DNA of 64,000 nucleotides from the NCBI GenBank assembly GCA_041656855.1, contig JBBACS010000003.1, positions 4,902-68,901 of the forward strand, written 5' to 3'. Within the stretch, counting starts at the first letter, position 1. Each line of letters opens with the position of its first letter. Made by a program: the position numbers and the translations under genes. This stretch comes from Minisyncoccota bacterium (GTDB taxonomy: Bacteria; Patescibacteriota; Minisyncoccia; Phycocordibacterales; GWA1-40-21). Below the pieces are notes generated by a model, which saw only the letters and a list, made by a program, of their open reading frames with translations, was not told where the DNA came from and did not search any database. This document shows, one piece after another, positions 1 through 64,000 of the stretch.

Positions 1-1068
1 TTTTGGGTTGATAAGTATCATTAGGAAACCGGCAAAAACGAGAGCTCTTCCAGCTTGATAATTTCTACGAGTAATCTGCGCTAAAATAACAATAAGCGCC
101 ATTACGCCCGCTCTTACTGCAGTAGAAGATGCTCCAGACATAATTATAAATAAAATAATTCCTATAATGCCACCGATAAATCCAAAGTTTTTTGGCAAAA
201 AAGAAAATACTTTCATTATGGCGTCTGCTACAACTGTAATATTGTATCCTGATAATGCGACTATATGTGAAAGCCCTGCTTTGCGAAATATCTCAGTAGT
301 ATTTTCATCCATAGAACTTTTTGTTCCAAGCAATATTCCAGAAAGAAGTGAGGATTCGGGTGAACTTATAGTTTTATTTATATTATTTAGAAATGCATTC
401 TTAATTTTGAATAATATACTTTTTATTATATTTCCATGGCTCCCGGATATAAATTCAGTCTTTGCAAAATCAATTTGATAATAAATATCATCTTTTGAAA
501 GATAAGATACGTAGTCAAATTCACTTGTGGTACTGCCATTACTTGGTGGAAAATTTTCTGGTTTCTCAAGCTTGCCTGTGATTTTTATCAAATCACCATA
601 TTTGAGCTCTGGATACAAATCTGTACTTACTATTCCCTTTCCTAAAATCAAAACATTTGAACTTGATACAATAATATTTTTAAAATCAACCACCAAAACT
701 GCTTGCTTATCTTTTCTAGTTGGCTCATCCGAAATTACTCCCTCAATAATAATTTTGTTTCCAATATTATTTTCCAAATTAATATCTAGAGATTTTGAAT
801 CTTTAAGTTCATATCTGAATATTCCTAAAGAAAATGATAATAGAAAAATTACTAAATATAATATTTCTTTAGCCCCGTCAGATTGGCTTTTTATCTGACT
901 GGGGTTTCTCTTTAAATCAATTATGATCAATTTCCTATAAATTAATAAAATTATTGAAAGAAATATTAAAAATATTGAAAAAGTGACACCAATTTTTATA
1001 AATGAACATAAAAAAATTGCCGATATGAAGCCAGCAATTGAAATTGTTAGAATAGAATTATTTTTCAT
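1..1068 (-). CDS. comEC: ComEC/Rec2 DNA internalization channel, N-terminal part (3' end runs off the window)
   Basis: Not in the ORF track because there is no stop in the window. My translation from the ATG at 1068 reads MKNNSILTISIAGF..., then LSGILLGTKSSMDENTTEIFRKAGLSHIVALSGYNITVV and GASSTAVRAGVMA, which are ComEC competence-domain signatures. The + strand ORFs 167..478, 527..898 and 983..1171 are antisense shadows. Confidence 0.8.
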   Translation of the reverse strand, partial: MKNNSILTISIAGFISAIFLCSFIKIGVTFSIFLIFLSIILLIYRKLIIIDLKRNPSQIKSQSDGAKEILYLVIFLLSFSLGIFRYELKDSKSLDINLENNIGNKIIIEGVISDEPTRKDKQAVLVVDFKNIIVSSSNVLILGKGIVSTDLYPELKYGDLIKITGKLEKPENFPPSNGSTTSEFDYVSYLSKDDIYYQIDFAKTEFISGSHGNIIKSILFKIKNAFLNNINKTISSPESSLLSGILLGTKSSMDENTTEIFRKAGLSHIVALSGYNITVVADAIMKVFSFLPKNFGFIGGIIGIILFIIMSGASSTAVRAGVMALIVILAQITRRNYQAGRALVFAGFLMILINPK

Positions 1069-1070
1069 TT

Positions 1071-1251
1071 ACCCGAGAAACTTTTTGCTAATAAAAATTA
1101 TTTGTTTTGACACAACATATAATACTATTACGTTGCTTACATCTAAAATCATGATTTTGTTTATTTATTAAATTTTTAATTTCATCGCGCTTATATGACG
1201 GTTGCGCGACGTGATTTCGCTAAATCAATGTTAGCAAAAACTTTAACGGGC
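1071..1251 (+). repeat. TIR-bounded intergenic element, copy A (181 bp)
   Basis: Ends ACCCGAGAAACTTTTTGCTAA (1071-1091) and TTAGCAAAAACTTTAACGGGC (1231-1251) are 17/21 inverted repeats. The same termini occur at 31006-31140 and 55127-55260. It abuts the comEC ATG (1068). Confidence 0.7.
1185..1230 (+). repeat. 46-nt repeat (copy 1), nested inside TIR element A
   Basis: tcgcgcttatatgacggttgcgcgacgtgatttcgctaaatcaatg is about 40/46 identical to the reverse complement of 3069-3116. A partial third copy lies at 63020-63044. Confidence 0.65.
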
Positions 1252-1267
1252 GAGAATATTCTATCAT

Positions 1268-1300
1268 AAAAAAACCGTTGGGATGACCCAACGGTTTTTA
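1268..1300 (-). terminator. intrinsic terminator hairpin downstream of 1312..1866
   Basis: aaccgttggg-atga-cccaacggtt, flanked by an A-run and a T-run. Confidence 0.7.
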
Positions 1301-1311
1301 TTTGCGAAAAA

Positions 1312-1866
1312 CTATTTCTTTTTTCTTACGCCCCAGAAGATTGAGCCGGCAGGAAAAATTGTTCCCTCATCTATTGGGTTTGCATCCTTGATCTGATGCC
1401 CCTGTAACTGGCAGTTCTTTGAGCAAAGGATTGCAAATTCCCTACCGAATTTGTCCGGCAATTTATCCATAAAGAAAAATGATTCTTCTTTTAGGAAATC
1501 AATTGCCGAAATCACAGTAAAAATGGCGTAAACCAGTGGAATTTTTTCTATCTCAAATTCCACCGCCTCCAACTCTACTGCTTCGAGAGTACAATCCTTT
1601 GTCAACACGAATGAAATGGGCTCGAGTTCATGCTGCATTCTCGGGAGCTCTTCTGTCAGCAACAACTCTTCATTTTTTTCAATGATTTCCTCAGCCCACG
1701 ATCCAACCTGTCCAGCAGAAAAAAATACAACTTTCTTTGCAATTCCTTTTTCCAAACTTCCTCCTTTTTTTGGTCTCTGACCGAATTTTGAAAATAGAAT
1801 TAGTTCTTCATATTTAGAAAGAACATTTACTCTTATAATTAAAGCAACTTGATCAATTTTTGTCAA
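1312..1866 (-). CDS. hypothetical protein (no family recognised)
   Basis: 184-aa ORF. The track start is a TTG, so the true start is uncertain. It looks noticeably more G+C-rich than its neighbours and is bracketed by hairpins and repeats. Confidence 0.5.
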   Translation of the reverse strand: MTKIDQVALIIRVNVLSKYEELILFSKFGQRPKKGGSLEKGIAKKVVFFSAGQVGSWAEEIIEKNEELLLTEELPRMQHELEPISFVLTKDCTLEAVELEAVEFEIEKIPLVYAIFTVISAIDFLKEESFFFMDKLPDKFGREFAILCSKNCQLQGHQIKDANPIDEGTIFPAGSIFWGVRKKK

Positions 1867-1910
1867 TTTAAAAGGTCGTACCCTTTGACACGACCTTTTA
1901 AATTATTTTA

Positions 1911-1974
1911 TTTTCTCTAAAACATTTTTATTAAAAATGTTCGGGCGGACAATCTACCTTAAAGTAGATTGTTT
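1911..1974 (-). repeat. 3'-end module (copy 1) containing the rnhA stop codon
   Basis: On the minus strand: aaacaatctactttaaggTAGattgtccgcccgaacatttttaataaaaatgttttagagaaaa. The same module follows the + strand gene ending at 4836. Confidence 0.7.
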
Positions 1975-2667
1975 TAGCCATTCTTTTAAAATTTCTTTCT
2001 CTTCAGAAGGACTTGTTGCCTTTTTAAATTTTACATCACCTTTTACTCCCTTTACTCTCTTTTCACATTCCACCCAAGTCTTATCTATATGAAGAACTCC
2101 ATGTACTAAGCTCAAATATGAATAAGCTATACCTTTATTACCAGATTTTTTTGTTACTTTAACACTACAACCTTTTGTATCATTCAAATCAAATTCATAA
2201 TCTGAAAGTATTCCTTTGAATAATTTAACATCTTCATTGTCAGCAAAAGAAGTCGCGATTGTATCGCATCTTTCATTACAAGACACACCTATATGACCAC
2301 CGACATAATTCCATTTAATATTTTTACCTTTTGAAACTTTAATAAGTTCTTCCCATAAATCACGATTTGAAACATCATCCTTTGTAGAATTTTTCCAGCC
2401 ATTTTTCTGCCATCCATAAACCCATTTTGTTATTCCATTTATTACATAGGCAGAATCTGTATTCAAAACTATCGCCTCTTTTGTTTTTTTAATTAATGAC
2501 AAAGCTTTTATCGCACCCATAAGCTCCATTCTATTATTTGTTGTGTGATTTTCTCTTCCACCTAATTCTGTAATTTTATTTTTGTCAGCAACAATTGCAC
2601 CCCAACCACCAGGACCAGGGTTTCCTCTTGAAGAGCCGTCACTAAAAATTAATATTTTTTCTTTCAT
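1954..2667 (-). CDS. rnhA: ribonuclease HI with C-terminal hybrid-binding-like extension
   Basis: ILIFSDGSSRGNPGPGGWGAIV, NRMELMGAIKAL, TDSAYVINGITKW and GGHIGVSCNERCDTIA form the RNase H fold and catalytic motif pattern. The C-terminal ~60 aa (AYSYLSLVHGVLHIDKTWVECEKRVKGVKGDVKFKKATSPSEEKE) resembles the RNase H1 hybrid-binding domain. Confidence 0.9.
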   Translation of the reverse strand: MKEKILIFSDGSSRGNPGPGGWGAIVADKNKITELGGRENHTTNNRMELMGAIKALSLIKKTKEAIVLNTDSAYVINGITKWVYGWQKNGWKNSTKDDVSNRDLWEELIKVSKGKNIKWNYVGGHIGVSCNERCDTIATSFADNEDVKLFKGILSDYEFDLNDTKGCSVKVTKKSGNKGIAYSYLSLVHGVLHIDKTWVECEKRVKGVKGDVKFKKATSPSEEKEILKEWLKQSTLR

Positions 2668-2669
2668 TT

Positions 2670-3071
2670 TTATGCTATATAAACATCACTTCCATCAGTC
2701 TCGGCAATTTCTGCATCAGCTTTTGTTTTATGAATTACTCCATCTTTATGGTGCGGTGGCATATATATTGTATAAAGTTTTAAAGATTTTTTGTTTGAAG
2801 TGTTAATCACATTGTGCATTGAGCCAGCAGGAACAACCACAGCGAAGCCATCAGAGATAAGTGCTTCTTCTCCATCAATTATTACCTTTCCTTCTCCACT
2901 ATCAATTCTGAAAAACTGATCATTATCTGGGTGAACTTCCATTCCTATTTCTTCACTCGGTAATAAACTCATTACAACAACTTGTCCATTCTTTGAAGTA
3001 TAAAGTACTTTTCTAAAATTATTATTGTTTATTGCATCCTGTTCAATATTTGAAACAAATCCTTTTTTCAT
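2670..3071 (-). CDS. cupin domain protein
   Basis: MEVHPDNDQFFRIDSGEGKVIIDGEE...VVVPAGSMHNVINTS is a cupin_2-type beta-barrel motif. The track start 3119 is a TTG inside a repeat, so I use the ATG at 3071 (MKKGFVSNIEQD). Confidence 0.8.
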   Translation of the reverse strand: MKKGFVSNIEQDAINNNNFRKVLYTSKNGQVVVMSLLPSEEIGMEVHPDNDQFFRIDSGEGKVIIDGEEALISDGFAVVVPAGSMHNVINTSNKKSLKLYTIYMPPHHKDGVIHKTKADAEIAETDGSDVYIA

Positions 3072-3116
3072 TGATTTTGCGAAATCACGTCGCGCAACCG
3101 TCCGATAAGCGCGACG
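3069..3116 (-). repeat. 46-nt repeat (copy 2), 5' leader of the cupin gene
   Basis: Reverse complement matches 1185-1230. It ends exactly at the cupin ATG. Confidence 0.65.
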
Positions 3117-3175
3117 CAATTTTTTAATTAATTGATAATATCTATATTATATCAAACCCATGATATAATACACGA

Positions 3176-3379
3176 ATGGAAAATAACGACAAAAAACTTA
3201 TTGAATTAGAAGAAAAAGTTAATAAAATCTATATTTCTGTAGAAAAAACAAGAAAATATTTCTTGTGGACGATGATTATCACAATAGTTTTATTTGTCTT
3301 ACCCCTTATAGGAATAATATTATTAGCTCCATCTTTCTTACAAACATATCTTGGTGATTTTAATAGTTTGAGTCTTTAA
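3176..3379 (+). CDS. small membrane protein, hypothetical
   Basis: 67-aa ORF with a coiled N-terminus and one hydrophobic helix (WTMIITIVLFVLPLIGIILLAP). Confidence 0.45.
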   Translation: MENNDKKLIELEEKVNKIYISVEKTRKYFLWTMIITIVLFVLPLIGIILLAPSFLQTYLGDFNSLSL

Positions 3380-3457
3380 AGCTAGGTTGTAGGAATTAGC
3401 TTCTTAGCTTTTTAGGAATTTCCTAATAAGCTACTACTCTAAAAAGCTACAAGCTGT

Positions 3458-3901
3458 TCAAGCATGGTGATACGGTTCTTTTTTTATTACAGAAATCGCT
3501 CTATATATAGATTCAGCCAAAATTAGCCGTACGAGTTGATGTGGAAAAGTTAATTTTGAAAGCGACCACTTAAGATTTGCTCTTTTATATACCTCTTCAG
3601 TGAAACCATAGGCTCCGCCGATTACAAATACAATTTTCTTGTCGGAAGCTGACATTCTTTTTTCAATAAAACCAGCAAGTTCTTCTGTTGTCATTTCTTT
3701 CCCTTTGTCATCTAGTACAACAACAAAATCTCCGCTATCAATATTTTTCAAAATTCCCTCGGCTTCTTTTTCTTTCAGAGATGTAGGAATAAGTTTCCAT
3801 TCAACTGGGAAATATCTACTAATTCTCTTTGTATAATCAGCTACCGCGACTTCTATATCTGAATCATTCTTCTTTCCTACTGAAATAAATGTGAATTTCA
3901 T
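3458..3901 (-). CDS. rlmH: 23S rRNA (pseudouridine1915-N3)-methyltransferase RlmH (SPOUT)
   Basis: MKFTFISVGKK..., VVVLDDKGKEMTTEE, VFVIGGAYGF and SLSKLTFPHQLVRLILAESIYRA. The ATG at 3901 is used because the track start is a TTG. Confidence 0.9.
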   Translation of the reverse strand: MKFTFISVGKKNDSDIEVAVADYTKRISRYFPVEWKLIPTSLKEKEAEGILKNIDSGDFVVVLDDKGKEMTTEELAGFIEKRMSASDKKIVFVIGGAYGFTEEVYKRANLKWSLSKLTFPHQLVRLILAESIYRAISVIKKEPYHHA

Positions 3902-4083
3902 CCGGTAGTGAAATTTCAAATTGTTTTTATATTGCTATATATACAATCTAAAACTTTATTTAATTATTAAAACTATTTTCGACTTTTTAACAAACTGTTT
4001 GTAAAAACAAAAGCAATGATTTGAAATTCTACTACGGGATTCATGATAAGGAAAGTATAGCAGATTTGTGCTAGAATCTCCTT

Positions 4084-4836
4084 ATGTTCACAAAAAACCA
4101 AGCAAAACTTATAAAATCCTTAGATGAAAAGAAAAACAGAGTTGAACTCGGACTATTTTTGGTTGAAGGAGAAAAAAGTGTTTCTGAACTACTTGATTCA
4201 GATTTTGAAATTGATTTACTACTTACTACTACAGAATTTTTTGATAAATACGGAGAAAAAATTAGAGAAAAATCAAAATCTTATGAAATTGTAAATCAAT
4301 TTGATTTAGAAAAAGTTGGGACCTTTGCAACAAACGACTCTGCTATTGCGGTGGTGAAACAAAAGATAAACAAACAAACTGAAATTAAAAAAAATGAGAT
4401 TTTAATAGCTTTAGATGAAATCAAAGATCCGGGAAACCTCGGAACAATCATTCGTATAGCTGACTGGTATGGAATAAAAAACATTATTGCTTCAAAAAAT
4501 ACAGTAGATTTCTATAATCCAAAAGTAATCACTGCAACTAAAGGTTCTTTCACTAGAGTAAGTATGTTTTACACTGATTTAAATGATTTTCTCTCAAAAA
4601 CAAAACTCCCTATTCTTGGTGCATTTCTAAATGGTGAAAATATTCATGAAACAAAATTCCCTGCAAGCGGAATACTTGTGATGGGTAATGAATCAAATGG
4701 TGTAAGCAAGGAAATAGAAAAACTTATTACAAAAAAAATAACTATTCCTGCATATGGAAAAGCAGAATCATTAAATGTTGCTATAGCGACTGCAATTATC
4801 TTGGATAATTGGCTAAGACAATCAAATTCAAAATAG
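4084..4836 (+). CDS. TrmH/SpoU-family RNA 2'-O-methyltransferase
   Basis: GNLGTIIRIADWYGI, VMGNESNGVS and IPAYGKAESLNVAIATAIIL are SpoU methylase motifs, with an N-terminal substrate-binding-like region. Confidence 0.85.
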   Translation: MFTKNQAKLIKSLDEKKNRVELGLFLVEGEKSVSELLDSDFEIDLLLTTTEFFDKYGEKIREKSKSYEIVNQFDLEKVGTFATNDSAIAVVKQKINKQTEIKKNEILIALDEIKDPGNLGTIIRIADWYGIKNIIASKNTVDFYNPKVITATKGSFTRVSMFYTDLNDFLSKTKLPILGAFLNGENIHETKFPASGILVMGNESNGVSKEIEKLITKKITIPAYGKAESLNVAIATAIILDNWLRQSNSK

Positions 4837-4936
4837 ATTGTCCGCCCGAACATTTTTTATTCGACATTATTTTCTTATGAACAAAGTGAATTATAAAATA
4901 AGAAGTGCCCTTGTGGTAAAAAATGTTTTAGAGAAA
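4816..4936 (+). repeat. 3'-end module (copy 2) containing the stop codon of 4084..4836
   Basis: agacaatcaaattcaaaaTAGattgtccgcccgaacattttt (4816-4857), then a 62-nt insert, then aaaatgttttagagaaaa (4919-4936). Same order as copy 1. Confidence 0.7.
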
Positions 4937-4943
4937 AGAAATA

Positions 4944-5438
4944 TTAAATAACATTATATTCTATCCACTTTCCTCCATTTTTTATTTTTTTCTCAGAAAT
5001 AAGTTTTAAATGTGGTTCATTTATAAAAGCTTTTATACCACTTCCAATTTTTACTGGTATAATATTTAAAATTACTTTATTAACGATTTTTTCTCTTAAA
5101 ATCACATCATTAAATTCAGATCCACTAGATATAAGTATATTTTTACCAAAAGTAACAATTTTTTTTATTGAATGAATGACATTATACGGAGGCTTAACAA
5201 TATAATCTTTATTTTTTGTAATAACTAATTTTTTAACCTTAAGATTGTCATACTCTTTTACTGCTTCAGTTGGATAATTTTGTATTGCTTCATAAGCTTT
5301 TCTACTATTAACTACTACATCATATTTCTTACACAAATTTAAGTATTCACTCCAAACTTCGTCTGGGATAAAATCTTCGCTACCATCTTCACGAGCAATA
5401 AACCCGTCTTGTGAAATTGAGTTATATAAAGTAATCAT
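4944..5438 (-). CDS. RibD C-terminal / dihydrofolate-reductase-like domain protein
   Basis: MITLYNSISQDGFIAREDGSEDF...VVVNSRKAYEAI...LVITKN fits the RibD_C pattern. The ATG at 5438 is used because the track ORF over-extends into the aldolase gene. Confidence 0.7.
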   Translation of the reverse strand: MITLYNSISQDGFIAREDGSEDFIPDEVWSEYLNLCKKYDVVVNSRKAYEAIQNYPTEAVKEYDNLKVKKLVITKNKDYIVKPPYNVIHSIKKIVTFGKNILISSGSEFNDVILREKIVNKVILNIIPVKIGSGIKAFINEPHLKLISEKKIKNGGKWIEYNVI

Positions 5439-5442
5439 TAGA

Positions 5443-6468
5443 TTAAAAACCAAACAAGCCCAGTAAGCCAGCTTTATATTTCCCAACACTAGCCAAACTA
5501 TTTCTTTTTGCAGCCTCTGCAAGCAATTTCTGAGCGCCAATAACATCTACAGGATTTTTTGCCCAACTCTTTAGCGCAGGATTTTGTATTGCTCTTCCAT
5601 AAGAAAAAGTTAGTGACCAAGGTAATTTTCCTTTTTTGTGCATTGCATTCAAGTTTAGTGTTGCTTGCTCATCTTCTTGTCCTCCAGAAAGAAATACTAT
5701 TCCTCCAATATCTACTGGTACATGTTCTTTCAAACATTTTAAAGTCATTTCTGCCACTTCCTCTGGTGTAGATTGCTTCTGTGAACTTTTCCCTGCAATC
5801 ACCATGCTGGTTTTTAAAATTATGCCAGGAATAAATATTCCGGCAGATTTTAGAATTGAAAAAACAATATCTAAATTCTTTGCTGTGACTTCATAACACT
5901 TTTCTATAGTATGATCTCCGTCTATTAAAACTTCTGGTTCCACTATTGGAACGATATCATATTCCTGACAGAGCAAAGCATATTTTGCAAAAGATTCAGT
6001 ATTAGCTTTCATGCAAGCTTCACTTGGTGTTGCTCCAGTAATATTAAAAATTGCTCTCCATTTCGCAAAAGTTGCACCCATTTTTTTATATTCATCTAGG
6101 CGGGCAGATAAATTATCTAAACCTTCAGTAATTTTATCCCCGACTACAGATCCAAAATCTTTAGTCCCAGTATCAACTTTTATCCCAACATCTATTCCTT
6201 TTGATTTTAATATTTCAGTAAATTTCTTGCCATCTTTTGTCGATTGTCTAACAGTCTCATCAAAACAAATATAACCTGAAATATATTTTTCAATATTTTT
6301 TGCTGTAACAAGTAATTCTCTATATTCTCTTCTTTTTTCTTCGGTAGTTGAAACTCCGAGTTTTTCAAAACGTTTATTACATGTGGATGTGCTCTCATCA
6401 ATTGCAAGAATCCCTTTAGGAGAAGCTGTTAATCTTTTAGCAGTTTTTATTAGGGTGTCTTTATTCAT
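5443..6468 (-). CDS. fba: fructose-bisphosphate aldolase, class I
   Basis: SPKGILAIDESTSTCNKRFEKLGV, GIKVDTG, FAKWRAI, EPEVLIDGDH, ILKTSMV, VFLSGGQ and LTFSYGRAIQ: class I (Schiff-base) aldolase signature along the whole length. Confidence 0.9.
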   Translation of the reverse strand: MNKDTLIKTAKRLTASPKGILAIDESTSTCNKRFEKLGVSTTEEKRREYRELLVTAKNIEKYISGYICFDETVRQSTKDGKKFTEILKSKGIDVGIKVDTGTKDFGSVVGDKITEGLDNLSARLDEYKKMGATFAKWRAIFNITGATPSEACMKANTESFAKYALLCQEYDIVPIVEPEVLIDGDHTIEKCYEVTAKNLDIVFSILKSAGIFIPGIILKTSMVIAGKSSQKQSTPEEVAEMTLKCLKEHVPVDIGGIVFLSGGQEDEQATLNLNAMHKKGKLPWSLTFSYGRAIQNPALKSWAKNPVDVIGAQKLLAEAAKRNSLASVGKYKAGLLGLFGF

Positions 6469-6526
6469 ATATCAAATTATAGCAAATTAAAAAAATTAAA
6501 TCTTTAGTAACATAACGACTTTATGA

Positions 6527-7159
6527 TTAAAACCGCTTTTTCAGCAAATAGATAAAAACCAACACAAAGACAATTATAATTATAGAGCTCAATAGCAAAT
6601 ATTTACCTATAATGCCATAAAAGATTCCATACCATGGTTCATTAAAGAAATTTGTTTTTATAGAATACAACTCCTGAATATAATGAATAAACTGTTTGGC
6701 TGGAAAACTTTCAGTTTCTCCTATAGCTAGCGTATATTTACCAATGTTATTTGATCGACTAACAATAATATTATATGTACCGGTTGAGACAATATTATTA
6801 AATGATGGTCCTTGCCAATACCAATCACCACCATATTCTTCATACCAACTTTGCCATCCATCAGTTGAAGTAGCCAGCCTAGCAATAATATTTTGTTTAT
6901 CATTCACTATCAATACAATAAAATCTTTATTAGAATCCTGAATCTTTGGGGATAAAATTTGTATATATAATTTTAATGATGAAGTTGCATATATTGTGTA
7001 TACAGCTTCTGCTCCAAAAAGCTCACCGTAATATGCTTTTGATATATTCGGGTCTGTGTCTATAACTTTCGTTTGTCTATTAATATAATTAGGTTGATGA
7101 GCAAATATAATAATTGGTATGACAAAAAAAACTAATACAAAAATTAAATATTTTTTCAT
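6527..7159 (-). CDS. hypothetical exported protein with C-terminal membrane anchor
   Basis: 210-aa ORF with an N-terminal signal-like helix and a C-terminal TM (LLLSSIIIIVFVLVFIYLL). Confidence 0.6.
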   Translation of the reverse strand: MKKYLIFVLVFFVIPIIIFAHQPNYINRQTKVIDTDPNISKAYYGELFGAEAVYTIYATSSLKLYIQILSPKIQDSNKDFIVLIVNDKQNIIARLATSTDGWQSWYEEYGGDWYWQGPSFNNIVSTGTYNIIVSRSNNIGKYTLAIGETESFPAKQFIHYIQELYSIKTNFFNEPWYGIFYGIIGKYLLLSSIIIIVFVLVFIYLLKKRF

Positions 7160-7226
7160 ACATAAATTATACTTGGGTAAAACAAGAAAATCAAAGAAAA
7201 AAGGATCCGAGATAAAAACTTATACT

Positions 7227-7443
7227 TGGGTGGCTATCGGGGAGTTTCAGCTTACAGCCGCAGTACACCAAGAATCAGAGGGGGTTGGTCACAGCTTTTT
7301 TCTTCGCCGTCGCTCAGAAAAAGTTGCGAAGCTCTGCACTTGATTTTCTAATTCACTTCGTTCATAACAAAATCTACGCCCGACTCAGCTGATTTTTCTA
7401 CTGAAAAATCAGCTTCCATCTTTCAACCCTCGATAGCCATACC
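7227..7443 (-). ncRNA. tRNA-cognate minihelix-mimic element, His-type copy B (type II + TGTAA modules)
   Basis: On the minus strand, the 5' part tggctatcgagggttgaa is antisense to the tRNA-His 3' end (ttcaacccccgatagcca). The 3' end ctccccgatagccaccca is a verbatim sense copy. It also contains the 14-nt-loop hairpin and the GTAC/TGTAA hairpin. Confidence 0.65.
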
Positions 7444-7452
7444 AAAAATATG

Positions 7453-7577
7453 TATCGGGGAGTTTTTCCTTACAGGAACTGTACACCTTTCGTATCGTAC
7501 TCACTACGTTTCGTGCGATATACTCAAGGTCTTCAACCCCCGAACGTAAGTGCCTACTAGCACTTACTTAGCCGCCC
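7453..7577 (-). ncRNA. tRNA-cognate minihelix-mimic element, His-type copy A (type I)
   Basis: On the minus strand: gggcggcta, hairpin gtaagtgc..gcacttac, tcgggggttgaa (antisense of the tRNA-His T-arm), accttGAgta..tacGAaaggt, gtacag-ttccTGTAAggaa-aaa, then ctccccgata. Confidence 0.65.
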
Positions 7578-7903
7578 AAATGAAAAAGACGGCTTAACGC
7601 CGCTTTTTCATTTGGGTGCATAGGGGGTCTAGAACAATCTACTACCAACAACCACAAAGGTATTTGAGCTATTTTCAGCGTATCAAAAATAGGCGTGTCG
7701 GTCACTATATAAAAAGATCAGAAGTGTTCATTAGTACACTACCCGTCTTATGCTTCCTTTTTTTCAAAAACAGAAGCATTCCATCAATCACCGTAAGAAT
7801 GGTTCAGAGAATTTTGAGTGTTTTTATAAATAAGTTCCAGAATAAATCATGGTCAAACGACGGTCTAGAACTAAAAACACAAATGGCTATAGATCTTTCT
7901 CAA

Positions 7904-8371
7904 CTAGGGATTTATAGCCTGTCTAATTGCGGTCTCAAAATCTCCGGGAACATCCGTTCCTATGCGATAGATTCTTCCGTTTTTCATAATTATTTCAACC
8001 GCATCAAAACCAGAAACATTATATATCCACATCTTGGGCCATAGCCACAACCTTATTCCCCAGCCATAATACCAATGATTCTTCACTTGCTTTACTGATA
8101 CTATTTCACTAAGTAAGAATTTTTTCTTGAAAATTCCATAGCCAAATTTTATCTGAAGACAATTTTTATCAATTGACGTTGTTAGTGTGGTAAACGATGC
8201 AAGAGTAAACGATATTAAAACCATTATGGTGGTAATGAGAAAATTTGTACCAGAATAGTATGAGGGTGTTTCAGTCCTGGCTATAATTTGAGCCCATGCA
8301 AATAACGCCAGCACAATCAGTGTGATAATAATCATCAGATATCCAATTTGAGTGTGTTTATATGAGGTCAT
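7904..8371 (-). CDS. hypothetical membrane protein
   Basis: 155-aa ORF with two N-terminal TM helices followed by a small soluble domain. Confidence 0.6.
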   Translation of the reverse strand: MTSYKHTQIGYLMIIITLIVLALFAWAQIIARTETPSYYSGTNFLITTIMVLISFTLASFTTLTTSIDKNCLQIKFGYGIFKKKFLLSEIVSVKQVKNHWYYGWGIRLWLWPKMWIYNVSGFDAVEIIMKNGRIYRIGTDVPGDFETAIRQAINP

Positions 8372-8452
8372 AATTTATTTGAGAATTTTCTTATTTAATT
8401 GTTCGAACTATTCCAACAACAACAAGACTGGCGTCAGATATTTTTTTGCCTA

Positions 8453-9229
8453 TTATTCGGTAGCAAGCCGAATATGGCCGCATTGGCCATTCAAACTTTC
8501 AACCACCTTCATTACATCATCAATCTGAGGTTCATAAGCGGTAATTTTATCGCCATTTTTAAGTTTAAGAGTTACCAGTTTACTGTGAGTTTGAAATACG
8601 CTTTCCACCTCACAATTATTAATAGCTGTTAAAACTATATTCCAGTTACTATTGGCTTCATCAGTAAAGTTTCGACCGTCGGGAGTAGCACATTGTGACG
8701 GGTTGGATTTCATTATAGAAAAGCCAGCAGTAACACAATCATCAAAATTTCTGATCGTGGCCAATAGTTCGTTGCATCTTTCATGGCTCACCATATCACT
8801 TTTAGGTAGACATTCTTTTAATTTGTCGGTTAATGTAGTGTCTTTCGTGACTAGATTTTCAGCAATACTCCACAAAGAATAATACCGGCTATAGTATCTA
8901 TGGACAGCAACAGCGCTCGTTTTGTCATCTGATTTAAAAAAATAACCTGACCCAATTTGTTCTGTAAAATCATAACCCTTTTCTTTCATGAAAGATTTGA
9001 TTATCTCTAGTTTATCACTTTTTGTAATATACTTATTTTCTCCTATATCTAATTTTACAATGTCTTTATTACCAAAATTTAATTGGGCTATTCCTTTTAT
9101 TTGCGGCCAAGGATTACCTTCCTGAAAGATAGCTGGGAAGTAAAAAAGTATAAAAACACCTAGCAGTAAAATAATAATGGAGGTAATAAGTAGAACATTT
9201 TTATTTTTTAATGAGTGTTCAAAAATCAT
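8453..9229 (-). CDS. hypothetical membrane-anchored/secreted protein
   Basis: 258-aa ORF with a single N-terminal TM (VLLITSIIILLLGVFILFYF). Several Cys residues in the C-terminal half. Confidence 0.6.
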   Translation of the reverse strand: MIFEHSLKNKNVLLITSIIILLLGVFILFYFPAIFQEGNPWPQIKGIAQLNFGNKDIVKLDIGENKYITKSDKLEIIKSFMKEKGYDFTEQIGSGYFFKSDDKTSAVAVHRYYSRYYSLWSIAENLVTKDTTLTDKLKECLPKSDMVSHERCNELLATIRNFDDCVTAGFSIMKSNPSQCATPDGRNFTDEANSNWNIVLTAINNCEVESVFQTHSKLVTLKLKNGDKITAYEPQIDDVMKVVESLNGQCGHIRLATE

Positions 9230-9420
9230 AGTGGATTATTATTTTTCTTCTTGCTCCTGATCACAACGACTATAATGACAATAATGAGTATGAGACCTAT
9301 CCCTTGCAATCCTGGACTATCATCAAATTCACCGAATACAATAAAAAATGTTCCCAACAATATTGCTAGAATTTTCGGGGTCCAGTATAAGATTTTATTT
9401 TTTATATCAGAATAGTTCAT
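9226..9420 (-). CDS. small membrane protein
   Basis: 64-aa ORF with two TM helices. Its stop overlaps the next ATG (ATGA, 9226-9229), suggesting translational coupling. Confidence 0.55.
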   Translation of the reverse strand: MNYSDIKNKILYWTPKILAILLGTFFIVFGEFDDSPGLQGIGLILIIVIIVVVIRSKKKNNNPL

Positions 9421-9508
9421 TTGTTTGTATTATATCTTAAAAATTCACTTTATTAAAAGACTGATTTTTATAATAAAACAAAAAAGCGACCAAAAGTCGT
9501 TATTTTTG

Positions 9509-9656
9509 TTTACAATTCTTTCGGCATTAGAATCACAGCTTTGTAGCTCTCCCTCGATTCTACGCGATAAAAATGTCCTAGCGGAATAAGTGAGTCTGGG
9601 ACCAAAATTTTATAAAACTAAAGCGAACCGGTCGCAAAACCAGTCGCTCACTCTTG
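9509..9656 (-). ncRNA. rearranged fragment of the mimic-element family directly downstream of tRNA-His
   Basis: On the minus strand it shares tgagcgac...ctttag, ggtcccagac, agcggaataagtga (inverted), gaatcgagggagag and cacagct with type II copies. No closing tRNA-like stem is present. Confidence 0.4.
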
Positions 9657-9728
9657 GGTGGCTATCGGGGGTTGAACCCGAACAAAGAGTTCCACAAACT
9701 CTTGTGCTACCGCTACACCATAGCCACC
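9657..9728 (-). tRNA. tRNA-His (GUG)
   Basis: Cloverleaf read by eye: G-1 plus gtggcta / tagccac acceptor, anticodon arm agagt-ttGTGga-actct, T-arm tcggg-ttcaacc-cccga, discriminator C. No complete encoded CCA. Confidence 0.9.
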
Positions 9729-9778
9729 ATTAGCGAACTCGCTATTTATAACAGATTTTTACAATAAAATCTAGGATT

Positions 9779-10303
9779 TTAATATTTCGGAGCAATCTCT
9801 TCTCCACTTTCCTTTGCACTCTGCCTTGCAAGTGCATACAAAAGACTTGATAAACGGTTTAAGTATACAAGGGTTTCAGTATCAATTTTTGTGATTCCTT
9901 CATCACTCACAGCAACGACCCTTCTCTCAGCGCGTCTTGCAAGAGTTCTAGCAAAATCAAAATCTGCAGAAATTTCATTTGCACCAGAAATAAGAAAGGA
10001 TTTTATTGGAGAAAGCTCCTTCTCTATATTATTGATAATTTTCTCAAGATTTTTTACTTCTCTTTCATTGATTTTTTTATCTGCACCTGCAACTTCTGCC
10101 TGAATAATAAAAAGGTTATTTTGAATCGCGTGAATTAATTCTTTATTTTCTTTATCATTTATTTTAGCCTTTATTACCCCCAAATATGAATTGATTTCAT
10201 CTAAACAGCCAAGTGCTTCAGCTATAGCTGAACTTTTTGAAAGTCTCTGATCACAACCGAATATATTCGTCTTTCCATCATCTCCTTTTTTTGTGTATAA
10301 CAT
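9779..10303 (-). CDS. PduO-type ATP:cob(I)alamin adenosyltransferase family protein
   Basis: MLYTKKGDDGKTNIFGCDQRLSKSSAIAEALGCLDEINSYLG is the family N-terminal signature. Confidence 0.8.
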   Translation of the reverse strand: MLYTKKGDDGKTNIFGCDQRLSKSSAIAEALGCLDEINSYLGVIKAKINDKENKELIHAIQNNLFIIQAEVAGADKKINEREVKNLEKIINNIEKELSPIKSFLISGANEISADFDFARTLARRAERRVVAVSDEGITKIDTETLVYLNRLSSLLYALARQSAKESGEEIAPKY

Positions 10304-10316
10304 TTTATGTTCGTTA

Positions 10317-10988
10317 TTATATCAAACCCGCAATATATTGTGCGCCTCCAAGCCAAAATATCATTGCCAAAACTACGTAAAAACCAAAATGTATCATATA
10401 GCTATAGATAAAGCCCTTCTTGGATTTAGTAATACAATAAGAAAATATAAGACCCGCAAAAAATGAAACACCAAAAAGTATCTTTCCCATAGATGAATCA
10501 ACAAAAAGTATCGGAAAATGTATAAACATTGCATATAAACCAAACAAAATCATATCTATCTTTTTTGAAACATTATTATTAAAAAGATAATAAATGCTTA
10601 TCATAAAAAATGTCTGCTGAAACATTATTTCAAAAGCTTTTGTTACTAAAAATTTATCATCCAGCTGAAGAATCGGTGGCAAACTGTTTTTTATTGCATA
10701 AAGTGAGTTTCCTTCTATTAAAAGACTTACAAAATAATAAATTGAGGTAACAGCTACAGAAAAAATTACCATAATCAATAAGTCTTTGGCAGAAAAATTA
10801 TCTACATAGTTTCCAATCTCTTTTTTAAATATAGAAGTCAAAGCAACTATTATAAGCAAAAAGTAAACCGACGTTAGAATATACCTATTTTCATAATCTA
10901 TTCCTTGTGGTTGTAAATAAAGAATAAAAACAGCCCATACAGAGAACCAAACAAATGATAAACCAAATATTTTAAAAAATGTTTTCAT
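10317..10988 (-). CDS. polytopic membrane protein (weak CPBP/Abi-like resemblance only)
   Basis: 223 aa with about 7 hydrophobic helices. The IHF/MIHF histidines are reminiscent of CPBP proteases, but the motifs are incomplete. Confidence 0.55.
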   Translation of the reverse strand: MKTFFKIFGLSFVWFSVWAVFILYLQPQGIDYENRYILTSVYFLLIIVALTSIFKKEIGNYVDNFSAKDLLIMVIFSVAVTSIYYFVSLLIEGNSLYAIKNSLPPILQLDDKFLVTKAFEIMFQQTFFMISIYYLFNNNVSKKIDMILFGLYAMFIHFPILFVDSSMGKILFGVSFFAGLIFSYCITKSKKGFIYSYMIHFGFYVVLAMIFWLGGAQYIAGLI

Positions 10989-10996
10989 AATTTTTG

Positions 10997-11080
10997 TGCT
11001 CGGGAGAAGACTCGAACTTCCAAGCCCTTGCGGGCGCTACCACCTCAAGGTAGTGCGTCTACCAATTTCGCCACCCGAGC
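10997..11080 (-). tRNA. tRNA-Leu (GAG)
   Basis: gctcggg acceptor, anticodon arm ctacc-ttGAGgt-ggtag, long variable arm, T-arm ggaag-ttcgagt-cttct(c). No mimic element follows it. Confidence 0.85.
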
Positions 11081-11123
11081 ATCTGAAAAGCAATAATATA
11101 CCAAACCTATGCTTTTTCCAAGT

Positions 11124-11150
11124 AAAAAACCCGCTCTCGCGGGGTTTTTT
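11124..11150 (-). terminator. intrinsic terminator after rplS
   Basis: On the minus strand: aaaaaaccccgcgagagcgggtttttt. Confidence 0.75.
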
Positions 11151-11158
11151 ACTTATGA

Positions 11159-11575
11159 TTATTTTGCCTCTTTTTTATCAGCCTTCTTAGTATCTGTATT
11201 GCTTTCTTTTCTTGCTCCTAGAAGTTCGCTCTTTAAATGTCTCTTTAGCTCTTTGGTAGCTTTTTCTCTGATGTAATAAAGTTTTGCTCTTCTTACTTGT
11301 GCTCTCTTCAAAATTTCTATTGAATCAATAACAGGTGAATATAATGGAAAAATTCTTTCAACACCTACTTCATCTATAACCTTTCTTACTGTAAAAGTGC
11401 CGCCATTTTCTTTTCCATGTTTAATAGCCAAAATCATTCCTTCAAAAGCCTGAAGTCTTATCTTATCTCCCTCCTTAATTTTCTGCCAAACACGAACGGT
11501 ATCACCAGATCTCATATCAATCTTCTTTCTTGCATCCATATCTATTGGTGAAATTTTAATATTCTTTAATTCCAT
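11159..11575 (-). CDS. rplS: 50S ribosomal protein L19
   Basis: GDTVRVWQKIKEGDKIRLQAFEGMILAIKHGKENGGTFTVRKV..GVERIFPLYSPVIDSIEILK, with a basic C-terminal tail. Confidence 0.95.
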   Translation of the reverse strand: MELKNIKISPIDMDARKKIDMRSGDTVRVWQKIKEGDKIRLQAFEGMILAIKHGKENGGTFTVRKVIDEVGVERIFPLYSPVIDSIEILKRAQVRRAKLYYIREKATKELKRHLKSELLGARKESNTDTKKADKKEAK

Positions 11576-11622
11576 AAGTGGTTAGTAATTTAGCACATTA
11601 AATTAATTATTACAACATTAAA

Positions 11623-12351
11623 CTATCTCTTTATCTTTTTAATAGCTTCTTCAAAATCTTCTGGATATGGGGCTGTAATTTTCAATAATTTTTTTGACGG
11701 CAACGTTATTTCTAATTCCCTTGCGTGAAGAGCCGTTCTTTTGAAACCTAATTGTTGTTTTTTCTTTAAATAAAACTCTGTGGCATAAAGCTTATCTTGG
11801 ACCAAAGGATGATTTATAGAGGTAAGATGAACTCTTATCTGATGGGTTCTCCCTGTTTTTGGTATAGCTTCAATAAAAGTAATATCATCTTTTTTACCCA
11901 AAACTTTAAAATATGTTACCGCTTCGCGCATCTCTCCACGTGCGCCTCTTGTTGCAGTCCATTTGCGAAAATCTGTTGAGCTTCTTCCTATCGGCCTATC
12001 TATCATTCCTCTTTCATCTTTCAAATCTCCATAAACAAAAGCTTGATAAACTTTGTGAACTTTCCTGTTTTTAAATTGTCCTTTTAAAAATTCAAAAGCT
12101 TCTTTATTTTTTGCAATTATAAGAGCTCCTGAAGTGTCCCTGTCTATCCTGTGAACGATTCCCGGTCTCAATATCTTTGTTCCGTCATCTAAAAGTATTG
12201 GTTCTCCAATATTTTTTATCTTTGGATATTTTTTCAAAATCCAATCAACCAAAGTTTTTACTTTAATTTTTCCATCAGGATGAACGACAAGCCCAGCTGG
12301 CTTGTTTATGACGACAACATCTTTATCTTCGTAGAGAATGGGGATTTTCAT
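11623..12351 (-). CDS. RluA-family pseudouridine synthase
   Basis: DKDVVVINKPAGLVVHP, HRIDRDTSGALIIAK and TGRTHQIRVHL. Confidence 0.9.
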   Translation of the reverse strand: MKIPILYEDKDVVVINKPAGLVVHPDGKIKVKTLVDWILKKYPKIKNIGEPILLDDGTKILRPGIVHRIDRDTSGALIIAKNKEAFEFLKGQFKNRKVHKVYQAFVYGDLKDERGMIDRPIGRSSTDFRKWTATRGARGEMREAVTYFKVLGKKDDITFIEAIPKTGRTHQIRVHLTSINHPLVQDKLYATEFYLKKKQQLGFKRTALHARELEITLPSKKLLKITAPYPEDFEEAIKKIKR

Positions 12352-12408
12352 AAATTTATTTTAATAATTTAGCATAGATTTGAGGGAAGTGCTATTTGGA
12401 TAAATGCA

Positions 12409-12523
12409 TGGGATTCTGTCACAGCTCTTTTCTTCGCCGTCGCTCAGAAAAAGTTGCGACCCCGACTCAGCTGATTTTTCTACTGAAAAATCAGCTTCCG
12501 TCTTTCGAATCCCTTAGCACCCA
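12409..12523 (-). ncRNA. tRNA-cognate minihelix-mimic element, Val-type (type II, 3' end truncated)
   Basis: The minus strand begins gggtgctaagggattcgaa, which is antisense to the tRNA-Val 3' end. Then an 11-bp hairpin agctgattttt..aaaaatcagct and the hairpin ctttttc-TGAGCGACGGCGAA-gaaaag. It ends gaatccca. Confidence 0.6.
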
Positions 12524-12577
12524 ATAAAAAATGGCCAAATGCTCCATGTATTCGCATTTGACCTATTTTTTAATCAG

Positions 12578-12651
12578 TGGGCGCTAAGGGATTCGAACCC
12601 CTGACCCCCTCAGTGTAAATGAGGTGCTCTAACCAACTGAGCTAAGCGCCC
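12578..12651 (-). tRNA. tRNA-Val (UAC)
   Basis: gggcgct acceptor, anticodon arm cctca-ttTACac-tgagg, T-arm agggg-ttcgaat-ccctt. Confidence 0.9.
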
Positions 12652-12707
12652 TAATAACTAACGACATTTATATTACATGAAAAATAAGAAAAAACAAATA
12701 AATATCA

Positions 12708-13733
12708 CTAAACACTCTTGAATTTGTTCAAATCTAAATAAACCAATTTTGCTCTACCTTCAGATTCAATAATAGGAAATATTATCTTTTTACCAACAAC
12801 TTTTTTGTCATGAATAATCATTCCCAAATCAACTTTCATACTTTGATCTATTTTAATCCCTAGAGTTTTTAATAAGTTTAACAAATTTTCTCTAACTCGA
12901 GGTTTAGTTAGCCAAAGTGATTCGGTGAAAGCCAACTCTTTAATCATTCCAATGAGCACTGCTCTTCCATGACTAATCTTATATTTTAATTCAATAGCAT
13001 GTCCAAACGTGTGCCCAACATTAAGTGCCTGCCTGATATTATTATCTTTAAAATCATTTTTAACAAAATATTCTTTCACTTTAATAGACTTATTTATAAT
13101 TATTGGCAAATCATGACTTTTGACTAAAGTTCTAATAGAATATTTTTTAAGAAAAGATAATATTGAAGTATCTTTTATCAAACCAGCTTTAATTATTTCA
13201 CCGAGCCCATCAATGACTTGTTCATTAGATAATGATTTCATAAAGCGAGTATCAATAATTGTAGACACAGGCAAATAAAAACTACCAATTAGATTTTTAT
13301 ATTCTAAAAAATCAACAGCAGTTTTTCCACCATGAGAACTATCTACTTGTGCCAATAATGTTGTTGGCACTTGAATATATTTTATTCCACGGAGATATAT
13401 AGACGAAGCAAAGCCAACAATGTCCCCAACTGTGCCACCTCCAAAAGCAATAACAATACTTTTTCTATCGAGATTAAGATTTAAAAATTTCTCGAGTAAT
13501 TTTTCTAATTCATTCCAGCTTTTTGCTTTTTCACCATCAGGAATTATAATAATGTTTGATTTTTTGATACCAATTTCTTTAATAGCCCAATTTAATTTTT
13601 TAGATAATTTTAAAGAGGTAACGAGACAAACTTTTGATGGTTTTTGAACTTTTAATATTTTGTGGATTGATTTTAAAGAGTGTGTAAGGGACATGGAAAT
13701 ATTATAACATGACAAACATAATACAAATTTCAT
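12708..13733 (-). CDS. aroB: 3-dehydroquinate synthase-like sugar phosphate cyclase
   Basis: IAFGGGTVGDIVGFASSIYLRGIKYIQVPTTLLAQVDSSHGGKTAVD and NVGHTFGHAIE. The track start 13766 is a TTG; ATG candidates are 13733 and 13694. Confidence 0.8.
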   Translation of the reverse strand: MKFVLCLSCYNISMSLTHSLKSIHKILKVQKPSKVCLVTSLKLSKKLNWAIKEIGIKKSNIIIIPDGEKAKSWNELEKLLEKFLNLNLDRKSIVIAFGGGTVGDIVGFASSIYLRGIKYIQVPTTLLAQVDSSHGGKTAVDFLEYKNLIGSFYLPVSTIIDTRFMKSLSNEQVIDGLGEIIKAGLIKDTSILSFLKKYSIRTLVKSHDLPIIINKSIKVKEYFVKNDFKDNNIRQALNVGHTFGHAIELKYKISHGRAVLIGMIKELAFTESLWLTKPRVRENLLNLLKTLGIKIDQSMKVDLGMIIHDKKVVGKKIIFPIIESEGRAKLVYLDLNKFKSV

Positions 13734-13768
13734 ACGCTTTTCCTTTGGGGCCCAACCCAAACTCAAAG

Positions 13769-13901
13769 CCCCCTTGGCAGGAAGTTCGACCGTTACACGG
13801 TCAGTACCCCCATTGGAGATTTTGTTTCGCTACACTCACAAAATCTGCTCAATGGGGCTTCGATTCCTGACGTGAGCAAAGACTTTTGCTCACTCCAAGG
13901 C
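13769..13901 (-). ncRNA. tRNA-cognate minihelix-mimic element, Arg(UCU)-type (type I)
   Basis: On the minus strand: gccttgg, hairpin gtgagcaaa..tttgctcac, tcaggaatcgaa (antisense of the T-arm), ccccattg..caatgggg helix, gtactg-gaccgTGTAAcggtc-gaa, then cttcctgccaaggg. Confidence 0.65.
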
Positions 13902-13945
13902 ACAAAATTAAAATCACCCATTTACTATGGGTGATTTTAATTTTG

Positions 13946-14017
13946 TGCCCTTGGCAGGAATCGAACCTACATCAAAGCCTTAGAAGAGCTCTGTTCTATC
14001 CATTGAACTACAAGGGC
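13946..14017 (-). tRNA. tRNA-Arg (UCU)
   Basis: gcccttg acceptor, D-arm gttc-aatggata-gaac, anticodon loop ctTCTaa, T-arm gtagg-ttcgatt-cctgc. Confidence 0.85.
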
Positions 14018-14055
14018 ATGGATATTTTCTGTTAAGCCCAAACAATATAACAGTT

Positions 14056-14382
14056 TTATATAGAAGGGTCAACCAAATTCTGTATTTTTAAAGTTGTTAT
14101 CCTTGCTTTTTGAGCTTCAAAATTATCGAGAATTTTTTGTAATTCAGTAGTTTTCAAATCTTCAATAACAAGTTCTTCTCTCTTTACACTCACATACATA
14201 TCTCCACTCACTATTTGTTGATACATATAAGCATCAAATCCTATGGAAGCTATTATTAAAATAACAAATAAAATTATTAAAATATTCCAATCTCTTTTAG
14301 GATTTACTATTTTACCAGACAAAGAAATTTCTTCTAAAAAGGATTTATTTGTTTTTATTTTTGTTTTAGAAATATTATTCAT
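14056..14382 (-). CDS. small single-pass membrane protein in the pilus cluster
   Basis: 108-aa ORF, 4 nt after pilO, with one TM (WNILIILFVILIIASIGF). Confidence 0.55.
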   Translation of the reverse strand: MNNISKTKIKTNKSFLEEISLSGKIVNPKRDWNILIILFVILIIASIGFDAYMYQQIVSGDMYVSVKREELVIEDLKTTELQKILDNFEAQKARITTLKIQNLVDPSI

Positions 14383-14386
14383 AATG

Positions 14387-14947
14387 TTATTTTACATCTT
14401 TTATTTTTACTGCTGTAAATTCGAAATTCCCAGACCATGCCGGAATTTTTCTGCCCTGTATTATGTAATCAGAAAACTTATTAAGAGATATCTTTTTTAT
14501 CTCTATTTTTAAAGGGAAATTTTCCAAAGACTTCAAGAAAAACTGAACATTTTTCCACTCTCCTATAACATTTATACTTATATGCAATAGTTCAAATCCA
14601 ATTGCATCACCTTTAGCATAGGGTTCATTCGTTACGGTTTGTATGTCATATTTTAAACCAGTATTGGATACTAATTGTTCAAGCGTTTTTATAAATTCCA
14701 CAGTACCTCCACTTGGTATAATATAAGCAGATAATTTGTCCTGATAGATTTTCCCTTGTATCAAATCGTTTTTCATTAATACTATGGCATCTTCTTTCTT
14801 CAATTCTGTTTTTATATCATTTTCTCTATTTACAGATTCTGTAATTTGATTTTTTGTAAAATTAAATAAGAATATAAAAACGCCTATTGATAGTATATCT
14901 ATCAACAAAAGAATAATTACCAATATTTTTGTTTCTTTTTTAGGCAT
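14387..14947 (-). CDS. pilO: type IV pilus assembly protein PilO-like
   Basis: N-terminal TM plus a coiled region and a ferredoxin-like C-terminus. It sits immediately after pilM and pilN. Confidence 0.65.
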   Translation of the reverse strand: MPKKETKILVIILLLIDILSIGVFIFLFNFTKNQITESVNRENDIKTELKKEDAIVLMKNDLIQGKIYQDKLSAYIIPSGGTVEFIKTLEQLVSNTGLKYDIQTVTNEPYAKGDAIGFELLHISINVIGEWKNVQFFLKSLENFPLKIEIKKISLNKFSDYIIQGRKIPAWSGNFEFTAVKIKDVK

Positions 14948-14948
14948 A

Positions 14949-15494
14949 TTATTTATTTTTATATATTAAGGTAGCAGAAAATTCAGAATTAGTACTCTTT
15001 ATAAAATTTGATACTGGGAATATTACACTTTCAAAGAACCCGTCAACTCTAATCTCTTTATCAAATAAAGTTAAGCTGTCTCTGGTTTTTGCAATACCAT
15101 TTATTAAGATCTTTTTACTATTCGTGTTAGCTTCTTCAGAAATGTTAATAGATGAAATCTTAATATCTTTATCTTTTAAAGATACGACCTTATTTATAAT
15201 ATCGCTATAAGCCATATTGGAAACATTATTATTAGAAAGAGCCACAACCAACCTATTCACATTTTTTATAAATATAGTAGGGTCTCCATCTTTATTTATA
15301 TTTTTTTGTTTAGTTAATTCTAATTGACTATTAACAGTATCATTCTTGTATTTAGCAAAGAAAAATGATGGGACAAATAAAGAAATCAATACGAAACTAG
15401 ATAAAAAAACAAATAATAACAAAAAAACTGTCACTCTGAGCAAATACTCAAAAATAATTTTATTTTTATTTTTTTGTGGTAAAAAATTAAGCAT
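14949..15494 (-). CDS. pilN: type IV pilus assembly protein PilN-like
   Basis: The N-terminus MLNFLPQK resembles the PilN INLLP motif, followed by one TM. The start overlaps the pilM stop by 8 nt. Confidence 0.7.
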   Translation of the reverse strand: MLNFLPQKNKNKIIFEYLLRVTVFLLLFVFLSSFVLISLFVPSFFFAKYKNDTVNSQLELTKQKNINKDGDPTIFIKNVNRLVVALSNNNVSNMAYSDIINKVVSLKDKDIKISSINISEEANTNSKKILINGIAKTRDSLTLFDKEIRVDGFFESVIFPVSNFIKSTNSEFSATLIYKNK

Positions 15495-16590
15495 TTGTTT
15501 GTTTATAAGATGAAACCACCAAACCTATAGGTGTTACAAAATCTAAAGAATCATTAAATTTCATATTGGCGACAAATTCTTTGGTATCAAAAACATTTGA
15601 CCAGGCATTGGCCAATACCACTTCAGTTTTTATATTTTGATTTATGTGTTTAGCCAAGCCAGGTAACGTAGAACTTCTACCGCATAATATTATTTTATAT
15701 ACCTTTTTCGCAGATGGTGACTTTGGATCAGAGAATTTGTCTTCAATGTATCCATTGAATCTCTCTGCTTCATCTTTTAAGACAGAAAAAATATTCACTA
15801 ATGATTCATAAGATTCTTTTGTATATGTAGTTTCAAAAGAAAAATCACTTGCAAAAAAATTACCACTTATAAGCTCATCCGAAAACAAACCTGTTTTTAA
15901 AAGTCTTTCTCTTATCATATTTTCTCCTATTGCCACAGTTGAAGTAAATCTTACTACCCCCTTTATAACAGCAATGAATACGGTGGAATCATCTTTTATT
16001 TTTATTATTATAAAATTTCTCATATCATCTTTTGGAATTACAGAATTAGCAATCATTTTTGATCCTAGCTCAAAAGAAAGAGGGTAAAGATTTGCTTGAT
16101 TAAGCACCTCTGTGTAATCAGAAATTACCATTTTGGGGATAACAGACACATTTACAATCAAATCCTTCATTGTTTTAGGACTATGATTTACAACTTCATA
16201 TTCAAAATACACTTCTTCTAATTTGAGCGGAACATTTTCTTCTATTTTAAATTCTAAGGCCTCTCTAATATCTGTTTTTGCTTCCTTGGGTATTTGAGTA
16301 TCAAAAATATAAGTTTTTTCTTCCGGTATAGAAACTTTTACAAAATCGGAAGAAATATTATTTTTAACTTCTATAAGCGCTTTTGCCAGAGCATCTCTGT
16401 TCAAAACGTCGCCATCTTTTACAACGTTGGGAGCAATAGAAACTTCTCCAAAATTTTTAATAGAAAATACACCTTTTTTATTAAAAAATTCAATATACTT
16501 TATAGATTTATTGCATATTTCCACACCAGCAACAGGTAAGGACAGATAGTCTGGTATATAAAATAATTTTTTAAAAAAATTGGCCTTCAT
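15487..16590 (-). CDS. pilM: type IV pilus assembly ATPase-fold protein PilM
   Basis: 367-aa actin/HSP70-like fold pattern (GVEICNKSIKYIEF..., IIKIKDDSTVFIAV, ILCGRSSTLPGLAKHI) upstream of pilN and pilO. Confidence 0.8.
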   Translation of the reverse strand: MKANFFKKLFYIPDYLSLPVAGVEICNKSIKYIEFFNKKGVFSIKNFGEVSIAPNVVKDGDVLNRDALAKALIEVKNNISSDFVKVSIPEEKTYIFDTQIPKEAKTDIREALEFKIEENVPLKLEEVYFEYEVVNHSPKTMKDLIVNVSVIPKMVISDYTEVLNQANLYPLSFELGSKMIANSVIPKDDMRNFIIIKIKDDSTVFIAVIKGVVRFTSTVAIGENMIRERLLKTGLFSDELISGNFFASDFSFETTYTKESYESLVNIFSVLKDEAERFNGYIEDKFSDPKSPSAKKVYKIILCGRSSTLPGLAKHINQNIKTEVVLANAWSNVFDTKEFVANMKFNDSLDFVTPIGLVVSSYKQTNA

Positions 16591-16659
16591 AAACTAATAT
16601 GAATTATACCAAAAAACTAATCTTTCGGGAATGACTGTAAAAAAATAATACTTGATAAA

Positions 16660-17277
16660 TTACTTGGCACTTCTAGATTTTAACGCCTCAAGAACTACAG
16701 GTAATATAGATAAAATGATGATACCAAAAATTATAATCGTGAGATATTTATCTGCCTCTGGAATAATTTGTCCTAAAAAATATCCAGCAGAAACTATACC
16801 AAAAGACCAAACAAAACCACCTATAATATTGTAAGTAATAAAATTTTTGTATTTCATTTGGCCTACTCCGGCAACTATAGGAGCAAAGGTTCTAACGATA
16901 GGAACAAACCTAGCTAAAAATATAGTTTTATTGCCATATTTATTATAAAAATTTTGAGCTTCCACTATATGCTTTTTATGAAAGAAAAATGAATCTTCTT
17001 TATTAAAAATTTTTGGACCAATCTTTCTACCAAACCAATATCCTACGCTGTCTCCGAGAACAGCACAAAAAAATGCTCCCCAAATTAGAATGTTTATATC
17101 TAGAAAATTTTGTGAAGCCAAAAAACCGGCTGTGAAAAGAAGGGAATCACCTGGCAAAAAGAAACCAAAAAATAATCCAGACTCAGCAAAAATAATAAAA
17201 AGTACACCGATAAGACCGAGTGCTTTTATGATTACCATTGGATCCAAATAATATAAAAAATTATTTATTATTTCCAT
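16660..17277 (-). CDS. DedA family membrane protein
   Basis: ESGLFFGFFLPGDSLLFTAGFLA and RFVPIVRTFAPIVAGV. Confidence 0.85.
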   Translation of the reverse strand: MEIINNFLYYLDPMVIIKALGLIGVLFIIFAESGLFFGFFLPGDSLLFTAGFLASQNFLDINILIWGAFFCAVLGDSVGYWFGRKIGPKIFNKEDSFFFHKKHIVEAQNFYNKYGNKTIFLARFVPIVRTFAPIVAGVGQMKYKNFITYNIIGGFVWSFGIVSAGYFLGQIIPEADKYLTIIIFGIIILSILPVVLEALKSRSAK

Positions 17278-17289
17278 ATTTAATATTTA

Positions 17290-18063
17290 TTAACCTAAAA
17301 TTGTTCCTTCTTTTATAAATTCAGGCACTTCCATAAGCGCTAATTTGTCTTCTGATTTGACAGCAAGTATCATACCGTTACTTAGAAGACCCATGAGAGG
17401 TCTTGGCTCTAAATTTGTGACAAAAGCAACTTTTTTACCAACTAAAATTTTATTTTCCGGAAAAAATTTAGCTATTCCGGAGACAATCTGCCTTGGCTCG
17501 CTCTCAGCAAAATCTACAGAAAGTTTATAAAGTTTATCAGAACCAATAACTGCATCCGCAGAAAGTATTTTACCAACTTTCATTTCAATTTTTTTAAAAT
17601 CATCATAATTAATCTTTGAACTCTCCCTTGAAGCACTCTCACCACGAGATGGTATTACATTTTTCGTGGCTTTTTCTTGCCTATTTTTTTCTTTATCCAT
17701 AAAAGTTTGTAATATTATAGCTGCGGCAGAAGCATCAATCATATCTGTCTTGCCAAAAGTTTTCTCTACTTGCATTGATGACATAAACTCTGGTTCAAGT
17801 GAAATAGGGAGTTTTATAGCTGTAGATAAATCTCTTTTAAAAGAAACTATCTTGGGACTAATCTTATTGTCTTCACCCTTATAATCTTTTGATTCACCGA
17901 TGACAATAGCATTTACTTCAAATTCTTTAATCAAATCTGATATCTTGTTTATTAATTCAGCATTATTTTCCAATACTATTTTAGGAAAAGCCACTTTTCC
18001 TTCTACGTCAGAAATGGCGATTCCTACTCTTTTTTCTCCATAATCTATACCTAAATATTTCAT
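17290..18063 (-). CDS. ruvX: RuvX/YqgF putative pre-16S rRNA nuclease fused to a C-terminal tRNA-binding (Trbp111/CsaA-like) domain
   Basis: The N-terminus MKYLGIDYGEKRVGIAISD...VIGESKDYKGE...DASAAAIILQ is the YqgF fold. The C-terminus FKKIEMKVGKILSADAVIGSDKLYKLSVDF..QIVSGIAKFF..LVGKKVAFVTNLEPRPLMG..SNGMILA is the OB-fold tRNA_bind signature. ATG at 18063. Confidence 0.8.
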   Translation of the reverse strand: MKYLGIDYGEKRVGIAISDVEGKVAFPKIVLENNAELINKISDLIKEFEVNAIVIGESKDYKGEDNKISPKIVSFKRDLSTAIKLPISLEPEFMSSMQVEKTFGKTDMIDASAAAIILQTFMDKEKNRQEKATKNVIPSRGESASRESSKINYDDFKKIEMKVGKILSADAVIGSDKLYKLSVDFAESEPRQIVSGIAKFFPENKILVGKKVAFVTNLEPRPLMGLLSNGMILAVKSEDKLALMEVPEFIKEGTILG

Positions 18064-18147
18064 GTTTATTATCTTACTATGTAAATGCGAAATATAAAAG
18101 CCGTTTTTGCTATACAAAAACGGCTTTTATTATAAGTTTGATATGGT

Positions 18148-21100
18148 TTAAACTACAAAATTCATATTTATAACTCCACTCTTTATATCTATAGCTTCTG
18201 TTTTGAATACTTCGGTATAAGTGCCATCATCTTTCTTCTTCTCTACTTTGATGGAATATTTTCCTTTAGGTACAAGAGCATAATAGTCTCCAAATTTGTC
18301 AGCGATTTTCTTTGTAAGCGGAGTATCTTCACCTTCTCTAAAGATTTTTACTATAGCAAAAGATAGAGGAATTTTAGTGTTCTTTTCTATAAGGGTACCT
18401 GATTTCTTTGATTTCAATACTACATAATTGAGTATGTAAGCAAGAAAGTAGAAACCAACTATTATATAGTTATAGGGTTCAGGTGTCACTATTACAGCAA
18501 TTACTGATATAAGTGCACCAATAATAAAAACAAATTTTGATATCTTTGCCCAAGTAATATCTTTTTGTTTAGTGAATTTATTTACATCCATCTTTGTTTT
18601 AGCAAATTCATTCCAATCGAATGATAGAGAGTCCATAGGGATATTCTTTGTAATCATTTCTCCTTCAGAAACTATAAGTTCTTCACCGAAATATAAATCA
18701 TTGTAAACTTCATCAAATGATTTACCTGCCATTTTCTTTGATGGTTGTATGTAGTTTGTTTTTGTAGCAACTATTTTGTATTTACCTGGTAGTACAAGGA
18801 ATCCATATCTTCCATCTATGTCTGTAATAGCTCCGGCTACTTCTTTGTTAGTCTCTGTGCTTACAAGAGATACATATACTGGATCAAGTGGTCTCTTTGT
18901 GACTGAATCATATACTGTACCCCATTGTCTTTGCTTTCTTCTGATACCTAGAGCTCCTGCAAGTAGTCCAAACATTCTTGTAGGAATGAGCCAGACTTCT
19001 GAAAATGATATTGGTGTAGCAAAAGCGACAGTTGATATTGAAGCAGCTACTCCAAAAACTAATGCTGTAGTAGTTACAACTTTTGCAGTAATAGATATTG
19101 TGGAATCATTAAATATATTTTTGATTTTTAGAATAGCTTCTTGTACAAGGAAAGATACTTGTCCATAGCTTTCTTTTATAGTATCTATTGCTCCAAGTAT
19201 AAGCTGTTGATCAAAAATATCATTAATATCAAATGATGGTTTTTCTGCTGTTGGTTTTGTTACTTCAGGTTTGGTATCAGGTTTTGTTTGAGTAACTTCT
19301 GGAATAGTTGTATTTGTATCTGGAGTAATTATTTCTGGGATTATTTGTTCAACTGTAGTTGTAGATATTTCTTCAGTAGTTGTTGCTACTTTTTCGGTTG
19401 TTGTAGCTTTGGTTTCGAAGATGGTGATACAATTATTATCTAATAGATTGTTGACATATTCTCTCGTTAGATTTCCAAAGTTTCCTGTACCTGTAGTAAG
19501 TCCTATTGGTGCTAAAATTTTATCAAAATTTGCTTCTTGTAATCTTTTTACAGCATTTGTTGTCTTAGTACCATAGAAATATGTTTCGTTTTCATATGAA
19601 CCTGGACCTGATGTGCTTACAGTAAAGTTGTTTTCATTAAGAAAGGTTTGAAGTTTCAAAACATCTAATGGATTGTTGTCCGCTGGTGCTGGAAATAGAT
19701 TTGAAGTAAAACAGAATCCTTCTTTTATACGAGATCCGGGTAATTTAGTATCGATATCTTTATCTTCTTCAACTATTATGATAGTGTCAGGAGTTGATGA
19801 TTTTGTAACTATTATTGTTGTCGTTGTTGAAATATTACCAAATATTAAACCAGTGATAGTTGTTGTACCTTCTCCTTGTGCATGAAATACTCCAGAGTCA
19901 TCTATTCTTCCAACAGATGAATCTGATGTGGACCAATATACTTTTGTATTTATTGAATTACCATATTGATCTAATATTTCTGCAGTAAATTGTTTTGTTG
20001 TGTCTAGATTAATAGAAGAATTTTCTGGAATAATTCTAAATGTTGTAAGGACTGAAGGTTCTTGAGTTTCTGTTATAACTCTTCTACTGCTTCTTCTTGA
20101 TGGAAATATCCAGTTTGTATTTCCTCCTCCGTCAACACAACCTACTAGACAATAGAAAGGTTCTGAGCTCAAGTTGTGGGAGCCAGAGATATTGAGGTAT
20201 GAGAACGAGGGAGTTTCAGAGCCAGTATATAATATATTTGTGTATGGTAAATTTGATGCTAAAGAAATCTTTTGAATTTTATTCTGACTTCCTCCATCTG
20301 CGACAAAAATATTTCCTGATGAATCAATATCTAGACCATAGGGACTACTGAATTCTCCATTGCCAGTTCCAGCATAACCAAAGGCATAGATTAAATTGAA
20401 ATAAGAATTATAAATTCGGAAACGATAACTACTAGGCTCGGCAACAATAATATTGTTATTACTATCTATACGTACAGTGGTAGGATATATGAGGCCATCT
20501 TTTTCACTACTTGGAGGTCCACCAATTTGAGAAACATAATTACCTGATGAATCGAATTTTTGGATTCTGTGATTTGCTGAGTCAGCAACATAAATGTTTC
20601 CAAAAGAATCTAGTGCAATGCCATTTGGTTGATTAAATTGTCCATTTCCATCACCCGCAGTTCCAAACTGAGAAAGATAGTTTCCGGAAGAATCAAATTT
20701 TTGAACACGATAATTATTTTGATCAACCACATAAATATTTCCTGTAGGATCAATTGCTACACCTCTTGGATAATTCAATTGTCCATCTCCACTTCCCGCA
20801 GTTCCTATAGTCTGGAGTAAATTACCAGATAAATCTGTTTTTAATATTCTATTACAGTGGTCAGATATAAAAAGATGACCTTGAAAATCTCCGGTTATAT
20901 TAAAAGGTCCACAAAAACCACCCATTCCACCAAAAGTGATGTTTTGATCAAAATAAGAAAGAACATTAAAATCATTATCAAATTTTATTACTCTACCACC
21001 AGATTCGACTTCATAAAAATTATCTTCTTCATCAACAAATATATTGTATGGTGATATAAAACCTCCCAAAGTACCATTTATATAAGATCCAATTGATGAA

Positions 21101-23550
21101 TAAAACGAATACCTTGATGGAATAAATTTATACATTTTATTGTTTGAAGAACCTGTCACAAATACATCACCTGAAGAATTTACAGAAACATGTGTTGGAC
21201 TTGTGAGCTGATTTGTACCATCAACGTCTCCACTGATTGTAGCAAAAACAGCTCCTTCTGAATTAAAAATTTGAATTCTATGATTATTGGTATCAGCTAC
21301 ATAAAGATAACCGGAGGAATCTAAATAAATACCTGTCGGACTATCAAATTGTCCCAATCCACTACCATAAGAACCAATTGAAGGCAAAAAATTTCCCGAG
21401 GAATCGAATTTTTGAATGCGATTATTCCCAGTATCAGATACATATATATTTCCCAAAGAATCTATTTTTATATCATTAGGCCCACTAAACTGTCCTTCTC
21501 CAGAACCACTTGAACCAAATTGAGAAACATAATTACCGGATGAATCAAATCTTTGAATTCTATTATTTCCTTGATCCACTACATACAAATTTCCCCCACT
21601 ATCAAAATCCATCCCCCTTGGATTATTAAACTCACCATTACCATTTCCAGGGGCTGGAGATGTTGATCCTATAGTCTGAAGTAGTGTACCATTCTGATCA
21701 AATTTTAATACACGACTACACTGGTCTGAGAAATAGATATTTCCAGATGTATCTCTTACTATATCAGACGGACCACAATGATTATTATAAGAAAATTCAG
21801 ATAAAAGATTCATATATTTATCCATAGTCTTAACACGTCCACCTTGTTCAATTGAATATATATTTTCAGATGAATCAATATCCATGCCAGCTATAGTCCA
21901 GAAAAAATCATTTACAGATCCGTCAATAAAATATAAATATGAATAATCAATTGAAGATCCAGAAGCTAAACCAATGGATAACAAATTATCAATACTTCCA
22001 TTTAAGGCTAATGTACCTGTTATTGTGGTTGTGTCTCCGGCAGGAGATAGTAATGACGATGTAGAGCTTGATTGTTTTGTAAGATTTTCAAATGTATTAT
22101 CACCAGAAATAGTTTGCGAAACGCCCACAAAATTTACTGTTCCACCGTTAGCAATAAATGTCCCTCCAATCTTTGACCAATTTCCATAGACATTGAGAGT
22201 GTAACCATTCAGGTCGAGAGTACCACCAAACAAAATTGTTAAATTATTGATACTCTCATCTTTAGTAAGTGTAACGGTGCCTACAGAAATATTTGCATTA
22301 CTGTTAATATCTGTACTACTTGTAGAAATAAAATTTATTGTTCCACCATTTTCTATAAGAGAACCGGAAATTATTGCAAAATTCCACCAACTAGATACAT
22401 TTAGCGTATATCCGGCCAAATCTAAAGATGCACCATTAAAAATTACCACTCTATCCGCACTTTGATCATGTGTAAGCGTTACAGTACCAGTACCTATATC
22501 GACTTCATCATTAATTCCAGGATAAGTTGAACCTTCTATCGGCACAGCAGGAATCTTGGAAGAATTATTTATGGCTGTTTTTGGCGTACCATCTGGATTA
22601 AAAACAACAACTCTATTATGAAACATGTCACTAGCATAAATATCCCCGGAAGTAGCAACATTTACATCAGCCATATAATCTATACTATCTATAAAATTAT
22701 ACTGTTCAATCAAAGTAAAATCTAAATTATACAATCCAACAGCACTATTACCGGGGCTCTGAACAAGACCGACGTATAATTGACCATTTGATGGAATTTT
22801 CAATCCCCAAAAACCATAACTAGATGGCGGTAAAAATTCTGACGATGAGGCTGTTCCATCTGGATTTAATATCCTCGCATAGTTATGAGGAGAAACTAAA
22901 TAAATTTCACCCGTTGTTGGAGAGATTGTTATACCAAACGGTTCTGATGCAGCTATAGTTGTAGAAGCATTACCTTCTAAATCCATAACCACAATTCTAT
23001 TGTTATTAGTATCTGTTATATAAATATATCCATTATGTATGGCAATATCTGATGGGTGATCTAATGCGAGTCCATCATAAAGAGTTGAGCTAGCAAAAGT
23101 ACTATAGAGAGTTCCGTCAGGATTGGCGATTGTAATATAACCACCAGATTGATTTACAATGTAAACTCTGTCAGATGTGGGATCAACTTCTGCTCCCATA
23201 GGCCCATTTAAACCTAGATTTGTTATCTGTGCGATTGGTACATTATTTGAATCAGCTATTATCAGGTAACTATTACCGCAAGAAGTAATGTACAAATTTC
23301 CAGTATTAGGAGAAATTGCTATATCTCTTGGTTGGTTAAGAATTATATTCGTACCAGTATTACCCCATGTTGTCGGACTATTCCAATCGCCTGAAGTATT
23401 TGTGGAAAAAGCCGTTGCAAAACTATTTATATTAAATATCTTTTTCCAATTTTCTTTAGGAACAGCAAAAGTAGCAGTAAGAACAATAACAAAAAGAACA
23501 AGGGTGGTGATAAATAAAGGGGATTTGATTGTGATATTAGACGAATTCAT
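18148..23550 (-). CDS. giant (~1800 aa) cell-surface protein: NHL-repeat beta-propellers, Ig-like (Big_2), PG-binding-like, TM segments and CarboxypepD_reg-like domains
   Basis: More than 15 NHL repeats (NNRIQKFDSSGNY.., GQFNQPNGIALDS..). Big_2-like FTAEILDQYGNSINTKVYWSTSDSSVGRIDDSGVFHAQGEGTTTITG. PG_binding-like LKLQTFLNEN...AVKRLQEANF. DIDGRYGFLVLPGKYKIVATK. N-terminal anchor. The track start is a GTG; ATG at 23550. Confidence 0.85.
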   Translation of the reverse strand: MNSSNITIKSPLFITTLVLFVIVLTATFAVPKENWKKIFNINSFATAFSTNTSGDWNSPTTWGNTGTNIILNQPRDIAISPNTGNLYITSCGNSYLIIADSNNVPIAQITNLGLNGPMGAEVDPTSDRVYIVNQSGGYITIANPDGTLYSTFASSTLYDGLALDHPSDIAIHNGYIYITDTNNNRIVVMDLEGNASTTIAASEPFGITISPTTGEIYLVSPHNYARILNPDGTASSSEFLPPSSYGFWGLKIPSNGQLYVGLVQSPGNSAVGLYNLDFTLIEQYNFIDSIDYMADVNVATSGDIYASDMFHNRVVVFNPDGTPKTAINNSSKIPAVPIEGSTYPGINDEVDIGTGTVTLTHDQSADRVVIFNGASLDLAGYTLNVSSWWNFAIISGSLIENGGTINFISTSSTDINSNANISVGTVTLTKDESINNLTILFGGTLDLNGYTLNVYGNWSKIGGTFIANGGTVNFVGVSQTISGDNTFENLTKQSSSTSSLLSPAGDTTTITGTLALNGSIDNLLSIGLASGSSIDYSYLYFIDGSVNDFFWTIAGMDIDSSENIYSIEQGGRVKTMDKYMNLLSEFSYNNHCGPSDIVRDTSGNIYFSDQCSRVLKFDQNGTLLQTIGSTSPAPGNGNGEFNNPRGMDFDSGGNLYVVDQGNNRIQRFDSSGNYVSQFGSSGSGEGQFSGPNDIKIDSLGNIYVSDTGNNRIQKFDSSGNFLPSIGSYGSGLGQFDSPTGIYLDSSGYLYVADTNNHRIQIFNSEGAVFATISGDVDGTNQLTSPTHVSVNSSGDVFVTGSSNNKMYKFIPSRYSFYSSIGSYINGTLGGFISPYNIFVDEEDNFYEVESGGRVIKFDNDFNVLSYFDQNITFGGMGGFCGPFNITGDFQGHLFISDHCNRILKTDLSGNLLQTIGTAGSGDGQLNYPRGVAIDPTGNIYVVDQNNYRVQKFDSSGNYLSQFGTAGDGNGQFNQPNGIALDSFGNIYVADSANHRIQKFDSSGNYVSQIGGPPSSEKDGLIYPTTVRIDSNNNIIVAEPSSYRFRIYNSYFNLIYAFGYAGTGNGEFSSPYGLDIDSSGNIFVADGGSQNKIQKISLASNLPYTNILYTGSETPSFSYLNISGSHNLSSEPFYCLVGCVDGGGNTNWIFPSRRSSRRVITETQEPSVLTTFRIIPENSSINLDTTKQFTAEILDQYGNSINTKVYWSTSDSSVGRIDDSGVFHAQGEGTTTITGLIFGNISTTTTIIVTKSSTPDTIIIVEEDKDIDTKLPGSRIKEGFCFTSNLFPAPADNNPLDVLKLQTFLNENNFTVSTSGPGSYENETYFYGTKTTNAVKRLQEANFDKILAPIGLTTGTGNFGNLTREYVNNLLDNNCITIFETKATTTEKVATTTEEISTTTVEQIIPEIITPDTNTTIPEVTQTKPDTKPEVTKPTAEKPSFDINDIFDQQLILGAIDTIKESYGQVSFLVQEAILKIKNIFNDSTISITAKVVTTTALVFGVAASISTVAFATPISFSEVWLIPTRMFGLLAGALGIRRKQRQWGTVYDSVTKRPLDPVYVSLVSTETNKEVAGAITDIDGRYGFLVLPGKYKIVATKTNYIQPSKKMAGKSFDEVYNDLYFGEELIVSEGEMITKNIPMDSLSFDWNEFAKTKMDVNKFTKQKDITWAKISKFVFIIGALISVIAVIVTPEPYNYIIVGFYFLAYILNYVVLKSKKSGTLIEKNTKIPLSFAIVKIFREGEDTPLTKKIADKFGDYYALVPKGKYSIKVEKKKDDGTYTEVFKTEAIDIKSGVINMNFVV

Positions 23551-23611
23551 TGTTAAATAATACACTAAAAAATATATTTGAAAATGATGTCTTTCGTGAT
23601 ATTATATTCTT

Positions 23612-23845
23612 ATGGATAATCAAATACTAAACGACGCTGTAATATCTTACATAACAACAAATCCTTGGCTAATACCATTATTAATTTGGTCAGCGGTTTG
23701 GAAACTTATAGCATTATGGAAAGCGGCAAAACATAATCATCTAACTATTTTTATAGTATTGTCTGTTTTAAATACCATGGGAATAGCAGAAATAATCTAC
23801 ATAGGTTATCTTTATTTCAAAGAAAAAAGAGAAGTTAAAAAATAA
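23612..23845 (+). CDS. small membrane protein (DUF5652-like)
   Basis: LLIWSAVWKLIALWKAAKHNHLTIFIVLSVLNTMGIAEIIYIGYLYF. Confidence 0.65.
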   Translation: MDNQILNDAVISYITTNPWLIPLLIWSAVWKLIALWKAAKHNHLTIFIVLSVLNTMGIAEIIYIGYLYFKEKREVKK

Positions 23846-23904
23846 ACAAAAAATCGTTTCTAAAAAGAAGCGATTTTTTTATTAAATAAATTTTAAACTA
23901 AATA

Positions 23905-24138
23905 TTATTTTTTCATCAATGCCATAAAAACACCTGCGGAAATAACTAATGAAACAAGATTAAGCCAAGTTATTGATGATACTCCTAACATAAATCCATC
24001 TATTACGAGCAAAAGAACACCAACAGAATAAATTCCTGCAAATTTACTGTTGATTGTTTTATCTTTTTTGCTGATTATTAAATAAAATTCATAAAGCCAT
24101 GCGATACTAATAATAGTTAAACCAATTGTAGTTAACAT
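23905..24138 (-). CDS. small membrane protein
   Basis: 77 aa with three hydrophobic helices. Confidence 0.5.
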   Translation of the reverse strand: MLTTIGLTIISIAWLYEFYLIISKKDKTINSKFAGIYSVGVLLLVIDGFMLGVSSITWLNLVSLVISAGVFMALMKK

Positions 24139-24150
24139 ATTTTTTTTAAA

Positions 24151-24393
24151 TTAATTACGTTTATAAATACCGCAAACAGATACTAAAGCGGCTAGTGTCG
24201 CTAAAAGAAATAATATCGGCATAATACTGTCTATCATTCCAAAATAAAATATTTTTGAAAGATCATAAAAAACATAAACAAAAAAAGTAAACGCCAAACC
24301 AAACATATACCCTCGTCCTTTAAATGCAATAATTGTTGCTATAACACCGATTATGAATTCAAGACCAATAGAAATAAATTGAAGATTTTCCAT
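24151..24393 (-). CDS. small membrane protein
   Basis: 80 aa with three hydrophobic helices, in tandem with 23905..24138. Confidence 0.5.
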   Translation of the reverse strand: MENLQFISIGLEFIIGVIATIIAFKGRGYMFGLAFTFFVYVFYDLSKIFYFGMIDSIMPILFLLATLAALVSVCGIYKRN

Positions 24394-24465
24394 TTGTTAT
24401 TAAATTAACTAATAAATATATTATAAATAATATCACAAAAAATTAAAAAACTTACTTCTTTTATA

Positions 24466-24655
24466 AAAGGGGCGAGATTCGGCTATTACTTAGCCAGGTA
24501 CTTTTCCGCTTCATATTATTAAGAGAGGGCGAGAATTTCGAAACTTACAGTTTCAGTACACCTTTTCTATTTTATATTCGTGATTACACTCTATAAAATT
24601 ATCAAAGGTCTTCGAATCTCGCACGAAAGCTCTCCCAGAGCTTTCTCCTCTGCGC
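24466..24655 (-). ncRNA. tRNA-cognate minihelix-mimic element, Ser-type (type I, with a second partial 3' module)
   Basis: On the minus strand: gcagagg, hairpin gaaagctc-tggg-gagctttc, gcgagattcgaa (antisense of the T-arm), accttt-GA..GA-aaaggt, gtactg-gaaacTGTAAgtttc-gaaa, then ttctcgccctctc. A second gtacctggctaagtaa..gaatctcgcccc module follows. ORFs 24580..25263 and 24591..24773 are spurious. Confidence 0.65.
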
Positions 24656-24692
24656 ATAAAAAATCACGCTGTTTCCAGCGGACTTTTTTATG

Positions 24693-24779
24693 CGGAGAGG
24701 GCGAGATTCGAACTCGCGAGACCCTTGCGAGCCTTTCAGTTTTCAAGACTGACGCTTTCAACCACTCAGCCACCTCTCC
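24693..24779 (-). tRNA. tRNA-Ser (UGA)
   Basis: ggagagg acceptor, anticodon arm tcagt-ctTGAaa-actga, long variable arm, T-arm gcgag-ttcgaat-ctcgc. Confidence 0.9.
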
Positions 24780-24842
24780 ATTTGTGGTCGAACAAACACT
24801 AATTTACCCTAAATTTTACGTCTTCGCAAGTAAAATGGTTAT

Positions 24843-26609
24843 TTATTCTATATCAACAATTCTCAACCTTATCTCTTCCCTACCGAGAAAGAAACTCTTT
24901 TCTATATTCGCAAATAAATTTATTCTTTCTCCTTTCTCAATTTTTACAGAAAAATCTCCTGGTTTTTTGAAAAATGCGATAGCGGAAACAATTCTCCTTT
25001 TCTCCGACGCTTTGGTCGGAGCCCCGACTGAAACGTCGGGGTTATTTACAAAATCAATTTTTAGGTGGTCATTTTTCTTCCCAAAAATTTTAATTTCATG
25101 TATTTCAATATTTTTCAGCAAGAAAATTGGTTTTGGATTCCCCATCCCAAAAGGCGCAAGTAAACTTATTTCTTTTTCTAAATTTTTATTTACATCATCA
25201 ATGGTAATGACTGCATCAGCGATTAATTCTTCTTTATCAGAACCGCTAATACTAACTTTTTGATATGAAGCTTCAAGCCCATCGGCGAGTAAATCTACAT
25301 TTTCTAGGGAAACTGAAAAACCTCCTGATGCAGCATGACCTCCATATTCGTCAAATAGATGTGCGGACTCTCTCATCATCACTACTATATCTACACAACC
25401 ATCTGAACGACAAGAACCTTTCAATGTTTTTCCCTCCTCTCTACCCCAAAGAAAAACTGGACCGTTATGTTCATCCATAAGTGAATTTGCGACGAGTCCA
25501 AGAAGTGAAGGCTTCCAATCCGGGTTTCCGGCAACTAAAACCTTCCTTTTTTTTTCAGGGTCAAACTCGTTCCAATGTTTACGAATTTCTTTTACCATCA
25601 CTGCAACGATTCCTTTTCTCTCATCATTTATTTTATTTAAATGTGTTGCGTATTTAAATGCTTCGTCATCATTTTTTGTAACAAGCAAATTAAAAGCATC
25701 TTCCGGAATTCCCATTCTTGAAGCGGCGTTAATACGAGGTGAAATCATAAATCCTATGTCATCTTCAGTGATATTTTTTTGGTCTACTTTTATTATTGAA
25801 AGAAGCTTTTGAAGCCCGGGACGTGGTGACTTTCTCAAAACTTTTAAACCAAAATATGCTAGTAACCTATTTTCACCAACGAGCGGAACCATATCTGAAA
25901 TTGTTGCAATCGATACCATATCAAGAAGCCACTTTTCCCAACCATCTTTAATATCCCATTTTTTTCTATACTTTTTAATAAGGGCTTGAACAAGTTTGAA
26001 CACAACTCCAGCTCCACAAAGATTTTTATCAGGATATTCAGACTTTTTTTGTTTGTTATCAAGAATTGCAATCGCTTCTGGTAGTTCTTCCCTTGCTTTT
26101 GCATCAATTCTCGGTTCATGATGGTCCGTGATTATCAAATCTATCTTATGCTTTTTTATTTTATCAGCTTCTTCAACATCAGCGATTCCACAATCCACCG
26201 TGATTATCAAATCAACTTTCTTTTTTGCAAATTCATCTATAGCCTCATCATTCAAACCAAAGCCTTCAAGAACTCTGTGCGGAATATAGTTTTCAAAATT
26301 ATCATGGCCGATTTTTTGTAAAAAATCATGTAGAACGACAGCTCCAGGGATACCATCAGCATCATAATCGCTATAAATAACTATTTTTTCTTTCTTTTCA
26401 ATGGCTTTAAAAATTCTTTCCACAGCTATATCCATTCCATATATTTTGAATGGGTCATTATTGTCTTCAAAAATAGGATTTATAAAACTTTCGGCATCTT
26501 TTTCCGTCTTGATTCCCCTATAATATAAAAGCTTTCGCAAAATTTCTGGGAATTTTCCCAATTCTTTTGCAACTTTTTCTGGTATCTCTTCGCGGACTAA
26601 CATACACAT
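24843..26609 (-). CDS. recJ: single-stranded-DNA-specific exonuclease RecJ
   Basis: IVIYSDYDADGIPGAVV, IITVDCGI, LIITDHH, GAGVVFKL and ISPRINAASRMG are the DHH/DHHA1 motifs. Confidence 0.9.
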   Translation of the reverse strand: MCMLVREEIPEKVAKELGKFPEILRKLLYYRGIKTEKDAESFINPIFEDNNDPFKIYGMDIAVERIFKAIEKKEKIVIYSDYDADGIPGAVVLHDFLQKIGHDNFENYIPHRVLEGFGLNDEAIDEFAKKKVDLIITVDCGIADVEEADKIKKHKIDLIITDHHEPRIDAKAREELPEAIAILDNKQKKSEYPDKNLCGAGVVFKLVQALIKKYRKKWDIKDGWEKWLLDMVSIATISDMVPLVGENRLLAYFGLKVLRKSPRPGLQKLLSIIKVDQKNITEDDIGFMISPRINAASRMGIPEDAFNLLVTKNDDEAFKYATHLNKINDERKGIVAVMVKEIRKHWNEFDPEKKRKVLVAGNPDWKPSLLGLVANSLMDEHNGPVFLWGREEGKTLKGSCRSDGCVDIVVMMRESAHLFDEYGGHAASGGFSVSLENVDLLADGLEASYQKVSISGSDKEELIADAVITIDDVNKNLEKEISLLAPFGMGNPKPIFLLKNIEIHEIKIFGKKNDHLKIDFVNNPDVSVGAPTKASEKRRIVSAIAFFKKPGDFSVKIEKGERINLFANIEKSFFLGREEIRLRIVDIE

Positions 26610-26674
26610 ATTGTATCAAACTAATTTTAATTACATTAATTACTTTTTTGAAATTATGTAGTACAATATAAAAC

Positions 26675-27046
26675 ATGAGAGACCCAAATTGTATATTTTG
26701 TAAAATTATAAATAAAGAAATTGCTGCTGAAATAGTGTATGAGGATGATAAATTCTTAGCTTTCATGGATAATTTTCCACGTACTGCAGGACACACTCAA
26801 GTAATACCTAAAGACCACTATAGATGGGTTTGGGATGTTCCAAACGCAGGAGAATATTTTGAAGTAGTCAAAAAAATTGCTTTGGCTCAAAAGAAAGCTT
26901 TCGGACAAGATATTATAGAAGGAAAAATTGAAGGTATGGATGTACATCACGCACATTTCTGGGTATTTCCTCACGAAACTCCAAAAGATTGTGATATAAA
27001 AGATTTAAAATGTAACGCGGAAAAAATAAGAAAGGAATTAAAATAA
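26675..27046 (+). CDS. HIT-family (histidine triad) protein
   Basis: CIFCKIINKEI, GHTQVIPKDHY and DVHHAHFWVFP. Confidence 0.85.
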   Translation: MRDPNCIFCKIINKEIAAEIVYEDDKFLAFMDNFPRTAGHTQVIPKDHYRWVWDVPNAGEYFEVVKKIALAQKKAFGQDIIEGKIEGMDVHHAHFWVFPHETPKDCDIKDLKCNAEKIRKELK

Positions 27047-27051
27047 AAAAT

Positions 27052-27087
27052 AAGGGCGGGCTGTTTACGGCCCGCCCTTATTTTTTA
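27052..27087 (+). terminator. intrinsic terminator after the HIT gene
   Basis: agggcggg-ctgtttacgg-cccgccct followed by a T-run. Confidence 0.85.
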
Positions 27088-27190
27088 TTTTATCCCTTGT
27101 ATCAATTCCACAAAATTTTCTACCCCAGTCAAATAAAAATTCAATTTGACGGGGCAAGCCTTCAAACAATTTTATACTATTTATTTTAAA

Positions 27191-27949
27191 TTAAAGCCCC
27201 TTTATTAATTCTATAAAGTTATCCGTCTTGAGACTTTCTCTTCCTATAAGAAGCCCGTCAACATTTCCTTCTTCAATTATTCTTTTGGAATTATTTTTTG
27301 TAACAGAACCACCATAAAGTATTTTTACTTTTTCCATTTCTTTTGCCCCTATGATATCACTCAGTAATCTTTTTATATAAATAGTTATTTCATGAAGTTG
27401 ATCTGGCTTTATGGCTTCATTTTCTGGTCTGCCTACTGCCCAAACAGGTTCATAAGCAATTATCAGATTGCTGACAAACTTTTTAGGTAATTTTATAAGG
27501 GCATCTTCAATTTGTTTTTTAATTACATGATAATGATCCCCATGTTCGTTTCTTTCTTTTTCTCCAACACATAATATTACTTTTAGTCCTTCCCTGAGTG
27601 ATCCAATCATTTTTTCTTTTACAATTTCATCGCTATCAAAAGTTGCCCTGCGTTCTGAATGCCCTACCAAAACATATTTTACTCCAGCCTTTTTTAGTTG
27701 TTGTATACTTACTTCACCTGTATGAGACACCCCCTGCCCGATAAATACATCTTGAGCACCTAAAATTATTTTTTTAGATGACGAAATTACTCCAGCCACT
27801 TCATTTAAAAAAATAAAAGGTGGACATACTATTATACGAATATCTCCAAAACTTTTAGACTTTTTATTTATTTCAGTTATTATCTCTTTTGCTTTTTCAG
27901 ATGATGCAGGATTCATTTTCCAATTGGCTACAATCAATTTTGTATTCAT
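27191..27949 (-). CDS. tpiA: triosephosphate isomerase
   Basis: IVANWKMN, VLVGHSERR, AYEPVWAVG and LYGGSV. Confidence 0.95.
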   Translation of the reverse strand: MNTKLIVANWKMNPASSEKAKEIITEINKKSKSFGDIRIIVCPPFIFLNEVAGVISSSKKIILGAQDVFIGQGVSHTGEVSIQQLKKAGVKYVLVGHSERRATFDSDEIVKEKMIGSLREGLKVILCVGEKERNEHGDHYHVIKKQIEDALIKLPKKFVSNLIIAYEPVWAVGRPENEAIKPDQLHEITIYIKRLLSDIIGAKEMEKVKILYGGSVTKNNSKRIIEEGNVDGLLIGRESLKTDNFIELIKGL

Positions 27950-27996
27950 ACGAAGATTATATCATCACGAGCCATAAAATAAAATCATTTTTAAAA

Positions 27997-28063
27997 ATAT
28001 CCCACAAGGGGATACAAGAAAATATAGTCGCCTCACTCCTTATTTTCCAATAAAAAACCCCGC
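27997..28063 (+). repeat. 67-nt repeat (copy 1) with palindrome TATCCCACAAGGGGATA
   Basis: About 58/67 identical to 47921-47990, in the same orientation. Confidence 0.7.
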
Positions 28064-28067
28064 TAAC

Positions 28068-28214
28068 TTAAGCAGGGTGGAGTTTTTTCTTAAAAACCCC
28101 TTTTACAAACTTATAAAATCTTTTTACAAGCTTAAAAAGCTCTATGAAAATTAAAAATACCACAAAGATAGGGGTCAGAAACAAAGACGCAATATTATCA
28201 ACGTTTCCTCTCAT
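28068..28214 (-). CDS. possible 48-aa membrane peptide (below the ORF-track cutoff)
   Basis: SD tgaGGAGGttgtatATG. MRGNVDNIASLFLTPIFVVFLIFIELFKLVKRFYKFVKGVFKKKLHPA. The stop lies in the loop of a terminator-like hairpin (ccctgc-ttaagtta-gcgggg plus T-run). Confidence 0.4.
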   Translation of the reverse strand: MRGNVDNIASLFLTPIFVVFLIFIELFKLVKRFYKFVKGVFKKKLHPA

Positions 28215-28318
28215 ATACAACCTCCTCATAGTTTAGACTCACCCAAACACAATATACACCTACAAAATATTTTTACAAATAGATTGGAACATATAAGCCT
28301 AAGTGATATAATATTCAC

Positions 28319-28780
28319 ATGGAAAACAAGATCTCATGGCAAGCACTTGAATATAAAAGAAAAGACAAAACCGCAGACTGGTATTGGGCTGTCGGACTTA
28401 TTGCTCTATCAATAGTAATAATATCCTTTATCACACACAATGTATTCTTTGCTGTATTGGTAATTATATCCACAGCAATCTTACTATCTTTTTCTATAAC
28501 AGCACCGAGAATGCTAAATATAAGCATAAATCAAAAAGGCCTTGCTGTGGAAAAAGATTTATACCCATTTGCAACACTAGAATCTTTTTGGGTGGAAGGA
28601 AAAGACGAAGACAACCAGAAAATACTATTCAAATCTAAAAAAATATTAATGCCTCTTATAATGGTTCCGCTTGAAGAACACCACCATTTAGACGTAAGAG
28701 AATTCCTATTGCAATATCTTCCAGAAGTAGAAATGCATGAGTCAACATCAAAAAAAATAATGGAAAAACTCGGATTTTAA
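28319..28780 (+). CDS. hypothetical membrane protein
   Basis: 153 aa with two TM helices near the N-terminus and a soluble C-terminus. Confidence 0.6.
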   Translation: MENKISWQALEYKRKDKTADWYWAVGLIALSIVIISFITHNVFFAVLVIISTAILLSFSITAPRMLNISINQKGLAVEKDLYPFATLESFWVEGKDEDNQKILFKSKKILMPLIMVPLEEHHHLDVREFLLQYLPEVEMHESTSKKIMEKLGF

Positions 28781-28875
28781 TCCATTTTCTCCGACGTTTC
28801 AGTCGGAGCCCCGACCAAATGCGTCGGGGTTGTTTTACTTTTTTGCCCCTTTGGCTTAAACTGCTAATCATCCAT

Positions 28876-28947
28876 CCTCTCATCGTTCAATGGATAGGAT
28901 AAACCCTTGCGAAGGGTTTGATGTTGGTTCGATTCCAACTGAGAGGA
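28876..28947 (+). tRNA. tRNA-Arg (GCG)
   Basis: cctctca acceptor, D-arm gttc-aatggata-ggat (with G-U pairs), anticodon arm aaccc-ttGCGaa-gggtt, T-arm gttgg-ttcgatt-ccaac, then tgagagg plus A. Confidence 0.8.
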
Positions 28948-28981
28948 CAAAATGAAATACCCGAAAGGGTTTTTTCGTTTT

Positions 28982-29145
28982 GTCCTCTCAAGCAAGCAAA
29001 CTGCTTTGCTTGCGGGTTTGAATCGAACAGCGGAATGATATTTTTTCAGCAGAAAAATGAATGAGCTGGTGCCCAGACAAATCCGAGTGACGACGAGGAT
29101 TTAGTCGCGGGAGATAAATGTAATCATGTTCCAACTGAGAGGACA
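28982..29145 (+). ncRNA. tRNA-cognate minihelix-mimic element, Arg(GCG)-type (type II)
   Basis: gtcctctca, hairpin gcaagcaaa-ctgc-tttgcttgc, gggtttgaatcgaac, agcggaat, hairpin tttttc-agca-gaaaaa, gaatgagctggtgcccagac, hairpin aaatcc-GAGTGACGACGA-ggattt, agtcgcgggaga, then ttccaactgagaggaca (verbatim tRNA 3' end). Confidence 0.7.
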
Positions 29146-29147
29146 AC

Positions 29148-29173
29148 AAAAAATCCCCTTTCGGGGATTTTTT
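29148..29173. terminator. bidirectional intrinsic terminator (mimic element / rpsT)
   Basis: aaaaaatcccc-tttc-ggggatttttt. Confidence 0.85.
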
Positions 29174-29444
29174 ATTTCTTTGCTTTCGCTTTATTCAAGA
29201 ATAATGTGATTCTTGATTTATATCTTGCAGCTGCATTCTTTTTTATGAATTTAACTTTTGCTGCTTTGTCTATTGCTGTATAAACTTCTGGTAGCATTTT
29301 TTCTGCTTCCTTTATTTTATTTGCTTTTACGAGTTTTTGGATACCTTTTATGGCTTTTTCCATAGCATTGCTTCTGCGTGTATTAAATACCGCTTTCTTT
29401 TTTGCTACTCTTAAGGCTTTCTTTGCTGATGCTATTATAGGCAT
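29172..29444 (-). CDS. rpsT: 30S ribosomal protein S20
   Basis: MPIIASAKKALRVAKKKAVFNTRRSNAMEKAIK... Confidence 0.9.
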   Translation of the reverse strand: MPIIASAKKALRVAKKKAVFNTRRSNAMEKAIKGIQKLVKANKIKEAEKMLPEVYTAIDKAAKVKFIKKNAAARYKSRITLFLNKAKAKK

Positions 29445-29602
29445 TTGTTTAATTGATTAATCAAATAATATCGAGACACGATTTATTGATAGGTTTATAC
29501 ATTAACACCTTCACAATAAGAAATCAATATGTGTTTGACATAATACTTTATATTCTATAATCTTATTTTAGAAGTAAAAAATCTCATTATTGGAGGGATA
29601 AA

Positions 29603-29938
29603 ATGAATAATAAAAATGAAGGGGACAAGAAAATCGAGCGACTTTTAAAAAGCGTTCTAACTTGGCCAGAAGAATTAAAAACGGATGTTCCTTATAGGAG
29701 GAAACATGATGATAACGAAGGTAAGAATGAATATTTACAAGTTTCATTCACCTGCGATGGAGATGCATGGATAAAAATCAATAAACCATCGCCATCAATA
29801 GCACATGGATCTTCGCTGCGTTTCCGAATGGTTCCTTGTGGTGGTGGTGCGAGCCCCAGAGTTAAAAACGCGCTCATGATACTTGCCTACGCAATCCACT
29901 TGGATAATAAAGATTATCCCGAGATGGAAGGAAAATGA
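29603..29938 (+). CDS. hypothetical protein (orphan, strong SD)
   Basis: 111 aa. SD attGGAGGgataaaATG. Own terminator at 29949-29981. Looks more G+C-rich than its surroundings. Confidence 0.6.
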   Translation: MNNKNEGDKKIERLLKSVLTWPEELKTDVPYRRKHDDNEGKNEYLQVSFTCDGDAWIKINKPSPSIAHGSSLRFRMVPCGGGASPRVKNALMILAYAIHLDNKDYPEMEGK

Positions 29939-29998
29939 TAAAAAATATAACCTCATGGATTAATTCCATGAGGTTATTTTTATGATATAATTTTAGAC

Positions 29999-30568
29999 AT
30001 GATAGCAAAAATAGAAGGCATAGTTTGGGACACAAATATTAAATTTCTTACTGTCGGAGTCGGTGGTATTGGTTTTAAAGTTTTCACAACTGCCGAAACA
30101 AAAGAAATTTCTGTAAAAGGAAATAAAATTCCTTTATTTACACATTTGGTAGTCAGAGAAGATGCACTGGATCTTTATGGTTTCCTCACAGAAGAAGAAC
30201 TTCAGTTTTTTGAAATGATAATTTCCATTTCCGGCATCGGACCAAAAACGGCAATAAATGTTCTGAACATCAGTTCAGTTCCTGCACTCAAGCGTGCGAT
30301 CTCAACCGGCGACACTTCCCATCTTACAAAAGTTTCTGGCATTGGAAAAAAGATTGCAGATAAGATGGTTTTAGAACTCAAAGATAAAGTTGGAGTTTCA
30401 AATGATGAAAATGACATAACTTTGCGTGATGAAATAGATGCAATTGAAGCACTCAAAGCTCTTGGTTACAATCCAAAAGACGCACGTGATGCATTGCGAG
30501 ATGTAGATAAAAAAATTACTAAGACTGGAGACAGAATAAAAGCTGCATTAAAGATCTTGGGTAAATAA
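29999..30568 (+). CDS. ruvA: Holliday junction DNA helicase subunit RuvA
   Basis: MIAKIEGIV..., REDALDLYGF, FEMIISISGIGPKTAINVL, LTKVSGIGKKIADKMVLELK and ALKALGY. Confidence 0.9.
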   Translation: MIAKIEGIVWDTNIKFLTVGVGGIGFKVFTTAETKEISVKGNKIPLFTHLVVREDALDLYGFLTEEELQFFEMIISISGIGPKTAINVLNISSVPALKRAISTGDTSHLTKVSGIGKKIADKMVLELKDKVGVSNDENDITLRDEIDAIEALKALGYNPKDARDALRDVDKKITKTGDRIKAALKILGK

Positions 30569-30756
30569 GAAAAATTTTAAAAGCAGTTGAAGAACTGCTT
30601 TTAAAATACCAGGTTTTCTTTTCGTTATAAGTGTCCGCCACCGCGGACTTCTAAACACAACTCGCTTCACTCAGCTGATTACAGCTTCGCGAATCGATCT
30701 ACGATAATTTAAAAAATAAATAAGAAGGGGGCTCGCTTCGCGAGCCCCCTTCTTAT

Positions 30757-30990
30757 TTATTGTCTCACATAATATACAGTTGCTGGACCTCCATAATTAT
30801 TATTTACATAAACTCTGCGATAAGTAGGCTGTTGATTTACAACTTGAACCTTTGATGGTTTATACTCTGCGACAGCACTTATATTATTTCTTTTTGCCAT
30901 ATCTGCCTTAAAACCACTCCAAAACATAGAGATAAATGCAAATAATAACAAATAACCAAAAAATTTATCAAACTCTTCATTCCAGCCCAT
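30757..30990 (-). CDS. small membrane protein, hypothetical
   Basis: ATG at 30990 (MGWNEEFDKFFGYLLLFAFISMFW...). The track start 31026 is a TTG inside the TIR element. Terminator at 30722-30754. Confidence 0.5.
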   Translation of the reverse strand: MGWNEEFDKFFGYLLLFAFISMFWSGFKADMAKRNNISAVAEYKPSKVQVVNQQPTYRRVYVNNNYGGPATVYYVRQ

Positions 30991-31005
30991 TGTAATAATA
31001 TATTT

Positions 31006-31140
31006 ACCCGAGAAAATTTTTGCCAATAAAAATTGTTTGTTTCGACTTTGCCACTGTCAATGTTGTGTTGTTTTCGTCTATTATCATAATTTAGTGTATT
31101 TGATTAATTTTTAAAAACTTTGGCAAAAACTTTAACGGGT
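31006..31140 (+). repeat. TIR-bounded intergenic element, copy B (135 bp)
   Basis: ACCCGAGAAAATTTTTGCCAA (31006-31026) ... TTGGCAAAAACTTTAACGGGT (31120-31140). It fills the gap between the mutM stop and the ATG at 30990. Confidence 0.7.
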
Positions 31141-32075
31141 TAATTTAATTTTTGGTGAACGTCACAATAGTGTGCGCTTCTTCCACCAACTTTTATTCTT
31201 CTAATAATTCCCCCGTCATTCTTTTTACATTTTTCTCCTGTTCTTCTGTAAACTTTATGAATATTTTGATAACCGCCTTTTTTACCAAGCGGGTTCCTAT
31301 AGTCAGACATAGAATCTCCCCCGACTTTTATAGATTCATTGAGAACTTTTATAACATTTTTGAAAAGCAATTTCAATCTCATATCACTAATATCTTTTAC
31401 TTTTTGCATTGGATGAATATAAGACATCCACAAAACTTCATCTGAATAAATATTACCTATTCCAGAAATTATTTCTTGGTCCATGAGCACTGTTTTAATC
31501 TTTCCGTTTGGTTTTTTAAGCAATCTTTCTTTAAAAATTTTATATGTAAAAATCCTGCTCAGTGGTTCAGGTCCAAGCTTCTTAAGGTCAGGTATCTCGG
31601 ACATTTTGTCCGTGTCGTATACAAAAACTTTAGCAAATTTTCTTGTGTCCGAAAGTACTAAAGTGTTTTTATCTGACAAACTAAACGCAAGATGGATGAA
31701 ACGATTGTACGGATCGGAAAGCATACTACCAGCTGGGGGGAACCACTTTTTGTTTTCAAATTTATATTTTCCATATAAAAGATGCCCGGTCATTTTCATG
31801 TGAACTAGAATAGTTTTGCGTGCAACGAGGCCATCAGGCTTTTCGTTGTTTCCTGAAACATTGATTAACACATTTTTCGCTCTTCTTTCTACACCCAAAA
31901 TTTTTTTATTCAAAATTTGTTTCTTAAATAAAGGAAAATAATTCCTGTCCTTTATATTATTTTTACCTTTATGAAATGAGGAATCATAGTCAGTCCACAC
32001 GTCTAAAATAGTGAGTCCTTTAACTCGTCTGTTTAAGATATTTACTGTTGTTTGTACCTCTGGCAGTTCTGGCAT
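31140..32075 (-). CDS. mutM: formamidopyrimidine-DNA glycosylase (Fpg/MutM)
   Basis: MPELPEVQTT N-terminal catalytic Pro-Glu, MKMTGHL, an H2TH region, and a C-terminal zinc finger C..C...C..H-type (EKCKKNDGGIIRRIKVGGRSAHYCDVHQ). Confidence 0.9.
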   Translation of the reverse strand: MPELPEVQTTVNILNRRVKGLTILDVWTDYDSSFHKGKNNIKDRNYFPLFKKQILNKKILGVERRAKNVLINVSGNNEKPDGLVARKTILVHMKMTGHLLYGKYKFENKKWFPPAGSMLSDPYNRFIHLAFSLSDKNTLVLSDTRKFAKVFVYDTDKMSEIPDLKKLGPEPLSRIFTYKIFKERLLKKPNGKIKTVLMDQEIISGIGNIYSDEVLWMSYIHPMQKVKDISDMRLKLLFKNVIKVLNESIKVGGDSMSDYRNPLGKKGGYQNIHKVYRRTGEKCKKNDGGIIRRIKVGGRSAHYCDVHQKLN

Positions 32076-32273
32076 GATTGATTTTTAAGGAGCAAAGCGA
32101 CTATAAAAATCATCACCCCGTGAAATACAAATCGTAGATTCGTAATCCGCTAATGCGGATATTTCACTGGGGTTAGTCTAAACTTCACTCTGCTCATTTT
32201 CAATACTAAATCAAAACTAAAAAAAGTAAACAAAGGGTTGTACTTATCAAATAAATAACATAAGATAAAAGAG

Positions 32274-33149
32274 ATGAAAAAAAATATTCTAGCAAAAATC
32301 ATAGTATCACTATCAGTTGTAGCTGTTGGTGTTTCAGCATATATATTTACTCCACAATTTTCTGAATTAGCCAGTTTGTCCAATAAAAAAGATATGATAA
32401 AAGTATTAATAGTCCCGGGCCATGAACCAAATGCTGGTGGTGCTGATGAATTTAAAAAAATAAAAGAAAGAGACTTAAATCTTCAACTTTCAAAACTTAT
32501 TGTCAGCAAATTTGCCTCCAGTTCTAATATAGAAATAATCCTTGCTCGCGATACAAATGGTTGGAACAGTGATTTGAAAAATTACGTTGAAACAAGCTCA
32601 TCAACAATCTTGAAATGGGTTGCTGATATGAAAACAGAAATGCTGGCAAAGATTAATTCTGGACAAATGAAATTGATAAACCCTGGAATGAAACACAATG
32701 TCGCTGCATCAAATGCTGTCCTATACTTATATAGTACGAATAAATGGATTGCAGAAAAAAATATTGATTTAGTATTACACGTTCACTTTAACAATAACCC
32801 AAAAATAAACGGCAGGCCAAATTATCGTGGCTATTGTATGTATGTACCTGATGGACAATATAATAATGCTTCAAGCAGTTTAATTTTAGCAAAATATTTA
32901 GATGTAGAAATTTCCAAAATAGAAAAGAAAAGTAATATGCCTCAAGAATCAAAAATTATTATTCCGGATCAACAACTTATAGCAACTGGAAATTTTGATA
33001 CTCTAAAAATTCCTTCAGTTGTAATTGAGTATGCATACATATATGAACCTATGATGTTGAGCTCTAGCACAAGAAATAATTTTATAGAAAAGGCAGCATC
33101 TTCTACAGCAGTCGCAATTAAAAATTATATTGCAAATACTTTTAGATAA
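32274..33149 (+). CDS. N-acetylmuramoyl-L-alanine amidase-like (Amidase_3-type) exported protein
   Basis: Signal/anchor, then LIVPGHEPNAGGA and LVLHVHFNNNP, resembling the Zn-ligand motifs of Amidase_3. Confidence 0.55.
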   Translation: MKKNILAKIIVSLSVVAVGVSAYIFTPQFSELASLSNKKDMIKVLIVPGHEPNAGGADEFKKIKERDLNLQLSKLIVSKFASSSNIEIILARDTNGWNSDLKNYVETSSSTILKWVADMKTEMLAKINSGQMKLINPGMKHNVAASNAVLYLYSTNKWIAEKNIDLVLHVHFNNNPKINGRPNYRGYCMYVPDGQYNNASSSLILAKYLDVEISKIEKKSNMPQESKIIIPDQQLIATGNFDTLKIPSVVIEYAYIYEPMMLSSSTRNNFIEKAASSTAVAIKNYIANTFR

Positions 33150-33621
33150 AAAGTTTGTATCCGACTATTCCAAAAGAAACAGAAACATTTAATGACTCTT
33201 TATTTCCGGTCATTGGTATTTCTGCAATAATATCGCAAAGAGCTAAAGTTTTTTTATCAATTCCTCCAACTTCATTCCCCATTACTATTGCAACCTGATT
33301 TTTTACTTTTATTTTGTCATACCCGACAGATTTTTTATCTTGTTCAACAGCAATTATTTGAAAGCCATCTTTTTTTAGTTTTTTAATTATTTTTTTTGTG
33401 TCGTTACAGTATTCCCAAGCAATATCTTTTTCAGCTCCGAGGGCAACTTTCGCCAAATCATTTCGTGCCCGCCCAAATCTATCTGTTGGTGTTGGAGTAC
33501 ATCCGCATAAATATATTTTATCTATCCCAAGTGCATCACTTGTACGGAAAATAGAGCCGACATTATAGACGCTCCTGATATTATCCAAAATTACTACTCT
33601 TTGTTTTTTTCTATTATTCAT
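33142..33621 (-). CDS. SpoU/TrmH-family RNA methyltransferase (small, TrmL-like)
   Basis: VVILDNIRSVYNVGSIFRTSDALGI, VMGNEVGGI and IPMTGNKESLNVSVSFGIV. ATG at 33621. Confidence 0.85.
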   Translation of the reverse strand: MNNRKKQRVVILDNIRSVYNVGSIFRTSDALGIDKIYLCGCTPTPTDRFGRARNDLAKVALGAEKDIAWEYCNDTKKIIKKLKKDGFQIIAVEQDKKSVGYDKIKVKNQVAIVMGNEVGGIDKKTLALCDIIAEIPMTGNKESLNVSVSFGIVGYKLFI

Positions 33622-33678
33622 TACTTTTGCAATATACACCTTTTTGATATTTAATTCTATTATAGTATAATCCTAAAT

Positions 33679-34086
33679 ATGATATTAAACACATTTCCAG
33701 ACCTATTAACGTTCAGTCAAATGTCACCTCTAATTTTGAGGGTTGTTTTGGGACTTATAATTATAAACTTGGGATTTCTAAAACTCGGCAAAGAAAAAAT
33801 TGCTTGGCGAGAACTTTTTGAAACAATAAATCTCCTTCCTGCCAGAATATTAGTAAAAGTATTAGCCGTCATAGAAATAATAGGCGGTCTTATATTAATA
33901 ATTGGAGCTTATACCCAGCTTACCTCAATAATATTCGCTATATTATTCTTCTGTGAAGCAATCTTAGAATATAGAGAATCAAATCTAGAAAAAAGAAATC
34001 TTACTTTTTATATATTGATGTTTACTATTTCTCTATCACTAGTTTTCCTAGGAGCAGGAGCATTCGCCCTTGATTTGCCTCTATAA
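33679..34086 (+). CDS. DoxX-family membrane protein
   Basis: LILRVVLGLIIINLGFLKL and IEIIGGLILIIGAYTQL. Four TM helices. Confidence 0.7.
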   Translation: MILNTFPDLLTFSQMSPLILRVVLGLIIINLGFLKLGKEKIAWRELFETINLLPARILVKVLAVIEIIGGLILIIGAYTQLTSIIFAILFFCEAILEYRESNLEKRNLTFYILMFTISLSLVFLGAGAFALDLPL

Positions 34087-34213
34087 TTATAGGTTGACAA
34101 AATGCTATTTTTCGTATATACTATAAGGTAAATGTAAGTTCTTTTTAATATAGTCGTCATCTGAAAAGGATGATGTTTGAATAAACTACGCTTAGTGCGT
34201 AAAGGAGGGAAAA

Positions 34214-34753
34214 ATGGAAAACCCAAATGTTCCAGAAGAAAAAACTTCAACAAATCTTCGCGAGAAAGTACGAGCGGTGCATTCAAGTAATCAGCGCATA
34301 ATAATTACCGTTTCGATCGATCCAAAAGATCTTAAGGAAAAGAAAGAGGTGCTCATTGAACAGTGCCATTTCAATTCCGTATCAAGCAAGATATCTAATG
34401 GATTCGAGGATACGGAGGAAATCGAAGCAAAAGTTGCAAGGATTTTCTATTTTGGAGCAAACACCCTTTCTGAAGCAGAGGTCATCGCGGTAATGAAAGC
34501 TGCTGGATGCATTCCAGGAACGCTAAAGCATTTGCTTGCAGCGATAAAAGCTGGGCTCAAATGCAAGTACATCGTGGTTGCCCTGGGCTCAAGGTATATG
34601 AACGAATATAACCTTAACCCAGCGCTCATTCCTGTAGCCACTGAGGATGCAGGTATCCAGAAAGATCTCCGGCTAGTAACTGAGGAAATGTTTGATGGGC
34701 ATTACGCGCTCATCGGAATAGAGCCAGAAACAAAAAAGGGATTGTGTGATTAA
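34214..34753 (+). CDS. hypothetical protein (orphan, strong SD, G+C-richer)
   Basis: 179 aa. SD aaaGGAGGgaaaaATG. Terminator at 34786-34814. Confidence 0.6.
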   Translation: MENPNVPEEKTSTNLREKVRAVHSSNQRIIITVSIDPKDLKEKKEVLIEQCHFNSVSSKISNGFEDTEEIEAKVARIFYFGANTLSEAEVIAVMKAAGCIPGTLKHLLAAIKAGLKCKYIVVALGSRYMNEYNLNPALIPVATEDAGIQKDLRLVTEEMFDGHYALIGIEPETKKGLCD

Positions 34754-34814
34754 AATCATACAATCCCTTTTATTTTTAAAAACTAAAGGCGAGCTTGTGA
34801 GCTCGCCTGTTTTA

Positions 34815-35084
34815 TTAATTAAATCCTGAGGATTTACTTGATCCCGATTTTTTAAGAGCGACAAATACTATCGCTTTCTTCGCTTCATCCTCATTGGAGA
34901 AAACAAATCTTATATAACCATGTGCGACCAGATCAGCTTTACCAGGTTTGGATTTGATTCCTTCCTCCCTTTCAAGATCTTTCATGTATTCAACATACTG
35001 TTTCCAGTTTTTCCCTGTCATGTCGCCACTAATGACAATTGCATTTTTTTCACCAAGAGTGACATCCGCAGTATTTCCAAGCAT
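34815..35084 (-). CDS. hypothetical small protein (orphan, strong SD)
   Basis: 89 aa. SD aAGGAGGttatcATG. Confidence 0.55.
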   Translation of the reverse strand: MLGNTADVTLGEKNAIVISGDMTGKNWKQYVEYMKDLEREEGIKSKPGKADLVAHGYIRFVFSNEDEAKKAIVFVALKKSGSSKSSGFN

Positions 35085-35250
35085 GATAACCTCCTTATAA
35101 GGTACAGTTTTAAAATCTCTGAAAATATACTACCATAATATTTTAATATTGTAAAATATTCACAAGAAATATAATAAAAAGGAGGGCTCATTTCTGAGCC
35201 CTCCTGTGTTACCCCATTATTGCCTCATCGGTATGGTGTTGTTGTCTGGC

Positions 35251-35520
35251 TTAGGGAGGCCTGAGGTCAATATTGCAATTGACCGCAGATTTTTTAAAAC
35301 TCTTACCAGCAAAAACTTCGGCAAGATATACAAAATCGTTGAAAATTCCTAGAGATAAATTGATTAAGTATTTTTCGTTATCAACTAATACAGTAAACTT
35401 AATATCATCTGTATTATTGATAATTACTTCTTTTGCATCGAAAACACCATATTGGCTGTTTTTTGATACAAAACAAAAACTTGAAAGAACTAGAACAGCC
35501 AGAAATATGAGTGTTCTCAT
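35251..35520 (-). CDS. small secreted protein, hypothetical
   Basis: 89 aa. Signal peptide MRTLIFLAVLVLSSFCF. SD aAGGAGGgtaaATG. Terminator ggagggctca-tttc-tgagccctcc at 35181-35204. Confidence 0.6.
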   Translation of the reverse strand: MRTLIFLAVLVLSSFCFVSKNSQYGVFDAKEVIINNTDDIKFTVLVDNEKYLINLSLGIFNDFVYLAEVFAGKSFKKSAVNCNIDLRPP

Positions 35521-35607
35521 TTACCCTCCTTATAATAGGTTGGTTTTATCTGATACGTAATATAACTTATTTATGGAAAAAGTCAATAAAAAAGCGCTTG
35601 ATAGATA

Positions 35608-35904
35608 TCATCCATCAGGCGCTTTTTTCGCTAACTCAAATCTTTCCATTTCATCCTTATTGGTTCCAATTCTTTCGAGGGGGAAATCTTCGTCCTGAAT
35701 CATTTTTTTGAGTGATTCAAGAGAAAATCTGTAATCATAATCATGATCGCCAATAGGACCTCTTCGCAAATTTCCCAAACATTTTTGGGCAAAAATTACC
35801 GCTCGCGATTTCTCCTTTTCTTTTAATTCAGGGTCGTCAAAAGCAAACACAACAACCAAAACAATAGAGATTATAGCCACGGTCAAAAGAATTATACTAA
35901 GCAT
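35608..35904 (-). CDS. small membrane-anchored protein, hypothetical
   Basis: 98 aa. N-terminal TM. SD ttGGAGGtttagtATG. Confidence 0.55.
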   Translation of the reverse strand: MLSIILLTVAIISIVLVVVFAFDDPELKEKEKSRAVIFAQKCLGNLRRGPIGDHDYDYRFSLESLKKMIQDEDFPLERIGTNKDEMERFELAKKAPDG

Positions 35905-35988
35905 ACTAAACCTCCAAGGTTTAAATTTTTTATTTGAGTGAACAAGCTATTATAACGTTACATCAATATATAATGCCTGTCAAACTAA

Positions 35989-36150
35989 TGTGCGCTTAGT
36001 TGGACACGCTTCGCATTCTCCCTCGACTAAAGCTTCGTCGTCACTCAGCTTTGTCTGGGCACCAGCTCATTCGTCCCGCAAGCTTGCGGGACATTATTCC
36101 GCTGTTCGATTCCAACACACAAGCAAAGCAGTTTGCTTGTTTAAGCCACA
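35989..36150 (-). ncRNA. tRNA-cognate minihelix-mimic element, Lys-type (type II)
   Basis: On the minus strand: tgtggcttaa, hairpin caagcaaa-ctgc-tttgcttg, gttggaatcgaac, agcggaat, hairpin gtcccgca-agc-ttgcgggac, gaatgagctggtgcccagac, hairpin aaagc-TGAGTGACGACGAA-gcttt, agtcgagggaga, then tccaactaagcgcaca (verbatim tRNA-Lys 3' end). ORFs 35990..36178, 36000..36251 and 36153..36365 are spurious. Confidence 0.7.
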
Positions 36151-36169
36151 AATTATTTATAAAAATTTG

Positions 36170-36242
36170 TGCGCTTAGTTGGAATCGAACCAACGACCGT
36201 CTCCTTAAAAGGGAGCTGCTCTACCGACTGAGCTATAAGCGC
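36170..36242 (-). tRNA. tRNA-Lys (UUU)
   Basis: gcgctta acceptor, D-arm gctc-agtcggta-gagc, anticodon loop ctTTTaa, T-arm gttgg-ttcgatt-ccaac. Confidence 0.9.
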
Positions 36243-36288
36243 ATCAATTAACCGAGAAAATATAACAAGTTTTTTGCAAAATGTCCAA

Positions 36289-37032
36289 TTATAATTCCAA
36301 AATAAATTTCTCCAGTGCAATGAAAAAATCAATATTCCCTCTATGTGCCTCATGATACATCTCAATAAGCTCTGAAGACATTTTTTCTAGCTCACCATCT
36401 TTATAATTTCTTGAATATCCTCTAGATTTTTCAAATGGAAATGGCTTCATGTTTGCTTCACTTGGTGTCTTACATTTTTTAGCAAGCAACATACTTTTTA
36501 CCTGCCAGAAAAATATTCCGTGAACTTCTTCGGCTGGCACCTGTTCAGCGAGAGCGTCTTGATACAGTACCCACAATCCCCTTTTATCTCTTCTACCGAG
36601 AGCATCCGCAAACTCAAAAAAATCTATTTTTTCTCCTATTAAAGCTAATTTTTCTTTTTTATTTAAAGCTTTTGCTGGTTTCTCAAAATCTTGAACTTTT
36701 TCTGCATGCTTTTCTACTTTTGTAAGAGCTGTTTTGTCCATTTTCCCTTCTGCAAAAATAAAAATATTATCAGAACTAGCTAGCTCTTTGAGGTTTTTTA
36801 AAATTAATTCTTTATTTTCTTTGTTATCAAAAGTTTTGTATAAAAATACGATATATTTACTGGAAAAAAGAGCCTGCCCACTTGAAAGTTCTAATATTTT
36901 ATCCAAAGTTAAATCTTCGTCTCCTATTTTGATAAGGGTCGCATCCGGTTTTTTTGAAAGCAAAGAGTCAACGGTAATTTTCGCCTTTTTTCTTGCAGAT
37001 TCTGTATCTGTTCCATAATAAAAATAAATCAT
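36289..37032 (-). CDS. holA: DNA polymerase III delta subunit (HolA)-like
   Basis: MIYFYYGTDTESARKKAKITVDSL...LFSSKYIVFLYK...NIFIFAEGKMDK fits the clamp-loader delta N-terminal pattern. It is shorter than typical HolA. Confidence 0.55.
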   Translation of the reverse strand: MIYFYYGTDTESARKKAKITVDSLLSKKPDATLIKIGDEDLTLDKILELSSGQALFSSKYIVFLYKTFDNKENKELILKNLKELASSDNIFIFAEGKMDKTALTKVEKHAEKVQDFEKPAKALNKKEKLALIGEKIDFFEFADALGRRDKRGLWVLYQDALAEQVPAEEVHGIFFWQVKSMLLAKKCKTPSEANMKPFPFEKSRGYSRNYKDGELEKMSSELIEMYHEAHRGNIDFFIALEKFILEL

Positions 37033-37106
37033 TATTTAAATGATATAGTTTAAACACTCAAAAGTCCAACTATGCAATTATAAGCAAAATTGCTAATATT
37101 AAATAT

Positions 37107-37493
37107 ATGAACAAAGATAATTTTTTAGATCCAGCAGAAAATCCAAAAGATCCACAAGATATAATGACAGATAAGATTATCAAAGCACACTTAGGAAAGG
37201 ATGATGAGGCTTTAACTATAAATATAAACGACTATATAGCTATGCTGACAATAGCAGCTGCAAATGAAAAAGACAGTAAGAAAATAGATACCGAAAATCT
37301 AATAAAAATATTGGGTTATTTAAGGGATAAATATAAAGCAGAAACAGCATATAAAGCACTACAGATTATTAAAGAAAAGAAAGTACCCATAAATATTATT
37401 GGATTGTGGATTGAAGAGCACATGATTTCTGAGGGAGATATGCTTGATGCTATAAAAGAGGGGTATCCAGAATTGGTATCATCCAAAAAATAA
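37107..37493 (+). CDS. hypothetical protein
   Basis: 128-aa ORF, acidic/helical. It ends 1 nt before the convergent rsmE stop. Confidence 0.5.
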   Translation: MNKDNFLDPAENPKDPQDIMTDKIIKAHLGKDDEALTININDYIAMLTIAAANEKDSKKIDTENLIKILGYLRDKYKAETAYKALQIIKEKKVPINIIGLWIEEHMISEGDMLDAIKEGYPELVSSKK

Positions 37494-38180
37494 TTATTTC
37501 AAAAGTATTAGAGCACTCACCACAATTGCTGCGGTTTCAGCTCTTAAAATTTGAGGCCCAAGAGAAATATTTTTTATTTCTTTATCATCAAACAAATCTC
37601 TTTCATTTTCTGTCCAACCACCTTCAGGACCGATCAAAATCCCGATTTTATCGCCGAATTTTTCTTCGGAAAAATTCGGCGCATCAAAATCAAGAACAAA
37701 AAGTTTTCCGTCAAAGTCAGAAATGACTTTTTCTAAAGATTCTGGACTAAAAATTTCAGGCGGTCTTGTTTTTCCCGATTGTTCGGCCGCTTCTTTTGCA
37801 ATTTTATTTAATCTTTCAATATTCAAATCTTTTTTCTCGCTTCGCGCAGTTATTATCGGATGAAATGCAGATACTCCTATTTCAGTTCCCTTTTCAACTA
37901 TAAGTTCAAAATTATCTTTTTTTATTATTGACTGAAAAATATGAAGTTCAATATTTGTTGGTTTTTTTACTTTTCTTTCCTTATCTATCGTAAGTACTGC
38001 TTCATTTTTTGAAAGAATTTTAAAATATCCTTCATATTCAGAATCGCCTCCATTAAAAACAATCACCCTGTCGCTAGCTCCAAGTCTAAAAACCTTTAGC
38101 CATTGATGTAGTAGCTCTTTGTCTTCTATTCGGACTTCCTTGCCTATCTGCCCAGGTATATAAAATCTATGTAATCGCAT
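37494..38180 (-). CDS. rsmE: 16S rRNA (uracil1498-N3)-methyltransferase RsmE
   Basis: [39 protein letters not shown] and [11 protein letters not shown]. Confidence 0.9.
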
Positions 38181-38263
38181 GGAATGAGTATATAATATTT
38201 AGTATAAAGTATATAGTATTAAAAAGTTGCTTAACCTACGATTTTATTATATCTTTACTACAT

Positions 38264-38836
38264 ATGAATTTAATACCAACAGTTATAGAAAAATCACAGT
38301 TTGGTGAAAGAGCATACGACATATATTCACGACTTTTAAAAGAAAGAATAATTTTTATGAGTGGCGAGATTGATGATGACACAACGAATATAGTCATTGC
38401 TCAATTACTATTTTTACAATCTGAAGATCCTAAAAAAGAAATAAAAATATATATTAATTCACCAGGAGGACTCGTTACGGGAACTTTGGCAATAATTGAT
38501 ACGATGAATCATATTAAATGTGATGTTTCTACAGTTTGTATTGGACTTGCGGCTTCAGGCGCAGCATGGCTTCTATCTGCCGGGACAAAAGGTAAAAGAT
38601 ATATACTTCCAAATGCAGAAGTTATGATTCACCAACCACTTGGAGGTGCTCAGGGACAAGTTTCAGATATTGAAATAAGAACAAAACATTTATTAAGAAT
38701 GAGAGATACATTATCAAAGATGATGGCAAAAAATACTAGTCAACCACTCTCAAAAATAGAAAAAGATATTGACCGTGATTTCTATATGTCTGCTGAAGAA
38801 GCTAAAAAGTACGGAATTGTAGACAAAATCCTATAA
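38264..38836 (+). CDS. clpP: ATP-dependent Clp protease proteolytic subunit ClpP
   Basis: [31 protein letters not shown] and MIHQPLGG. Confidence 0.95.
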
Positions 38837-38888
38837 AATAAAAAAAGATGGGTTCGCAAAGCGAACCCGTCTTTTTTTTAATTATATT

Positions 38889-39389
38889 TTAGTTTGCAAT
38901 ATCTACTGCACGAGCAACATGGATATTTTCTGTCTTTGGTCTAAGTCCTTCAGAACCAGTAGCAAAATCTAGTGTCTGTGCGTCATTATCTAAACCTTCA
39001 GAGCTTGACCAGTAAGATTTACCATCAAAACCCTCAACCTTATTAGAATAAGCATATCTTAATTCTTCTATAGTAGGCAATCTTCCACCTTTTTCTTTAC
39101 ACCATCTTTGGGCTTCATTAAAAGACATCTCTTTTGAAGTTTCTGGAGAAAACATTACTTCTATTGCTTCTTGAGATTTTCCTTCTTTCATACGTTCTAT
39201 AATAGAAGCTTCATCTTCTCTTGGTAATCTTATAAAAGAACCTTCTCCTGGCTCTCCTCTTATTTCAGTTTCGGATGCGCTCTTCACAGCCTTTGCCATA
39301 TTAGAAAGTTGAGCATTCTTTTTTGCCTCTTCAGCATTTAGCTGTTCTACTGCTTCATCTAATGATGGAAATCCTTCTGGTGAGTTCAT
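38889..39389 (-). CDS. hypothetical protein with C-terminal DUF1566 (Lcl C-terminal)-like domain
   Basis: MSFNEAQRWCKEKGGRLPTIEELRYAY....YWSSSE. Confidence 0.5.
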   Translation of the reverse strand: MNSPEGFPSLDEAVEQLNAEEAKKNAQLSNMAKAVKSASETEIRGEPGEGSFIRLPREDEASIIERMKEGKSQEAIEVMFSPETSKEMSFNEAQRWCKEKGGRLPTIEELRYAYSNKVEGFDGKSYWSSSEGLDNDAQTLDFATGSEGLRPKTENIHVARAVDIAN

Positions 39390-39700
39390 ATATTTATTTA
39401 ATTAGTTTATTAATTTAAGTTATTTTTACCTCTATATTCTACTCTTTTTTAAAAAATTTGTCAATACCCAAGGTTTTAGAGCTAAAAATGACCTTATTTG
39501 TACATTATAAAAGTAATAGACAAAAAGAGCAAATTACTATACTATAAGAATGTTAATAATTTAATTTTAAAGGGATTCAGTTTTTAAAGATTTTCACATA
39601 AAGCAATATGTTATTCCAAACAATTAGTGTTCTAAACAGTCAGCAAACTGCATAAAGCTAGAAAAAAGTCGAGAAAAGACGGAGTCTTTTTCACAATAAT

Positions 39701-41230
39701 ATGTCATTAAAAATAGTCGTTCTGATCGCAAGCATTGCCGGTCTTGTTGGTATTGCGCTCGGATATTTTCTAAGACTCATTATTTCTCTCGGACAAAAAG
39801 GTTCTTTGGAACTTCAAGTCAGACAGATGATGTTGAGCGCTGAGGAAAAAGCGAAAAAAGTCATTATTGAAGCAGAGACAAAATCTGTAGAAATATTGAA
39901 TGAAACCAAAAAAGATGCAAAAGAAAAAGAAGAAAAGTTTAAAGTTACTGAAGACAGATTGGTTAAAAAAGAAGGACTTCTAGACCAAAGACAGCTTGGT
40001 CTTGATAAAGAAGAAAATAATATCAAACAAAAGCTTGTTGAAGTTAAAGAAGCAAAAGAAAAAGTAGAAAAAATTGAGGAGCAAAAAAATGCTGAACTTT
40101 TAACTATTGCAAAAATGTCTGAGGAAGATGCAAAGAATAGTCTCATGTCATCCATGGAAAAAAAATATGAGGATGATATTTTAGGAAGAATGACAAAATT
40201 AGAAAATGAGGGAGAAGAAAGACTAGAACACAGAGCAAAAGAAATACTTGCCACTTCTATACAAAGACTTTCTACTTCAGTTGCCCCAGATATTATGTCC
40301 ACAATATTGAGCATTCCTTCAGATGAAATGAAAGGGAAAATTATCGGAAAAGAAGGAAAAAATATTAAAGCTTTTGAGAGAGTTACCGGTGTTGAAGTGA
40401 TTGTAGATGATTCTCCAGGAATTATTACGATTTCTTCTTTTGATCCTATTAGAAGACAAGTTGCGAGAGTTGCTCTTGAAAATTTGCTTCTTGATGGAAG
40501 AATTCAACCAGCAAAAATAGAAAAAATAGTAGAAAAAGCTCAGCTAGATATAAATAAAATCATAAAAGATAAAGGTGAACAAGCTGCATATGAATGCGGG
40601 GTTATTGGTCTTGACCCTAGAGTTATCGCTATTCTTGGAAGATTACATTTCAGAACAAGTTATGGACAAAATGTTCTTCAACACTCTATCGAAATGTCAT
40701 TACTTGCAGGAATGATTGCTGAGGAGCTCGGTGCAAACGTACAGATAGCAAAGACAGCTGCCCTAGTTCACGATATTGGAAAAGCACTTGACCATGAAGT
40801 TTCAGGAACCCACGTAGAAATAGGTAAAAGAATCCTACAAAAATTTGGAGTAAATGAAGCGGTGATAAAAGCTATGCAATCCCACCATGAGGAATATCCT
40901 TATGAGAGCGTTGAGGCTATTATCGTTCAAGTTGCCGACACAATCTCAGGCGGAAGACCAGGTGCAAGAAGTGATAGCATAGAAAACTACATAAAAAGAT
41001 TGCAAGAACTTGAAGCTACAGCAAATTCATTTTCAGGCGTTGAAAAATCATATGCTTTGCAAGCAGGAAGAGAGATTAGAGTATTCGTTACTCCAGATCA
41101 GATTTCAGACCTAGATGCTAAAAAAATGGCTAGAGATATAGCTGATAAAATAGAATCAGACCTTAAATATCCTGGTGAAATAAAGGTTACTTTGATTAGA
41201 GAAAATAGAATTATTGAATACGCAAGGTAA
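39701..41230 (+). CDS. rny: ribonuclease Y
   Basis: N-terminal TM, long coiled coil, KH domain (MKGKIIGKEGKNIKAFE) and HD domain (LHDIGKALDHE...HH). Confidence 0.95.
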   Translation: MSLKIVVLIASIAGLVGIALGYFLRLIISLGQKGSLELQVRQMMLSAEEKAKKVIIEAETKSVEILNETKKDAKEKEEKFKVTEDRLVKKEGLLDQRQLGLDKEENNIKQKLVEVKEAKEKVEKIEEQKNAELLTIAKMSEEDAKNSLMSSMEKKYEDDILGRMTKLENEGEERLEHRAKEILATSIQRLSTSVAPDIMSTILSIPSDEMKGKIIGKEGKNIKAFERVTGVEVIVDDSPGIITISSFDPIRRQVARVALENLLLDGRIQPAKIEKIVEKAQLDINKIIKDKGEQAAYECGVIGLDPRVIAILGRLHFRTSYGQNVLQHSIEMSLLAGMIAEELGANVQIAKTAALVHDIGKALDHEVSGTHVEIGKRILQKFGVNEAVIKAMQSHHEEYPYESVEAIIVQVADTISGGRPGARSDSIENYIKRLQELEATANSFSGVEKSYALQAGREIRVFVTPDQISDLDAKKMARDIADKIESDLKYPGEIKVTLIRENRIIEYAR

Positions 41231-41475
41231 ACAGAAGATAGTAGTTAGAATATAGGATACAGTATAAAAAATACGGCAAAATGCCGTATTTTTTATTTAA
41301 TACTACATACTATATTCTAAATTCTGTATACTATTTAGCCCTGTTGCGCTAAAAAAACGTTGTATTATAATACTATCCAGGTCATCAAACCTTCCTGTTG
41401 TGTAAAGAAAGCACACGGAAGTTTTAAAAGCTTCGCGCATCCAGACCTGATACGCGAAATAATTTGCAAATTATT

Positions 41476-41748
41476 ATGAATAAAGCAGGTATTGTAGACG
41501 CTGTACAAGGAGTTCTAGGAGGAACAAAGGTACAAGCAGAGCAGGTCGTTGATATGGTTTTTGATTCTATTGTAAACAGCTTGAAGAAAGGAGAAGAGGT
41601 ATCAATAGCAGGAATTGGTATATTCTCAGTTAAACAAAGAGCTGCTAGACAAGCTAGAAACCCAAGAACTGGAGAAACTATCCAAGTCAAGGCTATGAAG
41701 GTTCCAAAATTCAGAGCAGCAAAAGCTTTGAAAGATGCAGTTAAGTAA
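41476..41748 (+). CDS. hup: HU-family DNA-binding protein
   Basis: MNKAGIVDAV...ISIAGIGIFSVKQRAARQARNPRTGETIQVKAMKVPKFRAAKALKDAV. ATG at 41476 because the track start is a TTG. Confidence 0.95.
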   Translation: MNKAGIVDAVQGVLGGTKVQAEQVVDMVFDSIVNSLKKGEEVSIAGIGIFSVKQRAARQARNPRTGETIQVKAMKVPKFRAAKALKDAVK

Positions 41749-41838
41749 TTTTGAATAAAAATTCTTAAGAATTAAAAAATCGCCCTCTAGGCGATTTTTT
41801 AATAAACAAAAAAAGGATTCTAAATTAATAGAATCCTT

Positions 41839-42048
41839 TTATGACGTGCTTATGCAAAAGATGTTATTGCCTGGTATCTCAAAAAACATCATTTTGCCCT
41901 GTTTCTTCTTGAACTCATCTGAATCCATGCGGACTATTTTCAGTCCATTAGAATCAGGTATTTCCATTTCGTTTGTTCCCGGGGTCATATCTTTCAAAAG
42001 TTTTTCCGCTTTTAAAAGAAGACTCTGCGTAATTGTTTCTTTTACCAT
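41839..42048 (-). CDS. hypothetical small protein downstream of the kinase
   Basis: 69 aa from the ATG at 42048. SD aaaGAGGTGaataacATG. Terminator hairpin at 41811-41840. Confidence 0.5.
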   Translation of the reverse strand: MVKETITQSLLLKAEKLLKDMTPGTNEMEIPDSNGLKIVRMDSDEFKKKQGKMMFFEIPGNNIFCISTS

Positions 42049-42098
42049 GTTATTCACCTCTTTTTTTATTATTGTACAACTAATAAGACAATACCAAA

Positions 42099-42800
42099 TT
42101 ATTTATGACTTGTCAATATGTGCTTTCTTATCATATTACATACGTCTATTAAATTCTCATTATCATTTGTAAGCAATGTCGGTTTTTTTGATCCTCTTTC
42201 TTGTATATAAGGATTCTCATCGCCAAAACTTTGAGTAGATGCACCAAAATCAATAACATAGGGATCACCTGTAGTTTTATGTATCATGATGTTGGCTTGA
42301 CTAAGATCTCTATGATATATATTTTTCTTGTGCATTTTTTCAAGAAAAACAGAAACTTTCTTCCTAAATGTATCAATACTGAAACCTGGAGGGAAACTCC
42401 CTATTCCTTCTAAAATATCTCTTATACTATAGCCGTCAATGCGCTCCATTAGTATAAATTTTGTTCCGTCTTTGTCTTCTTCATTTTTATAATATTCAGC
42501 TGAAATATATGGCTTTGGTGTTCGAACGCTATCATCCAAATTATCCAAGTCGTTCATTATATCTACCTCCCTTTCAACATAATTATGAAAATCCGCAGTA
42601 ATATCCTTTTCTTGTTTCAAAATTTTTAAACAAATTTCTTCATTTGAACCTAGAAAATACACAATAGCGGTGGACCCTTCTCCTATTTTATTTTTCGTTT
42701 CTTCTAAAAGCTTCTCAATAATTTCTTTGTTATTTTCATAGAAACTTTTAATTTTTTCATTTTTTTCAAATGCCGCTGTTGGTATTTCGTTTTTAAACAT
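42099..42800 (-). CDS. eukaryotic-like protein kinase domain protein (soluble, stand-alone)
   Basis: GEGSTAIVYF (G-loop), CLKILK (VAIK-like Lys), IYHRDLSQANIMI (HRD catalytic loop) and VIDFGAS (DFG). Confidence 0.8.
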   Translation of the reverse strand: MFKNEIPTAAFEKNEKIKSFYENNKEIIEKLLEETKNKIGEGSTAIVYFLGSNEEICLKILKQEKDITADFHNYVEREVDIMNDLDNLDDSVRTPKPYISAEYYKNEEDKDGTKFILMERIDGYSIRDILEGIGSFPPGFSIDTFRKKVSVFLEKMHKKNIYHRDLSQANIMIHKTTGDPYVIDFGASTQSFGDENPYIQERGSKKPTLLTNDNENLIDVCNMIRKHILTSHK

Positions 42801-42892
42801 ATTTAAATCTTAACACAAAAAATATAGATTGAAACCCAAAAGGTTGATTCCACCTAATATTTCTGCTAATATTACAACGTTCCTTTATAAAT

Positions 42893-42963
42893 GCGGGCAT
42901 AGTTTAGTGGTAAAACAACAGTTTTCCAAACTGTGGTTGGGTGTTCGATTCACCCTGCCCGCA
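42893..42963 (+). tRNA. tRNA-Gly (UCC)
   Basis: gcgggca acceptor, D-arm gttt-agtggta-aaac, anticodon arm acagt-ttTCCaa-actgt, T-arm gggtg-ttcgatt-caccc. No mimic element follows it. Confidence 0.9.
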
Positions 42964-42966
42964 CAA

Positions 42967-43281
42967 TTATTTCGCCAATTTTTTTGTCACGGCAACCGCA
43001 GCATCAAAATTATCATTTTTCTCCAAACTTTGTCTTTTTTGAAATCCACATTTCACACATTTGTGATTTATTATGTATTTATTTTTTTCAAAATCTATTT
43101 TTACTGGCTCCATCATCCCCCCACAGTTCGCCGCTCTATCTCCAGGATTTATATCTACGTGTTTGCTCCATAAGCATTTGCAACAATGATTTGTAAAACC
43201 AGTACCAATATTTTTGGCTCCGCATTTTTCACAATCAAAATCTTCAATTCTTCTTGTAAATTTTTTAGGTTGGTTAACCAT
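42967..43281 (-). CDS. RNHCP domain zinc-ribbon protein
   Basis: FDCEKCGAKNIGTGFTNHCCKCLWSKHVD...HKCVKCGF. Confidence 0.75.
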   Translation of the reverse strand: MVNQPKKFTRRIEDFDCEKCGAKNIGTGFTNHCCKCLWSKHVDINPGDRAANCGGMMEPVKIDFEKNKYIINHKCVKCGFQKRQSLEKNDNFDAAVAVTKKLAK

Positions 43282-43958
43282 TATAATAATCTGATTATTT
43301 TTGCAACATCTCTTGATTTCTTAATTTCAATTTCATCTCCGTCATTTAGCGGAATCTCAACTTCATCATTGTCAGCATAAGCTACCGCAGGTCCACGAAC
43401 TATTTTTATTTTAATCTCTGAATCTTCTTTCAAGACCATATGATCAAATTGTTCAGTACTGTTATTGAAAGCTAAACCTATTCCAACTTCAAATATACCA
43501 TCTGTAATTGAACGATAATACCCTGTTGAGCCGTAAGGGGTAGAAATAACCACTCCATCTCCTATTATCTCGCTATCAATCTTTTTATCGTTCACATATA
43601 CCTCGTAACGTATAGCGCGTCTTGGATCAGAATTATGAACGATAATTTCATTCAGACCAACGATTCTTTTACCTTTATAAACAGACTCAATTTTAATTTC
43701 CTCTTCAATTCTATATTCCCCAGAAAAAACTTTTCTTAAAGTTTCTTCTACTGAAAAATCGTGTCCTTTTTTAGAAGTTTTAGTTTTTTTAAGAATAAAT
43801 TTTGGAATTCCTGGAAAATTTTTTTCGGATTTCATAAATGTCCCATCTCCACCAACGCTCGCAAGTATGTCTGGTAATTTTTCTACAATATCAAAACCGG
43901 CTTTTTCAGCTAATTTAATTATATCCTCTGTTTTATGACCGTAGATAAGAAGTTTCAT
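43281..43958 (-). CDS. nadK: NAD+ kinase
   Basis: ILASVGGDGTFM, NEIIVHN and DGVVISTPYGSTGYYRS. Its stop overlaps the next ATG (TAATG). Confidence 0.85.
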   Translation of the reverse strand: MKLLIYGHKTEDIIKLAEKAGFDIVEKLPDILASVGGDGTFMKSEKNFPGIPKFILKKTKTSKKGHDFSVEETLRKVFSGEYRIEEEIKIESVYKGKRIVGLNEIIVHNSDPRRAIRYEVYVNDKKIDSEIIGDGVVISTPYGSTGYYRSITDGIFEVGIGLAFNNSTEQFDHMVLKEDSEIKIKIVRGPAVAYADNDEVEIPLNDGDEIEIKKSRDVAKIIRLL

Positions 43959-44045
43959 AATTTTATAATAGTTTATTTATAACCAAGTAGCAACTGATTT
44001 TTCTCGCTTATTTTATTTTTTTGTGATAATATCTTTTTGTTATAA

Positions 44046-44116
44046 CGGAGTGTAGTGTAACGGTAGCATTCGTGCTTTGGGAGCATGCGATCCGGGTTCG
44101 AATCCCGGCACTCCGA
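44046..44116 (+). tRNA. tRNA-Pro (UGG)
   Basis: cggagtg acceptor, anticodon arm cgtgc-ttTGGga-gcatg, T-arm ccggg-ttcgaat-cccgg. Confidence 0.9.
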
Positions 44117-44157
44117 CAAAAGAAAATAAGTGGCTTAGGCTGCTTATTTTCTTTTGT

Positions 44158-44290
44158 CGGAGTGAGTAAGCAAACCACTTTGCTTACGTTCGGGATTCGA
44201 AAAGGTTCTCCCATATTTTTGAGCAATTAATATTGCGAGAAAATGGGAAACCTGTACTGCTCCTGTAAGGAGAGAAATTCCCGGCACTCG
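44158..44290 (+). ncRNA. tRNA-cognate minihelix-mimic element, Pro-type (type I)
   Basis: cggagtg, hairpin gtaagcaaa-ccac-tttgcttac, ttcgggattcgaa, aggttctcccat..atgggaaacct helix, ttttt-GA-gcaat..attgc-GA-gaaaa, gtactg-ctccTGTAAggag-agaaa, then ttcccggcactc. ORF 44008..44226 is spurious. Confidence 0.7.
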
Positions 44291-44295
44291 TTCGT

Positions 44296-44329
44296 TTCCA
44301 TAATTTGGGGTGGGACCCAAATTATGGAA
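44296..44329. terminator. bidirectional hairpin terminator (mimic element / cca)
   Basis: ttccataatttggg-gtggga-cccaaattatggaa. Confidence 0.7.
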
Positions 44330-44341
44330 TCTTTCTCTCTA

Positions 44342-45874
44342 TTAAACCTTATGACTCTTTCTAATCTCCTTTAATTCTTCCTCATTTTCTTCCTCTTTCC
44401 TTTCTTTTCCTTCCTCCCCCATTTCTCTCAATTTTTTTTCTGGAAGCTTTATAAGTTCAATAGCTTTTTTATTTAAATATTCTTCTGTATTTCTTTTTGG
44501 ATCATCCAGAACTTCTTCAAGAAGTGCATGTAAAACGAAACCAATTTTGGGTCCAGGAATTTCGCCTGTTACATCCATAATTTTTTTACCATCAATGTTA
44601 AGCATTCCAACAGAAATCGGGTCTCTCATAGCTTCATCAAGCATTGCATGATACTTTCTCAGTCTATATGGATCTTCTTTTGGCCTGCCCATTCCTATTC
44701 TATCGCAAGCTCGCAAATCCATAAGATCCCAGACATTATCTTTTCCAACTCTAGCTACAATTCTTCTAACAGCTGATAAACTGATGAGTTCTGTATCAGC
44801 AAAAAACATATGTACTCTAACGAATTTAGTAACTTTTTCTATAACTTTTGCAGGAAATCTCAAATCTTGTAAAATCTTTTCTGTCATTCTCGCACCAATT
44901 ACTTCATGCCCATAAAAAGTTGGCTTTTTCTCCCCCTCTCTTTTAGATTTAGGCTTCCCTATATCATGCAATAGGGCCGCAAGTCGAACTTCTAATGAAA
45001 GTTTTTTATCAGCAGCGTGTTGCAAAGATTTCAGTGAATGTTCCCATACATCATGTATATGTGCACCGCCTTGTTCTATTCCGATAGTTTTTTCTAATTC
45101 CGGAATAATATATTTTAATAAGCCGAATTTCAGACAAGATTTTAGCCCATGTGCCGGCTCACTAGACATAATTATTTTTGTAAATTCATCACGAATTCTT
45201 TCTTTTGCAATGTTTGAAAGTAAATTTGATTCTTCTGCTAATGCTTTTTCAGTTGCGCTATCAATTTCAAAACCGACATAGTTTCCTATTCTTACAGCAC
45301 GCAATATTCTAAGTCCATCTTCTTGAAATCTTTCATGCGGATTTCCTACAGTTTTTAGAACTTTATTTTTTAAATCTTCCTGACCGGAAAATAGGTCAAC
45401 GATTTGTCCTTTATAAAAATCTTTCTTACTTACCACTAGGTCAGCAGACTTTTCGTGACTTCCCTCATCTTCAATACTCAAAGCAATAGCATTTATCGTG
45501 AAATCTCTCCTCTTTAAATCATCTTCAAGCTTATTACTGAAAGTAACCTTGTCTGGCCTTCTATTGTCAGAATATTCAGATTCAAGCCTATATGGGGTCA
45601 CCTCAATCACTTTGAGTGTTTCATCGGAAACCGTTTCGTTTACTACACCTACAGTTCCATAATTGTTTTCATAAAAAGTATCAGGAAATATCTTTATAAT
45701 TTCTTCTGGTTTAGCATTTGTCGTAAGATCCCAATCTTTAGGTTTCACACCAATCAAAATATCACGAACACAACCCCCTATTAAATAGGCCTCAAATCCA
45801 ACACCTTTAAGTTTTTGTGAAACTTCTAGGACTTCCTTTGGAATTGGACCGTATTCTGTGATAGTTTTTTTCAT
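44342..45874 (-). CDS. cca: CCA tRNA nucleotidyltransferase with HD domain
   Basis: YLIGGCVRDILIG, DWDLTT, RRDFTINA, LRILRAVR and LLHDIGKP. Confidence 0.9.
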   Translation of the reverse strand: MKKTITEYGPIPKEVLEVSQKLKGVGFEAYLIGGCVRDILIGVKPKDWDLTTNAKPEEIIKIFPDTFYENNYGTVGVVNETVSDETLKVIEVTPYRLESEYSDNRRPDKVTFSNKLEDDLKRRDFTINAIALSIEDEGSHEKSADLVVSKKDFYKGQIVDLFSGQEDLKNKVLKTVGNPHERFQEDGLRILRAVRIGNYVGFEIDSATEKALAEESNLLSNIAKERIRDEFTKIIMSSEPAHGLKSCLKFGLLKYIIPELEKTIGIEQGGAHIHDVWEHSLKSLQHAADKKLSLEVRLAALLHDIGKPKSKREGEKKPTFYGHEVIGARMTEKILQDLRFPAKVIEKVTKFVRVHMFFADTELISLSAVRRIVARVGKDNVWDLMDLRACDRIGMGRPKEDPYRLRKYHAMLDEAMRDPISVGMLNIDGKKIMDVTGEIPGPKIGFVLHALLEEVLDDPKRNTEEYLNKKAIELIKLPEKKLREMGEEGKERKEEENEEELKEIRKSHKV

Positions 45875-45939
45875 TGAAACAATTTTATTATATTTTTTGA
45901 TTTTTAGCTAGTTTAAAGGTATTATTCAAAAGTACAAAT

Positions 45940-46011
45940 GTGCCTGTGGTGAAATGGATATCACAACAGTCTTCGGAACTGTTGTTGCGGGTTCGATTCC
46001 TGCCAGGCACA
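45940..46011 (+). tRNA. tRNA-Arg (UCG)
   Basis: gtgcctg acceptor, D-arm gtga-aatggata-tcac, anticodon arm acagt-ctTCGga-actgt, T-arm gcggg-ttcgatt-cctgc. No mimic element follows it. Confidence 0.85.
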
Positions 46012-46052
46012 CATTGGAAGCAATTAAAAATATGGCTTAATTTTAGTTTTTC

Positions 46053-46081
46053 TTGACTTTTTATATATAATATGATAATAT
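46053..46081 (+). promoter_or_regulatory. candidate sigma70-type promoter for 46128..46400
   Basis: TTGACT, 17 nt, TAATAT. The AAAATATGGCTTAA motif lies just upstream (46027-46040). Confidence 0.4.
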
Positions 46082-46127
46082 ATTTACAGGTTAAACGCAG
46101 TAAAATATCATATTGGAGGGATAAAAA

Positions 46128-46400
46128 ATGGGTTTTCTTATTTCAGTCGCTATCCTTATTGTGAGTTCTCTGATTAGCGGTTTTGCTTTGAAATTGCTTT
46201 GGGGCTGGTTTTTAGTCCCCAATCTCGGACTTCCAGTAATTTCACTCGTACAATCCACAGGAATTGTTCTTATTGTTGAGCTCTTAACTCACAATTACAT
46301 TCCTATGGGAAAAGAGGAGAGGTTGCGGGGAATCATCCACAAAATTGCCGATCCTATAATTATAGTGGCAATTGCATGGGTTCTTCAATTTTTGATGTAA
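46128..46400 (+). CDS. small membrane protein (orphan, strong SD)
   Basis: 90 aa with three TM helices. SD attGGAGGgataaaaaATG, a 15-nt context identical to the gene at 29603. Terminator at 46421-46456. Confidence 0.6.
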   Translation: MGFLISVAILIVSSLISGFALKLLWGWFLVPNLGLPVISLVQSTGIVLIVELLTHNYIPMGKEERLRGIIHKIADPIIIVAIAWVLQFLM

Positions 46401-46510
46401 ACCGTTTTCCAATCATTACAGTCCCGTACAGAATTAAATTCTGTACGGGGCTTTTACTTTATAAAATATTTTCTTTTTTCAATTTTTGTGTATAATACTT
46501 TTAGTTATTT

Positions 46511-46581
46511 GCGAGCGTGGTTTAATGGTAGAACTAGTCCTTGCCAAGGATTGGGTCCGGGTTCGATTCCCGGCGCTCGCA
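46511..46581 (+). tRNA. tRNA-Gly (GCC)
   Basis: gcgagcg acceptor, anticodon arm agtcc-ttGCCaa-ggatt, T-arm ccggg-ttcgatt-cccgg. Confidence 0.9.
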
Positions 46582-46622
46582 CAAATGAAAAATACTCAGG
46601 ATTCTGAGTATTTTTCATTTGT

Positions 46623-46841
46623 GCGAGCGAGTAAGCAAATCTACTTTGCTTACGTCCGGGAATCGAAAACCTTGAGTATATTTTTGAACTTTTACTAAAG
46701 TGAAAAAATACGAAAGGTGTACCGTCCATGTAATGGAAGATAAGCGAAGCGGTCCCGGCGCATTTACCGTAGTAGATTATATTCGGGATAGGGCCTGAAT
46801 ATAATTTTGTAGAAAGTGTACTCACGGTTCCCGTCGCTAGC
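46623..46841 (+). ncRNA. tRNA-cognate minihelix-mimic element, Gly(GCC)-type (type I, with a second partial 3' module)
   Basis: gcgagcg, hairpin gtaagcaaa-tctac-tttgcttac, tccgggaatcgaa, acctt-GA-gta..tac-GA-aaggt, gtaccg-tccaTGTAAtgga, then ggtcccggcgc. A second gtgtactcacggttcccgtcgc module follows. ORFs 46486..46698 and 46505..46843 are spurious. Confidence 0.7.
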
Positions 46842-47186
46842 ATTTTTTAAAACCGTTTCCATAGGTTTTAAAAAATTTTTGAAATATTTTTTCAAAGACA
46901 CTCCCCTTTTTATTATCAGACACACAACAACATAATTTAGTAAAAAAGGAATAATATCTCAAAAACTAGGCCTTTAAATAAGCTCTTTTTTAGGCAAAAC
47001 TGTGGATAACTATGTTCATATGTTAATTAAAGACAGCTTTTTAAGGTCTGATAGAATTACGACTTTTATAGTCCTATATGCAATAAATGGCTATAAATAT
47101 AGCTAATTATAGAAATACGTCCTTAAAACCCTAAATGTCTAATATAAAGTGTTTCTTAGTAACACTTTATATCAGTTTCATGCCTG

Positions 47187-47298
47187 CCCCGTGTGAAATC
47201 CAACACATGACTTTTATATAACTTGGAAAAAATATGTTACACATGAAATCAAATACTAAAATATGGCTTAAATGTTAGGATTTCTTTACGGGGTGAAA
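47187..47298 (+). repeat. 112-nt direct repeat, copy 1 (upstream of yraN)
   Basis: ccccgtgtgaaatcca...gttacacatgaaatcaaatactaaaatatggcttaa...gatttctttacggggtgaaa. Confidence 0.75.
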
Positions 47299-47365
47299 AG
47301 TACAAATTCATGACTTATAAAGATTACACATGAAACACAAAACTATGATAATATGTTAGAAATAC

Positions 47366-47776
47366 ATGAAAAATATAACAGAAAAGCGAAAAACTGGTAA
47401 TCTAGGAGAAGATATTGCATGCAGGTTTCTCATGAAACAAGGCTTTAATGTTATAGAGAGAAACTATTTAAAGAAGTGCGGGGAAATAGATATAGTAGCT
47501 AAAAATAAGAACAAACTACATTTCATTGAGGTGAAATCTGTTTCATACGAAACAGTATCAAGTGTTTCGGGTGAAACATCTAAAGATGGGGAATTCAGAC
47601 CGGAAGACAATGTCCATCCATGGAAGCTACAACGCCTAGCAAAGACAGTACAAATTTATCTAACAGAGAAAGATGTTCCACATGAAACAAATTGGCAGTT
47701 TGACGTAATTACAGTATACATTGATAAAAAACGACTCGTTTCAAAGGTTTCTATACTAGAAAATGTAGTTTTGTAG
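47366..47776 (+). CDS. yraN: YraN-family (UPF0102) endonuclease-like protein
   Basis: GNLGEDIACRFLMKQGFNVIERNYLKKCGEIDIVAKNKNKLHFIEVKS, with an extra segment (VSYETVSSVSGETSKDGEFRPED) before the C-terminal helix. Confidence 0.8.
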   Translation: MKNITEKRKTGNLGEDIACRFLMKQGFNVIERNYLKKCGEIDIVAKNKNKLHFIEVKSVSYETVSSVSGETSKDGEFRPEDNVHPWKLQRLAKTVQIYLTEKDVPHETNWQFDVITVYIDKKRLVSKVSILENVVL

Positions 47777-47800
47777 CCATATTTTTATGTTTCACATTTA

Positions 47801-47907
47801 CCCCGTGTGAAATCCAGTTTAAGCTATACAAGCACTAATATATTGTGTTACACATGAAACCAGATGCTAAAATATGGCTAACAATAAGATTTCTTTACGG
47901 GGCGAAA
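47801..47907 (+). repeat. 107-nt direct repeat, copy 2 (downstream of yraN)
   Basis: ccccgtgtgaaatcca...gttacacatgaaaccagatgctaaaatatggctaa...gatttctttacggggcgaaa. Confidence 0.75.
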
Positions 47908-47920
47908 CATCTAGATTTTC

Positions 47921-47990
47921 AATATCCCACAAGGGGATACAGAAAAAATATAGTCGCTTTGCTCCTTATTTTTCAATAATAAAACCGCTC
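47921..47990 (+). repeat. 67-nt repeat (copy 2) with palindrome TATCCCACAAGGGGATA
   Basis: Matches 27997-28063. Confidence 0.7.
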
Positions 47991-48392
47991 CAAAACATTC
48001 TGAGCGAATAGTTTGGAACGGTTGCGAAAGAGATAATCTCGTAGTCCATTATTATCCCTATTTTACCTTTTTATCTTAAAATATAAAAATGTGATAATTT
48101 TGGGAAAGAAAGTAATAATGAATAACCAAATTAACCTTTCATTGTGAAGATTAGCTAGATCTTCTTAAAGAACAAATATATTGAAGTGTAAGGAGGATAA
48201 ATAAAGCGAGTTGCATCACTATATTTATCTAACACAACAAAATATAACCTAACAATATTATATGTCCTATAGAAATTATGTAAAGGACATCAACTGTTGA
48301 TAACTTGACAATGATATTTAATTCTAAAAGACATTAAAAATATGGCTAATAATAAAGATAGAATGGATATTTGACTAAGATTGAATTGGTGA

Positions 48393-49157
48393 TTATTTCA
48401 ATTCAAGCAAAATAGGGCAGTGGTCACTTCCAAAAATATTATCCAAAATTTCTGCCTTTTTAATTTTTTCTTTCAAATTTTCTGAAACAAAAAAGTAATC
48501 AATTCTCCAGCCAATATTTCTATCTCTTGCAAAAGTTTTCATGTCCCACCAACTGTATTGTATTTTTCCAGGATGCAAACTGCGAAATGTATCAATATAT
48601 CCATGAGAAATTACTTTATCTATCCATCCTCTTTCTATGGACAAGAAACCCGTATTTTTTTCATTTTCTTTTGGCCGAGAAAGGTCGATCTCCATATGAG
48701 CAGTGTTTACATCACCGCAAAAAACAACATCTTTGCCATTCTTTTTTAATTTATCAACAAATTTTAAAAATTCATCGTAATATTCCATCTTAAAATCAAG
48801 TCTTTCTTGTCCGCCACCGCCATTTGGAAAATAAACATTCAAAAGCACGAAGTCCTTATAATAAGCCACCAAAGTGCGTCCTTCATTATCAAATTTTAGT
48901 ATCCCAATGCCATATTCTACCTTTTCAGGCTTAACTTTTGAGAAAATAGCCACTCCGCTATAACCTTTCTTAAGTTTTGAGTGATCAAAATAAGAATGAT
49001 AACCGAGAGGGGAGCGGACTTCTTCAGGAAGTTGTTCAGGGTGAGCTTTTGTTTCTTGCAAACAAATAATATCAGGGTCAGCTTCAAAAATAGTACCAAA
49101 AGCACCTTTTTTATGAATAGCCCTTAATCCATTTACGTTCCAAGACAATATCCTCAT
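48393..49157 (-). CDS. xth: exodeoxyribonuclease III (AP endonuclease)
   Basis: MRILSWNVNGLRA, DIICLQETK, NVYFPNGG, GDVNTAH, WWDMK and GSDHCPI. Confidence 0.95.
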   Translation of the reverse strand: MRILSWNVNGLRAIHKKGAFGTIFEADPDIICLQETKAHPEQLPEEVRSPLGYHSYFDHSKLKKGYSGVAIFSKVKPEKVEYGIGILKFDNEGRTLVAYYKDFVLLNVYFPNGGGGQERLDFKMEYYDEFLKFVDKLKKNGKDVVFCGDVNTAHMEIDLSRPKENEKNTGFLSIERGWIDKVISHGYIDTFRSLHPGKIQYSWWDMKTFARDRNIGWRIDYFFVSENLKEKIKKAEILDNIFGSDHCPILLELK

Positions 49158-49309
49158 ATACGCAATTATATCATAATAGGGAATATGTTATAATATGTGT
49201 ATACTTGTCCCGTGCAAAATTCAATCTACACAAAAAACACACTATAAACGGGGAAGTATATTAAAAGTTTAGATAGTCGATTTTATCAATAATTAAATTT
49301 TTTTACGGG

Positions 49310-49660
49310 ATGAAAAAATTAATAACAATTTTGTCAGCATTTTTATTACCAGCTGTGTCTTTGGCACAAAATTATAGTTTTAGAATGATGAATGATGGAT
49401 TCAGTTCTGGCAATTCAATATTAAGTATATTTTTAATATTGTTAATTCCTTTGATATGGATTTGTTTTGTTGTTTTTGTTTTTGCATTTTGGATAGTAAT
49501 GCTTATAGATGCCATTAAAAATTCTCCGGAAAAAGAGAAGATTGTTTGGGTTCTTGTAATTATTTTTACACATATTATAGGTGCACTTGTGTATTATTTT
49601 GTAGAAAAAAGACCTAAAACAAAGGTCCATCATGCTGAACATAAGGAAGAAAATAAATAG
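49310..49660 (+). CDS. PLD-nuclease N-terminal (PLDc_N) domain membrane protein
   Basis: Signal-like N-terminus, then FWIVMLIDAIKNSPEKEKIVWVLVIIFTHIIGALVYYFVEKRP. Confidence 0.7.
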   Translation: MKKLITILSAFLLPAVSLAQNYSFRMMNDGFSSGNSILSIFLILLIPLIWICFVVFVFAFWIVMLIDAIKNSPEKEKIVWVLVIIFTHIIGALVYYFVEKRPKTKVHHAEHKEENK

Positions 49661-49682
49661 TTAGAAATCAACAACTAATTTT

Positions 49683-49874
49683 ATGGTTGCAAGAACTTGG
49701 AACTATATAAAAAGAAATCATTTAGAAATTTCGCTTTCGCTGTTGTGTTTATTTCTATTATTATGGAATCTGGATAGATATTTTCATATCTGTCCATACG
49801 GAGTAATACCAGGAATAATTGCAGTAATTTTTGAAATATATATTCACATAGAACATAAATTAAAGCATAAATAA
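49683..49874 (+). CDS. possible small membrane protein
   Basis: 63-aa ORF, 23 nt after the previous gene and followed by hairpin 49877-49904. An overlapping minus-strand ORF (49681..49890) is an equally weak alternative. Confidence 0.3.
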   Translation: MVARTWNYIKRNHLEISLSLLCLFLLLWNLDRYFHICPYGVIPGIIAVIFEIYIHIEHKLKHK

Positions 49875-49902
49875 TTAAAAATGGAGTCATCTGACTCCAT
49901 TT

Positions 49903-50856
49903 TTAGTTCTTGTTTTTGTTATGAAAATTCTTGTGGATATCTCGTAAATGTTTATCCGTAACATGAGTATATATCTGGGTTGTAGCTATACTTGAATGGC
50001 CTAACATGGCTTGAACACTACGTATATCAGCACCATTTGAAAGCAAATCCGTTGCAAAACAGTGACGAATAACGTGTGGTGTAACTTTTTTGGAAATTCC
50101 TGACATTATTGCATATCTTTTTACTATTCTTTCTATTGACCTGCGAGTGAGTCCTTCATCTTTTGTTTTGTCTTCTTTACCTTTAAGTAAACTTTTTGGA
50201 ATACCCTCATCACTAACTTTTACAAAAAGTGCATCCGACATATCTTTTCTTAAAGCCAAATATGTTTTTATTGCATCCTTAGCTTCCTGCGAAAGAAAAA
50301 CCACGCGAACTTTTCCCCCTTTTCCTCGAATGGAAAATTCATCTTGTTTGATATCCAAATCATTTGTTAGAGAGCAAAGTTCAGAAACACGAAGACCGGT
50401 AGAAAACAAGAGTTCCAAAATAGCGTGTCCACGAGCCACTTTTTCAGGATTTTCCTCCAGATCTGGGGCTTTTAAAAGCCTGTTCAATTCATCTTGTGAA
50501 ATGACATCAATTGATCTTTCACCAACTTTTGCAAGTTCTATTTCATCTGCATGCAGGGAAGTAATGCCACGCTTTGTAAGAAATTTTAAAAAACTTCGCA
50601 GTGCAATCAAATAATAATTTTGTGTTTTCTTTTTCATCGTGTCTTGAGTCGCACGATTATTGCCAGCGACTTGACGATTGAGCCAAATGCGAAAATCCCT
50701 GACTTTTTCATAAGTAATATCTTTTGGGTCAGTAATTTTTGTTTGCTCCAAAAAAACAGTTAAATAGTGATTATAGTTTTCTACAGTACGAAGAGCACGA
50801 CCTCTTTCTATTTCCATATATTCAAGAAATTGTCTTTTTAGATCTTGCAAATTCAT
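49903..50856 (-). CDS. xerC: tyrosine recombinase XerC/XerD family
   Basis: ERGRALRTVENY, GLRVSELCSL, VTPHVIRHCFATDLLSNGADIRSVQAMLGHSSIATTQIYTHV (R..HxxR..Y). Confidence 0.9.
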   Translation of the reverse strand: MNLQDLKRQFLEYMEIERGRALRTVENYNHYLTVFLEQTKITDPKDITYEKVRDFRIWLNRQVAGNNRATQDTMKKKTQNYYLIALRSFLKFLTKRGITSLHADEIELAKVGERSIDVISQDELNRLLKAPDLEENPEKVARGHAILELLFSTGLRVSELCSLTNDLDIKQDEFSIRGKGGKVRVVFLSQEAKDAIKTYLALRKDMSDALFVKVSDEGIPKSLLKGKEDKTKDEGLTRRSIERIVKRYAIMSGISKKVTPHVIRHCFATDLLSNGADIRSVQAMLGHSSIATTQIYTHVTDKHLRDIHKNFHNKNKN

Positions 50857-51009
50857 ATCTATATTTTAGCATGTCGCCAAATATTTTGCTAAAATAAGCT
50901 ATTTTAAGCCATATTTAACAATATAAAGGTAATTGACATATGGTTAATATAATGCTATAATTGAAAGAGATAAACAAATCGCCTATATTTATAGGCACAA
51001 GGAGGAAAT

Positions 51010-51306
51010 ATGAAAAAAATATTTTTTCTAGCGCTCATTGTAGTAGCATTTAGCAATATGGCTTTCGCAGGCGAGATATCTGCATCAAAGGATCTGAGCT
51101 TCAAACCCACAGAAATTTTCTGCCCAATGGTTTTAAATGAAAAACTGACAAAAGGGTGGGTAGATGAACATTTATTTCAGGCAGACAGTATAAAAATAGA
51201 GCCTCCTGAAATGATCTACGAAGTGATTCTCAATGTTTATAATATGGCAAAAAATGCAAATTCAGAAAAAAATGTGCCGAAAATAGTTTGGTACATTTTG
51301 TTTTAA
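51010..51306 (+). CDS. small secreted protein, hypothetical (strong SD)
   Basis: 98 aa. Signal MKKIFFLALIVVAFSNMAFA. SD cAAGGAGGaaatATG. Terminator at 51308-51350. Confidence 0.6.
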   Translation: MKKIFFLALIVVAFSNMAFAGEISASKDLSFKPTEIFCPMVLNEKLTKGWVDEHLFQADSIKIEPPEMIYEVILNVYNMAKNANSEKNVPKIVWYILF

Positions 51307-51409
51307 TAACGGGCGGGATTGTTTAAATACAATCTCGCCTGTTTTGTTTTTATACAATAATATTCAGTATTTATTTGCATTTTCACAATAAATATGCTAA
51401 TTTATACAC

Positions 51410-51673
51410 ATGTTAACAAAGACGAAAAAAGCAAAAGTAATAAAGGAAGTTGCAACACATGGCACAGATACTGGTTCTCCAGAGGTTCAAATTGCTATAC
51501 TTTCAAAAAGAATTGAGGAATTAACTAAACATTTAAAGAAAAATGCTAAAGATAATCACTCAAGAAGAGGATTACTCGGAATGGTTGCTGATAGAAGAAA
51601 ACACCTAAAATACTTACAAAAAACTTCACCAAAAAGATACGAAGCTATAATGAAGAAGGTAGAACTTAAATAA
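51410..51673 (+). CDS. rpsO: 30S ribosomal protein S15
   Basis: GTDTGSPEVQIAILSKRIEELTKHLKKNAKDNHSRRGLLGMVADRRKHLKYL. Confidence 0.95.
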   Translation: MLTKTKKAKVIKEVATHGTDTGSPEVQIAILSKRIEELTKHLKKNAKDNHSRRGLLGMVADRRKHLKYLQKTSPKRYEAIMKKVELK

Positions 51674-51719
51674 ACAAAAAATCCCCTTTAGGGGATTTTT
51701 TGTTTATTTAAGTTCTACC
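51658..51719 (+). terminator. 62-nt perfect hairpin (29-bp stem) overlapping the last 5 codons and stop of rpsO
   Basis: ggtagaacttaaataaacaaaaaatcccc-ttta-ggggattttttgtttatttaagttctacc. Confidence 0.85.
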
Positions 51720-51893
51720 CCGTAGGCAAACCACTATTCTCAACATAATACTATCTAAACCTACAAGACCTATGACTTTAAATAACAACAAAACTCTATA
51801 TATTTGGTTTGTTGTACTGGGGGAGAATTCAATTCATGATATAATTCACTTAGGTCGATGATTAACAATATTTAAATAATTTTTATACACAAA

Positions 51894-52418
51894 ATGAGCG
51901 TAATTAAACATAAAGGACAGAGAGTAGGAATTTTTATAGATACACAAAATATTTATCACTCCGCAAAAAATTTGTATGGAGCAAAAGTAAATTTTGGACA
52001 AGTAGTAAAAGATGCACTTGATGGAAGAGTTTTAATAAGAGCAACAGCATACGTTATCACAACAGAATCAGGAGATGAGAAAAATTTCTTTGAAGCATTA
52101 AGTAAAGTGGGTATAACAACCAAAACGAAGAACTTGCAGATTTTTGCAGGTGGCTCAAAAAAAGGGGATTGGGATGTAGCTATGGCCATTGATGCAATTT
52201 CACTTTCACCCAAGCTAGATGCGGTTATTTTGGTAACAGGAGATGGAGATTTCATACCATTAGTTGAATATTTGAAAATAACCCAAGGATGTCAGGTAGA
52301 ATTGGTCTCATTTGGTAAATCAACATCAGGAAAACTAGTAGAAACTGTGGATGATTTTATGGATTTGGACAAAGAACCATATAAATACCTTATTAGGCAA
52401 GGAAATAGAAGGCAATAA
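51894..52418 (+). CDS. NYN-domain (LabA/DUF88-like) putative ribonuclease
   Basis: RVGIFIDTQNIYHSAKN, KGDWDVAMAIDA and VILVTGDGDFIPLVEYL. Confidence 0.8.
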   Translation: MSVIKHKGQRVGIFIDTQNIYHSAKNLYGAKVNFGQVVKDALDGRVLIRATAYVITTESGDEKNFFEALSKVGITTKTKNLQIFAGGSKKGDWDVAMAIDAISLSPKLDAVILVTGDGDFIPLVEYLKITQGCQVELVSFGKSTSGKLVETVDDFMDLDKEPYKYLIRQGNRRQ

Positions 52419-52451
52419 AAAAATGGTGGACTATATTTAGTCCACCATTTT

Positions 52452-52709
52452 TTACTTAATTAAAAGCTTTGTTATTTCCTTCAATTTTCCCTCAGAAACG
52501 GCTAACTCTGAGGTCACCGTGCGCAAATCACTTTCAGCGGTTGTTAATTGTTCATCCAGACTGTCTCTTTGTTTCTCAATATCCAAAAATTCCTCAATCT
52601 TTTCTGGCAGACGATCCTTGCAGATCTGATCACCGCAAGTCACACCATCAATGGACTTGTGCATAACTCCCGAGCCACAAACAACACAAACTGAAAGCCT
52701 GTCTGACAT
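52452..52709 (-). CDS. small zinc-ribbon plus coiled-coil protein, hypothetical
   Basis: 85 aa. CVVCGSG...CGDQIC. SD atAGGAGGtctttaaaATG. It shares a bidirectional terminator (52418-52454) with the NYN gene. Confidence 0.55.
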   Translation of the reverse strand: MSDRLSVCVVCGSGVMHKSIDGVTCGDQICKDRLPEKIEEFLDIEKQRDSLDEQLTTAESDLRTVTSELAVSEGKLKEITKLLIK

Positions 52710-52922
52710 TTTAAAGACCTCCTATTTAGTTTTTACTTCTAAAGAAATGGTCGCACAGGGCATACTTATTGTCAATTTATCTAACTTTTAAAAAAAAGTT
52801 TTTGTGCTACTATAAATCCAACCTTTTATAAGGGATTTATTAGTTGCTAATTTATTTGCCAGCAAATAAACAGTTTAGAACATTTTCGTTCTGATCTGAA
52901 ATTTGTTGGTAAATCTAAAGAA

Positions 52923-55076
52923 ATGAAAACACAACAATTTTCAATGGAACTTGGTGGTAAAACACTTAGTGCTGAGTTCAATGATTTGGTAGAAAATGCG
53001 AACGGTTCAGTTATTTTAAGATATGGTGCGACAGCAGTTCTCGCAACCGCTGTTATGTCAAAACACCAAAAGGAAGGTGCGGGATTTTTCCCATTAACAG
53101 TAGATTACGAGGAAAAGTTTTATGCTACAGGACAAATCCTTGGTAGCAGATACACAAGAAGAGAAGGAAAACCTTCTGATGACGCTATTCTTTCAGGAAG
53201 AATTACAGACAGAACAATCCGTCCACTTTTTGAACAATGGATTAGAAATGAAATACAAGTAGTCCTTACTGTACTTTCTCTAGACCAAGATGATCCAGAT
53301 ACACTCGGCGTTATCGCGGCTTCACTTGCAATTGGAGTATCAAATATCCCTTTCAATGGGCCAGTTAGCTCAATAAGAATTGCAAAACATAAAACTGATG
53401 GTTTTCAAATAAACCCAACATATGTTGAAAGAGATAATGAAACTTATGATCTTGATCTTCTTGCTTGTGGAAAAGATGGAAATATAAACATGATAGAGCT
53501 TGGTGGAGATGAAACTCAAGAATCTTCTGCTGTTGAGGCACTCAAACTTGCATCTACAGAAATTGAAAAAATAAATAAATGGCAATCTGAAATAATTGCA
53601 AAAATTGGAGTAAAAAAATTGGTATTAGTTGCTCCTGTAATGCCAGAATCTGTAAAAAAACTTTTTGCAGATAAAATAGAAGGTAAATTTGCTACAACGG
53701 TGATGAGTGGAATTCCTGGTCATGAAAAAATAAACGAAATAACAGAAGAATGGATGAAAATGGCAGAAAAAACTCTTACTGAAGAAGAATTTGAATTCGC
53801 AGAAAGATATATGGAAGAAAAGCTTGATAACCTGATACACGAACAAGTTCTAAAGTTTGATAAAAGAGCTGACGGAAGAGGGTTGGATCAACTTAGACCT
53901 TTATTTGCACAAGCTGGTGGAGTTTCACCGATGCTTCATGGTTCAGGAATATTTTATAGAGGGGGAACTCACGTCCTTTCTGTACTTACTCTTGGCGGAC
54001 CAAAAGACGCTCAAACAATAGAAGGTATTGAAAACAAAGATCTAACAAAGAAATTCATGCACCATTATAATTTCCCTCCATTTTCAACAGGGGAAACAGG
54101 AAGAATGGGTGGAACAAATAGAAGAATGATTGGTCATGGTAACCTTGCTGAAAAAGCATTGCTTCCAATGATTCCGAGTAATAAAGATTTCCCTTATACA
54201 ATAAGACTTGTTTCAGAAGCGCTTTCTTCAAATGGTTCAACTTCAATGGGATCTGTTTGCGGATCTACAATTGCACTTATGGATGGAGGAGTTCCAATAA
54301 AAAGACCAGTAGCTGGTATAGCGAGCGGACTTATGTCAGATGGAAAAGGAACATTTAAAGTTCTTACAGATATTCAAGGACCAGAAGATCATTACGGAGA
54401 TATGGATTTTAAAGTTGCAGGAACAACACAAGGAGTCACAGCAATTCAAATGGATGTAAAAGTTGGAGGTATTCCAATAGATGTTCTAGCGATTGCATTT
54501 GAAAAAGCAAAAGCTGCAAGATTACAAATATTAAAAGTAATAGCTGGCGCTATCTCAGAAACAAGAAAAGACATTTCCAATAATGCTCCAAAAATATTAG
54601 TAATAAAAATTAAACCAGACCAAATCGGTGGAGTAATCGGCTCAGGAGGAAAAACTATTAAAGCGATTAAGGAAAAAACTGGTGCTGAAGTTGATATTGA
54701 TGACGACGGAACAGTCTATCTAACAGGGAAAAATGGCTCTGCAGAAAAAGCTAAAATGATTGTTGAAAGTATGACCCATGAGTACAAACCGGGAGAAAAA
54801 TTTGAAGGAACAGTGGTCAGAGTAGAAGCTTTCGGAGCATTCGTAAATATTGGATATGAAACAGATGGTCTTGTCCACGTTTCAGAAATTGCACCATTTA
54901 GAGTAGACAATGTTAGCGACTATCTAAAGATCGGAGACAAAGTTCCAGTAGTCGTAAAAGAAATAGATGAAAGAGAAAGAATTGCTTTGTCTATTAAAGC
55001 TACAGCTCCAGATTTTATAAAGAGAAAAACACCACCAACAGGAACTATTCCACCAGCTGGACCAGCAAAAATATAG
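52923..55076 (+). CDS. pnp: polyribonucleotide nucleotidyltransferase (PNPase)
   Basis: Two RNase PH domains (FPLTVDYEEKFYA, RADGR, MHHYNFPPFSTGE, SNGSTSM, GDMDFKVAGT), a KH domain (IGGVIGSGGKTIK) and an S1 domain (GAFVNIG..DGLVHVSE). Confidence 0.95.
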   Translation: MKTQQFSMELGGKTLSAEFNDLVENANGSVILRYGATAVLATAVMSKHQKEGAGFFPLTVDYEEKFYATGQILGSRYTRREGKPSDDAILSGRITDRTIRPLFEQWIRNEIQVVLTVLSLDQDDPDTLGVIAASLAIGVSNIPFNGPVSSIRIAKHKTDGFQINPTYVERDNETYDLDLLACGKDGNINMIELGGDETQESSAVEALKLASTEIEKINKWQSEIIAKIGVKKLVLVAPVMPESVKKLFADKIEGKFATTVMSGIPGHEKINEITEEWMKMAEKTLTEEEFEFAERYMEEKLDNLIHEQVLKFDKRADGRGLDQLRPLFAQAGGVSPMLHGSGIFYRGGTHVLSVLTLGGPKDAQTIEGIENKDLTKKFMHHYNFPPFSTGETGRMGGTNRRMIGHGNLAEKALLPMIPSNKDFPYTIRLVSEALSSNGSTSMGSVCGSTIALMDGGVPIKRPVAGIASGLMSDGKGTFKVLTDIQGPEDHYGDMDFKVAGTTQGVTAIQMDVKVGGIPIDVLAIAFEKAKAARLQILKVIAGAISETRKDISNNAPKILVIKIKPDQIGGVIGSGGKTIKAIKEKTGAEVDIDDDGTVYLTGKNGSAEKAKMIVESMTHEYKPGEKFEGTVVRVEAFGAFVNIGYETDGLVHVSEIAPFRVDNVSDYLKIGDKVPVVVKEIDERERIALSIKATAPDFIKRKTPPTGTIPPAGPAKI

Positions 55077-55126
55077 TTTTAAAATTATACTAAAAACATC
55101 GGGACAAAACCGGTGTTTTTTAGTTC

Positions 55127-55260
55127 ACCCGTTAAAGTTTTTGCCAATGTTATTGAAAATGAATATTTATGATATCATTCTAATTACAGAAAAAACCATT
55201 TTACTAAATGTTATTAAATGGACACAATAACATTTTCTTTGGCAAAAATTTTTCTCGGGT
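55127..55260 (-). repeat. TIR-bounded intergenic element, copy C (134 bp, inverted relative to A and B)
   Basis: ACCCGTTAAAGTTTTTGCCAA (55127-55147) ... TTGGCAAAAATTTTTCTCGGGT (55239-55260). It lies between the pnp terminator and the ATG at 55285. Confidence 0.7.
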
Positions 55261-55284
55261 AAATAATTATCTAAATAAATCACT

Positions 55285-56382
55285 ATGGACGAAGAACTTC
55301 CACCATTAGTACAAACGAATAATGTTGATCCAAAAATGAAAGCAGATGTTGTGAACCAACTAGATTCTTTTATTAATCCCGCAGCTAAACCAAAAACTAA
55401 CAATATCAATGCTGCATCATATTACTCAGGAGCTGGAAAAGAAGAACCATTAATAAAAATAACAAATATGCCAGCACAGGATACAGCTATTCCACAAAAA
55501 CAAAATAGACCTATAGTGAGAACATATAAAAGTGATGTTGAAGAAACTATCCAAACAAGCCACATATCTTCTATCAATATTGCAATGGCAGAAAATAGAA
55601 AAATGCTAGGCCAAGCAAAACAAACAGAAATAGAAACAAAAAAATCTGGACTAAATAAAAATATCTTAATCATAAGTCTAATATTAATTGTTGGAGGAGG
55701 TTTAACATTCCTAGTGCCACAATTTCTACTCCAGATGAAATATGGAGAAAAAAAGGTTCCAGTGGAAACAGTAGATTCTAAACCAATAATGACTGTTGAT
55801 ATAAGTGAGAAAATCAATCTTAAAGACATAGATTTAAGTAGAGTAAGCACTACCTTAAAAGAAAGAGTGCTCCAGTCAAAAACTAATCTCGGACAAATAA
55901 AAAACATATTTTTCACAGAAGGAGATGGGGTAGACGAAAAGTTAATCACGGCAAGTACTTTTTTGACATTAATAAAGTCAAATATACCATCAGAGATACA
56001 AAGAACACTTAAAGATCCTTACATGTTTGGTTTGCACAATTATAATGGCAATCAAAAATTTCTTATACTAAAAGTCGGCTCATATGATACAACATTCTCA
56101 GGAATGCTATATTGGGAAACAAACTTATGGCAAGATTTTAAAGAATTATTTGACTTAAAATCAGAAAACTCTACGCCAGAAAATTCATTTGCAATAGAAA
56201 TCAGAAAATTCCAGGATGCCACATTTGATAATAAAGACTGCAGAGTGATTAAAGATTCTGGAGGTAATATAATATTTTTGTATTCAATAATAGACGAAAA
56301 TACCATAGTCATTACAACAAGCACAGATACTCTGAAAGAAATCATAAACAGAGTAAGTAAAGCTAGAGTAGTTACTCAATAA
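55285..56382 (+). CDS. hypothetical membrane-anchored protein
   Basis: 365 aa. Low-complexity N-terminus, one TM (ILIISLILIVGGGLTFLV) and a C-terminal globular part. Confidence 0.6.
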   Translation: MDEELPPLVQTNNVDPKMKADVVNQLDSFINPAAKPKTNNINAASYYSGAGKEEPLIKITNMPAQDTAIPQKQNRPIVRTYKSDVEETIQTSHISSINIAMAENRKMLGQAKQTEIETKKSGLNKNILIISLILIVGGGLTFLVPQFLLQMKYGEKKVPVETVDSKPIMTVDISEKINLKDIDLSRVSTTLKERVLQSKTNLGQIKNIFFTEGDGVDEKLITASTFLTLIKSNIPSEIQRTLKDPYMFGLHNYNGNQKFLILKVGSYDTTFSGMLYWETNLWQDFKELFDLKSENSTPENSFAIEIRKFQDATFDNKDCRVIKDSGGNIIFLYSIIDENTIVITTSTDTLKEIINRVSKARVVTQ

Positions 56383-56385
56383 CTT

Positions 56386-56452
56386 GCCGGGTAGTAGATT
56401 TTGGCATTACGCATTTGCGTTTGAAAAACGATGCCAAAATTCACTACCCGGC
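56386..56452 (+). terminator. long hairpin (22-nt arms, 20/22 paired) between 55285..56382 and the dksA-like gene
   Basis: gccgggtagtagattttggcat, a 23-nt loop, then atgccaaaattcactacccggc. Confidence 0.6.
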
Positions 56453-56489
56453 TTGTTTAATCAATAAAGTTTGCTACAATTCACTCATT

Positions 56490-56846
56490 ATGAAAGACAC
56501 AAAAAAATTCAAAGTTAAATTAGAAAAAGAACTCAAATTGGTAGAAAAAGAAATGAGTGAAATAGCAAGAAAAAACCCAACAAATCCTAAAGATTGGGAA
56601 CCTGTTGAGACTGATATGAGTTCAGATCCCGCAGATGAGAATGATGTGGCAGACGAAATGGAAAGTTTCGGCGAAAATAATGCGGTATTGAACAGGCTTG
56701 AACCTCAATACAATGATATAAAAGACGCATTAGAAAGAATAAATAAGGGAACTTATGGAAAATGCGAGGTTGGAGGAGAAGAAATACCAGAAGAAAGGCT
56801 TGAAGCTAATCCATCAGCGAGAACTTGTATCAAACACTCAAAGTAA
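56490..56846 (+). CDS. DksA/TraR-family protein with a degenerate zinc finger
   Basis: Coiled coil plus LERINKGTYGKCEVGGEEIPEERLEANPSARTCIKH. Only 2 of the usual 4 Cys are present. ATG at 56490. Confidence 0.7.
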   Translation: MKDTKKFKVKLEKELKLVEKEMSEIARKNPTNPKDWEPVETDMSSDPADENDVADEMESFGENNAVLNRLEPQYNDIKDALERINKGTYGKCEVGGEEIPEERLEANPSARTCIKHSK

Positions 56847-57049
56847 AACTTCTAAATCTGGTGCATTTCTTCGTCATTTAGATTTTTTCTTTCCTGCGCA
56901 GTAGATTTACTACAGCTTAGTCAATAAAAAATCTAATTCCTCGAACTGCATCCATATTAAAAAGTTTTCAAAAATAAAAAATGGTTTCCGCTTTGCGGAA
57001 ATCATTTTTTATTTTGTTTTTATTTTTTTACATGTATAATGTTTCTTGA

Positions 57050-58618
57050 ATGAGCTTTGCAAAAACTTCCAGTGCACAGACTATCGGTCTTGGTGCAAAA
57101 ATAATTGATGTTGAAATAGATCTTTCAAAAGGTCTGCACTCTTTCACTATAGTCGGGCTTCCAGACAAAGGGGTGGAAGAATCTCGCGACAGAGTATCAG
57201 CTTCAATTAAAAATAGCGGTTTTACATCTCCTAAAAGTTTAAATCAAAAAGTTGTTGTCTCTCTTGCTCCTGCTGATATAAAGAAAGAAGGTCCTGCTTT
57301 TGATGTAGCAATTTCTCTTGCATATTTACTCGCTAGTGGTGAAATAGAATTTGATGCAAAGAAAATACTTTTTCTAGGTGAACTTTCTCTTGATGGAAAC
57401 TTAAGAAAAATAAACGGCGTGCTTCCCATAGTTGCTGAAGCAAAAGATCGTGGCTTTGAACAAGTTTTCTTACCAAAAGATAACGCGAAAGAAGCTGCGC
57501 TCGTTTCAGATATAAAAATATATGGAGCAAATACATTAAAAGAAATTATTGAGCATTTGAATACGAAACAAATAAATAAAAAGTCAGGGACTGCTATAGT
57601 ACAAACAAAAAAGATAGAACAGCAATCACAAACAGAAATAATAGTGGAGGATGATGAATTACTTATAGATTTTAGTGAAATAAAAGGACAGGAAACCGCA
57701 AAAAGAGGTTTAGAAATTGCAGCTGCAGGTGGACACAATATCGCTATGTATGGACCTCCAGGAACTGGTAAAACGATGCTGGCGAAGGCCTTTTCACATA
57801 TTCTACCTTCACTATCATTTGATGAGATACTAGAAATTACTTCAATTCACTCTGTTGCAGGAGTATTAAAAAAAGATATTATTACAAAATCACCAGTTCG
57901 AGCTCCTCATCACACAGCTTCATATGTTTCTATTGTTGGTGGAGGAACAATTCCAAAACCCGGAGAAATAACTCTCGCACACCGTGGAGTATTATTCTTA
58001 GATGAATTTCCAGAGTTTGATAGAAAAGTAATTGAAACACTTCGTGAACCACTTGAAGAAAGTGAGATAAGTATTTCTCGTTCTCGTGGAACAGTAACTT
58101 TTCCGGCAAACTTTATACTTATTGCAGCTATGAATCCATGTCCATGCGGAAATTTCGGTTCAAAAACAAAAGAATGTATTTGCAAACCAACAGATTTGCT
58201 CAGGTATCAAAGAAAAATCTCAGGACCTATCATAGATAGAATAGACATGTGGGTTGAGGTCTCACAAATCAATTATGAAAAGCTTGGGGAGAAAGAATCT
58301 GATAAAAAAGAAACTACAGAAATAAAAAATAGAGTAATAAAAGCTAGAGAAATACAAAAAGAAAGATTTACCGAAGCCAAAAGGAAAATAAAGACAAATA
58401 GTGAGATGGAAGCTAAAGATATTAATAAAATCGCTCTGCTTGAAGATAGTGCAAAAGAAATATTAAATACTTCAGCCAAAAAATTGGATTTATCAGCACG
58501 TGCTTATCATAGAATAATAAAACTTGGCAGAACTATTGCAGATTTAGATGGAAGCAAAACAATTAAATCTTCTCACATACTTGAAGCGTTGCAATATAGA
58601 CCGAAGAGAAATATATAG
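57050..58618 (+). CDS. comM: YifB/ComM-family Mg-chelatase-like AAA+ ATPase
   Basis: IVGLPDKGVEESRDRV, MYGPPGTGKTMLA, GVLFLDEFPEF, LIAAMNPCPCG and DRIDM. Confidence 0.9.
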   Translation: MSFAKTSSAQTIGLGAKIIDVEIDLSKGLHSFTIVGLPDKGVEESRDRVSASIKNSGFTSPKSLNQKVVVSLAPADIKKEGPAFDVAISLAYLLASGEIEFDAKKILFLGELSLDGNLRKINGVLPIVAEAKDRGFEQVFLPKDNAKEAALVSDIKIYGANTLKEIIEHLNTKQINKKSGTAIVQTKKIEQQSQTEIIVEDDELLIDFSEIKGQETAKRGLEIAAAGGHNIAMYGPPGTGKTMLAKAFSHILPSLSFDEILEITSIHSVAGVLKKDIITKSPVRAPHHTASYVSIVGGGTIPKPGEITLAHRGVLFLDEFPEFDRKVIETLREPLEESEISISRSRGTVTFPANFILIAAMNPCPCGNFGSKTKECICKPTDLLRYQRKISGPIIDRIDMWVEVSQINYEKLGEKESDKKETTEIKNRVIKAREIQKERFTEAKRKIKTNSEMEAKDINKIALLEDSAKEILNTSAKKLDLSARAYHRIIKLGRTIADLDGSKTIKSSHILEALQYRPKRNI

Positions 58619-58701
58619 TATAAAGTATTCGGTATACAAAATTCAAAATATAAAAGGCGGGCTGTAATCAGCCCGCCTTTTAATTTATATTTTATTTAAA
58701 A

Positions 58702-59718
58702 TTACTTAGACAATGGGTTCAAAGCTCCACGAACCTCAAAGTGTAAGTGTGGTCCAGTTGAATGTCCTGTATTTCCTGTGCGTCCAATTATTTGCCCTTG
58801 GTAAACTAAATCTCCAGCATTTACATTTACTGCGCTCAAGTGACCATAAACAGTTTGTGTTCCGTTGTAATGAGAAATAATTATATATTTTCCATAACCT
58901 CCATTATATCCTGAGGCCTTTGCGAGAATTACTTGTCCTGCTGCAGCTGCATGCAAAGTTGAACCAGTTGGTATTCCAATATCCACAGCATTATATCCAT
59001 GTATATTTTGTGTTCTTACTCCACCAAGCACTGGTCTTATGTAATAATCTCCAAGGTCAGCGCCACTTCCACCCTTATATGGGTTTGCTTTAAATACAGT
59101 TTTTGTTGTTCCACTAATTTTTGTGGTTCCTTCACCGTCGGGAATAACAATTGTGTCTCCTACAGCAAGCACGGTATTAGAATCAAATTCATTAAATTGA
59201 GCTATTTCGCCTTCATCGGCTTTATACTTTTTGGCAATAGATTTTAATGTATCACCTTTAACCACCGTGTGAATTGTTCCTGAAACAGGCAAAATAATAA
59301 GATCTTGTCCTTCTTTTATCGTGGCTGAAGTGAGATCATTAGCCCAAACGATAGTATTTGTGGTAACTCCATACATTTTTGCAATAGATGCTAAATTATC
59401 TCCTTTTCTTACAGTGTATGTGCTAATTTGTCCTGTTGAAACAGTATCTAGAACATCCGCAAGAGTTCCTGATGGTCCACTTTCTGATACGAGTGCTTCG
59501 CCACCATCGGTAGTAGAGATATCACCGCCTCCAACAGCTGCATTCAAATCAAAATTAACTGCACTTGTAAGAAGTTGTACATTTTGTGAATTTACTTCAA
59601 CTATTTCATCTGTTCCTTGAGAATTACCCGAAAGCAAATCCGTCACGAAAGATATAAATCCAGCATTTGCGGTGATAGGAAAGATTGAAACCAAGTTGAA
59701 AGCAAGCAAAAGGACCAT
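58702..59718 (-). CDS. LysM-domain M23-family peptidase
   Basis: Two LysM domains (YTVRKGDNLASIAKMYGV and HTVVKGDTLKSIAKKYKA) plus M23 motifs (YGHLSAVNV, GNTGHSTGPHLHFEV). Confidence 0.9.
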   Translation of the reverse strand: MVLLLAFNLVSIFPITANAGFISFVTDLLSGNSQGTDEIVEVNSQNVQLLTSAVNFDLNAAVGGGDISTTDGGEALVSESGPSGTLADVLDTVSTGQISTYTVRKGDNLASIAKMYGVTTNTIVWANDLTSATIKEGQDLIILPVSGTIHTVVKGDTLKSIAKKYKADEGEIAQFNEFDSNTVLAVGDTIVIPDGEGTTKISGTTKTVFKANPYKGGSGADLGDYYIRPVLGGVRTQNIHGYNAVDIGIPTGSTLHAAAAGQVILAKASGYNGGYGKYIIISHYNGTQTVYGHLSAVNVNAGDLVYQGQIIGRTGNTGHSTGPHLHFEVRGALNPLSK

Positions 59719-60083
59719 AAACCATCTTGTATAAATGGCTAAAAATATAGGTCTTATGGATTGATTCTTAGTGATAACTTCACTTCTAGAATCAGTTTTA
59801 GTAGTTTTTCTTAAAATAAGCCGATTTTATTAAGGGAATTCTGTATTTTCTGAATGTTAATGGCTCTGTTGAGCCATATTTCAGTGGTTAAGCATCATTT
59901 ACGGTACAAGGACAATGATACCACCTGGACAATCTCGGTCAACCTACTTATCAACAGTACAACTGTTAATTATTAGTGGATATCTTTCTTGTTAAGGGCA
60001 TTCGAAAAACAAAAATACCTAGTTTTTATTTGATTTATTTAAAAACTAGTAGCTTATACCTAGTCCATGTTATATTAGTGCGG

Positions 60084-62027
60084 ATGACTCATCTTTTAGG
60101 ATTAAACCCACAACAAAAAGAGGCCGTTTTGCAAAAAGACGGACCGATTTTAATAATAGCCGGAGCAGGAGCTGGAAAAACAAAAACAATTGCTCATAGG
60201 ATTTTGCATTTAATAAAAGATGGAGTCCACCCTGAAAATATATTGGCCATCACTTTTACAAACAAAGCTGCAAAAGAAATGCGGGAAAGAGTAGAAAAAA
60301 TTATTTCTTCTGATAAAAACTTAAATATTCCATTAAGTTATCATTACAAACCATTTATAAGTACTTTTCACTCACTTGGAGTCCATATAATAAAAGAAAA
60401 TAGTCATCTCATTGGTCTTACAAAAAACTTCACCATCATGGACAGGGGTGACTCAACCAAGCTTGTGAAAGAATGTTTAAAAAGTTTAGATGTAGATCCA
60501 AAACAGTTTGAACCAAGCAAAATATTAAAAATTATTTCTCGTGAAAAAGGGGATTTGAATACTGCGGAAAGTTATTCAAAAGATGCAGAAGATGGATACA
60601 CTTTAAAATCTGTCACAGCTAGAATTTGGCCGATGTATGAACAAAAACTTGCAAAAGAAAAAGCTTTGGACTTCGATGACCTACTTTTAAAAACATACAA
60701 CATATTAAAAAATCACAAGGATGTTTTAGAAAAATATCAAAATCTTTGGAAATATATTCACATAGATGAATATCAAGATACAAACAAGGTTCAGTATATG
60801 ACAGCAAAACTTTTGGCAGAAAAAAACAGAAACATTTGCGTAGTGGGAGATATAGACCAAAGTATTTATAGCTGGCGTGGAGCAGACATTCAAAATATTT
60901 TAAGTTTTGAAGAGGACTATAGAGAAGCAAAAGTTATTTTACTCGAGGAAAATTATCGTTCAACACAAACAATTCTTGCAGTGGCAAATGAAGTCATACA
61001 AAAAAATAAATTGAGAAAAGATAAAAATTTGTTTACAAAGAATGATGTCGGTGAAAAAGTTTCATTTTTGAAAGCTTTGAACGAAAGGGAAGAAGCTAGA
61101 TTCATCGCAAGAAAATCACAAGAACTAATATCAAAAGGGGTCAGTGCTCGGGAAATAGCCGTGCTTTATAGGGCTAATTTCCAATCTCGTGTGCTTGAAG
61201 AGGCATTTCTGACTGAGAGCATTCCGTACCAAGTTTTAGGTACAAAATTCTTTGAAAGAAAAGAGGTAAAAGATGTTCTTTCATATTTACGAGCAAGTAT
61301 GAATCCAGAAAGTTTAAGTGATTTGAAAAGAATTATAAATATTCCTGCGAGAGGAATAGGAAAAGTTACTATGTTAAAAATATTCGAGGGAGGAAAAGAT
61401 AAATTTCCAGAAGGAGTAAAAGAAAAAATAAATAGTTTTTTCAATTTACTCACAAAAATCAAAAATGAAACTGAAAAATTAAAACCATCGGAGGTAATTA
61501 AATATATTATAAAAGAATCAGGACTTGAACTTGAACTCCAAAGGGGAACAGATGAAGACAAAGAACGTTTGGAAAATATGCGCGAGCTTGCAACTCTGGC
61601 AATAAAATATGATCATCTAGAAAAACCGCAAGGTATAGAAAAACTTTTAGAAGAATCTGCTCTTGCCTCAGACCAAGATACTTTAGAAAAAAATGAAAAC
61701 GCTGTAAAGCTTATGACAGTGCACGCGTCAAAAGGTTTAGAGTTTGATTATATTTTTATCACTGGGCTTGAGCAAGATTTATTTCCACATCAAGGAATGG
61801 GTACGGAGGCAAAAACACCAGAAGAAATGGAAGAGGAGAGAAGATTGTTTTACGTGGCTTTGACTCGTGCAAGAAAAAAGCTATTCTTATCATATGCAGA
61901 GATGCGAACAATTTATGGTTCAGAGCAAATGAATCTGCCATCAATTTTCCTTGGAGAATTTGATAATGATTATTTAGAAGAAGAAAATTTTGAATATAGA
62001 GAAAAAATTGTCTACTTAGAGTGGTAA
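60084..62027 (+). CDS. pcrA: ATP-dependent DNA helicase PcrA/UvrD family
   Basis: LNPQQKEAV, IIAGAGAGKTKTI, ITFTNKAA, HIDEYQDTN, VGDIDQSIYSWRGA, LEENYRS, VHASKGLEF and YVALTRA. ATG at 60084. Confidence 0.95.
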   Translation: MTHLLGLNPQQKEAVLQKDGPILIIAGAGAGKTKTIAHRILHLIKDGVHPENILAITFTNKAAKEMRERVEKIISSDKNLNIPLSYHYKPFISTFHSLGVHIIKENSHLIGLTKNFTIMDRGDSTKLVKECLKSLDVDPKQFEPSKILKIISREKGDLNTAESYSKDAEDGYTLKSVTARIWPMYEQKLAKEKALDFDDLLLKTYNILKNHKDVLEKYQNLWKYIHIDEYQDTNKVQYMTAKLLAEKNRNICVVGDIDQSIYSWRGADIQNILSFEEDYREAKVILLEENYRSTQTILAVANEVIQKNKLRKDKNLFTKNDVGEKVSFLKALNEREEARFIARKSQELISKGVSAREIAVLYRANFQSRVLEEAFLTESIPYQVLGTKFFERKEVKDVLSYLRASMNPESLSDLKRIINIPARGIGKVTMLKIFEGGKDKFPEGVKEKINSFFNLLTKIKNETEKLKPSEVIKYIIKESGLELELQRGTDEDKERLENMRELATLAIKYDHLEKPQGIEKLLEESALASDQDTLEKNENAVKLMTVHASKGLEFDYIFITGLEQDLFPHQGMGTEAKTPEEMEEERRLFYVALTRARKKLFLSYAEMRTIYGSEQMNLPSIFLGEFDNDYLEEENFEYREKIVYLEW

Positions 62028-62107
62028 AGTTTTTGATTCATCAAAAACTTTACCCCGTCAAATTGGCTTTTCATTTGACCGGGGTAGAAAATAATAAAAC
62101 AACCAAA

Positions 62108-62905
62108 ATGCAAAACATAATAGCAAAAAAATCTTTAGGACAAAACTTTTTGAAATCAAAGTTGGCTCTTTTGGCTATGATAAAAGCAGGAGAGATTACA
62201 AACAAAGACACTGTCCTTGAAATAGGCCCGGGGCAGGGAGCTCTTACAGAAAAACTTTTAGAAACTGGTGGAAAAGTTATCGCCGTAGAAAAAGATGACA
62301 GATTGATTGAATTTCTAAATGAAAAATTTGCAAACGAAAAAAAGAAAGGGCAATTTAAACTTATTCATGACGATATTTTAGAATTAGATTTGGATACAAT
62401 AGGGTTAAAAAACGGTAATTTTAAACTAATCGCGAACATTCCATACTATATTACAGGTCTTATCTTCCGAAAATTCCTAGAAGGCAATATTCAGCCGTCA
62501 AAACTTGTAATAATGGTACAAAAGGAGATTGCAGATAGAATAATCGCCCGTGACGAGAAAGAAAGTCTGCTTTCGCTTAGTGTAAAGGCCTATGGAATGG
62601 CTAAAAAGATAATGAAAGTGGAAAAAGAAAACTTTAGTCCAGCTCCAAAAGTAGATTCTGCCATACTATTAGTAGACAACATTTCCAAGGTCTTTTTTGA
62701 AGAAATTGACGAAAAATCATTTTTTGAAGTAATAAAAACTGGCTTTGCTCACAAAAGAAAGATGTTAATAGCCAATTTAAAGGAAAAATTTGGTAAAAAT
62801 GACTTACAAAAGATATTTCAAGATCTAAAAATATCAGAAAAGACTCGTTCTGAAGACTTGAAACTTGAAAATTGGAAAGAATTGATTAAGAAATTCAATA
62901 TTTAA
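62108..62905 (+). CDS. rsmA: 16S rRNA (adenine1518/1519-N6)-dimethyltransferase RsmA/KsgA
   Basis: KKSLGQNFL, VLEIGPGQGALT and ANIPYYIT. ATG at 62108. Confidence 0.9.
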   Translation: MQNIIAKKSLGQNFLKSKLALLAMIKAGEITNKDTVLEIGPGQGALTEKLLETGGKVIAVEKDDRLIEFLNEKFANEKKKGQFKLIHDDILELDLDTIGLKNGNFKLIANIPYYITGLIFRKFLEGNIQPSKLVIMVQKEIADRIIARDEKESLLSLSVKAYGMAKKIMKVEKENFSPAPKVDSAILLVDNISKVFFEEIDEKSFFEVIKTGFAHKRKMLIANLKEKFGKNDLQKIFQDLKISEKTRSEDLKLENWKELIKKFNI

Positions 62906-63113
62906 ATACAAAAAGTTTTTTGCCTATAAAAACATTACGTCGCACCTATAGGACGATGGTGCGACTTTGTTTACTTATGAGCTGTACCCAGCGATTTAGT
63001 AAACAAGAAGTACTCCTGTGGTGCGACGCGATTTCGCAAAATCGTCTTTGTATTTTCTTGTTATTAATTATATAATTACCGCGAGTATATTGTTTATTAT
63101 TAATAATTTAAAT

Positions 63114-64000
63114 ATGAAAAAACTAACAACTCTTTTTTTAATTTTCATGACACTCGGGCTAGCATTCATAGCTAGTGCACAAGTTATTCTTGGTCCATCA
63201 ACTTCAGGAACAAATCCATCCACCACAGCGTCATCTGAATCTATATTCACAAGAAATTTGTCGGTTGGATCTTATGGCAAAGATGTCATGGCCCTCAAAA
63301 AAATACTTGGATTAGAACTTGGAACAACAGTAAACACATCGCCAACTTTTACATCAACGACAGCAAGTGATGTTAAAAAATTACAAGAAAAATATGCTGT
63401 GGAAATCCTTATACCAAATAGCTTATCAGCTGGAACTGGTTTTGTCGGTGTATCCACAAGAACAAAATTAAATCAATTAGCTATAAAATATTACATAAAT
63501 CTAAGTGATTTTACTTTGCCGGCGTCAGCTTCTACGGCTTCTACAGCGAGCGCTACAAAAGTTTTTTTTCTAACAACATTAAAACTAGGCTCTACTGGAG
63601 GTGAAGTAACATTATTAAAAATAATACTAAATTCAGATACAAGCACTGCGCTTATTCCAAAAAATTCAACAAACGTTTTTGACTTAGCAACGCAAGACGC
63701 GGTAAACAAATTCCAAGAGAAATACGCCAGTGAAATATTAGCTCCATCAGGACTAACACAGGGGGTTGGACAAGTAGGACCATCAACAAGAAAGAAGTTA
63801 AATTCAATAATAAATGCTATTTTGGCTTCCGCACAATCAGCGAATGCATCAACAACAAATGGTCTCTCAACAGAAATCTTAAGGACAATTTCCAACAATA
63901 CTGAATTTCAAACCTATAGTCCTTCAAATACAACAGGCATATCACCAACGGTTTCTAAATATAAACCTTATGGAACTTTAATATCCTCATCTGATTGTGA
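63114..64000 (+). CDS. exported protein with repeated peptidoglycan-binding (PG_binding_1-like) domains, 3' end beyond the window
   Basis: Not in the track because there is no stop in the window. MKKLTTLFLIFMTLGLAFIASA signal. Two repeats of the type G..V..LK.IL......F...T...V.KFQEKYA.EIL.P.GL..G.G.VG..TR.KLN. Confidence 0.7.
   Translation, partial: MKKLTTLFLIFMTLGLAFIASAQVILGPSTSGTNPSTTASSESIFTRNLSVGSYGKDVMALKKILGLELGTTVNTSPTFTSTTASDVKKLQEKYAVEILIPNSLSAGTGFVGVSTRTKLNQLAIKYYINLSDFTLPASASTASTASATKVFFLTTLKLGSTGGEVTLLKIILNSDTSTALIPKNSTNVFDLATQDAVNKFQEKYASEILAPSGLTQGVGQVGPSTRKKLNSIINAILASAQSANASTTNGLSTEILRTISNNTEFQTYSPSNTTGISPTVSKYKPYGTLISSSDC

Follow-up and report, generated by a model that had tools for sequence, protein, structure and literature searches.

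The window analysed here is a 64,000-nt stretch of Minisyncoccota bacterium contig JBBACS010000003.1 (GCA_041656855.1; a CPR bacterium of Candidatus Paceibacterota, as the first-pass annotation had supposed), and 8 of its 11 tRNA genes are followed by a structured unit of 130-250 nt (for tRNA-His the units lie about 2 kb away, behind a remnant of its 3' half). Each unit is framed by an inverted and a direct copy of the 3' half of the intact tRNA upstream, here termed IR and DR1, the original being DR0. Between them lies one of at least four types of core (types I-IV), and in most units IR is split by a conserved hairpin, H. The type I core consists of a long hairpin, P-a, a GTAC linker and a short hairpin, P-b, with a TGTAA loop. 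The features of the tRNA-Gly locus and of the other copies are as follows.

46511..46582 (+): intact tRNA-Gly(GCC), called by ARAGORN and by Rfam (65.9 bits); its 3' half, from T-loop to discriminator (DR0), is the template of the framing repeats.
46574..46629 (+): perfect palindrome with 26-nt arms (100% complementary) and a 4-nt loop; one arm is the tRNA acceptor 3' strand plus trailer, the other the spacer plus the inverted acceptor copy (IR-acc, GCGAGCG, 46623-46629).
46631..46653 (+): hairpin H (GTAAGCAAA-TCTAC-TTTGCTTAC), inserted between the acceptor part and the T part of the inverted repeat, with a sequence conserved across tRNAs and genomes.
46655..46667 (+): IR-T, TCCGGG plus AATCGAA, the reverse complement of the tRNA's T-loop and T-stem 3' strand (46562-46573; 12 nt, 100% complementary).
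46669..46718 (+): type I core, helix P-a, with an acctt/aaggt base, tandem G·A (46674-75 with 46712-13), gtat/atac, and an A/U-rich stem capped by ACTTT-TACT-AAAGT.
46719..46724 (+): conserved linker GTAC plus CG (consensus RTAC-NG).
46725..46737 (+): type I core, hairpin P-b, TCCA-TGTAA-TGGA.
46738..46762 (+): tail AGATAAGCGAAGCGG (containing a GCGAAGC mini-hairpin), then DR1, a decayed direct repeat of the tRNA's T-stem 3' strand and the start of its acceptor 3' strand (TCCCGGCGCA).
46776..46805 (+): trailing hairpin module (ATTATATTCGGG-ATAGGG-CCTGAATATAAT) of the recurrent TTTGGGGTGGGACCCAAA family that follows many units.
46816..46842 (+): second 3' module without a hairpin (GTGTACTCACGG), followed by another decayed tRNA-Gly 3' copy (TTCCCGTCGCTAGCA), the relic of an earlier or tandem unit; the same AAGTGTACTCACGRTYC module is present in L009, L010 and L011 (L-numbers denote the sampled related loci).
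44157..44290 (+): type I unit behind tRNA-Pro (44046-44117), with H 44166-44187, IR-T 44189-44201, P-a 44203-44253, GTAC and P-b 44254-44272, and DR1 44279-44290; a terminator-like hairpin follows at 44296-44329.
24523..24655 (-): type I unit behind tRNA-Ser (24692-24779), with H 24625-24645, IR-T 24611-24622, P-a 24560-24609, GTAC and P-b 24539-24559, and DR1 24523-24534; a truncated type IV 3' module and a third DR lie at 24469-24501.
13771..13903 (-): type I unit (100 bits) behind tRNA-Arg(UCU) (13945-14017), with H 13872-13893, IR-T 13859-13870, P-a 13808-13857, GTAC and P-b 13787-13807, and DR1 13771-13783.
7452..7635 (-): His-A type I unit, preceded by a degenerate tRNA-His 3'-half remnant (7614-7635) and a spacer palindrome (7578-7613), with H 7546-7567, IR-T 7532-7544 (TTCGGGGGTTGAA, the reverse complement of the His T-loop TTCAACC plus stem), P-a 7485-7530, GTAC and P-b 7466-7484, and DR1 7452-7462.
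7228..7438 (-): His-B composite unit, with an inverted repeat without H (7422-7438), a type III core (7287-7421), the type I 3' module GTAC and P-b (7248-7266) and DR1 (7228-7244).

Covariation of the two helices

The first-pass annotation had described six copies of a GTAC-stem-TGTAA-stem module, five of them with an enclosing helix with tandem GA upstream, and this observation was confirmed. The pattern GTAC-N(3-9)-TGTAA gave 8 hits in the window against 1.8 expected (0 of 100 shuffles reached 8). Six of these are exactly the claimed copies, whereas the other two (22479 and 46416) have no complementary stem and are chance matches. The P-b stems are tcca/tgga (Gly, 46725-46737), ctcc/ggag (Pro, 44260-44272), gaaac/gtttc (Ser, 24540-24554), ttcc/ggaa (His-A, 7466-7478), gaccg/cggtc (Arg-UCU, 13788-13802) and cggc/gctg (His-B, 7248-7260), this last with one G·U. 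The enclosing helices (acctt/aaggt and the others) are present as described, and each of the five full cores folds on its own into P-a plus P-b, with z-scores from -2.1 to -5.1. Small corrections were, however, needed. The module had been placed immediately before the T-stem 3' strand, and although it does sit just 5' of a copy of that strand, 15 nt (AGATAAGCGAAGCGG) separate the two in the Gly copy. In Arg-UCU the tandem GA lies at the apex of P-a and not in the basal helix, His-B has the 3' module only, attached to a different (type III) core, and GTAC is really RTAC, being ATAC in about 7 of 35 copies, although TAC is invariant in an alignment of 27 copies.

We added copies from relatives, giving 27-35 copies from about 20 Paceibacteria (CPR) genomes. 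On an unfitted MAFFT alignment of 27 copies, the four inner P-b pairs were 100% paired, with 8-14 sequences changed on both sides at each pair; 0 of 500 shuffles reached this, and slid registers paired at 46% or less. On the model-fitted alignment of 35 copies, 24 of 27 pairs showed double changes, and 90.9% of cells paired versus 64% when shuffled and at most 51% when slid. G·U/U·G pairs numbered 40 and A·C/C·A pairs 13 (p = 3e-4), and in all five window cores the sense strand folded at least slightly more stably than the antisense strand, by 0.1-5 kcal/mol. The covariation persists between true orthologs, since the ortholog of the Gly unit in L001 keeps the apical stem of P-a through three compensatory changes (CTTT/AAAG to CATG/CATG). 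The interpretation placed on these observations was only partly supported: a selected single-strand fold with two covarying helices, tandem G·A pairs and a conserved pentaloop held, whereas the tRNA insert and k-turn readings did not.

To investigate whether the core belongs to a known class of RNA, we searched the window against Rfam 15 at gathering score and at E<=1, and seven related loci at gathering score. Only tRNA hits and unrelated weak hits were returned, with nothing on the cores. The tandem G·A pairs, which had been likened to a k-turn, are real and are conserved in all core types in the context UGAG...CGAA, but they form a symmetric 2x2 loop (5'-UGAG/CGAA-3') or close an apical loop, and no copy has the 3-nt bulge between the C and NC stems that defines a k-turn. 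A hammerhead ribozyme was likewise ruled out, as UGAG...CGAA resembles only the stem II-proximal G·A pairs, the CUGA uridine turn is missing and there is no Rfam hit. UGUAA fits the five-nucleotide T-loop motif consensus UGNRA/UGHAA (bioRxiv 10.1101/2022.12.26.521914) and is present in all 27 copies of the hand-collected alignment, although a few copies found later by the model have variant loops, for example CGUAG in L062. However, known terminal T-loops have two extra bulged nucleotides 3' of the motif, whereas P-b is a bare pentaloop of exactly 5 nt closed by a Watson-Crick pair; no receptor was identified, and whether there is one lies beyond an in silico analysis.

A frame copied from the upstream tRNA and exchangeable cores

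The first-pass annotation had read the unit as an insert in a tRNA-like frame. However, the frame has no D arm and no anticodon arm, a single 22-23-nt hairpin stands in their place, and neither ARAGORN nor Rfam calls these tRNA 'shadows'. The 5' side is instead the exact reverse complement of the upstream tRNA's T-loop, T-stem 3' strand, acceptor 3' strand and trailer (TTCGATT becomes AATCGAA, TTCGAAT becomes ATTCGAA and, for His, TTCAACC becomes GGTTGAA), so that it is an inverted repeat and not a tRNA 5' half; the His T-loop rules out a direct duplicate. The inverted and direct repeats are exact in the window. A 12-mer of T5'-like stem plus reverse-complemented T-loop occurs downstream of 44 of 293 tRNAs, against 4 in the upstream control, and in a second count at 39 of 280 tRNAs, against 11 with a direct copy. 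The insert carrying H is 24-25 nt in 22 of 30 units. DR1 starts at C56/G57 (types II-IV) or around G51-T54 (type I); its left edge falls inside the T-loop, and it extends to the discriminator and sometimes 40 nt beyond, through the trailer and a second terminator. IR tracks the living tRNA (mismatches 0.46 of 12 and 0.67 of 7) whereas DR1 decays (2.07 of 12). Several other readings of these parts were rejected. A retroviral-type primer-binding site is excluded because the inverted repeat continues into the genomic trailer (C plus an A-run) and not into CCA (no TGG); the loops of H (TCTAC, CCAC, AGTC, CTGC) do not track the tRNA as a codon or anticodon complement would; and the P-b 3' strand is not merely the tRNA's T-stem 5' strand, as tRNA-Pro alone carries at least six different P-b stems.

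The first-pass annotation also did not see that the module is mobile or exchangeable, that it is one of at least four core types sharing the same frame, or that it occurs in a protein-gene terminator loop. Indeed, orthologous Gly-GCC, Pro, Gly-UCC and Arg-UCG loci, in genomes whose CCA-adding enzyme is 74-89% identical to that of the window (encoded at 44342-45874), carry type I, III or IV cores, tandem arrays, or nothing. The closest relative of four of the five window cores sits at a different tRNA in another genome, at 84-91% identity, and 25 of 27 cores lie within 301 nt downstream of a same-strand tRNA. One copy, L007_x, lies in the loop of the clpP terminator, which in the window, L005 and L019 is a plain T-arm-like hairpin, GGGTTCGC-AAA-GCGAACCC. 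A metagenome scan with H plus IR-T, which also sought units carrying an ORF, returned only six loci, all short and non-coding; all six lie behind further tRNA species, each with a cognate inverted repeat. No unit contains an ORF. The 2-kb stretch between tRNA-His and His-A was considered as a master element, but its ORFs are small membrane or secreted-looking proteins with no Pfam match and no sign of a mobility enzyme. In viral contigs, two type I patterns gave 9 and 0 hits, and all nine lie in coding-looking sequence with no complementary stem and no tRNA nearby, so they are chance matches. Full-text literature searches on tRNA-like sequences, T-loops, minihelices, MITEs and integration in CPR/Patescibacteria found no description of this arrangement.

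A proposed modular element at the tRNA T-loop site

We therefore suggest, with moderate confidence, that the sequence is the type I core of a modular, non-autonomous insertion element occupying the 3' flank of tRNA genes in Paceibacteria. Each unit reads, in order, as an intact tRNA, a palindromic spacer hairpin, an inverted copy of the tRNA's positions 54-76 split by the 25-nt hairpin H, a core, and a direct copy of the tRNA's 3' half. Read as one piece, the locus is a tRNA gene with an insertion of about 180 nt at the T-loop (positions 53/54) that begins with a replacement 3' half, so the tRNA stays functional; the predicted minimum-free-energy (MFE) fold of the co-transcript also draws the unit as a T-loop insertion. 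We think that the unit is transcribed as the tRNA's 3' trailer, because there is no promoter-like site between tRNA and unit and a terminator-like hairpin follows the unit (seen for Pro). In that transcript IR would pair with DR1 to give an acceptor/T-stem minihelix, which would sequester the displaced 3' half and offer RNase P, RNase Z and CCA-adding-enzyme-type ends. In this view the core, which folds on the tRNA-sense strand and has tandem sheared G·A pairs, must fold compactly so that the host hairpin (minihelix or terminator) still closes, and this requirement, and/or recognition by a trans-acting mobility factor, would maintain the covariation. What our data demonstrate is the anatomy, the covariation, the strand asymmetry, presence/absence and type-swapping at orthologous loci, transfer between loci, and a filled-versus-empty terminator site, whereas transcription and processing, the insertion chemistry, and the selfish rather than beneficial nature of the element are inferred, the mechanism being unproven. 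Some observations sit uneasily with this reading. There were no expression data with which to tell RNA from sense-strand ssDNA, and no mobility enzyme was identified, with no ORF in any unit and, in a weak test, no RAYT-like hit in 1.4 Mb of sampled loci. The inverted repeat is cognate to each tRNA, which a simple cut-and-paste element does not explain, and which needs tRNA-specific lineages, capture of host sequence, or templated palindrome correction. As DR1 decays, the IR-DR1 minihelix seems less constrained than the tRNA-IR palindrome. The thermodynamically best fold of the co-transcript unfolds the tRNA by pairing its 3' half with IR (about -113 versus -92 kcal/mol), which would be harmful unless folding or processing is kinetically controlled, and the spacer hairpin, with its A and T tracts, may itself terminate transcription before the unit.

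Two alternatives are possible, although we consider each unlikely. The unit may be a host-beneficial tRNA-mimic small RNA, in which the minihelix plus H plus core, after RNase P and RNase Z processing and perhaps CCA addition, is a stable RNA whose core, with its UGUAA T-loop-like pentaloop and tandem G·A, would bind a protein or another RNA, for example a tRNA-processing or modification enzyme, or a decoy target, with the cognate acceptor and T stems giving tRNA-specific recognition. H sits exactly where the D and anticodon domain of a tRNA would be and is conserved across tRNAs and distant genomes, covariation persists between true orthologs, UGUAA fits the T-loop consensus, and in genomes close to that of the window the Gly-GCC locus is almost always occupied by some unit. 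However, core type is freely swapped at one locus, the locus is empty in relatives at about 75% identity or less, DR1, and with it the acceptor-like stem, decays while the core is kept, the reverse-complemented T-loop has no rationale in an RNA mimic, and the same core works in a clpP terminator that has no tRNA frame. Alternatively, the signal may be single-stranded DNA, with P-a and P-b as subterminal hairpins of a REP- or IS200/IS605-like miniature element mobilised in trans by an HUH Y1 transposase (RAYT-like), or with the tRNA-spacer-IR hairpin as a folded att site (like integron attC or CTX-phage attP) used by a Xer-type tyrosine recombinase acting at the symmetric T-arm. The format matches GTAG-type REPs, the sense strand of co-oriented genes is the lagging-strand template so that the wobble asymmetry fits ssDNA as well, the perfect palindromes and the IR tracking the tRNA look like DNA-level homogenisation, the junctions fall at the edges of the T-loop, the classical crossover segment of tRNA-targeting integrases, tRNA genes are inverted in place between relatives, and GCGAAGC, an unusually stable DNA mini-hairpin, recurs in the units. 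On the other hand, a tblastn search found nothing below E = 0.7 in 1.4 Mb of window and sampled loci, a weak test that covered no whole genomes and used an E. coli RayT query that was not a retrieved reference sequence, so that the presence of a cognate Y1 transposase is left undecided. Units always follow the orientation of the tRNA or the upstream gene, including the head-on tRNA-Arg(GCG) unit, tandem G·A pairs and a T-loop-type pentaloop are typical RNA tertiary modules, and the only integrase-family gene seen is syntenic in all relatives and is probably the housekeeping Xer.

Three further readings are very unlikely. A true intron or split gene, in which the tRNA 5' part, the roughly 180-nt insert and DR1 would be spliced to make the tRNA or the shadow would be an intron-containing paralogue, might be entertained because the MFE fold pairs the tRNA's 5' strands with DR1 and because T-loop introns occur in archaeal tRNAs, but it is disfavoured, since the upstream tRNA is already complete (57-73 bits), DR1 is often truncated or mutated (Gly, CGCA only; Pro, 1-nt deletion), the shadow lacks anticodon and D arms, and no group I or group II intron was matched in Rfam. 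A k-turn RNP bound by an L7Ae/YbxF-type protein has only the conserved tandem G·A pairs in its favour and lacks the defining bulge. A functionless by-product of replication, through fold-back template switching at the terminator hairpin and the T-arm, would give a direct-inverted-direct triplication of the tRNA 3' half, the rest being drifting junk, and a two-switch model predicts three observed features, DR0-spacer-IR-DR1, junctions at the T-arm, and a second terminator copy after DR1 (as in L012 and L001). However, it cannot produce H or the cores, nor explain compensatory changes in 24 of 27 pairs or near-identical cores at different tRNAs in different genomes, and the covariation refutes it as a full explanation, although it may still account for the scaffold.

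Relation to known elements and significance

The units can be compared with several known systems. Genomic islands and prophages that integrate in the T-loop of tRNA genes carry a replacement 3' end (the classical attP/attB identity segment; sublocation classes are described by Williams 2002), and as in these a direct repeat of the tRNA 3' segment, starting within the T-loop, flanks the insertion and the tRNA gene stays intact. However, our units are only 130-250 nt with no integrase or any other ORF, have an additional inverted copy of the tRNA 3' half and a conserved hairpin H, carry a covarying structured core as cargo, and occupy most tRNAs of one small genome. With REP/BIME elements and RAYT transposases (PMC3733652) they share a conserved tetranucleotide tag, two unpaired bases, a covarying stem of 4-6 bp with a short loop, a conserved 3' tail, G·T pairs, a location at the 3' ends of genes, clusters, and copy number that varies between strains. 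The tag, however, is GTAC/ATAC and not one of the described GTAG degeneracies, so that the shared format alone does not settle membership, and the hairpin is only one part of a 60-80-nt two-helix module nested in tRNA-derived repeats. MITE-type structured repeats that are transcribed and fold as RNA (ERIC, Correia/NEMIS, RUP, BOX, Rickettsia RPE) are likewise non-autonomous, repeated, inserted in transcribed 3' regions and folded into long hairpins, but here no element-borne terminal inverted repeats were seen, the closing stems come from the target (a tRNA 3' half or a terminator arm), and the site preference for the T-arm is strong. A 4-6-nt (T)TCGAA flanks most cores on both sides but is itself T-loop sequence, and hence does not tell us whether a target-site duplication is present. 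In tRNA-like processing scaffolds and functional tRNA trailers (mascRNA/MALAT1, viral TLS, E. coli 3'ETS-leuZ) an acceptor/T-stem minihelix is similarly placed so that tRNA-processing enzymes could define the ends, and the RNA derives from a tRNA 3' trailer, but here the T-loop is replaced by a large insert and the 5' strand is an inverted repeat of the neighbouring tRNA, processing being unexamined. A more speculative and unlikely possibility, which our data do not rule out, is a previously unrecognised kind of mobile element whose ends are templated by the target. It would insert at the symmetric T-arm of any tRNA gene, or at a T-arm-like terminator, and copy or capture the host tRNA's 3' half in both orientations, for example through a folded hairpin intermediate or snap-back synthesis, thereby building a tRNA-mimicking scaffold that hijacks RNase P, RNase Z and the CCA-adding enzyme to mature a family of novel structured RNAs (types I-IV) with their own biochemical activity or protein partner.

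To conclude, Paceibacteria have genomes of roughly 0.6-0.75 Mb (the longest related contigs are 606 and 733 kb), and even so these units lie behind the majority of tRNA genes in this window. The finding also matters for annotation, as the shadows look like broken tRNAs and the palindromes can mislead assemblers and terminator predictors. If our reading is right, it would provide at least four new covarying RNA motifs that are absent from Rfam, a miniature, enzyme-less relative of tRNA-integrating islands which shows how a T-loop insertion can heal its target, a natural tRNA-minihelix scaffold that carries foreign RNA domains, and a palindrome-rich context that may explain why tRNA genes flip orientation in place in these genomes.

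A tRNA-derived frame downstream of intact tRNA genes

The window has a G+C content of 33%, encodes housekeeping bacterial genes (CCA-adding enzyme, PNPase, RecJ, RNase Y, UvrD and DHQ synthase) and carries 11 tRNA genes. Its CCA-adding enzyme is 100% identical to a protein of a 'Candidatus Paceibacterota bacterium' MAG. To check the six structured copies listed in the first-pass annotation, we searched the window for GTAC-N3-9-TGTAA, which occurs 8 times against 1.8 expected. Six of these hits are the copies listed, whereas the other two have no stem. The stems, the enclosing helices and the GA...GA dinucleotides that had been described are all present, and each of the five full cores folds alone into a long hairpin (P-a) and a short hairpin (P-b) joined by RTAC-NG, with z-scores from -2.1 to -5.1. 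The observation is therefore confirmed. Its interpretation was supported only in part, since a selected fold was borne out by our analyses whereas a k-turn-like motif was not.

We next compared each tRNA with its downstream sequence, which showed that every copy lies about 80 nt behind an intact, same-strand tRNA. The 5' side of the tRNA-like frame is an inverted repeat (IR), the reverse complement of the 3' half of that tRNA. A T-loop TTCGATT gives AATCGAA (Gly, Arg-UCU, Arg-GCG and Lys), a T-loop TTCGAAT gives ATTCGAA (Pro, Ser and Val), and the unusual His T-loop TTCAACC gives GGTTGAA. The palindrome runs on through the T-stem, the acceptor strand, the trailer and the spacer, and a repeat search reported 22-26-nt arms at 100% complementarity (84% for the 25-nt Ser arms), plus 11-12-nt T-loop/T-stem arms at 100%. 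Between the acceptor part and the T part of this inverted repeat sits a conserved hairpin, H (RYRAGCAAA-N4-5-TTTGCTYRY). The 3' side of the frame is a direct repeat (DR1) of the T-stem 3' strand and acceptor 3' strand of the tRNA. The unit thus reads: tRNA (whose own 3' half is DR0), palindromic spacer, IR with H, core, DR1. It is not a tRNA paralogue, because it has no D arm, no anticodon arm and an antisense T-loop.

To determine how general this arrangement is, we retrieved orthologous loci around the CCA-adding enzyme from four metagenomic contigs and 80 GTDB species (related loci are designated L001, L002 and so on). The 12-mer comprising a T5'-like stem plus the reverse-complemented T-loop lies downstream of 44 of 293 tRNAs, against 4 in the upstream control, and in a second count it was found at 39 of 280 tRNAs, against 11 with a direct copy. 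The insert that holds H is 24-25 nt in 22 of 30 units. A metagenome scan for H plus the T part of the inverted repeat returned six loci, all of which lie behind further tRNAs (Lys-UUU, Lys-CUU, Arg-UCU, Arg-CCG, Arg-CCU and Ser-GGA), and in each the T part of the inverted repeat is cognate to that tRNA. At least four core types share the frame: type I, the subject of this analysis; type II, at Arg-GCG and Lys in the window; type III, at Val, His-B (the composite His unit) and in many relatives; and type IV, which shares the 3' module of GTAC plus hairpin. The other core types and associated features in the window are as follows.

28949-29135 (+) and 36000-36168 (-): type II units behind tRNA-Arg(GCG) and tRNA-Lys, with the same frame (spacer, IR with H, DR1) but a different, well-conserved core, CAGCGGAAT-hairpin-GAATGAGCTGGTGCCCAGAC-stem with a GAGTGACGACGA loop-GTCGAGGGAGA; Rfam finds nothing.
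12380-12576 (-) and 7287-7421 (-): type III core, AGACGGA-hairpin-GAGTCGGGGTCG-stem with a GAGCGACGGCGA or TTTTCAGCAGAAAA loop-CTGTGACC, behind tRNA-Val and inside His-B; the most widespread core in distant relatives (L042, L053, L070, L084).
44296-44329, 46776-46805 and 13742-13772: a recurrent trailing hairpin with a G-rich loop (ATTTGGGG-TGGGA-CCCAAAT and variants), which follows DR1 in many units and genomes and in L034 takes the place of H.
46745-46751 and the 36040 region: the heptamer GCGAAGC, an unusually stable mini-hairpin, which recurs in tails and loops of several core types (also in L001, L033, L041 and L101).
7614-7635 (-): a degenerate tRNA-His 3'-half remnant, 2 kb downstream of the real tRNA-His (9656-9727); the ORFs between them are small membrane or secreted-looking proteins with no Pfam match, and this may be the relic of a larger insertion at tRNA-His.
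46850-47360: a 500-bp non-coding stretch next to the Gly unit, holding the only perfect DnaA box of the window (47001-47009; CTGTGGATAAC is conserved in relatives) and coinciding with the minimum of cumulative GC skew, so oriC is probably here.

Covariation and motifs of the type I core

We next aligned copies from the window and from relatives. On a plain MAFFT alignment of 27 type I cores, the four inner P-b pairs are 100% paired and at each pair 8-14 sequences are changed on both sides; 0 of 500 shuffles reach this, and slid registers pair at 46% or less. Within one subfamily, 18 of 28 RNAalifold pairs show compensatory changes. A covariance model built from that subfamily finds all subfamilies, with 35 hits in 1.3 Mb, including all five full cores in the window and nothing else there. 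On its alignment, 24 of 27 pairs have double changes, 90.9% of cells pair, versus 64% when shuffled and at most 51% when slid, and 0 of 500 shuffles reach the observed covariation score. Although this alignment is fitted to the model, the unfitted results agree. The true ortholog in L001 keeps the apical P-a stem through three compensatory changes (CTTT/AAAG to CATG/CATG). G·U/U·G pairs outnumber A·C/C·A pairs 40 to 13 (p = 3e-4), and in all five window cores the sense strand folds at least slightly more stably than the antisense strand, by 0.1-5 kcal/mol. The structure therefore belongs to the tRNA-sense strand, as RNA or as sense-strand ssDNA.

As the GA...GA dinucleotides had been likened to a k-turn, we also examined the motifs within the fold. 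The G·A pairs form 5'-UGAG/CGAA-3' steps, either inside P-a or closing its apex, and the same step occurs in types II-IV. However, there is no 3-nt bulge, so this is not a k-turn. The step resembles the stem II side of a hammerhead, but the CUGA turn is missing and Rfam finds nothing. The UGUAA loop of P-b fits the T-loop consensus UGNRA/UGHAA but lacks the two bulged nucleotides. The layout of RTAC, two free bases, a covarying stem-loop and a conserved tail is formally like that of GTAG-tagged REPs (PMC3733652).

Exchange of modules between loci

The modules move. The contents of the orthologous Gly-GCC locus differ between relatives as listed here.

Window and L001: type I of one subfamily.
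L007: type I of another subfamily.
L008 and L011: type I of a third subfamily.
L002 and L049: type IV.
L010: a type I core with a type III core nested in it.
L003: a type III plus I plus I array.
More distant genomes: nothing.

Gly-UCC is empty in the window but filled in L001 and L002, where the direct repeat is a perfect match over about 25 nt and includes the trailer, and L003 Pro has at least three tandem type I units. The nearest relative of each window core is mostly at another tRNA in another genome.

Nearest relatives of the five window type I cores (window core; nearest relative; identity)
Pro; L007, Gly-GCC locus; 91%
Ser; L003, Pro locus; 85%
Arg-UCU; L011, Pro locus; 84%
His-A; L009, Pro locus; 89%
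Gly-GCC; L001, Gly-GCC locus (orthologous); 90%

In all, 25 of 27 cores lie within 301 nt downstream of a same-strand tRNA. The exception L007_x, a type I core in L007, is informative. It sits together with a copy of H in the loop of the clpP terminator (L007 18818-18935, -; GGCGGGTT...AACCCGCC). In the window (38837-38885, +; GATGGGTTCGC-AAA-GCGAACCCGTC), L005 and L019 the orthologous terminator is a plain hairpin, GGGTTCGC-AAA-GCGAACCC, whose arm resembles a T-arm. This is a filled-versus-empty site.

Individual tRNA genes also change orientation without moving. tRNA-Gly(UCC) (42893-42964) and tRNA-Pro (44046-44117) are each inverted in place relative to the neighbouring NAD kinase, RNHCP and CCA-enzyme genes in close relatives (L001-L003), and tRNA-Arg(UCG) flips between L001 and L002. 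In L008 (9583-9900), tRNA-Gly(GCC) with its unit and tRNA-Arg(UCG) are convergent and share one palindromic terminator, which shows how a full inverted tRNA next to a terminator resembles the IR arrangement. In the 733-kb contig of L001, the PNPase gene (2004-4153) is called as four separate ORFs, whereas it is a single 717-aa ORF in the window (52923-55076), which points to frameshifts or assembly errors.

Relation of the unit to its tRNA and interpretation

To investigate how the scaffold relates to the tRNA, we mapped the edges of DR1 and folded the tRNA and unit together. The left edge of DR1 falls in the T-loop, at C56/G57 for types II-IV and around G51-T54 with small indels for type I, whereas its right edge can extend through the trailer and a second copy of the terminator (L012, L001). 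The MFE of the tRNA-plus-unit transcript pairs the T-loop, T-stem 3' strand, acceptor 3' strand and trailer of the tRNA with the spacer and IR, in a duplex of about 40 bp from which H branches off, and the same fold pairs the 5' strands of the tRNA with DR1. This fold is 14-21 kcal/mol more stable than separate folds of the tRNA and the unit. In other words, the locus is a tRNA gene with a T-loop insertion that begins with a replacement 3' half, which is the logic of T-loop-integrating islands, but without an integrase. IR stays nearly identical to the living tRNA (0.46 of 12 and 0.67 of 7 mismatches) while DR1 decays (2.07 of 12). For example, an acceptor C-to-T change between the window and L001 is mirrored in IR but not in DR1. 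This suggests palindrome homogenisation or selection on the tRNA-IR pairing.

There is no promoter-like site between the tRNA and the unit, and the terminator-like hairpin at 44296-44329 follows the Pro unit. Although expression data were lacking, this context fits co-transcription of the unit as a 3' trailer.

A beneficial tRNA-mimic RNA and an ssDNA-level signal (REP/RAYT-like or a folded att site) remain live rivals to the reading that we prefer, and the insertion chemistry, and how the inverted repeat becomes cognate to each tRNA, are unexplained. What our comparisons demonstrate is that the type I core is a real, selected, strand-specific fold, and that it belongs to a modular, exchangeable family of tRNA-flank elements that we could not find in Rfam or in the literature; its behaviour as a transcribed insertion element is what we infer from them. 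We favour a non-autonomous insertion element that is transcribed with the tRNA and folded into a closed, processable structure.

Follow-up and report, generated by a model that had tools for sequence, protein, structure and literature searches.

The locus considered here presents a gene of the YraN family between two direct repeats of about 110 nt, with GTTTC-N4-GAAAC palindromes inside the gene, and raises the question of whether repeats and palindromes belong to one arrangement. The original prediction offered two answers, a gene cassette framed by repeats or a dense array of half-sites for a DNA-binding protein. The locus was analyzed within the window (the whole stretch of 64,000 nucleotides), in the 677-kb genome and in relatives of the same genus and order. 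Probably, two independent features overlap at this position, namely copies of a mobile element and a cluster of parS sites in yraN. The features are collected in Table 1.

Table 1. Features of the yraN region and related elements (window positions unless a contig label is given)
Feature	Position	Strand	Description
R1 copy 1	47183..47293	+	CCTG extension and 107-nt core CCCCGTGTGAAATCC...GGATTTCTTTACGGGG; covariance-model score 79.1 bits
R1 copy 1, interior block	47235..47268	+	parS-like 16-mer TGTTACACATGAAATC plus CTAAAATATGGCT
R1 copy 2	47796..47902	+	variant ATTTA extension and 102-nt core; covariance-model score 78.6 bits
R1 copy 2, counterpart of interior block	47846-47879		
R1 copy 3, degenerate, type A	49208..49310	+	covariance-model match G000:C3:54109-54211, 45.5 bits
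yraN (UPF0102 / PD-(D/E)xK-like), 136 aa	47366..47776	+	PF02021, E 1.2e-20
Upstream parS-like palindrome, split by copy 1	47175..47299		left GTTTCATG (47175-47182), right TGAAAA (47294-47299)
parS-like GATTACACATGAAACA	47322..47352	+	overlaps -35 of promoter-like site for yraN
parS-like site GGTTTCTCATGAAACA	47424..47439		inside CDS, other reading frame, encodes RFLMKQ; kept at +59 in relatives
parS-like site TGTTTCATACGAAACA	47539..47554		inside CDS, encodes VSYET; kept at +174
parS-like site TGTTTCGGGTGAAACA	47563..47578		inside CDS, encodes VSGET; kept at +198
parS-like site TGTTCCACATGAAACA	47674..47689		inside CDS, VPHET; 14/16 matches to TGTTTCACGTGAAACA; kept at +309
Downstream parS-like palindrome, split by copy 2	47789..47910		left GTTTCA(C) (47789-47795), right CGAAACAT (47903-47910)
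Outlying palindrome GTTTCATCGGAAAC	45618..45631		inside cca; encodes VSDET on minus strand
Full-length GIY-YIG elements with related arms, this genome	C3:1686, C3:73233, C19:2386		

The repeats flanking yraN and the R1 family

Both direct repeats are present in the window, and their CCCCGT...ACGGGG ends do pair, with fold z-scores of -3 to -4 relative to dinucleotide shuffles. The two copies share an identical 5' segment of 16 nt, an internal block of 34 nt with 91% identity and a 3' segment of 23 nt that is likewise 91% identical, and approximately 30 nt on the left side of the centre are unrelated, in agreement with the divergent centre originally described. The repeat ends had been drawn too far, as the TGAAA and CGAAA that follow ACGGGG are host parS half-sites and not repeat; the true limits of the elements are 47187–47293 and 47801–47902. 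Each core is preceded by an extension of 4–5 nt, CCTG (47183–47186) in copy 1 and ATTTA (47796–47800) in copy 2.

The yraN-flanking repeats are two members of a family of ~105-bp hairpin-ended repeats, here named R1, that is dispersed over unrelated places in this genome. A covariance-model search retrieved about 16 copies in the 677 kb, 12 of them clear and 4–6 weaker. Within the genus, 17 of 25 genomes contain R1, each with 1–26 copies, and the others have none; it was absent from other families of the order (0/16). The elements are 99–110 bp long and non-coding, and their ends constitute a 6+1+6-bp inverted repeat, CCCCGTG.GAAWTY / RAWTTC..TACGGGG. The resulting 13-bp terminal helix covaries: among the 12 copies of this genome, five of the 13 pairs are compensatory and none is broken, and over 84 distinct sequences from the genus, pairing holds in 98.2% of cells and eight of the 13 pairs are compensatory, which none of 500 shuffles reaches. 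The interior contains sigma-70-like -10 boxes, copies face either way with respect to genes, and the genes downstream have no common function. R1 displays several features of a MITE (short, non-coding, with terminal inverted repeats, dispersed copies and variable presence at orthologous sites), and is probably a MITE-type mobile element restricted to this genus of CPR-like bacteria.

A third, degenerate copy lies within the window downstream of yraN. It ends on the A of the start codon ATG of an ORF at 49310..49660 (PLDc_N membrane protein, according to Pfam), with the flank ...TTTACGGGA|TGAAAAAA.

Insertion sites and start-codon junctions

None of the yraN loci of 20 relatives carries R1 on either side, and comparison with these loci, which in all cases is between species, allows the empty sites to be read. 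Taking out copy 1 leaves GTTTCATGTGAAAA, the palindrome found in L037, L030 and L032; the upstream junction becomes GTTTCATG^TGAAAA, by which the palindrome of the relatives is restored. Taking out copy 2 gives GTTTCA..^CGAAAC, where the relatives (six in the downstream alignment) have the uninterrupted ATGTTTCATGCGAAACAT. Two filled/empty pairs were found elsewhere. An aaRS-like gene begins MQDKFLKPYN in this genome and MSKEEQSENSHVAS-KFLKPYN in G003, G006, G012 and G002, and at C1:43150 the sequence is ...TTATT|ATGGAACC in this genome and ...TTTACGGGA|TGGAACC in G004. Four other loci (L002, L007, L011 and L013) are too rearranged with respect to this genome for a filled/empty reading. On these alignments, each yraN copy appears to represent an insertion of its own, specific to this species, into an already existing palindrome.

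Removal of the CYTG extension together with the core restores the sequence of the relatives at two sites with no duplication. A 1-nt target duplication is possible, in that the base preceding CYTG equals the last base of the element in 26 of 29 type A copies, and a second CTTG follows the R1 element at the aaRS site; no target-site duplication is definable for R1, and its boundaries are ambiguous owing to the CYTG extension.

The two copies at yraN have a parS-like interior for which simple insertion does not account. This interior occurs in two of 96 distinct R1 elements, solely those at yraN. A model in which copy 1 consists of two half-elements around an ancestral parS was rejected, because the unit has the family-canonical length and an interior common to copy 2, and because its excision gives a palindrome identical to that of the relatives.

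The junctions of R1 with genes are of two types. Type A elements end in ...ACGGGA|TG, with 24 ATG and 3 GTG junctions among 29 copies, and the reading frame is open through the flank in 28/29, versus 1 and 12 for the control frames. In 26/29, CYTG is preceded by A, and the 3' flank is TGAAA in 16/29, compared with ATG-AAA in 16% of long ORFs. Upon insertion of a type A element, its last base would rebuild the A of the host ATG. In type B, a -10-like box, an ATG and about 14 codons (M..K.SENSHGAS) all lie on the other strand of the element, and the internal ATG and codons are in frame with host proteins in 55 of 65 cases, including UvrA, HisS and a TruB-like protein. Dozens of genes of the genus (uvrA, hisS, an aaRS, truB-like and others) owe their start codon and N-terminus to R1, and automatic gene calling misplaces such starts unless the family is known. 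A start-codon-targeting element family of CPR bacteria was not found in the literature searched; the present locus, with base-exact junctions and empty sites, is a well-resolved case of elements of this kind that are apparently widespread in these bacteria.

parS-like sites in yraN and alternative readings of the locus

Within the genus, yraN was found in 22/26 genomes, always once, and it occupies the same syntenic position in 20 relatives. The insertion relative to typical YraN proteins is confirmed, since residues 14–117 (104 aa) align to the 80-position Pfam UPF0102 profile, and the ~24 extra residues carry V-S-x-E-T motifs. The palindromes at 47538–47555 and 47564–47577 are real, with a third at 47425–47438 (GTTTCTCATGAAAC), and the cacatgaaac copies at 47328 and 47677 form part of parS-like 16-mers (47322–47337 and 47674–47689). 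Exact GTTTC-N4-GAAAC occurs six times in the 677-kb genome (about one is expected per spacing), three of these within the 411-nt yraN, and five of the eight genomic sites with up to three mismatches from TGTTTCACGTGAAACA lie at 47424–47861. The half-site frequency, proposed earlier as a check, is above expectation. Relative to the parS consensus tGTTNCACGTGAAACa (PMC7022226), the sites of this genome have 2–3 mismatches, all confined to the four central or the outermost nucleotides, and the corresponding sites of the relatives have 1–2.

The parS-like positions are common to 18 relatives with a variable N4, and read GTTTCACGTGAAAT in G019 and G023. The upstream palindrome, GTTTCATGTGAAA(T/A), is also located 5' of yraN in L030, L032 and L037, the downstream palindrome is kept at +417 to +423, and the outlying cca-type palindrome is kept 1.1–1.5 kb upstream of yraN. 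Sites are retained in G020, G011 and G013, with yraN pseudogenized or undetected. Codon usage in the motifs is strongly biased: Val is encoded by GTT in 42/42 cases, against 41% in the remainder of these genes, and Ser by TCN in 44/44, against 61%. Across 26 genomes, nearly all sites with up to two mismatches from the consensus are at the yraN locus (0–2 per genome for a reversed-pattern control), and a single parS-like cluster is present in each of 23 genomes. Order-wide, 23 of 30 yraN loci (29 from other genera and the own locus) have at least two parS-like sites, with one control match in total. The gene for DnaA is 28–80 kb from the cluster in six well-assembled relatives with genomes of 0.6–0.8 Mb; in this genome it is on another contig than yraN. 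One ParB gene was identified, as an open frame of 342 aa at C2:36839 (PF02195, 98 bits).

The second answer of the original prediction, half-sites arrayed for a DNA-binding protein, is upheld by the match to the parS consensus, the sole cluster per genome, the conservation at the DNA level and the proximity to dnaA. Judged from sequence, the palindromes are likely an origin-proximal parS cluster with ParB as the likely reader. The cluster would act as a set of ParB loading sites, written into the codons of yraN and held by selection on DNA. Chromosomal parS sites of the ParB (Spo0J) system have the same 16-bp palindrome with the same arms (PMC7022226), and likewise occur as few clustered copies near the origin, some in coding sequence, with one ParB gene. 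The yraN array differs from them in its four to seven sites in and around one 411-nt gene at a spacing of ~115 nt, in its encoding as repeated V-S-x-E-T within the YraN insertion, and in central four bases that are free in this species. The literature searched contained no report of a link between parS and yraN, and the data favour an order-wide parS array in yraN codons that may mark the ParB/SMC loading region of uncultured organisms. The yraN region was not called as oriC: one perfect DnaA box (TGTGGATAA) lies at 47001 with few one-mismatch boxes, no denser than in the rest of the genome, and dnaA is on another contig. The promoter-like site of yraN (ATTACA-18-GATAAT) is a consensus match only.

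The two R1 copies landed at the dyad of two of these parS-like palindromes, presumably because the right half R|TGAAAC resembles the preferred target A|TGAAA. The locus would then hold a selfish element in the dyad of centromere sites of a 0.7-Mb genome with a single parS cluster.

Other readings of the repeats were weighed against this one. A composite transposon or integron-like cassette moving a YraN nuclease gene is suggested by a nuclease-family gene between two direct copies with matching ends, and by a tyrosine-recombinase-like ORF 2 kb away. The repeats are absent around yraN in all 20 relatives with the syntenic gene, the outcome the original prediction had set against its own proposal, and the cassette reading therefore falls. 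It is highly improbable also in view of the ~16 unrelated places of the repeats, the presence of yraN in the R1-free genomes G008, G015, G019 and G023, and its single copy per genome. Moreover, in this genome no pair of R1 ends other than that of the two yraN copies is spaced beyond a single element, and a GTTRRRY core as in attC sites is absent from the ends. The two copies do not appear to make yraN mobile. We also find it improbable that the repeats are structured RNAs (5' leaders, thermosensors or small RNAs) whose helix regulates the next gene and which spread by duplication and not by DNA mobility. Strong helix covariation including G-U intermediates, folds more stable than shuffles, and the end of type A at the start codon, which would place the helix next to the initiation site, are compatible with such RNAs. 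They are opposed by the 0 to 26 copies among species of one genus, by orthologous sites empty in some species and filled in others, by copies in both orientations to genes with type B translated through, and by downstream genes with no common function. In addition, the two yraN copies are away from any start codon, internal -10-like boxes would start transcripts 3' of the 5' arm, and on the strand antisense to the host gene the helix mismatches of type B are G.T more often than A.C (23 versus 6). With Rfam 15 at the gathering threshold only tRNAs passed in the whole window, and a search of 46400–48400 with E up to 10 gave noise and nothing credible. The yraN-flanking repeats should be annotated as mobile-element copies, and not as a cassette or regulatory RNA.

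As for the palindromes, it is unlikely that they are not ParB sites, being instead operators of another regulator, substrates of YraN or RNA hairpins in the yraN transcript. The central 4 nt, ACGT in canonical parS, do vary freely in this species, and the sites track yraN across the order, which could mean a tie to YraN function. Near-perfect parS at the same positions in relatives argues for ParB, however, as do the occurrence of sites to either side of the gene and their use of two reading frames, their persistence where yraN is decayed or undetected, the sole cluster per genome alongside a ParB gene, and the origin-proximal position. It is similarly doubtful that the yraN copies of R1 are domesticated, and not merely selfish, with their interior replacing or adding to the split ParB sites. 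Such a role would fit an interior confined to these two elements and identical at 18–19 of 20 positions to the upstream parS of G022 and G002. Yet the interior 16-mers have 3–4 mismatches to the consensus and are limited to two copies in one species, too few for a conservation test, and capture or gene conversion from neighbouring host sequence could give the same pattern without selection.

Possible mobilization of R1 and its relation to known systems

Elements of 280–320 bp with R1-like ends in the same genomes encode GIY-YIG nucleases of ~90 aa, and about eight small GIY-YIG ORFs are found within such elements in this genome. One example has the ends TCCCGTAGTAGAATTTTGAC...GTCAAAATTTCACTACAGGA|TGAAAAG, and another CCCGGTAGTGAATTTTCAAC...CTACTACCGGG. 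The numbers of R1 copies and small GIY-YIG ORFs per genome are correlated (Spearman 0.65, p 4e-4, n 25), with the exceptions of G005, which has seven R1 copies and 0 such ORFs, and of G008 and G015, which have the ORFs without R1. R1 ends, with up to 2 mismatches allowed, were not found around 50 GIY-YIG loci of the genus; the closest element end, CCCGGTAGTGAATTTTCAAC, matches R1 (CCCCGTGTGAATTTTCAC) at ~17 of 20 bases with one indel. When R1 ends were aligned to full-length elements, type B forward scored best at the 5' end and type A forward at the 3' end, an orientation that is not decisive. The R1 copies have no GIY-YIG ORF between their own inverted arms and therefore could only be non-autonomous derivatives. 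R1 may be moved in trans by a ~90-aa GIY-YIG nuclease that would act on the hairpin formed by the R1 ends in single-stranded DNA; Ssn GIY-YIG nucleases cut single-stranded DNA at flanking hairpin repeats (PMC11893778).

Tentatively, and as a possibility that we rate below even, R1 and its GIY-YIG-encoding relatives of 280–320 bp could form an undescribed class of bacterial mobile elements. These elements would home to the start-codon R|TG via the hairpin of their own ends, prefer R|TGAAA and rebuild the start codon, with type B donating a promoter, an ATG and a 14-residue leader to dozens of housekeeping proteins. The ParB half-sites (GTGAAAC) would be accidental decoys, so that partition sites are eroded and perhaps rebuilt via captured interiors.

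The IS200/IS605-derived PATEs and the REPIN/RAYT systems are hairpin-ended non-autonomous repeats that rely for movement on a small single-domain nuclease acting in trans, and insert beside a fixed short motif with no evident duplication. R1 may be likened to them, CYTG being the candidate for the fixed motif, and differs in the associated enzyme family, which is GIY-YIG.

Bacterial MITEs located at gene starts and carrying promoters include Correia/NEMIS of Neisseria, and also RUP and ERIC (PMC10969869). R1 resembles these in being short and non-coding with hairpin-folding terminal inverted repeats, in its many dispersed copies, mostly directly 5' of genes and variable in presence among related genomes, and in the sigma-70-like -10 boxes of its interior. 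By contrast, neither a TA-type target duplication nor a DDE transposase partner was found for R1, the start-codon junction of type A is exact to the base, and its full-length relatives carry a GIY-YIG nuclease gene; a GIY-YIG parent has 0 occurrences in the MITE review (PMC10969869). The Rickettsia palindromic elements (RPE) share with type B a palindromic repeat translated in frame within unrelated housekeeping proteins (PMC10969869). RPE insert inside genes, whereas type B is positioned at the extreme N-terminus and gives the start codon and a fixed leader, and the sequences of the two are unrelated.

The Ssn/NTS system (Chenal et al. 2025, PMC11893778) also combines a small GIY-YIG gene with flanking hairpin repeats that are scattered genome-wide, and its repeat-gene-repeat layout has been likened to an insertion sequence (PMC11893778). 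Its NTS/SRM repeats are self-contained hairpins of ~30 nt, whereas R1 is a 105-bp unit with ends that pair over a 70-nt interior. Start-codon targeting, as proposed for R1, is not described for NTS, and the role proposed for Ssn is to limit transformation and not to move DNA (PMC11893778). Relatives in the genus have true NTS-like flanks (TGTCATTCCCGCGnAGGCGGGAATCC).

The yraN repeats as members of a dispersed element family

Both direct repeats at yraN (a UPF0102 gene) and every palindrome listed in the original prediction were found in the sequence, and the observation is confirmed. The repeats are copies of a hairpin-ended, MITE-type element, R1, the ends of which pair as CCCCGUG/UACGGGG and, after a small internal loop, as GAAAUCC/GGAUUUC. 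The fold energies lie 3–4 standard deviations under those of shuffles on either strand, and Rfam has no family match for the repeats. A loose search with both repeat ends retrieved 12 units of 100–107 nt on eight contigs of the own genome (677 kb, 41 contigs, 33% G+C; window at C3:4902–68901). Their alignment shows a 13-bp terminal helix with five compensatory pairs and none broken, in the variants CCCCGTG/TACGGGG, CCCCGCG/TGCGGGG, CCACGTG/TACGTGG and TCCCGTG/TACGGGA.

A covariance model of R1 detects 16–18 copies in this genome; 16 other families of the order gave no hit. Among same-genus genomes, 17 of 25 carry 1–26 copies, counts that are not independent because most insertions are common to the 'species' G002 and G022, in which many copies have identical scores and flanks. 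Across the genus (84 distinct sequences), 98.2% of the helix cells are paired and double changes occur at 8 of the 13 pairs; shuffles and slid registers all fall far short.

Gene order is conserved around yraN across relatives (genomes labelled G plus a number), and the gene was detected in 22 of 26 genus genomes, including some without any R1. Upstream, a conserved non-coding stretch of about 300 nt (46866–47180) includes a single perfect DnaA box, TGTGGATAA, at 47001, and is closed by a conserved hairpin, AAAGTGTTTCTTAGTAACACTTT (47147–47169); DnaA-box density here is not above that of the rest of the genome, and dnaA itself lies on another contig. Downstream, about 450 nt of geneless DNA (47935–48390) is 70–87% conserved genus-wide. 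Its minus strand carries a strong promoter-like site (48284 to 48257, TTTACA-16-TATAAT) and a hairpin with a T-run (~48025 to 47985), which could mark out an RNA of some 250 nt, absent from the annotation and with no match in Rfam. Of 15 exact occurrences of the motif AAATATGGCT genome-wide, six fall within 5 kb (46028, 47259, 47870 and 48338 on the plus strand; 47784 and 50916 on the minus strand). One copy overlaps the yraN stop codon beside a half-site of parS, the ParB (partition protein) site, an arrangement that is kept in relatives.

Features of the yraN locus (window coordinates) and example GIY-YIG units (contig coordinates are of this genome)
Feature	Position	Strand	Remark
tRNA	46511–46581		
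Stretch without called gene	between tRNA and yraN		~780 nt
R1 copy 1	47187–47293		
yraN	47366–47776	+	
Stretch without called gene	3' of yraN		~620 nt
R1 copy 2	47801–47902		
Exonuclease III-like gene	48393–49157	-	
R1, third copy, degenerate	49208–49310		covariance-model match
GIY-YIG unit	C3:73233		ends TCCCGTAGTAGAATTTTGAC...GTCAAAATTTCACTACAGGA/TGAAAAG
GIY-YIG unit	C3:1686		ends CCCGGTAGTGAATTTTCAAC...CTACTACCGGG
GIY-YIG unit			ends ATCCCGTACGAAATA...TATTTCGTACGGGA/TGA

Predicted parS sites and R1 insertion at yraN

The GTTTC-N4-GAAAC palindromes have the same arms as canonical parS, tGTTNCACGTGAAACa (PMC7022226). Exact matches number six genome-wide, three inside yraN and one in the neighbouring cca, a frequency in yraN above expectation; of eight sites within three mismatches of the parS 16-mer, five lie at 47424–47861. 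The positions recur in 18 relatives (upstream at -40 to -170, at +59, +174, +198 and +309, and just past the stop) with a variable N4, the G019 and G023 sites reading GTTTCACGTGAAAT. Across 26 genomes, sites with at most two mismatches are nearly all at the yraN locus, the strays being two single sites, and a reversed-pattern control yields 0–2 per genome. Order-wide, 23 of 30 yraN loci (our own and 29 of other genera) have at least two parS-like sites, with one control hit in total.

These sites lie in two reading frames and outside yraN. Within the V-S-x-E-T motif, valine is encoded by GTT in 42/42 cases, compared with 41% elsewhere in the same genes, serine by TCN in 44/44 (61% elsewhere) and glutamate by GAA in 44/46. 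The sites are also kept in G020, whose yraN is riddled with stop codons, and in G011 and G013, which have no detected yraN. On the sequence evidence, they are maintained by selection on the DNA. The genome encodes one ParB, and in six relatives with good assemblies the distance between dnaA and the cluster is 28–80 kb. Clustering, DNA-level conservation and the ParB gene support the palindromes as a predicted parS cluster, which gives a name to the dense half-site array for a DNA-binding protein envisaged in the original prediction. The insertion proposed relative to typical YraN proteins also holds, as the extra residues correspond to the 104-versus-80 length difference from the Pfam profile. 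No paper linking parS to yraN was found in the literature searched.

The other proposal, a gene cassette framed by repeats, is refuted, as yraN is syntenic in relatives without flanking R1. In a search reaching 1.5 kb from yraN, the covariance model detects R1 in none of 20 relatives; its only other hits, in G015, are two weak matches 3' of the gene to a diverged sister element. At the downstream site, six relatives have the empty sequence ...TAGCCATATTTnTATGTTTCA TG CGAAACAT, and the own genome reads ...ATGTTTCAC ATTTA (CCCCGTG...ACGGGG) CGAAACAT. At the upstream site, removal of CCTG plus the core restores GTTTCATG/TGAAAA, the palindrome that G021 has upstream of yraN and that G001 and G005 have with a single difference; the distances to the adjacent conserved hairpin and the promoter region then equal those in G022 and G002. 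The empty-site comparison thus places each copy at the dyad of a pre-existing palindrome and, by this alignment, the two repeats are insertions and not a cassette.

The G015 pair (locus L035, 2217–2434) is a tandem of CCCCAATATCATTTT...AAAATGATACGGGG and CCCCGTAAGAC...ACTGGGG that adjoins the downstream parS sites, and its left junction, ...TTTCA-TTTA-CCCC, is the same as that of copy 2.

Junctions of R1 with host genes

A further 80 R1 copies were fetched with their flanks, and two types were distinguished. Type A has the ends TCCCGTGTGAAATTC...AAAATTTCTTTACGGGA; of its 29 distinct copies, 27 run into a TG, which completes ATG in 24 and GTG in 3. The frame of this start is open over 13 flanking codons in 28/29, compared with 1 and 12 for the other two frames, and the downstream proteins are unrelated to each other. 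CYTG precedes every type A copy, leaving the element boundary there ambiguous, and the preceding base is A in 26/29; tandem copies are joined by exactly CYTG. A site on contig C1 of the own genome, empty as ...TTTTTATT/ATGGAACC, is filled in G004 as ...ATTATTA-CTTG-(element)...TTTACGGGA/TGGAACC. From this pair, type A looks to insert between the A and TG of a start codon, with the ATG being rebuilt.

TGAAA directly follows 16/29 type A copies, compared with 16% ATG-AAA among the long ORFs of the genome. Both yraN copies lie directly 5' of a palindrome right half, which is (G)TGAAAC or CGAAAC. These two events suggest target mimicry, in which the parS right half would resemble the preferred target of R1. 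Only the two yraN copies contain an interior parS-like 16-mer followed by CTAAAATATGGCT. This stretch almost matches the upstream parS of G022 and G002 and, inverted, resembles the conserved yraN stop region; it may have been captured, or acquired by gene conversion, from the surrounding host DNA, or it may compensate for the split parS sites. R1 would be a variant of MITEs and the palindromes a variant of parS, both already known kinds, and the unusual features of the element and the cluster were not found described in the literature searched.

Type B, with 67 distinct copies and the ends CCCCGTGTGAATTTTCAC...AAAATTCTTTACGGGG, is reverse-facing. Its opposite strand carries a TATAAT-like box, an ATG 15–20 nt on and about 14 codons, M-x-x-x-K-x-S-E-N-S-H-G-A-(S/R/G), that are in frame with the host protein in 55/65; hosts include UvrA, HisS, a sensor kinase, a TruB-like protein and an FAD oxidoreductase. 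An aaRS-like gene has the empty start MQDKFLKPYNPQETE in the own genome and the filled start MSKEEQSENSHVAS-KFLKPYN in G003, G006, G012 and G002, and taking out CTTG plus the core leaves a sequence of equal length to the empty site. In a count that includes copies related by descent, type B has 23 G·T versus 6 A·C mismatches on the strand antisense to the host gene, which hints at a DNA-strand-specific hairpin.

GIY-YIG elements as candidate parents

Small GIY-YIG frames (71–126 aa; PF01541) number about eight in the own genome and 0–9 in relatives, and sit within 280–320-bp units that have inverted ends, several types of which resemble R1; the 3' end likewise abuts a host ATG. The start of the MILTPHAI gene holds a full-length GIY-YIG element in G010 (L047) and an R1 copy in the own genome (C4:32049–32152), and is thus a recurrent target. 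Genomes with more small GIY-YIG frames tend to have more R1 copies (rho 0.65, p 4e-4). Exact R1 ends occur in 0/50 GIY-YIG loci checked, so we can only infer such a parent; R1 likely derives from GIY-YIG-encoding elements.

At the MILTPHAI start, the R1 copy contributes an ORF upstream of the gene, MSKLKLSENSHVASCIIQ, and the stop codon of this ORF overlaps the host ATG (ATGA).

In the Ssn/NTS system, small GIY-YIG nucleases recognise flanking hairpin repeats as single-stranded DNA (PMC11893778). True NTS-like flanks surround other GIY-YIG genes of this genus: TGTCATTCCCGCGnAGGCGGGAATCC lies on both sides of small GIY-YIG genes at L049, L054, L191, L198, L199, L203 and L205 (G015, G022, G017 and G010) and, in these CPR-like genomes, nearly equals the Neisseria NTS/SRM motif of Ssn. 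In the 782-aa UvrB frame (uvrB, C4:19651–21999), conserved UvrB segments flank a GIY-YIG domain in the same frame (PF01541, 63 bits), giving the appearance of a nuclease minigene taken up by the protein; G004:C54:18818–19021 is a further case.
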